A stretch of 20,206 nucleotides of DNA. Origin: a virus. Lineage: Duplodnaviria; Heunggongvirae; Uroviricota; Caudoviricetes. The notes under the pieces are model-generated. The model made no database searches and was not told where the DNA came from. It saw only the letters and a list, made by a program, of their open reading frames with translations. Numbering within the stretch: the first letter of the stretch is position 1; every line of letters begins with the position of its first letter. A program made the position numbers and the translations under genes. Where the stretch lies: IMG/VR virus record IMGVR_UViG_2667527827_000004, positions 1-20,206 of that record, one strand, 5' to 3'. Positions 1 through 20,206 of this stretch are shown here, one piece after another.

Positions 1-375
1 CTAACAAGATAAACTCGCAGGATTCTCTTTCGTCGCATTGACAAAACAACGGAATAGTCGATTACCTGACTTCCGCCATTTCTGAAGATCCTGCATATTA
101 ATACCATAACTACTGAACAACATAAAGGTGTCATCCAGATATTCGTCGATCTGCTCAATGAGCTTATTGTCTTCATTATACTTAATTTTGTAATTAAGTG
201 CGAAGGTCGCAATATGCTCAATCAGTTCATTCAACTGGAGGTTGATCGCCGAGGTTGGGTCGTTTACCCAGCCATGATTGCTTTCTTCAAGGTTTGCAAG
301 GCAGTCATGATACAGGGTTTCACAGAGAAACTTAAGCTGTGCGATATCATGTCTTTTGGGTGAGTATTCATCCAT
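1..375 (-). CDS. tomB: Hha toxicity modulator TomB (YbaJ), complete
   Basis: 124-aa ORF MDEYSPKRHDIAQLKFLCETLYHDC... matches E. coli TomB over full length by recall. RBS-like AAGGGGA lies 6 nt upstream of the ATG at 375; stop codon at 1..3. Confidence 0.92.
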   Translation of the reverse strand: MDEYSPKRHDIAQLKFLCETLYHDCLANLEESNHGWVNDPTSAINLQLNELIEHIATFALNYKIKYNEDNKLIEQIDEYLDDTFMLFSSYGINMQDLQKWRKSGNRLFRCFVNATKENPASLSC

Positions 376-879
376 AACGCGTCCCCTTCTTAGCGGTTGA
401 ACTAACGGACACCTTTCGGGATGGAAAAAACTTACTGACCTGGACTTGCCCTCTCGTTTGTTAGCTTAACTATAAGCCACTCTTTGCAGGTTTTCATCGC
501 ATTATTACGAAAAATTACAATTAGGAAGGAAGCGGGACAGGACTCACTTTTTCATACTAGCACTAACCCGCAGCAGGTAAAAGCAGTTTGCTCGAACTAT
601 TCATAACATTTCAGGATTATCGCCAGATGAAATTGGTGACACTAATACCAGGATTGCTCTGAATATGACGTAATAACCGAGGAATGAATAAAGAATTACC
701 GCAAATAATTAAGAATAGCCTCTAAATGATTATGGATTATTAAATCTATTAGCGCTACTTAATATAAATTAACTAACAATCAGTATTTTTTATGAATTTT
801 ATCCGTGGTTAATACTGGTTTTCGTATGAGATCCTGAGTTGGTGGTTCAATTACTCCTTAATGTTCGTAGGTTATGCAT

Positions 880-901
880 AAAAAAGGCCGCTTACGCGGC
901 C
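880..901 (-). terminator. Rho-independent terminator downstream of acrB
   Basis: Perfect 6-bp GC-rich stem GGCCGC/GCGGCC with 4-nt loop (886..901); A-run 880..885 on plus is a T6 run on the minus strand directly after the hairpin. Lies 20 nt past the acrB stop (921..923). Confidence 0.7.
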
Positions 902-920
902 TTAGTGATTACACGTTGTA

Positions 921-3475
<2,555 letters not shown>

Positions 3476-3485
3476 NNNNNNNNNN
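3476..3485. other. Assembly/scaffold gap (10 N) joining two unrelated sequences
   Basis: Run of 10 n characters. Flanking sequence switches from acrB codon ~199 to codon 100 of a phage tail gene L homolog, a junction with no biological logic. Confidence 0.95.
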
Positions 3486-3785
3486 TCCGACCAGACTCTG
3501 CAGGTCTTCCGCCATCGCGGTGACCATGCCGTGCAGGTTAGAAACCGTCAGTGTCGGACGGGCAGCACTGCCCTTGCCGTTCAGTTCAAATCCCGTCCCC
3601 TGAATGGGATACGCCTGATACTGTCGCCCCTGCCAGGTGATCGGCTCACCTTTTTCGTTCTGCTCATTACAGAAAAAATAACGTTCTCCACCGACCACTG
3701 TCAGATCGATTTCCCAGAGCACCACCTGGGCTGACTGAGTGAGGCGTGTCGTCTCATGATGTGTTTCCTGTGGAATATCCTGCAT
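3486..3785 (-). CDS. L: Minor tail protein L (lambda gpL-like), N-terminal 100 codons only, 3'-truncated by gap
   Basis: MQDIPQETHHETTRLTQSAQVVLWEIDLTVVGGERYFFCNEQNEKGEPITWQGRQYQAYPIQGTGFELNGKGS... closely matches the lambda gpL N-terminus by recall. It sits in the expected position after M. Confidence 0.85.
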
Positions 3786-3794
3786 CAGAGACTC

Positions 3795-4124
3795 CTATGC
3801 CACGACCTGTTCAAAATCTGCCGTTATGGTTACCCACAACGCCCCCACGCTTGCCGACCATTTACGACAAACCACCCTGATCGGCTTCCAGTCATAAGGT
3901 GGCGTCCACTGAAATGCGCGGACGCCACCGTGCCGTTCCAGAAAGGCTTTTAAAGATGGGTGTTCACATTTACGAACACGTATCGTCACGCTGTAAGTCG
4001 ACAACTGGTTATTCAGTCCCGCCGCACGACGCTGTTCATAACCATCGCCCAGCTTCACTGTCACCACTTTCGGCTCTGATACCACATTCATATCCGGGCG
4101 CACTTTCCAGTGAAACGTCTCCAT
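3795..4124 (-). CDS. M: Minor tail protein M (lambda gpM-like)
   Basis: 109 aa, the same length as lambda gpM, with a clear match by recall (lambda MKTFRWKVKPGMDVASVPSVRKVRFGDGYSQRA... versus METFHWKVRPDMNVVSEPKVVTVKLGDGYEQRR...). Its start overlaps the H stop codon (ATGA). Confidence 0.9.
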   Translation of the reverse strand: METFHWKVRPDMNVVSEPKVVTVKLGDGYEQRRAAGLNNQLSTYSVTIRVRKCEHPSLKAFLERHGGVRAFQWTPPYDWKPIRVVCRKWSASVGALWVTITADFEQVVA

Positions 4125-7100
4125 TACCGATATGCTCCACTTAACCGACCACCATCACGGGCCTGCTGTTGCATAAAGTCCGCTGCCGCTTTTTTCCCAA
4201 GGTCATAAACCACCTTCAGGGCAGCCGGACCTATCTGCCCGTTCGTGCCATCGTTATTGATCTCGATGTTGTACTGCGGGGCAAACATCGCCATACCTGA
4301 ACCACCAATATCCGCCACAACCCCCAGCTTACCGTCAGCACCACGACGCAGTGGCAGAATGGCTTCAGGTCCCGCTTCCCCCATCACACCCGCGCCTTTT
4401 GCAAAAGCAAAAAACGTCGGACGGTTAACCACCGTGCCACTGTAACGACTCAAATCAGCAGACTGATAAATCCCCCCATTGGCATTCAGGGAAAGGCTGC
4501 TGAGATCAAATCCCAGTACACTGCCAATCCCTTTTATCGATTTCATCATGGTTGCCTGCGCCAGGATTTTCGCCATATCTGACAGCACCGAAGAGGTGAA
4601 GGATTTGAAGTTGAGTTTGCCGGTAGTGACAAAAGTTGCCAGGCCATTTCCCATGTTGCTGAAGGCTGACGAGAACACCTGTTCTGCTGTTCCTGCCGTA
4701 TTGTCTGCATCCACGGTAAAATCCTGAAATGCACGCAGGACTCCGTTTTTCCAGTTACCCTGCACAACTTCAAGCTGTTGCCAGTAACGGCGATTCTCAT
4801 TCAGTTGTCGGTTCAGGCTCTCCGTCAGCGCCTGCTCGGCCTTTCTGTAGTCATCCGTGTTATATGTCCCTTTCTGCTCACTATCCCGCCTCAACTGCTC
4901 CAGCTGTTGCTGGTATTTCTGGCGAAGACTCAGTTGTACCTGATATCGCTGCCGCTGCTGATCACCCATACCCACCGTGGCGATATCCAGGTCATGTTGC
5001 TGACGCTGAGCGAGCTCTTCTTCAGCCAGTTGACTGGTCAGCTGAATTGTTTTTTTCTTCAGATCGTTGAGTGCCGTCTGTTTCTGAAGCTCCTGCTGTT
5101 TTACATCCAGCAGCGTCAGTGCCTGAATCAGTTCATCTTTACGGGCCAGCACACTCTTTTCATCTGCCGTCAGTTTTTTCCCGTCCAGATCGCTGATGCG
5201 CTGCTGCAGAGCCAGAAGCTGTTTATGCGCTTCTGTCATCTTTTCAGTGGCAATGCCTGCTGACTGTCTTGCAGCAGCAATCTGTCCTTCCACCTGTGCC
5301 TGTTGCTGACTGTACTGCAGCAATAACCGGGTGGCCTCATCATTACGGGTTTCGCGTGTTTTTTTCTTACCGGATGCCAGGGCTTTCTCGTAACGTTCAT
5401 TTTCACGTTGTATCGCTGCATCCCTGACAGCCTGATCGGCGTACTGCATGGCATTAATACGCGCAATTTCACGCTGATGTCGTGCTGCTTCCGTTTCATT
5501 CATCCGGTTCAGTGCAGCATTTTCAGCATTACGTCGTTTCTGTTGCTCCTGATAATTCCGCTCTGCCTGCTCTTTTGCATCCTGCAAATCCTTCTGGCGT
5601 TTTTTCTCCTGAAGATCGTTAAGACGCTGCTGATCGTATTCAACCTGAGAAGATGATGCCGTCCAGGGGAGTCTTTTCGCCCGCGACACTTTCTCCTGTA
5701 AAGCGGCAATCTGTTCATCCAGCGAGTCTTCACGACCAATATTCATGGCCGCATCCCAGAAACGACTCCATAAATCAGACAGATACTTCAGCGTACTGCC
5801 AAGCGCATTGAGGTTATTATCAATATCCGCAGTACGCCGACCGGTTTCCTCTGCCAGTGCAGACATGGCTATCCGTGCAGCATCACTGGACCGTCCCTGA
5901 TCCCCAAGGACACGTATCTGCTCAAGCTGAGTGGCAGTAAGAAAATGCAGCTCATTGTCCAGAGCCTTCGCGGCATTTACAGGATCATCCTTCAGCCGCT
6001 TAAACTGATTTATGGTATCGCTGACCGACTGGCCAACCGATCGCTCCATCTGTGCGGCAGCTCTCGCCACCATACCGATATCGTTTCCACGAAATGCACC
6101 ACTCCCCACCACCTGAGCCAGCACACCGGCTGCAGCATGTTGCGTGATACCATTCCCGGAAATAGCACGACTGAGCGTCCACAGCTGCCCGGCAGTGACT
6201 CCGGCATAATGCCCCGTCAGCGACAACTGGCGGTTAAATTCTTCCCCCTCCTTCTGACCGTCATACCAGGCTTTACCCAGACCATAGACGGACGCGGCAA
6301 TACCGCCAATAACCCCGCCAAGCATCATGCCTTTCGGTGACATCAGAGTGTCTATCCATCCGGCACGGTTAGCCAGCGTTATCCCGGATCCCCTCAGCGC
6401 CCCTAAATTGCCGCGGGCCAGTTCACCTATCAGAACGCCTATCTCCTGGCGGGCCGCTGCACTTTTCAGACCCAGCGAATGCGTGGCTTTTCCTGCCTGC
6501 TCCATTTTGCGGATATACACTTCTGCAGCACTGCTTACCCCCAGCTGGGCAGCCTTAGCACGAAGCAACTCAGAAGAAGAAAGATTCTGGCGGGTTGCCT
6601 GCTCTTTAAGCTGACGGATAAACGCCACTTTCTGTCGGGTAGCCTCTTCCTCAGCCTGCGTAAGAACACGGGTTTTCGCCGTAACCTCAGAAATCAGCGC
6701 CAGATAATCCTGCTGACCAATCCCGCCACTGTTTCTGGCCTGTCGGATCTGCTGCTGAATACGCTGTAATTCCTGCAGCCCCGCACTGGCCTGTTTCACA
6801 CTGTCAATCTGACGATAAAACGCAGCAGCTGCTTTATCCTGAGCCTCCGCCAGAGCCATGGCCTGCGCCTGTTCCTCGCGCATTTTCTGGCTCAGTGCCT
6901 CCATACGCTGGCGGGTTTTCTCCACCTCGCGGGCCATGCGTTCATGAGCCTGTGCGTTCTTCTCCACCGTCTGCGCATGGACGGATGCGGCTGTTGCAGC
7001 CGAAGACGCCGCCTGCGTTGTCTGCCGGGCGGCCTGAGTCTGACGCTCCATAAAACGCTGCATACGGGCAGAAGACCGTTCTGCATCGCTGGCTGCACCA

Positions 7101-7189
7101 TTCAGAAGGTTTTTGATACGGGGAATTTCATTTTTAAACTCTGCCGCATCAATCCCCAAATCAATGACCAGGTTGGCTATCTGGTCCAT
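4124..7189 (-). CDS. H: Tail tape measure protein (lambda gpH-like)
   Basis: Very long Ala/Gln/Arg-rich coiled-coil-like ORF between T and M. After the likely start it reads MDQIANLVIDLGIDAAEF, resembling the lambda H N-terminus (LVVDLSLDAARF). I favour the ATG at 7189 (GGAGG 8 nt upstream) over the ORF-track start at 7219, which is actually a TTG codon. Confidence 0.85.
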   Translation of the reverse strand: MDQIANLVIDLGIDAAEFKNEIPRIKNLLNGAASDAERSSARMQRFMERQTQAARQTTQAASSAATAASVHAQTVEKNAQAHERMAREVEKTRQRMEALSQKMREEQAQAMALAEAQDKAAAAFYRQIDSVKQASAGLQELQRIQQQIRQARNSGGIGQQDYLALISEVTAKTRVLTQAEEEATRQKVAFIRQLKEQATRQNLSSSELLRAKAAQLGVSSAAEVYIRKMEQAGKATHSLGLKSAAARQEIGVLIGELARGNLGALRGSGITLANRAGWIDTLMSPKGMMLGGVIGGIAASVYGLGKAWYDGQKEGEEFNRQLSLTGHYAGVTAGQLWTLSRAISGNGITQHAAAGVLAQVVGSGAFRGNDIGMVARAAAQMERSVGQSVSDTINQFKRLKDDPVNAAKALDNELHFLTATQLEQIRVLGDQGRSSDAARIAMSALAEETGRRTADIDNNLNALGSTLKYLSDLWSRFWDAAMNIGREDSLDEQIAALQEKVSRAKRLPWTASSSQVEYDQQRLNDLQEKKRQKDLQDAKEQAERNYQEQQKRRNAENAALNRMNETEAARHQREIARINAMQYADQAVRDAAIQRENERYEKALASGKKKTRETRNDEATRLLLQYSQQQAQVEGQIAAARQSAGIATEKMTEAHKQLLALQQRISDLDGKKLTADEKSVLARKDELIQALTLLDVKQQELQKQTALNDLKKKTIQLTSQLAEEELAQRQQHDLDIATVGMGDQQRQRYQVQLSLRQKYQQQLEQLRRDSEQKGTYNTDDYRKAEQALTESLNRQLNENRRYWQQLEVVQGNWKNGVLRAFQDFTVDADNTAGTAEQVFSSAFSNMGNGLATFVTTGKLNFKSFTSSVLSDMAKILAQATMMKSIKGIGSVLGFDLSSLSLNANGGIYQSADLSRYSGTVVNRPTFFAFAKGAGVMGEAGPEAILPLRRGADGKLGVVADIGGSGMAMFAPQYNIEINNDGTNGQIGPAALKVVYDLGKKAAADFMQQQARDGGRLSGAYR

Positions 7190-7490
7190 AACGCACACCT
7201 CCGGAAATACCTTCCCCAAGATGCATCAGTTCTTCGTCCGTTCGCTCCGGTATCCCGTTCTCTTCCGGTAAAAGGCTGAAATCAGCCACCGCAGCATCAC
7301 TGCTGCCGGACACCATTCTCACGATCAATGCCTTCAGCGAGGCAAACTGCGCATCCATCCACACATCACTGAAGCTCTGCATCCGGAAATAATCGCCCCA
7401 CTCACCAAGCTCAGTGGCCGACATTTCCGACAGCATCCGCCGCCAGTCTGCCCGCCTGAACTCCCGGGCAAGCCGCATGACAAACTGCAT
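7161..7490 (-). CDS. T: Tail assembly chaperone T segment (expressed as G-T fusion by -1 frameshift)
   Basis: ORF lies in the -1 frame relative to G and is open from 7523, overlapping the last codons of G. Position between G and H is as in lambda. See the finding on the slippery site. Confidence 0.7.
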   Translation of the reverse strand: MQFVMRLAREFRRADWRRMLSEMSATELGEWGDYFRMQSFSDVWMDAQFASLKALIVRMVSGSSDAAVADFSLLPEENGIPERTDEELMHLGEGISGGVRYGPDSQPGH

Positions 7491-7498
7491 TTCCCGCG

Positions 7499-7888
7499 TC
7501 AGGACTTTTCCGGCGTCAGCACCTCATGCTCCAAATCCCCGGCATTCTCAATGGCTCCCATACCGCTCAGCGACAGAACCATCTCCGCCCCCGCTCCCAG
7601 GGCATCATACGACCATGTTGTAATAACGGATGCGCAAAGCGTCTCAACATCCTGAGACTGTTCCGCATTCCACAGTGAGCGGGAAACCAGCCAGGCATTG
7701 ATATCCATCCCCATCCGCAGAAAAGCAATCTGTCGTTCAGCCTCCGGCAGTTCTCCCTCTTCGGCATCAAACTTTGCCGTTCGCTGCTGAACAAACGCCA
7801 GATATTCAATTCTCTGCAGCCCGGACAGCTCACTGAGCACCACGGACTGCTTTTCATAATTAAACGTGCCCTGTTTCAGAAACATCAT
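7499..7888 (-). CDS. G: Tail assembly chaperone G (lambda gpG-like)
   Basis: MMFLKQGTFNYEKQSVVLSELSGLQRIEYLAF... resembles lambda gpG (MFLKTESFEHNGVTVTLSELSALQRIEHLAL...). Start taken at the ATGATG at 7888, downstream of GGTGGAG; the ORF-track start at 7927 is an N-terminal extension. Confidence 0.85.
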   Translation of the reverse strand: MMFLKQGTFNYEKQSVVLSELSGLQRIEYLAFVQQRTAKFDAEEGELPEAERQIAFLRMGMDINAWLVSRSLWNAEQSQDVETLCASVITTWSYDALGAGAEMVLSLSGMGAIENAGDLEHEVLTPEKS

Positions 7889-7901
7889 GTTCTCCACCTG
7901 C

Positions 7902-7925
7902 AAAAAAGCCCCGGATAACCGGGGC
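7902..7925 (-). terminator. Rho-independent terminator/attenuator between V and G
   Basis: Hairpin GCCCCGG-ATAA-CCGGGGC (7908..7925); A-run 7902..7907 on plus gives T6 after the hairpin on the minus strand. Lies in the 57-nt V-G spacer. Confidence 0.6.
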
Positions 7926-7945
7926 AAATGATGAGTATCGTCCTG

Positions 7946-8689
7946 TTAACCTGCGGCGCTGACAGCCACCGCAGCCACTGCCACAAAATCGCCGTCAGAA
8001 GTCATGCCCACAATGCTGACACTGCCCTGCTTCACGCCTTTCACCGTGGCCACAAGCCCGTTCAGGGTCACCGTGGCAGTCTGTGGATCTGTCGAATGCA
8101 CACTGATCGCTTTGTCACTGGCTCCGTCAGGTTTTACTGTAAAGGTCAGCGTGGTGGTTGCTCCCACTTTTACACTGGCAGATGCCGGTGCCACCGTCAG
8201 CCCGGTAACGCTCACTGTTTCAGTGCCTTCCTCTGCCAGATACGGACGCCCCACACCGCTGATTTTCACTGTGTGGGTCATCACGTCTTTTGAGGCAATG
8301 GTTTTACCCAGTGAGCTCAGCCAGCCACGGAAAACATCAACAGTGCCGTTGGGATATTTGATACGAAACGCGCAGACTTCACCGGAGTCGAACAACTGAA
8401 CCAGTTTTTTCTGTCCGCTGTCACCCGGACGCCAGGCCAGCGTCGCCGAAGTATCACCGACGGATTTCTGCCCCTGGGTTGTCGTTTTCCAGTCTGCATC
8501 TTCATCATCGAGATAAGTGTCATCTTCTGCATCAGCGGTCATTTCGCCAGGTTGCAGATCCTTCACCATCGCAAGACGCAGCCAGTCAGTGTCCGATAAA
8601 GGGTTCGCAAACGCATCGCCCTTGCCGGTGTACATCCAGAACGTCGTTCCCGCACCTTTCGTTTTTGCCAGTGGATTTGGTGTGGTCAT
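7946..8689 (-). CDS. V: Major tail protein V (lambda gpV-like) with C-terminal Ig-like domain
   Basis: MTTPNPLAKTKGAGTTFWMYTGKGDAFANPLSDTDWLRLAMVKDL... matches lambda gpV ([36 protein letters not shown]...) by recall. Start ATG at 8689 is preceded by AGGAGG with 5-nt spacing; the ORF-track start at 8695 is a GTG two codons upstream. Confidence 0.9.
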   Translation of the reverse strand: MTTPNPLAKTKGAGTTFWMYTGKGDAFANPLSDTDWLRLAMVKDLQPGEMTADAEDDTYLDDEDADWKTTTQGQKSVGDTSATLAWRPGDSGQKKLVQLFDSGEVCAFRIKYPNGTVDVFRGWLSSLGKTIASKDVMTHTVKISGVGRPYLAEEGTETVSVTGLTVAPASASVKVGATTTLTFTVKPDGASDKAISVHSTDPQTATVTLNGLVATVKGVKQGSVSIVGMTSDGDFVAVAAVAVSAAG

Positions 8690-8700
8690 TGCCACCTCCT

Positions 8701-9114
8701 TTAATTCGTGTACGTGATCTGGTACGTGATTTCCGCCATCGCCCAGGTGGCCATCTCATTATCACGTTGATAGTTAAAACCGAGAGGGATCAGGGTGTCG
8801 ATGAGTCCGGAAAGTGCCGGTATATCATTCAGAGCCGGGAAAATGGTGCTCTCCATCCACATATCCAGCTCTGAATCCGGTGCCTGTGCCCGGATGAAGA
8901 CAGCAATATGCAGAACAGCCTGCCAGTCATCTTCATCCGTCATTTTTCCGGTGTACTGAGCATCACTCAGCCACACCGCCACGGCAGGCAGTTCCTGCGC
9001 ATCAATAAATGCCGGAAGCCCGTCAAAAAACGTGGCGCTGTCTCCACACTGTTCCCGAAGGCGTGCCAGTACGGCCTGGCGGATTTGTGTATGTCGGTTC
9101 ATCGGGTCAGCCAT
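8701..9114 (-). CDS. U: Tail terminator protein U (lambda gpU-like)
   Basis: ...ATFFDGLPAFIDAQELPAVAVWLSDAQYTG...WQAVLHIAVFIRAQAPDSELDMWMESTIFPALNDIPALSGLI... matches lambda gpU (ATFFDGRPAVFDEADFPAVAVYLTGAEYTG...DSELDAWMESRIYPVMSDIPALSDLI). Start is either the ATG at 9114 or the ATG at 9102, which overlaps the Z stop as ATGA. Confidence 0.85.
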   Translation of the reverse strand: MADPMNRHTQIRQAVLARLREQCGDSATFFDGLPAFIDAQELPAVAVWLSDAQYTGKMTDEDDWQAVLHIAVFIRAQAPDSELDMWMESTIFPALNDIPALSGLIDTLIPLGFNYQRDNEMATWAMAEITYQITYTN

Positions 9115-9677
9115 AACCTCAGTTGTTGTTTCAGTGCATACCCCAGCTGTTTCGGCATTTCCGCAGCAATGATGCGGTCGCGGGCATCTTCAAATGCCTG
9201 TGTCAGCGGTCCGGAAAGCGGGATTTTCACCACATCAATGGGGTAACGATTTTTGCCATCAATACGCCGCATCACATGCCAGCGACCATTCGCCAGTTGC
9301 TGAATAAACGCATCCCGGAAAAGATATTTACCCACCTTCAGCACACTGCCACGGTACTGCAGTTTTCCACCACGCCGGGCCAGTCTGACCCGGGCTGTCC
9401 CCAGCTTAATGGCGGGCAGATTGCCCCGGTTAACGCGGATCCTGGCCGTCATTTTTCCTGACGGACTGGCTTTAAACACCCGGACACGCTGACGTACCAG
9501 TTTCAGGGGGATCCCTTTCACCTGGTTATCTCCCGCAACGGTATTCCCGGCAACCTGCCGGGTGGCAACCGAGACCGCTTTCTGTGCCACACGGTTTATC
9601 GCCCATGCGCTGGCCTGTGGCACCATACGGGTATCAAGGCTGTTCAGATTGCGGATGGCATTCTCAAGCCCCTTCAT
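9099..9677 (-). CDS. Minor tail protein Z-like (tail completion)
   Basis: 192 aa, basic, positioned between FII-like and U as in lambda (lambda gpZ length quoted from memory, not checked). AGAGG RBS 6 nt upstream of the ATG at 9677. Assignment rests on synteny and size rather than remembered sequence. Confidence 0.6.
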   Translation of the reverse strand: MKGLENAIRNLNSLDTRMVPQASAWAINRVAQKAVSVATRQVAGNTVAGDNQVKGIPLKLVRQRVRVFKASPSGKMTARIRVNRGNLPAIKLGTARVRLARRGGKLQYRGSVLKVGKYLFRDAFIQQLANGRWHVMRRIDGKNRYPIDVVKIPLSGPLTQAFEDARDRIIAAEMPKQLGYALKQQLRLWLTR

Positions 9678-9688
9678 CCCACACCTCT

Positions 9689-9964
9689 TTACTCAATAAA
9701 GATCATTGGCTTACCGTTAAAACGTTCATGCCGTGTGACCGTCCATTGTTGTCCGTCATAAACAACGCGATCCCCGCGCCGTGGGCGGTATCCCGAAGAA
9801 AACACCACCAGAGAGACCGCAGGTCCGGACAGAGCATTCAGCTCTGCCAGTGTTTCGCCCGGGATCACAGCCATATCGACATCATTAATCGAGGCTGTCT
9901 TTCCCATCTTTCTGACCGTGATCGCATCCATACGCGCTGCCAGCCGGGAAAAGGGATCAGACAT
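9689..9964 (-). CDS. Head-tail joining protein (lambda FII-like)
   Basis: 91-aa ORF between the decoration-like gene and Z. Its C-terminal half (PRRGDRVVYDGQQWTVTRHERFNG) loosely resembles the lambda gpFII motif (LRRGDTLTIGEENFWVDRV). Weak by-eye similarity plus synteny. Confidence 0.55.
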   Translation of the reverse strand: MSDPFSRLAARMDAITVRKMGKTASINDVDMAVIPGETLAELNALSGPAVSLVVFSSGYRPRRGDRVVYDGQQWTVTRHERFNGKPMIFIE

Positions 9965-10280
9965 TGAGTTTTACCGGCACTTCTTCTGCACTGGTTCCGG
10001 CATCTGCCCAGACAACCCCGACCAGCGGATCAGAGCCGCTGTTAGTCAGCTGAACTTTTCCGGACTTCAGATAAACCTTCTTACCCGTTTTCATGTCATC
10101 CGTTTTCAGTTTAGGCAGGATAAACACACCTTCGGTCATGCCGTCGCCTGTTTCACCCTGTGGAATATCGGTCAGCGCCACCGCAAAAACATCACCCACC
10201 TGCACCAGATCTCCGCTGCTGATGGCTGCACTGGCAACAATCGCCACCGTTTTTCCTTCTTCTACAAAATTCTTTGCCAT
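9957..10280 (-). CDS. DUF2190-like putative head decoration/cement protein
   Basis: MAKNFVEEGKTVAIVASAAISSGDLVQVGDVFAVALTDIPQGETGDG... is a small Gly/Val/Ala-rich protein encoded immediately after the capsid gene. Start ATG at 10280 is preceded by GGAGA; the ORF-track start at 10325 is an extension. Confidence 0.5.
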   Translation of the reverse strand: MAKNFVEEGKTVAIVASAAISSGDLVQVGDVFAVALTDIPQGETGDGMTEGVFILPKLKTDDMKTGKKVYLKSGKVQLTNSGSDPLVGVVWADAGTSAEEVPVKLNV

Positions 10281-10323
10281 AACTGTCTCCGCACAGCCCC
10301 GTTCAGGGGCTGATTTCAGGTAC

Positions 10324-10345
10324 AAAAAAAGCCCTTACGGGCCAT
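10324..10345 (-). terminator. Hairpin plus T-run immediately after the capsid gene (putative attenuator)
   Basis: On the minus strand GCCCGTAAGGGC forms a 4-bp stem with a 4-nt loop, followed by T7 (plus A-run 10324..10330), about 22 nt after the capsid stop at 10367. A second hairpin CAGCCCC-GTTC-AGGGGCTG lies at 10294..10312. Confidence 0.5.
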
Positions 10346-10366
10346 CAGAGTTGTTGTCTGCGACGT

Positions 10367-12394
10367 TTACGCCGTACATTTCACCAGACCGCGGTGATCA
10401 ACTGGCGCGACACCGGCGTCAATACGCACTTTCGTTGTCACGCCATCCACACTGAAGCCCTCCATCTGATCAATATATGGCGTATCCACACCGTTGAGAT
10501 AAGCCACTTCAATCGTATCGGAGCCTTTTGACGCAGCCAGGTAGAAGGTGGTCTGGCTGTTATCATCAAGACGAGGCTCTGCAATAACGGTCGCAAAATC
10601 TTTCACCGGGTTAATAATACCGGCGTTAATGTCAGCCCCCTTGACACTTGAGGAGCGAATGACCTGGTTAGCAACAGACTCCATCGCCGTCGGTACCAGT
10701 ACGAACGCAGGACGAATATTCAGATGACGCTCCCCCTCTTTCTGAACGCGCATCAACTGGCGGGCTTTATCCAGCGATGCCACGTCCATTGCAGCGCTCT
10801 CCAGTACGTTTGCATGTTTCGCTTTATCGAACAGACTTACATTATCTGTGGAGATTTTCGGGTTAGACGTCAGAATGGCATAAACCAGATCGGCAATAGT
10901 GGATTTCGCCGCACGGCCCAGTTTCATCGGGACATCGGTCAGCATATTCAGATCATCATTGATAATGGCCTGACGGGTGATACTGAACAGCTCGCCATAG
11001 GTCGCCAGTGCAATAGTGGCCTGTTTATCTCCGGTGGTGACGTATTTATATTCCGCCCCTTCACGCACCTGACGCAGAGCACTGAAGCCACCCATACCCA
11101 CACGATGGGCAATTTTAAAATCAGACAACTGACCTTTCCGCGTCCACTGTTCATAGGTTTCAGGGGCATCTTCCCAGCCCTGCAGAATGGCTTTGTTCGC
11201 AACATCCAGCAGAATATTACCGAAGTCAGACGTACTGTGTGTGAACGCCGCACCGACCATCTGCATCGGGTTATAACTGGAAACCCCAATACCCCGTTCA
11301 GTCAGTGACATACGGGCATATTCACGCAGGGTCATCCCGTTGTAGACATTATCACGTTCGGTTTTTTCAAATCCGGCACGCGCCATCAGCGCCTGGCGGA
11401 TCCCGTCCCCCACAAAATTACCGTTACCGGCATAAATATGAGCCGGGGTATTTTTATTGGATGGCGTGGACTCGCGCCCCATCTCGTTCAACAGCTTTTC
11501 GCGGGCCTGCTCCAGCGAACATTCAGGATCGGCAAGACACTGAGCCTGCAGCGTCTGATAACGCCCGCCAAACATGGCAAACAGATCATTAATACCGTTT
11601 ACACGCGCTTTTTGCTCTGCCAGTACCTGCGCACGGATGCTGTTTTCATCCACCACGGGTGCTGCTGCCTGCACTGGCGTCCGGGAGGCTTCAGGTTCAT
11701 TATCCTGTACGCGTGGAGCACTGTTGCGTGGCGGAGTAATCATGTTTCGAATGGATTCCGGCATCTTTTTAAATTCCTCTGTACGTTTTGACTGAATACA
11801 TGCCATTGCCTTAACGGCTGGCGTTACCTGATCAGCAAATCCATGTGCCAGACATTCGGCACCGGACATCCAGGTCTCATCCGCCAGCATGGCAGCAATT
11901 TCATCGGTGGTTTTCCCGGTTTTCTGTGCATAAGCGGGTAACAGAACCGCCTCAACTTTATCGAGCAGGTCGGCATAGGTGCGCATGTCCTCCGCATCAC
12001 CGCCCGTAAAGCCAAATGGTTTATGAATCATCATGAAGGTGTTTTCCGGCATAATGACCGGGTTTCCCACCATCGCAATGACCGACGCCATTGACGCCGC
12101 CACACCGTCGACATAAACGGTAATGGACGCACCATGTGTTTTCAGCGCATTAAAAATGGCGATGCCTTCAAAGACATCGCCACCCGGTGAATTAATATGG
12201 AGATTAATGTGGGTGATATCGCCCAGTGCATTCAGATCACTGATAAACTGCTTCGCTGTAACACCCCAGAAACCAATCTCGTCATAAATATAAATATCCG
12301 CGTCACTCTGGTGACCAGCCTGCATCCTGAACCAGGAATTATTCTTCGGACTGGTCGTCGGTGTGCTGCGGCTCATGTCGTTTCGTTGCGGCAC
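10367..12394 (-). CDS. Prohead protease (ClpP/S14-like) fused to scaffold-like linker and major capsid protein
   Basis: N-terminal region (ADIYIYDEIGFWGV...INSPGGDVFEGIAIFNAL...YVDGVAASMASVIAM...MIHKP) has a ClpP-family protease signature. Middle region is Ala/Gln/Glu-rich. C-terminal ~330 aa resembles a major capsid protein. Proposed start is the GTG at 12394 (AAGGAGG 5 nt upstream), in frame with the ATG at 12376; the ORF-track start at 12586 lies deep inside the portal gene. Confidence 0.75.
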   Translation of the reverse strand: MPQRNDMSRSTPTTSPKNNSWFRMQAGHQSDADIYIYDEIGFWGVTAKQFISDLNALGDITHINLHINSPGGDVFEGIAIFNALKTHGASITVYVDGVAASMASVIAMVGNPVIMPENTFMMIHKPFGFTGGDAEDMRTYADLLDKVEAVLLPAYAQKTGKTTDEIAAMLADETWMSGAECLAHGFADQVTPAVKAMACIQSKRTEEFKKMPESIRNMITPPRNSAPRVQDNEPEASRTPVQAAAPVVDENSIRAQVLAEQKARVNGINDLFAMFGGRYQTLQAQCLADPECSLEQAREKLLNEMGRESTPSNKNTPAHIYAGNGNFVGDGIRQALMARAGFEKTERDNVYNGMTLREYARMSLTERGIGVSSYNPMQMVGAAFTHSTSDFGNILLDVANKAILQGWEDAPETYEQWTRKGQLSDFKIAHRVGMGGFSALRQVREGAEYKYVTTGDKQATIALATYGELFSITRQAIINDDLNMLTDVPMKLGRAAKSTIADLVYAILTSNPKISTDNVSLFDKAKHANVLESAAMDVASLDKARQLMRVQKEGERHLNIRPAFVLVPTAMESVANQVIRSSSVKGADINAGIINPVKDFATVIAEPRLDDNSQTTFYLAASKGSDTIEVAYLNGVDTPYIDQMEGFSVDGVTTKVRIDAGVAPVDHRGLVKCTA

Positions 12395-13847
12395 TGCTGC
12401 CTCCTTTATCACTGGCCGGATCGGTATCAAATACCAGATCCAGCTTGCGGTTTTCATCAATTTCGGCCTTGCGCCGACGTTTGACATCATCCGGATTACG
12501 ACCACCAGCACGTACCCAGTCTGATTCTGTCGCCGCTCCACCACGAATCTGGATTTTCCAGGCCTCAGCCTCCTTAACAGGGTCAATCCACGGCATCACC
12601 GGTCCGGAATACACCGCGGTATACAGTGAAGAACGGTCAAGATCGCGGGGTAGCCTGATAACACCGGATGCCACAGCCTGTTTCAGCCAGGCACGATACA
12701 TCGGACGGGTGACGGCACCAATAAACCAGTCCTGCAGGATCAGGTAGCCATCAGTGGATTCAACCAGCTCCTGACGCTGGGCGCTGTAAGTGCCGTTATA
12801 GTTGCGCGCTGTACTGGAAAAACTCAGACGACTGCCCGCCGCCACGGCACGCAACTGACCATTACGAAAAGTTTCAAGGTTAGGATTGGGGCGATCCGAC
12901 TTCACCATTCCGATTTCTTCGCCGGGTTTCAGATCATCGTAAATAATGCCTGGCTGAATGGTAAGCTCGCGTTCCTTATCCTTGCTGCCATTACCATCCG
13001 CTTCATAGCTCTGCCCGTCGCCTTTCCGGATGTACATCCCCAGAGCAGCGGCGATCCTTGCTGCAGTCAGCTCAGAATCTTCATACTCTTTCAGAGCACT
13101 GAGGCGGATCAGCACACCGGACAATAAAGACGTCCCGCGCATCTGGTGCAGACGGCGAACAAATTTAAGATGCAGCATTCGCTCTGCATCCACTTCTTTG
13201 GTTTCCATCTGCCGTCCGGATACGGGACGGCTTTTATACACCAGATATTTTTCGGGACGCCCCCAGTCATCAACAAACACGCCCTGATTCAGCCTGTTGC
13301 TCTCATCACTGGTCATGGGAATAAAGTCCGGCTCGAGCGCCTCCAGCCAGAAATGAACACCGGCAGAAGGCGTCAGGCTGTTTATGCGCCCGGAAACCAT
13401 CTGGGCAAACACCTCACCATCGCGCAGCCAGGTACGAAGCATCAGACGTTCCAGCATCGGACGGGTAAACTGCCCGGTGACTTCCGGGCTGACAGACCAT
13501 TCACTCCATCGGGTGCGAATCTCCGCAGCCAGGTCACGGGCAATGGCCCCATTGCGTAATACCGGATGTGGCTCGACAATAATCCCGTTTTTCCCCACCA
13601 CCCGTTCTTCCAGCTTGTCAAATACACCAATAACCAGATCGTGGTTGTTATCAAGGTAACGGGCCTGCTCACGTAACGACACGGCCCCGTACTGGCTTAA
13701 CTGGTCGGCAGTTCGGTTCTCCCGTCGGGCTTTGTGTGTCCGCGTCGTTTTTACGGCCTCATAAGCCTGGATCACCGCACGGGAACGCAGCCTTGCCGCT
13801 TTCCATCCTGGTGAAAAAACGCCAATCACATCATCAAGAATTGCCAT
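12339..13847 (-). CDS. Portal protein
   Basis: ~500-aa ORF between W and the protease/capsid gene, the canonical portal position and size. Start ATG at 13847 overlaps the W stop (TGATG). The ORF-track start at 13919 is an upstream extension into W. Confidence 0.85.
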   Translation of the reverse strand: MAILDDVIGVFSPGWKAARLRSRAVIQAYEAVKTTRTHKARRENRTADQLSQYGAVSLREQARYLDNNHDLVIGVFDKLEERVVGKNGIIVEPHPVLRNGAIARDLAAEIRTRWSEWSVSPEVTGQFTRPMLERLMLRTWLRDGEVFAQMVSGRINSLTPSAGVHFWLEALEPDFIPMTSDESNRLNQGVFVDDWGRPEKYLVYKSRPVSGRQMETKEVDAERMLHLKFVRRLHQMRGTSLLSGVLIRLSALKEYEDSELTAARIAAALGMYIRKGDGQSYEADGNGSKDKERELTIQPGIIYDDLKPGEEIGMVKSDRPNPNLETFRNGQLRAVAAGSRLSFSSTARNYNGTYSAQRQELVESTDGYLILQDWFIGAVTRPMYRAWLKQAVASGVIRLPRDLDRSSLYTAVYSGPVMPWIDPVKEAEAWKIQIRGGAATESDWVRAGGRNPDDVKRRRKAEIDENRKLDLVFDTDPASDKGGSSAATKRHEPQHTDDQSEE

Positions 13848-14065
13848 CAGAACCTCGCCAGCCGATACCCGGGATGCCCCCGTCGTCGTGTAATCAGAGC
13901 CGCAAGGCGGCGCTCCCACTCCTGCCGTCCCTGCCGGATCTCAGATAAGTTTTCCATGGTCATCTGCTGACCATTAAAGGTGACGGATTTTCCGTCCAGC
14001 ACCGCCATTTCAGCTTCCGTATAACGCTGAATCATGGCTTCGATATCATTCTGGTTCATAACCAT
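13847..14065 (-). CDS. W: Head-tail joining protein W-like (gpW family)
   Basis: 72-aa ORF MVMNQNDIEAMIQRYTEAEMAVLDGKSVTFNGQQMTMENLSEIRQ... between large terminase and portal, the same position and size as lambda gpW. Overlaps both neighbours, indicating translational coupling. Confidence 0.7.
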   Translation of the reverse strand: MVMNQNDIEAMIQRYTEAEMAVLDGKSVTFNGQQMTMENLSEIRQGRQEWERRLAALITRRRGHPGYRLARF

Positions 14066-16155
14066 CCTCCGGAAGTCAGCCAGGGGTTAACATCGTCAGT
14101 TACTGTTTTCTTCCGTTTTTGTTTTTTAACAGGCGTGGATACCGGTTCCGGTGAGGATGACGGTTCGGTACTGTCCGGGACACACTCCAGCCAGGTTTCC
14201 CGGCTCGCCCACTCCGGTGCATCCGGCCAGCGGATCTTTTCGTATCCATGCAGAATGACCAGAGCCTCGGCATACACCATCAGGTCAAAAGCTTCGTTGG
14301 CACCGCGACCCGGCTTACTCCATTTCCCGTCACTGCTCCGCTCTTCATACGTCAGTTCGTCGTAAAACCAGCTCCCCAGCCAGTCAGGGAAATGCACATA
14401 GCCGGGACCTGGCGAGTCACGCCATAACGCGTTATTCACCCGGTCTTTCAGTGCATCCGTCTGAAGAAGCCAGAGCGGCACATCACCTGCGGCCTGCGCC
14501 CGTCGGCCCGTTCGTCCGGTGTTATCAGGGAATGTACGGGTGATCAGTTTTGCGCGCCGGATGCTGTCGCCCTTAAACAGGTAAATACGTTTACCAAGGC
14601 CATCACGACGGCAACGACGCCAGAATTTATAGGCATTATCAGTGACCCCGTCTTCACCGCCGGAGTCCACCGCCATTGCCATCAGTCGCATTTGTTGAGA
14701 AGGATCGGAGGCCAGCGGCCAGCTTTTATGAAAAACATCCGTCAGCAGGACATCCCAGTCTTCCGGATAGCTGGCCGGATCAATTCGCTGGCTCTCCCCG
14801 TCGCTGTCACCGCGCAATGACTGCGTGATGTTGTAACGATCAATAATCCAGCGTTCGCCACGGCTGCCATAGCCCGTTACCTGAACCACAAAACGGCGAT
14901 GACGTCCCGCCTGCACATCCACTGTCGCCACAAGAAAATTAACGCCATCCGGCACACTGCGGGAAGGAACTGGCTCTGCCCGCTGCTCAAGCAGTTCACT
15001 TTTTCGTTGCTCCATGCTGGCGCGGGGAAGATAAGGTAATCCCCAGTCGGTGTTGATAACCGCCCTGAGTGTTTCTTCACTTCCTGTCGCTTCATACTCC
15101 TGTTCTGCAGTCAGTAATTTGTAAACCAGTTGCGCCCAGGTCTGATACGCAGCAGCTGGCCCTTCCATCCAGAAACTGGCGATACGGGAGCGGCGCGGTT
15201 CACCGGAAACGTTGCCGTTACAATCAATGACCTGACCTTCACGCAACCAGACTCCTGCACTATTGAGCTCACGCTTTTTCTCCGCCGTGATAATGCCGCT
15301 GCAGTGCGGGCAAAGTAGATACGCCGCCTCACTGGCTTTAAAGGGATCCGGTTCATTACGGTAGCCGGTCATGGCATCCATGGCTGGCTGAAAATATTCA
15401 CCGCAGTGCGGACATGGCCAGTACCAGCGGCGGCGGTCACCACGATTGTAAAGGGAAAGAATACCAGTCGTCGGTGGCGCTTCATGAGGCGACTTACGTC
15501 GCCATTTGCTGTCGCAGATGTCACGTCCCGGCGAGCTCTCCACCAGAGTCATCCCGGCGGACATAAATGTGGTGGTACGTTTTGAGGCCAGGGAGAAACC
15601 ATCACCCTCGCTGTCGATATTCTCCGGAAAACGGTCGTAATCGGTTAAGGCGACAAACCGGTAATCCGACGACGACATAATGTTGACCGAGGGCCAACCA
15701 ATTTTAAGGAACGAGCCATCCCTGAACGTCTTATCATGGACATTATTGTCATTACGACGTGGACTCATTCTTTTCTTTACCGCCGCACTGCTTCTGAACG
15801 TTCTGTCGAGGCGCTTTTTTGAATGCTCGCGGGCCTTATCTTCGGTCATCTGCACAACGAGCATGTCCGAAGGATCGCAAACGATGGTATAGACAATCCA
15901 TCCATCGATCAGACCAATGGTCTTCCCTGTTCGCGCAGGACCAACAAAAATCACCGCATCGTATTCACGCGATGCCAGGCAGTTCATGGGCTCAATGATG
16001 TAGGGTGTCAGTTCAGGATCCCATGGCACCGAGTTACCAGCCCCCTTGGGAACACGCATGAATTTTTTAACAGCCTCCGAAATCGGCATGCGACGTGGTG
16101 GGGAAAATCCTGCCGATATGTCCCTTCCCAAATTTCGGGCTGATGAAAAACCCAT
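14056..16155 (-). CDS. A: Terminase large subunit (lambda gpA-like)
   Basis: 699-aa ORF with a Walker A-like motif (VGPARTGKT) near the N-terminus and a CxxC...CxxC cluster (CPHCGEYF...CPHCSG). Sits immediately after the small terminase gene. Start at 16155 is preceded by AGGAGG with ~5-nt spacing. Confidence 0.9.
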   Translation of the reverse strand: MGFSSARNLGRDISAGFSPPRRMPISEAVKKFMRVPKGAGNSVPWDPELTPYIIEPMNCLASREYDAVIFVGPARTGKTIGLIDGWIVYTIVCDPSDMLVVQMTEDKAREHSKKRLDRTFRSSAAVKKRMSPRRNDNNVHDKTFRDGSFLKIGWPSVNIMSSSDYRFVALTDYDRFPENIDSEGDGFSLASKRTTTFMSAGMTLVESSPGRDICDSKWRRKSPHEAPPTTGILSLYNRGDRRRWYWPCPHCGEYFQPAMDAMTGYRNEPDPFKASEAAYLLCPHCSGIITAEKKRELNSAGVWLREGQVIDCNGNVSGEPRRSRIASFWMEGPAAAYQTWAQLVYKLLTAEQEYEATGSEETLRAVINTDWGLPYLPRASMEQRKSELLEQRAEPVPSRSVPDGVNFLVATVDVQAGRHRRFVVQVTGYGSRGERWIIDRYNITQSLRGDSDGESQRIDPASYPEDWDVLLTDVFHKSWPLASDPSQQMRLMAMAVDSGGEDGVTDNAYKFWRRCRRDGLGKRIYLFKGDSIRRAKLITRTFPDNTGRTGRRAQAAGDVPLWLLQTDALKDRVNNALWRDSPGPGYVHFPDWLGSWFYDELTYEERSSDGKWSKPGRGANEAFDLMVYAEALVILHGYEKIRWPDAPEWASRETWLECVPDSTEPSSSPEPVSTPVKKQKRKKTVTDDVNPWLTSGGWL

Positions 16156-16163
16156 TATTCCTC

Positions 16164-16691
16164 CTAGAGACTCTCTCCTTCCTCATCAGGAATTAATTCA
16201 GCAGCACAAGCCTCGTAGGATTTTTCCTGAAGAGTGTATCGCAGGTCATCAATGGCCTGCTGTACAACGCCAACGGCCTGAGGAGTCAGGGCGCAATCGC
16301 GTTCAAGAACATCCGGAATTGTCTCCAGAACCTGGACGACAGCCTTTCTCATGGACGAATAGACGATGACTACTTCATCAACGGGGATGAGTTTTCGCTG
16401 CTCCTTTTCCAGCTTGATCCTTTCATTTTCCGACTGGTACCAGTCCTTTCTCTCTTTCGGCTCCATACGGGATGGATCATGAACAGAGTCTGCTGCCTCA
16501 TGCTTCACACTAAACAGGGCAGGCCCGACATGCTGCAGGGCGTAAACGGGGTTCCCCCTGACAGTCGCAGCCACAGGAGTGTTGGCCGCGAGGAGCCGTT
16601 TTTTTACTGTGTCCCAGTGAAGCCCAAAGGCCTCGGCGATTTTAAAAACACTCCAGTAATAAGCATCACCGATCCCGCTCACATTTGACAT
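16164..16691 (-). CDS. Nu1: Terminase small subunit (lambda Nu1-like)
   Basis: First gene downstream of cos. Start taken at the ATG at 16691 (MSNVSGIGDAYYWSVFKIAEAFGLHWDTVKKRL, GGAG 7 nt upstream); the N-terminal region looks like the DNA-binding head of a small terminase. The ORF-track ATG at 16703 has no RBS. Confidence 0.8.
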   Translation of the reverse strand: MSNVSGIGDAYYWSVFKIAEAFGLHWDTVKKRLLAANTPVAATVRGNPVYALQHVGPALFSVKHEAADSVHDPSRMEPKERKDWYQSENERIKLEKEQRKLIPVDEVVIVYSSMRKAVVQVLETIPDVLERDCALTPQAVGVVQQAIDDLRYTLQEKSYEACAAELIPDEEGESL

Positions 16692-16870
16692 AAGCAACTC
16701 CATCTGGCAGGTGAAAATCAGGTTTATTTATATATTTCAATTAATTGCAAACTAGTCTAATGACAGGGAGAAAAAAATATTGTACAGCTGAAAAGAGAAA
16801 TAACTTTTAATTATCAATAAATTACCAAACATGCTGCCGCCGCCATGGAAATGCAAAAACTAGCCTTTTT

Positions 16871-16888
16871 CCGCGACGCTCCCGCCCC
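16871..16888 (-). other. Putative cos site (cosN core), lambda-like
   Basis: Minus strand reads GGGGCGGGAGCGTCGCGG, versus lambda GGGGCGGCGACCTCGCGG around its 12-nt cohesive end, recalled from memory. It lies ~185 bp upstream of the Nu1 start, as in lambda, and the intervening stretch is AT-rich (cosB-like). Confidence 0.55.
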
Positions 16889-17253
16889 GTGGCAGGGACC
16901 CCCACTGGGAGGACCCGACAGCCTGACAACCGTGACGAGCATCTGAAACAGAGCTTTACATAATGGCATGGGGATAATTCAGAAGGACATCACAGCATGC
17001 CCACACAAATTAGTGTGAGTGTCCTGTTTCTTACTACGCGCAGGACTGACGAGCATGAGGGGAAAATACGAGAACCGAAATGCCTTATCTTCAGAAATGC
17101 AGCCGGCATCCGAACTGGACGATATTGTAAATTCACCTAAATACGAGGCATTGCTGTAGTTGAATTGCATTGCTGTATTAGCCTGACAGTGACAGAATAC
17201 GATATTGACTCTGTCACTTGTGAAATGGTCAGAATGGTTAGCAGTTATGGTGA

Positions 17254-17460
17254 TCAGTCAACCACCAGGGAATAATCCTTCGTATTCTTATCGTGCTTTA
17301 CTAACGCGGCCTCAATTGCCCTGAATGCTTCCAGAGACACTTGATGTTCTATACATGCAATTACAACATCCGGGTAACCCATCGAAATGGTGCTATTAAG
17401 CATAGTTTTTACACGAACCTGCTCCTGGGAGGGGGCATCAGTGTATTGATCTTTATGCAT
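17254..17460 (-). CDS. Hypothetical small protein (68 aa) in conserved cos-proximal lambdoid region
   Basis: [71 protein letters not shown] with GGAG 8 nt upstream of the ATG. The surrounding DNA closely resembles the stretch between the lysis genes and cos at the right end of phage lambda, by recall. Function unknown. Confidence 0.5.
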
Positions 17461-17753
17461 TTTGTCGCTCCATGCGTTTGCTCTTCACTTACGGCTAAAA
17501 ATATAACGTCAAATCACTCAGCATGAAAGAGTTAAAGATTCAGCGCGTTTCCCTTACATAATCTGTCGTTTGTATTCTCTTCAGGCATACCGGAAAGACT
17601 AGGTATTGTCACACAACCAATACCATCGACAATCGAGATTTATACCTATTCGGTAATGTTTAAATATAACAAAACCCCGTAAAAACGAGGTTTATGGGTA
17701 ATTTGTATTGTTGAATAGCATCTGATGAGAAATTGATGCTAATACTAAACAGA

Positions 17754-17927
17754 CTAGATTAAATCAATCTTGATATCATAGCTTTCAAGACCAGTCATTT
17801 TTTCCCGTGCAGTAAACTGGATACTGGTAACTTCTTTCCCGGTCTTTTTCTTAAGCTCAATGATTTTTTTTGTTATATATTCAGAAATATCTGCTTCTGT
17901 TTTTGTTTTTAACTCTTCAATGTTCAT
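17754..17927 (-). CDS. gnsB: GnsA/GnsB family protein
   Basis: 57-aa product MNIEELKTKTEADISEYITKKIIELKKKTGKEVTSIQFTAREKMTGLESYDIKIDLI closely matches E. coli GnsA (MNIEELKKQAETEIADFIAQKIAELNKNTGKEVSEIRFTAREKMTGLESYDVKIKIM), recalled from memory. Assigned to gnsB because of the prophage context. The ORF-track start at 18020 is an extension. Confidence 0.75.
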   Translation of the reverse strand: MNIEELKTKTEADISEYITKKIIELKKKTGKEVTSIQFTAREKMTGLESYDIKIDLI

Positions 17928-18099
17928 CATTTCCTCTTTTAGTCTGTTATGACTTTCCTGGTACACAGTAGTGTCAATTATATGGAGCAAACGTATAAAA
18001 GATAAGATGAAACATCGCAATAATCAACATACGACGGTCTAAATTTCACACAAACAGATAAAGATGATTATCATTTATTATCAATGCATTAGAATCAAA

Positions 18100-18255
18100 T
18101 CAATTCAAGAGTCTCATTGCTGCTTCCAGAATTTCTTCTGAAGTTACATGTCGATCCGCTGCTACATAAATGACTTTATGATCTCCGGTCAGAGATGGAA
18201 ACCCTGCAGCCATTACAGTGAGGTGTGTTGTTTCGCCATTTGGATATTCACGCAT
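18100..18255 (-). CDS. YnfN-like small prophage protein
   Basis: From the ATG at 18255 the product is 51 aa (MREYPNGETTHLTVMAAGFPSLTGDHKVIYVAADRHVTSEEILEAAMRLLN). Its position between cspI and gnsB matches the Qin-type arrangement as I remember it. The start is uncertain: in-frame ATGs also occur at 18291 and 18276 and none has a strong RBS. Confidence 0.5.
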   Translation of the reverse strand: MREYPNGETTHLTVMAAGFPSLTGDHKVIYVAADRHVTSEEILEAAMRLLN

Positions 18256-18375
18256 GATGGTGTTAACTCCGGTCATCACTGGCACTACCATTGCTGGTTC
18301 AGAGTTAAAAAAAACTATTATTTTTTTTCATAATGTTACCGTAATATGTGAGTATCCATCGACTAGACACTAAGC

Positions 18376-18395
18376 AAAAAAGCTCCCGAAGGAGC
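18376..18395 (-). terminator. Putative rho-independent terminator after the cspI-downstream small ORF
   Basis: Hairpin GCTCC-CGAA-GGAGC (18382..18395) with A6 at 18376..18381 on plus, giving T6 after the hairpin on the minus strand. Lies ~8 nt downstream of the small ORF stop at 18404..18406. Confidence 0.5.
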
Positions 18396-18403
18396 CTTCA
18401 TTT

Positions 18404-18619
18404 TCACTTTCTTAAATCTAACGATAGACGGCTAACATTTAAGTATTGTGAAATATTATCAAATGTAATCATCATTGATTTACAAAAGATACATTTTGCC
18501 CCGAAAGGATTCCTGTCAGAAACATCAAAAGATGATGTTCTATACTGAGAACCATGGCAACACGGGCATCTAAAGTGAATATGGTTTGTAATATTTTCTA
18601 CCTCAAAGTGCCACAACAT
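18404..18619 (-). CDS. Small Cys4 zinc-ribbon protein, Ogr/Delta-like (hypothetical)
   Basis: 71-aa [63 protein letters not shown]... Its ATG overlaps the cspI stop (ATGTTGTGGCACTTTGA). Motif CPxC-(5)-RTS-(13)-CxxC-...ITF.N.SQY parallels phage P2 Ogr (CPLC-(6)-RTS-(13)-CxxxxC-...ITYESVQRY), by recall. A terminator follows directly. No obvious RBS. Confidence 0.4.
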
Positions 18620-18815
18620 GAACAGCCGCGGGGCCTTTAGGTCCGTTCTCAATACCAAATTCGACTTCCTGATTCTCAGTTAACGTTTTGAAATCGTTGC
18701 TCTGAATAGCTGAGAAATGGACAAACACATCTTTGCTACCATCTTTCGGCGTGATGAAACCAAAACCTTTTTCAGGGTTAAACCATTTCACTAAACCAGT
18801 CATTTTGTTAGACAT
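18603..18815 (-). CDS. cspI: Cold shock protein CspI (CspA family)
   Basis: [70 protein letters not shown] is a 70-aa CspA-family protein with RNP1 (KGFGFI) and RNP2 (VFVHF) motifs, matching the Qin prophage CspI by recall. The ORF-track start at 18818 adds one extra Met. Confidence 0.9.
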
Positions 18816-19178
18816 CATTATTACCTTTTGAAGAAGTTAGCCCTTGGGCAGAATGGTCCGAAAAAAAATATCAGAGAGAAAAACCAACAAGGAAATCTCA
18901 AGAGGTACAAATAATAAAATTATAACAATGACTGCTTCAGATAATTTTGTAACAAACCAGAACACCATTAACGCATGATTAACCAACCATAGCAAGGATT
19001 ACTTTTGTAAAGAAAAACACACGAATGAAACAATAGCTTTATTTATTAATAAAACGTGTCATTCTGTCTAATGACCTTTTATCTTACCCTTAAGATTTCA
19101 AGGATTTTGACTCATGGAAGAGTCCTTTTTATTTAAATTTCACATTCAGCGCTAAAAATAATCCGATTTAATATTAAT

Positions 19179-20206
<1,028 letters not shown>

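Follow-up and report, generated by a model that had tools for sequence, protein, structure and literature searches.

In phage lambda, the tail assembly chaperone gene G is expressed as G and, through a −1 shift at the heptamer G_GGA_AAG, as a G-T fusion (Levin, Hendrix & Casjens 1993; Xu, Hendrix & Duda 2004, 2013; both cited through PMC5009743). E. coli decodes AAA and AAG with one and the same tRNA-Lys, for which AAA is the better match, and A_AAG is the most shift-prone tetramer because of this preference; sites of the form NNA_AAG, such as G_CGA_AAG of IS1222, are also used productively (PMC5009743). G_GGA_AAG ranks among the best heptamers, and a bare A_AAG shifts at about 0.15% without a 3′ stimulator and at 5.6% with the IS3 pseudoknot (PMC4066793). 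In the reconstituted E. coli system of Peng et al. 2019, AUG GAA AAG served as an unfavourable control beside G GGA AAG; it gave mainly the zero-frame product, with tRNA-Glu facing a second-position mismatch on GGA (PMC6924986). A G.U mismatch in the P site, at the first codon position, carries a penalty of only about 5 kJ/mol in dnaX variants (PMC6787027).

GGAAAAG is already annotated as a shift site in two phages. The N15 record has a misc_feature on GGAAAAG at 10027..10033 that reads ‘slippery sequence for -1 translational frameshift’, and the LLS record carries a joined chaperone CDS together with a ‘minus-one programmed translational frameshift site GGAAAAG’. Both are record annotations and, as far as found in the literature, not demonstrated products; for the clade studied here, or for any phage with GGAAAAG, no published demonstration of a G-T fusion product was found in the searchable literature. 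Among papers treating GGAAAAG as a possible shift site, a literature search turned up Peng et al. 2019 and no other. For the T gene of Gifsy-1, the annotation reads ‘part of tail assembly chaperone gpG by translational frameshifting’. The ‘twofour’ motif of PRFect probably covers GGAAAA.

The window analysed here is a stretch of viral DNA of 20,206 nucleotides and holds a lambdoid prophage of E. coli that resembles mEp460, cdtI and Ayreon. The region is 97–99.8% identical to phi458, Ayreon, mEp460 and cdtI, and the module is found in 1847 of 5426 complete E. coli genomes. We argue that the heptamer G_GAA_AAG at 7511..7505 on the minus strand is very probably the programmed −1 ribosomal frameshift site of its G/T tail-assembly chaperone pair. 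The genes lie in the order V-G-T-H, as in lambda, all on the minus strand, with two overlapping open reading frames between V and H:

7946..8695, minus strand: V, major tail tube protein bearing an Ig-like domain at its C-terminus (PF16461, 2.7e-66, and PF02368), upstream of G
7902..7925, minus strand: hairpin GCCCCGG-TTAT-CCGGGGC with T6 after it, terminator-like, in the interval from V to G, read from the sequence
7499..7888, minus strand: G, tail assembly chaperone, zero frame, 129 amino acids, from ATG 7888 to TGA 7501..7499
7161..7505, minus strand: T segment as it would be read after a slip, −1 frame, 114 codons, from GTC 7505..7503 to the stop at 7163..7161
4124..7189, minus strand: H, tape measure (PF06791, PF09718 and PF24622), overlapping the end of T

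Profile matches bear out the assignments of G and T made in the preliminary description of this DNA, as does their position between V and H. G matches PF06894 Phage_TAC_2 (1.8e-39, 134.9 bits, cut-off 27 bits) and the equivalog TIGR01674 phage_lambda_G (5.7e-56, 188 bits, cut-off 74), and the −1 reading frame matches PF06223 Phage_tail_T, minor tail protein T (5.1e-15, 56.1 bits, cut-off 25.9). The conceptual G-T fusion matches TIGR01715 phage_lam_T over fusion residues 133–239 (2.3e-39, 134 bits, cut-off 77). The start of G is preceded by the SD sequence GGAG, with a pairing energy of −7.2 kcal/mol, and the ATG of H at 7189 by the strong SD sequence GGAGGTG at −15.3 kcal/mol. The V reading frame as listed begins at GTG 8695, and a few codons inside it there is an ATG that has a strong SD, in the context AGGAGGTGGCAATG. 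In a hit that is 100% identical across 7100..8000, PGAP annotates a tape-measure gene of 3066 nt. Minor tail protein M is also found among the neighbours by profile search, and a rho-independent terminator is annotated at the position of the 7902..7925 hairpin in mEp460, Ayreon and N15.

The prophage contig breaks off inside gene L, and 10 consecutive N at 3476..3485 link it to the acrB-tomB region of the chromosome. A 954-residue open reading frame at 921..3785 that resembles a tail-L::AcrB fusion is an artefact of this scaffold gap, and the L and AcrB halves are adjacent in no complete E. coli genome. Several assemblies of unrelated bacteria hold low-coverage contigs 100% identical to the lambda G-T region, evidently control-DNA contamination.

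The features of the overlap between G and T are these:

7524..7526, minus strand: TGA in the −1 frame, the upstream limit for a productive shift; the −1 frame is open from 7523
7520..7525, minus strand: internal SD-like GAGGTG, a possible 5′ stimulator, with a 16S 3′-end pairing of −9.3 kcal/mol
7505..7511, minus strand: proposed −1 shift heptamer G_GAA_AAG, the sole motif in the overlap with an A-site homotriplet
7499..7501, minus strand: TGA that ends G in the zero frame, with one codon (TCC) between it and the heptamer
7488..7490, minus strand: ATG in the T frame, used as the start of T by PGAP and by the mEp460 record

The last codons of G on the minus strand are GAG GTG CTG ACG CCG GAA AAG TCC TGA. 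From 7523, the −1 frame runs for 120 codons to its stop at 7163..7161 and overlaps G by 25 nt. The heptamer reads (CC)G GAA AAG in the zero frame and GGA AAA G in the −1 frame. When every in-frame codon of the overlap is scanned, G_GAA_AAG is the single motif with a homotriplet in the A site, and the codon-by-codon scan finds no canonical X_XXY_YYZ heptamer in these 25 nt: YYY is AAA, but the first three bases, GGA, are not a homotriplet. Read in the G frame, GAA AAG is an in-frame A_AAG whose P-site codon ends in A. These readings agree with the preliminary description, which had placed T in the −1 frame, open only from 7523, confined any slip to the last codons of G, and singled out G-GAA-AAG as the only slip-prone sequence, one base away from lambda G_GGA_AAG. 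Its coordinates are all correct, and the lambda heptamer, read at the homologous place, differs by that one base.

GGAAAAG by itself is common in the window, with 6 copies on the two strands against 3.3 expected. The significance of this copy comes from its position and its conservation. From the same expectation, simple arithmetic gives a chance of about 1 in 1000 for an in-frame GGAAAAG within a 25-nt overlap.

GGAAAAG is unchanged in all 82 close relatives, which answers in the affirmative the question, raised in the preliminary description, of whether it is conserved in related prophages. A pattern search with fixed flanks, in which heptamer positions 1–3 and 7 were left free, recovers GGAAAAG in 119 of 119 viral contigs of the clade among the matches listed; no variant of the heptamer occurs among these 119 stretches. 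More divergent G-T loci came from a collection of phages and from bacterial genomes taken one per species; in each of them we located where G stops, where the −1 frame opens and which shift-prone motifs are present. Clustering of G at 70% identity or more gives 26 clusters, with four heptamers at the site:

GGAAAAG: 21 of 26 clusters, including Gifsy-1, N15, mEp043, Citrobacter, Proteus, Xenorhabdus, Enterobacter, Kosakonia, Kluyvera and Erwinia
GGGAAAG: 3 of 26 clusters, the lambda group, a Serratia/Symbiopectobacterium group and Edwardsiella
AAAAAAG: 1 of 26 clusters, a Stx1-phage type
AGAAAAG: 1 of 26 clusters, Morganella

The strict X_XXY_YYZ pattern is thus absent from 22 of the 26 clusters, and since they depart from it as the window does, the pattern is a rule of thumb for lambda-type G/G-T shifts, not a condition of membership. 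The term ‘non-canonical’ in the preliminary description holds against the strict pattern; within the lambda-type G family it does not, GGAAAAG being the majority form and GGGAAAG the minority.

The position of the site is conserved along with its letters. When the G proteins of eight lineages, 32–57% identical to the window’s G, are aligned, the Lys encoded by AAG (K128) is an invariant column. In a nucleotide alignment of 26 lineages, the 100 nt from the heptamer onwards align free of gaps in the T register, and the zero-frame stop varies in position across relatives, lying 0, 3 or 15 nt past the heptamer. An invariant Lys and a gapless T register next to a moving zero-frame stop make the window’s site the homologue of the lambda shift site; judged by its distribution, GGAAAAG is the majority form of the family and not an oddity.

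A further regularity lies in the first base of the heptamer: of the 22 clusters with GAA_AAG, 21 have G there, after a preceding codon that may be GCG, CCG, CTG or ACG. Against a background frequency of G at the third position of 0.41, taken from the same codon boxes in the same genes, this gives P of about 1e-7 with clusters treated as independent, a value that is too optimistic given that related lineages are counted separately, as they are in the SD-like statistics below. The base is a synonymous third position in the zero frame and is never read in the −1 frame after a slip at this site. Morganella, with A_GAA_AAG, indicates that G at this position is not absolutely required.

From the anatomy, homology and conservation of the site we infer that a slip takes place, together with its tRNA details and its rate, along the following lines. 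The majority of ribosomes would read CCG GAA AAG TCC and stop at TGA, yielding gpG of 129 amino acids. A small fraction, once GAA (Glu) and AAG (Lys) are decoded, would slip back by one base and go on with GTC CTG ACG, producing a G-T fusion of 242 amino acids. The main driver would be the single tRNA-Lys of E. coli, shifting from AAG to the better-matched AAA. On balance, we favour a simultaneous re-pairing of the P-site tRNA-Glu on GGA, with G-C at the first position, G.U at the second and A-U at the third. The conservation of G at a synonymous site suggests that this re-pairing contributes, and that the site does not work by slippage of tRNA-Lys alone. The preliminary description had the shift depend mainly on A-site Lys-tRNA slippage; that view agrees with the classification of Peng et al. 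2019 (PMC6924986), but the conserved base-1 G points to a share for the P site, and the picture is probably incomplete.

By conceptual translation, the predicted fusion consists of G residues 1–128 and 114 T-frame codons. Its junction is EVLTPEK followed by VLTREMQFVMRLAREF, so that the protein would read LTPEK/VLTREMQF across the slip, and the predicted Asp-N peptide that spans it is DLEHEVLTPEKVLTREMQFVMRLAREFRRA. The fusion is predicted at about 27 kDa, and a free T starting from Met-7490 at about 12 kDa. By analogy with lambda, the G-T fusion would connect the tape measure H with the tail tube protein V.

On the 3′ side of the heptamer, no RNA structure finds support. The first 65 nt past it fold no better than shuffled sequences (z = +0.34), and the only stable fold in the window, with 65 and 105 nt folded, begins about 31 nt downstream. 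When 70 nt were folded in each of 26 lineages, many showed a local hairpin about 34 nt downstream, which we rejected as a 3′ stimulatory structure since it is too distant and shows no covariation; an alifold consensus over the 26 lineages has an energy of −1.28 kcal/mol and 0 covarying pairs. A search of 7100..8000 against Rfam returned a chance match only.

On the 5′ side, the SD-like GAGGTG is a candidate modulator. Its GAGG core stops 10 nt short of the heptamer on the 5′ side, and the spacing at which SD sequences stimulate −1 shifts is 9–14 nt (PMC5009743). The core is present in 119 of 119 clade contigs among the matches listed, as GAGGTG in 76 and GAGGCG in 43. Across the family, 11 of 27 lineage representatives carry an SD-like core 9–12 nt upstream, where the rest of G would lead one to expect about 2, again with related lineages counted as independent and with an enrichment partly tied to a conserved Glu codon. 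The element is missing from many lineages with GGAAAAG, and we do not regard it as a family-wide feature: it is enriched, yet many lineages lack it. In the window, the upstream GAGG may add stimulation to the −1 shift, and a modulating role is plausible from its spacing and pairing. With no conserved 3′ structure, and with this GAGG as a possible stimulator, the efficiency of the shift is probably low, at or below the roughly 1:30 of lambda.

Several other accounts of the site can be weighed against this reading. The one that survives best concerns only the tRNA detail: a −1 shift by tRNA-Lys alone, on the A_AAG tetramer or the GAA_AAG hexamer and in the A or the P site, in which tRNA-Glu does not re-pair and the base-1 G is irrelevant. 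Such a mechanism has precedents, since NNA_AAG hexamers such as G_CGA_AAG of IS1222 work by slippage of tRNA-Lys only (PMC5009743), and Morganella has A at base 1. It leaves the conservation of the base-1 G, at a synonymous site, in 21 of 22 clusters and behind four different preceding codons, without a role; moreover, single-tRNA sites need a strong 3′ stimulator to pass about 0.15% (PMC4066793), and none is conserved here. We regard slippage of tRNA-Lys alone as a real but less likely contender. It divides with tandem slippage, which takes the larger part, the confidence that we place in a shift at this site, and the protein product would be identical.

A second account dispenses with the shift: T would be made independently, by initiation or by termination-coupled re-initiation at ATG 7490, and GGAAAAG would be incidental. 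The preliminary description had named translation of T from this ATG as a finding that would speak against a shift, and the codon does exist in the T frame. In PGAP and in the mEp460 record, T is a separate CDS of 109 amino acids from ATG 7490, the Ayreon start lies still later, and neither PGAP nor the mEp460 nor the Ayreon annotation marks a frameshift in G-T. The ATG lies 8 nt past the G stop, near enough for coupling, and GGAAAAG is weakly slippery in vitro (PMC6924986). The start itself is poor, however: its SD pairing, which abuts the ATG, is weak at −4.3 kcal/mol, where G has −7.2 and H has −15.3. No more than 2 of 27 lineages carry a Met here; in many, the first T-frame Met comes 10–24 codons later, and one has no Met in the 30 codons read. 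The T-frame residues immediately after the Lys (V/A, L/V/I, x, x, E) are conserved and in the window lie upstream of the only ATG, the T register is gapless from the heptamer onwards, and the match to TIGR01715 begins one residue before the T Met. The conservation of the heptamer, with its synonymous first base, also argues against an incidental GGAAAAG. On this evidence, T is probably expressed mainly by a route other than ATG 7490. Re-initiation there could not serve as the mechanism of the G-T family and is unlikely to be the main mechanism in the window’s prophage, and independent synthesis of T as a whole seems to us improbable.

The weakest accounts can be dealt with briefly. Slippage of RNA polymerase on the run of four A in the heptamer, giving a −1 transcript in place of a ribosomal slip, is very improbable, since RNA polymerase slips productively on far longer homopolymers, usually of at least 7, and the whole G_GAA_AAG register is conserved, including its final G and the reading frame, as fits tRNA re-pairing. 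Equally remote is a relic in a decaying prophage, disabled by a one-base change from GGGAAAG and making no G-T fusion: the window’s prophage sequence does stop inside gene L at 3486, and GGAAAAG is weaker than the lambda heptamer in vitro (PMC6924986), but the break in L is the 10-N scaffold gap and not a deletion, the identical site is present in the plaque-forming phages Ayreon, mEp460, phi458 and cdtI, and the heptamer is the majority form of the family and invariant in the clade contigs among the matches listed.

The preferred reading, a programmed −1 shift at GGAAAAG, leaves knowledge of tail assembly itself unchanged. It has a direct consequence for annotation: T is free-standing in PGAP and in mEp460, Ayreon, phi458 and cdtI, and should be a joined G-T CDS with slippage at GGAAAAG. 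It also presents a natural and strongly conserved use of a heptamer that is ranked as poorly slippery in vitro, and the synonymous base-1 G and the recurrent SD-like element offer hints of how low-level shifting is tuned. For research on recoding, the family supplies a comparative series, GGAAAAG, GGGAAAG, AAAAAAG and AGAAAAG, each with and without the upstream SD-like element, that could be used to measure near-cognate P-site re-pairing and the effects of a 5′ SD on low-level frameshifting.

A more far-reaching interpretation is one that we put forward tentatively, as somewhat short of an even prospect: that GGAAAAG is the selected majority heptamer of the lambda-type G-T chaperones of Enterobacterales, not a degraded copy of the lambda heptamer, and that it works with G.U re-pairing of tRNA-Glu, SD-like tuning and switches that control the ratio of products. 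If so, the family would use a heptamer that biochemists treat as an ‘unfavourable’ control, and second-position G.U re-pairing of tRNA-Glu would explain the conserved base-1 G. In many lineages, the window’s among them, an SD-like element 9–12 nt upstream would help to set a very low G-T:G ratio, and the repeated switches between GGAAAAG and GGGAAAG would represent evolutionary control of that ratio.

Among known systems, the E. coli dnaX cassette, in which A_AAA_AAG is flanked by an SD-like element on the 5′ side and a stem-loop on the 3′ side, shares with the window an AAG Lys codon in the A site, read by the single tRNA-Lys, and an internal SD-like sequence within the stimulatory spacing of 9–14 nt, the role of which in the window we propose by comparison only. 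Unlike dnaX, the window has G_GAA_AAG, with a different P-site codon, and no 3′ stem-loop, and the efficiency expected here is far lower. The A_AAG and NNA_AAG sites of IS3, IS1222 (G_CGA_AAG) and Bacillus cdd (A_CGA_AAG) are similar in the movement of the A-site tRNA-Lys from AAG to AAA and in a P-site codon that ends in A without forming a canonical XXX triplet (PMC5009743). They differ in that they rely on strong 3′ pseudoknots or stem-loops, none of which is conserved here, and the conservation of base 1 in the window’s family is not predicted by a pure hexamer model.

The closer comparison is with lambda. Both phages have homologous G (PF06894) and T (PF06223) genes between V and H with T in the −1 frame, the Lys codon of the shift site is positionally homologous, the T frame is gapless from the heptamer onwards, and neither has a conserved 3′ structure. 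In the window, base 3 of the heptamer is A instead of the G of lambda, and the P-site codon is accordingly GAA (Glu) and not GGA (Gly), which means that re-pairing would need a G.U pair at the second position. The zero-frame stop lies 3 nt past the heptamer here and 15 nt past it in lambda, identity between the two G proteins is about 32%, and the −1 reading frame has 120 codons here against 159 in lambda.

Genes 14/15 of N15 and 11/12 of LLS come nearer still at the site itself, with the same heptamer, the homologous Lys codon and a homologous G-T pair. Their G proteins are nevertheless divergent, those of the N15-like and mEp043/LLS-like groups being about 34–37% identical to the window’s. 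The codon before the heptamer is GCG and the zero-frame stop lies 15 nt downstream, both as shown for N15, against CCG and 3 nt here, and neither N15 nor mEp043, the representative of the LLS type, has an SD-like core 8–14 nt upstream.

The nearest lineage outside the window’s clade is that of Gifsy-1 (STM2596/STM2595), in which G is 55–57% identical and ends in the same CCG GAA AAG TCC TGA. It differs from the window in having no ATG at the position of 7490, where it reads REL instead of REM, and in its SD-like core, which is AGGA at 12 nt in Gifsy-1 and GAGG at 10 nt here. Set beside these relatives, the window’s site is one ordinary case of the well-known frameshifting of G into G-T, carrying the commonest heptamer of the family.

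Upstream of the proposed −1 frameshift site of the tail assembly chaperone genes G and T (G_GAA_AAG, minus strand, 7511..7505), a Shine–Dalgarno (SD)-like core recurs among divergent G-T loci. Counted as GGAG, GAGG or AGGA at −9 to −12 nt from the heptamer (loci L084–L166), such a core lies 9–12 nt 5′ of the shift site in 11 of 27 lineages versus approximately 2 expected. A conserved Glu codon partly confounds this enrichment, which was calculated with the kinship of the lineages ignored. The spacing between core and heptamer peaks at 10 nt. The elements flanking the heptamer and the G gene are as follows.

Elements around the G-T shift site
7522..7525, SD-like core upstream of the shift heptamer
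approximately +34 to +69 nt after the heptamer, GC-rich hairpin (homologous loci L088, L090, L106, L164, L003 and others)
7902..7925, minus strand, terminator-like hairpin GCCCCGG-TTAT-CCGGGGC followed by T6, between V and G

On the 3′ side, folding places the GC-rich hairpin (GGCGCG...CGCGCC) approximately 34 nt from the shift site in many lineages, including lambda and N15. The region codes for LAREFGRPDWRA; no consensus structure was recovered for this hairpin, and no covariation across lineages. The hairpin may thus merely reflect the coding sequence. In Morganella morganii (L109) and Proteus (L102–L107), the heptamer runs directly into the zero-frame stop (AAG TAG or AAG TAA), and the Morganella heptamer, A_GAA_AAG, lacks G at its first base; these natural variants are of use for telling P-site re-pairing from stop-codon effects.

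Further upstream, the terminator-like hairpin that separates G from the major tail gene V has counterparts annotated as rho-independent terminators in mEp460, Ayreon and N15. It would reduce G-T-H transcription compared with that of V.

We compared the T annotation of PGAP (WP_001161009.1), mEp460 and Ayreon (loci L001, L002 and L165). PGAP and mEp460 list T as a stand-alone gene from the ATG at 7490 (7161..7490), and the Ayreon record starts it at a later ATG. A ribosomal-slippage join for G-T is absent from all three annotations of the prophage module, so the public annotation of T is probably incomplete.

Among the genome-contig matches, some (L140–L150) are 100% identical to lambda G-T and carry the labels Kitasatospora, Neobacillus, Oceanobacillus, Pseudomonas, Shewanella, Chromatium and Leeuwenhoekiella. 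Their coverage, where the contig name states it, is low (approximately 1–10×), and they evidently stem from lambda control DNA that contaminated these assemblies.

Within the window itself, a run of 10 Ns at 3476..3485 links the acrB-tomB region of the chromosome to the prophage contig, which breaks off within tail gene L; the two halves lie side by side in no complete E. coli genome. The 954-amino-acid open reading frame at 921..3785 (minus strand), which reads as a Phage_tail_L::AcrB fusion, was rejected as an artefact of this scaffold gap.

In the head module, a long open reading frame occupies 10367..12586 on the minus strand. Its counterpart, in a match 100% identical over 7100..8000, is named by PGAP ‘ClpP-like prohead protease/major capsid protein fusion protein’. 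The arrangement contrasts with that of lambda, where C, Nu3 and E are separate genes.

Follow-up and report, generated by a model that had tools for sequence, protein, structure and literature searches.

Gene content of the locus

The analysed stretch of DNA, referred to here as the window, comprises 20,206 nucleotides and represents a lambdoid prophage of the Qin family that is largely intact and sits at the ydfJ locus. In this prophage the tail, portal and terminase genes are followed by gnsB, ynfN, ynfQ and cspI, and then by Rz and R. The small Cys-rich open reading frame located behind cspI is ynfQ, which represents the YmcF family of cold-shock small proteins in the prophage, and this gene is already known (Table 1). 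In the closest RefSeq record the gene corresponds to window positions 18404..18592 and has 62 codons, and the protein WP_071528545.1 (62 aa), which is present in the strains REL606, HS and ATCC 8739, is identical to the YnfQ of the window. The K-12 counterpart is ynfQ b4724 (1638256..1638444, 189 nt), which resides in the cryptic prophage Qin. Pfam yielded a single, very strong match to PF23641 (YmcF-like; 112.6 bits against a cut-off of 27, E = 1e-32). This match lies above the gathering threshold and covers model positions 1-61 of 62, and residues 10-70 of the longer frame of 71 codons that is discussed below. Every invariant column of the PF23641 core (F-x-C-P-x-C-x-G-S-Q-Y-R-x-S ... N-P-x-G-A-K-C-I-F-C-K) was found in the window protein, which has a mass of ~7.2 kDa and is basic (pI ~9; eight K+R versus four D+E). 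A megablast search with window positions 18000-19100 showed that the locus is present in 2149 of the 5426 complete E. coli genomes, and the genes annotated at the matched loci are ynfN, a too-short hypothetical, ynfQ or ymcF ('cold shock small protein YmcF'), and cspI.

Table 1. Positions of the features at the ynfQ locus, and the evidence on which each was placed.
Feature	Positions	Strand	Basis
cspI, CspA-family cold shock protein, first cistron	18603..18815	-	phrog_729 cold shock protein, E 1e-28
cspA-type thermoregulator mRNA element (5' UTR and cspI body into ynfQ start)	18557..18973	-	Rfam RF01766
Nine-codon upstream extension, ATG 18619 ... AAT	18593..18619	-	allele comparison, non-conservation, stops in other loci
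Shine-Dalgarno GAGG of ynfQ, sharing G and A with the cspI stop (TGAGG)	18601..18604	-	read from the sequence; TGAGG/TAAGG conserved in homologous loci
ynfQ CDS, 62 codons + TGA, ATT start 18592..18590	18404..18592	-	RefSeq identical alleles, K-12 b4724, PF23641, start-codon comparison, dN/dS
Intrinsic-terminator-like hairpin, 9-bp stem + UUCG loop + U-run	18376..18399	-	minus-strand folding
ynfR remnant, ATG + 11 codons then TAG, overlapping the terminator hairpin	18363..18401	-	RefSeq 'too short' pseudo-CDS; K-12 ynfR b4749; alignment
ynfN, 63-aa ORF in this allele, next module gene	18100..18291	-	phrog_3425, E 8e-46
gnsB, last module gene	17754..17927	-	phrog_2301, E 2e-39

The gene in the window is the same gene as ynfQ (b4724) of K-12, where ymcF (b4723) is the chromosomal paralogue: the window protein and the K-12-type YnfQ cluster show 95% identity, and common features are the length of 62 aa, the ATT start, the 10-nt gap behind a CspA-family gene, and the downstream neighbours, with ynfR, ynfN and gnsB being paralogous to ymcE and gnsA. 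The window allele differs from that of K-12 in having TTG instead of TAG just upstream of ynfQ, which leaves the frame open to an ATG inside cspI, in a ynfR that is cut to 12 codons, and in a long form of ynfN that is frameshifted. The YmcF family was reportedly found by proteomics in the 2017 work of D'Lima et al. (J Proteome Res 16:3722), who are also said to have mapped the ATT starts of YmcF and YnfQ experimentally and to have reported accumulation of YmcF-family proteins after cold shock. The original prediction had offered two guesses beyond its family label, namely a tiny under-annotated protein of Qin-type prophages and a small stress protein that shares its transcript with cspI. Both were borne out by the assignment to ynfQ, a YmcF-like cold-shock small protein (PF23641, K-12 b4724 in Qin) in the cspI operon. 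Altogether, we consider it about 90% probable that the best overall explanation is a cold-shock microprotein of the ynfQ/YmcF family that is encoded by the second cistron behind cspI, starts at the ATT at 18592 and travels as phage cargo.

Some care is needed with the gene name, since the 'ynfQ' of VanOrsdel et al. 2018 (PMC6001520, Table 1; 37 aa, 1632890-1633003) is the present ynfT, and statements on 'YnfQ' in that paper concern this other gene, not b4724. Two further observations concern small putative zinc-binding proteins. The region 18407..18592 (minus strand) of the window weakly matched the NCBIfam ECs_2282 family of putative zinc-binding CxxC proteins (E = 0.0034, 17 bits, under the cut-off of 37), and K-12 Qin also holds YnfU, another small putative zinc-binding protein, between essQ and cspB.

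A cargo module shared with lambdoid phages

The gene order in K-12 Qin is cspI-ynfQ-ynfR-ynfN-gnsB, and the K-12 chromosome carries the paralogous module cspG-ymcF-ymcE-gnsA, in which the gap between csp and ymcF is also 10 nt. The module cspI-ynfQ-(ynfR)-ynfN-gnsB is phage cargo between the lysis and terminase genes that duplicates the chromosomal cspG-ymcF-ymcE-gnsA. Phage Tritos carries the same cargo module, there flanked by the lysis genes and the end of the genome, and full-length YnfQ matches of 95-100% identity were found in six further Escherichia phage records, which represent five distinct phages because 2H10 was deposited twice. Five of these six records (PhiR63_1, 2H10 twice, mEp460_ev081 and PhiR42_1) have no ynfQ annotation, presumably due to the ATT start. 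A location in the late region of a lambdoid phage had originally been regarded as unexpected for an Ogr/Delta protein. For ynfQ it is in fact ordinary in this phage group, since several lambdoid phages with sequenced genomes have the same cspI-ynfQ-ynfN-gnsB module, again with the lysis genes on one side and the terminase on the other.

The two genes that follow ynfQ are altered in this allele. The ynfR open reading frame starts inside the ynfQ terminator hairpin (ATGAAGGCTCCTTCGGGAGC...) and has 12 codons, compared to 21 aa in K-12. Behind the upstream ATG of ynfN (window 18291..18331, minus strand) we observed a run of 8 A residues, where CFSAN018748 and K-12 have 7. Due to this 8-A run the 76-aa RefSeq form of ynfN is frameshifted and a 63-aa frame is left from the ATG at 18291. 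K-12 ynfN carries a different homopolymer change, its T-run being one shorter, and the 5' end of ynfN thus varies with homopolymer length among strains.

The cspI transcript and the start codon of ynfQ

The sole Rfam match in the window at the gathering threshold was the cspA thermoregulator RF01766 (109.8 bits against a gathering score of 78, E = 1e-27), and this element marks a cold-inducible transcript that carries ynfQ. This agrees with published expression data: ynfQ, cspI and ynfN shift in parallel in RNA-seq data (PMC11228462; PMC11728337), and the neighbour YnfR, as an SPA-tagged protein, was induced by cold shock (PMC6001520). The thermoregulator on the shared transcript and the co-regulation with cspI lend indirect support to the reported accumulation of the protein after cold shock. 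At the other end of ynfQ, a hairpin with the T-run behind it had been predicted just behind the stop codon, and it is indeed there: the stem-loop (18399..18378) begins 4 nt after the ynfQ stop, overlaps a run of six U residues (18381..18376) and has a folding energy of -12.4 kcal/mol (z = -2.2 compared to shuffled sequences). The terminator pattern scan gave the same stem only as a plus-strand site (18382..18395), and the minus strand was checked by folding. A comparable GC hairpin with a T-run follows the stop codon in many homologous loci.

To describe the start region we used 81 loci, comprising 78 GTDB species representatives, K-12, strain CFSAN018748 and the window. The codon aligned with window positions 18592-18590 is ATT in 59 of these loci, ATC in 4 and ATG in 17, and one locus has an ATG one codon downstream. 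Throughout the loci a purine-rich GAGG or AAGG precedes the start codon and overlaps the stop codon of csp (TGAGG/TAAGG). In the window this GAGG lies 8 nt upstream of the ATT, and the cspI stop is found 10 nt before the ynfQ start. In 50 of 80 loci an intact csp gene, read in the same direction, terminates 9-10 nt ahead of the start, and each of these 50 loci uses ATT or ATC. ATG starts were found only where the upstream csp gene is decayed or absent, as is the case in the Klebsiella oxytoca group, Raoultella, Shimwellia, Silvania and Citrobacter sedlakii. An exception to this pattern is formed by the Pseudescherichia loci, which keep ATT without an upstream csp gene. The conserved distance in 50 of 80 loci, together with a Shine-Dalgarno sequence that contains the csp stop codon, suggests that translation of ynfQ may be coupled to that of csp. 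This pattern is suggestive rather than proof, because it reflects few independent evolutionary events and because of the ATT of Pseudescherichia.

One locus in this set shows csp and ymcF in a single frame. In Citrobacter sedlakii NBRC 105722 (L014, 2815..3207) a 130-aa in-frame csp-ymcF open reading frame is present, the Csp part of which has lost W11 and the VFVHF motif. We considered a functional Csp-YmcF fusion of the Rosetta-stone type, and rejected it since the loss of W11 and VFVHF points to csp decay with loss of the stop codon.

Cysteines, fold and putative metal site

Four cysteines are invariant in the whole family (62-aa numbering): residues 9 and 12 in a CPxC motif, and residues 34 and 37 in a CxxC motif. 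Distant YmcF members retain C-P-x-C ... C-I-F-C, and lack the third Cys and the following His that are found in the E. coli proteins. As the third Cys and the His are missing there, the universal set of putative ligands consists of the four Cys. An AF2 model based on 38 sequences had a mean pLDDT of 73, with values of 84-91 over residues 11-40. No significant structural match was found for this model, and profile searches of PDB sequences and PHROGs gave nothing significant for YnfQ. Our best reading of these data is that YnfQ is a basic Cys4 zinc-ribbon microprotein with a putative metal site. Among known proteins, the zinc ribbon of TFIIE-alpha and archaeal TFE-alpha (PDB 1vd4, 5gpy) resembles YnfQ as a Cys4 ribbon of similar size; one metagenomic relative is labelled accordingly, and the NCBIfam model PRK06266 gave a faint match to YnfQ. 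Rubredoxin-like knuckles resemble YnfQ in having two CxxC knuckles around one (in YnfQ putative) metal, but differ in that YnfQ has no significant sequence or fold match to them.

A different possibility is that the cysteines hold a redox-active iron centre, either a rubredoxin-like Fe(Cys)4 site or an Fe-S site. YnfQ would then carry electrons or sense the redox state instead of having a structural zinc ribbon. In favour of this, a 2026 review (PMC13348028) presented a model of YnfQ with Fe2+ and a rubredoxin-like topology, in the E. coli members an additional Cys and a His lie next to the first knuckle, and weak local matches to box II of the Rieske protein PetC (cytochrome b6f iron-sulfur subunit) were obtained in NCBIfam (E = 0.06) and in the PDB (E = 0.09-0.2). 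However, the third Cys and the His are replaced in distant members (CPAC, CPKC or CPSC, and Q, S, G or L for H), so that only four Cys are universal; no aromatic signature of a rubredoxin core was found and the matches are short and non-significant; and the operon partners are an RNA chaperone and membrane-lipid modulators, not redox enzymes. We therefore consider an iron centre unlikely, and the specific variant of a Rieske-like Fe-S site was rejected, as distant family members do not conserve the third Cys or the His. The local resemblance to the Rieske protein can be traced to the stretch CPCCHGSQY (window about 18539..18565, minus strand, about residues 10-18 of the 62 aa), which is close to the Rieske box II sequence CPCHGSQY.

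The upstream ATG and the frame of 71 codons

The minus-strand frame in which ynfQ lies is open from an ATG at 18619..18617 to the TGA at 18406..18404, which amounts to 71 codons, and further back it remains open to a TTG at 18658. The original prediction had described this 71-aa frame (18404..18619) as overlapping the cspI stop codon. The open frame and the overlap, which involves the last 17 nt of cspI (stop codon TGA 18605..18603), were confirmed, but the ATG start and the length of 71 aa were not, since the annotated gene starts at the ATT at 18592..18590 and encodes 62 aa. The openness of the upstream part depends on base 18615, which is T in the window (ATG TTG TGG); in K-12, Shigella, E. 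ruysiae, a second E. coli and phage Tritos the ATG is followed at once by TAG, and this TAG allele was present in K-12 and six other loci that were retrieved. In K-12 and the other TAG-allele loci there is no ATG, GTG or TTG between the upstream TAG and the conserved core. With T at 18615 the cspI codon reads GTT rather than GTA, both of which encode Val, and this synonymous change is shared by the window with REL606, HS and ATCC 8739. RefSeq keeps the 62-aa annotation in these TTG-allele strains.

Could the 71-aa protein still be a real product in alleles with TTG at 18616..18614? In the window, REL606, HS and ATCC 8739 no stop interrupts the frame that follows the ATG, an open ATG at the same position was found in 17 of 80 loci, and versions of 70-71 aa have been called in Citrobacter, Salmonella and phage metagenomes. 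Against this stand several findings. The ATG at 18619 has no Shine-Dalgarno sequence and sits inside the translated cspI frame, the nine extra residues show no conservation in an alignment of homologues, the nine upstream codons contain an in-frame stop in 35 of 80 loci, including K-12, and the openness of the frame rests on one synonymous cspI change relative to K-12. Moreover, the Pfam model starts only at residue 10 and RefSeq gives 62 aa for this very allele. Translation from the upstream ATG as the main product is therefore very unlikely. On the basis of the upstream stops in 35 loci, the unconserved extension, and an ATG that lacks a Shine-Dalgarno sequence and falls within cspI, we regard the ATG-started 71-aa frame as an allele-specific accident and 18404..18592 as the real coding sequence. 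In all likelihood the nine extra codons do not belong to the translated YnfQ, although a minor 71-aa isoform may be made from this allele, in which the ATG at 18619 is open. AUU start codons are also on record in the literature, where a passage of PMC10191623 attributes them to D'Lima et al. 2017.

Comparison with the P2 Ogr and P4 Delta proteins

The original prediction had labelled the frame as Ogr/Delta-like because of its motifs, and we examined this resemblance using P2 ogr from NC_001895, the product of which scores 76.9 bits on the Pfam model PF04606 (Ogr_Delta; gathering threshold 26.3). In the 71-aa numbering, the window protein has Cys at positions 18, 20, 21, 43 and 46 and RTS at 27-29, with 13 residues from RTS to the next Cys exactly as in P2 Ogr, and its tail aligns with FITYESVQRYI of Ogr. 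The predicted Cys pairs, RTS motif, 13-residue spacer and similar tail are thus all present, but the second pair is CxxC instead of the CxxxxC of Ogr, giving C-x2-C-x21-C-x2-C in YnfQ versus C-x2-C-x22-C-x4-C in Ogr/Delta. The resemblance also extends to the small size of ~60-70 aa, an N-terminal F-x-C-P-x-C knuckle, and an I-T-F/Y strand beyond the second knuckle followed by Q-x-Y. Of the residues that are invariant in Ogr (A11, H12, S16, R17, Y18, K24, R26-Y27-H28-Q29, N32, T38, F39 and E43), YnfQ lacks most, including A11, H12, K24, R26-Q29 and N32; only R-T-S, the Cys, P and T are shared in the colinear alignment. Also the AF2 models differ, Ogr having three long strands and YnfQ short strands around two knuckles plus a C-terminal helix.

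These features can be taken as signs that YnfQ is a zinc-finger activator of the P2/P4 late type which a lambdoid prophage acquired. The colinear arrangement of F-x-C-P-x-C, RTS, spacer and I-T-F/Y ... Q-x-Y is consistent with this, as are the pairwise comparisons. BLASTP aligned 48 aa of YnfQ and P2 Ogr colinearly (27% identity, pairwise E = 2e-6), none of 5000 shuffled sequences (mean 24, sd 4.6) attained the Smith-Waterman score of 65, also when the Cys were kept in place, and hhalign placed the YmcF and Ogr alignments in the same register over 49 colinear columns (P = 0.0024, probability only 12.4%). The family-level comparisons argue against it. No match to PF04606 at E<=10 was found in Pfam for the window protein or any of 40 relatives, which leaves the predicted family label without its Pfam counterpart. 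With our own HMMs, for which 22 Ogr and 38 YmcF proteins were used, cross-family scores were 6-15 bits against the gathering threshold of 26.3, the Ogr HMM giving 6-10 bits on YnfQ. An exhaustive YmcF profile search of 1.84 billion proteins recovered no Ogr-like protein among its 42 clusters, and hence no bridge between the families. The genomic context is also that of a csp cold-shock operon, which is chromosomal in most Enterobacteriaceae and here lies in a lambdoid cargo region, and not that of a P2-like late-control region. Together with the CxxC knuckle, the missing invariants and the different predicted topology, this makes an acquired Ogr/Delta activator highly improbable. Membership in Ogr/Delta was rejected on the basis of the Pfam search with the protein and its relatives, the two-way HMM comparison, hhalign and the exhaustive search, and we place YnfQ outside the family. 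The faint resemblance that remains probably reflects a shared zinc-ribbon architecture or a very distant kinship.

Conservation of the ynfQ coding sequence

Conservation of the reading frame had been named in the original prediction as a check on its reality, and the frame passed it well: the YmcF core is intact, and wherever it could be computed among 17 comparison loci, dN/dS over codons 2-45 was 0.06-0.11, with dN values of 0.01-0.15 and dS large or saturated. The C-terminal 17 codons showed a much weaker constraint. The core of ~40 residues is nearly invariant across the Enterobacteriaceae and can be recognised across the Enterobacterales, and the YmcF family is narrow, since the exhaustive HMM search of 1.84 billion representative proteins returned only 42 clusters at E<=1e-3. 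The ynfQ core is under strong purifying selection and ynfQ is a real coding gene. The remaining alternative, an unexpressed chance frame in the cspI 3' UTR, might be suggested by the short length, the lack of a canonical start codon and the mostly missing annotation in phage records, but its probability is practically nil in view of the match to a curated Pfam family, the invariant core of 40 residues, the low dN/dS with saturated dS, the conserved Shine-Dalgarno sequence and start position, and a proteomic discovery that passages in citing papers attribute to D'Lima et al. 2017, and we rejected it on the conservation data.

Implications

The gene has been named, classified in Pfam and annotated in RefSeq since its proteomic discovery in 2017, and little is new at this locus. 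The value of the present analysis is in part corrective, as the 71-aa frame appears to be an allele-specific artefact and the Ogr/Delta label should not be propagated. It is also practical: several deposited lambdoid phage genomes are still without a ynfQ annotation, presumably because ATT starts escape gene callers.

Ribosomes that finish cspI would produce YnfQ by translational coupling or re-initiation, so that in the cold YnfQ would be made in parallel with Csp but in smaller amounts. The terminator behind the ynfQ stop would end part of the transcripts, and read-through would supply ynfR, ynfN and gnsB. In the protein, the four Cys would hold a single metal ion and form a small knuckle of the zinc-ribbon or rubredoxin-like type, behind which lies a variable, probably helical tail. 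YnfQ could serve the cold-shock response as a small accessory factor with nucleic acid or protein as its binding partner. Most plausibly, YnfQ is a putative Cys4 metal-knuckle microprotein that binds a nucleic acid or protein partner in cold adaptation.

A more far-reaching idea, which in our view is quite unlikely to hold in both its parts, combines the faint Ogr similarity with the unusual start codon: YmcF and YnfQ would form a very distant cellular branch of Ogr/Delta-NrdR-type zinc ribbons, and AUU would be an obligate re-initiation site. If the first part were true, YnfQ would, in the manner of Ogr, dock on the transcription machinery (or else on RNA) as a cold-shock-specific modulator. 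If the second were true, YnfQ output would be fixed to a small fraction of Csp output, which would explain the switch to AUG after loss of csp. Both the sub-threshold but non-random similarity to Ogr and the ATT/ATG switch that tracks the integrity of the upstream csp gene could guide functional work on this cold-shock microprotein.
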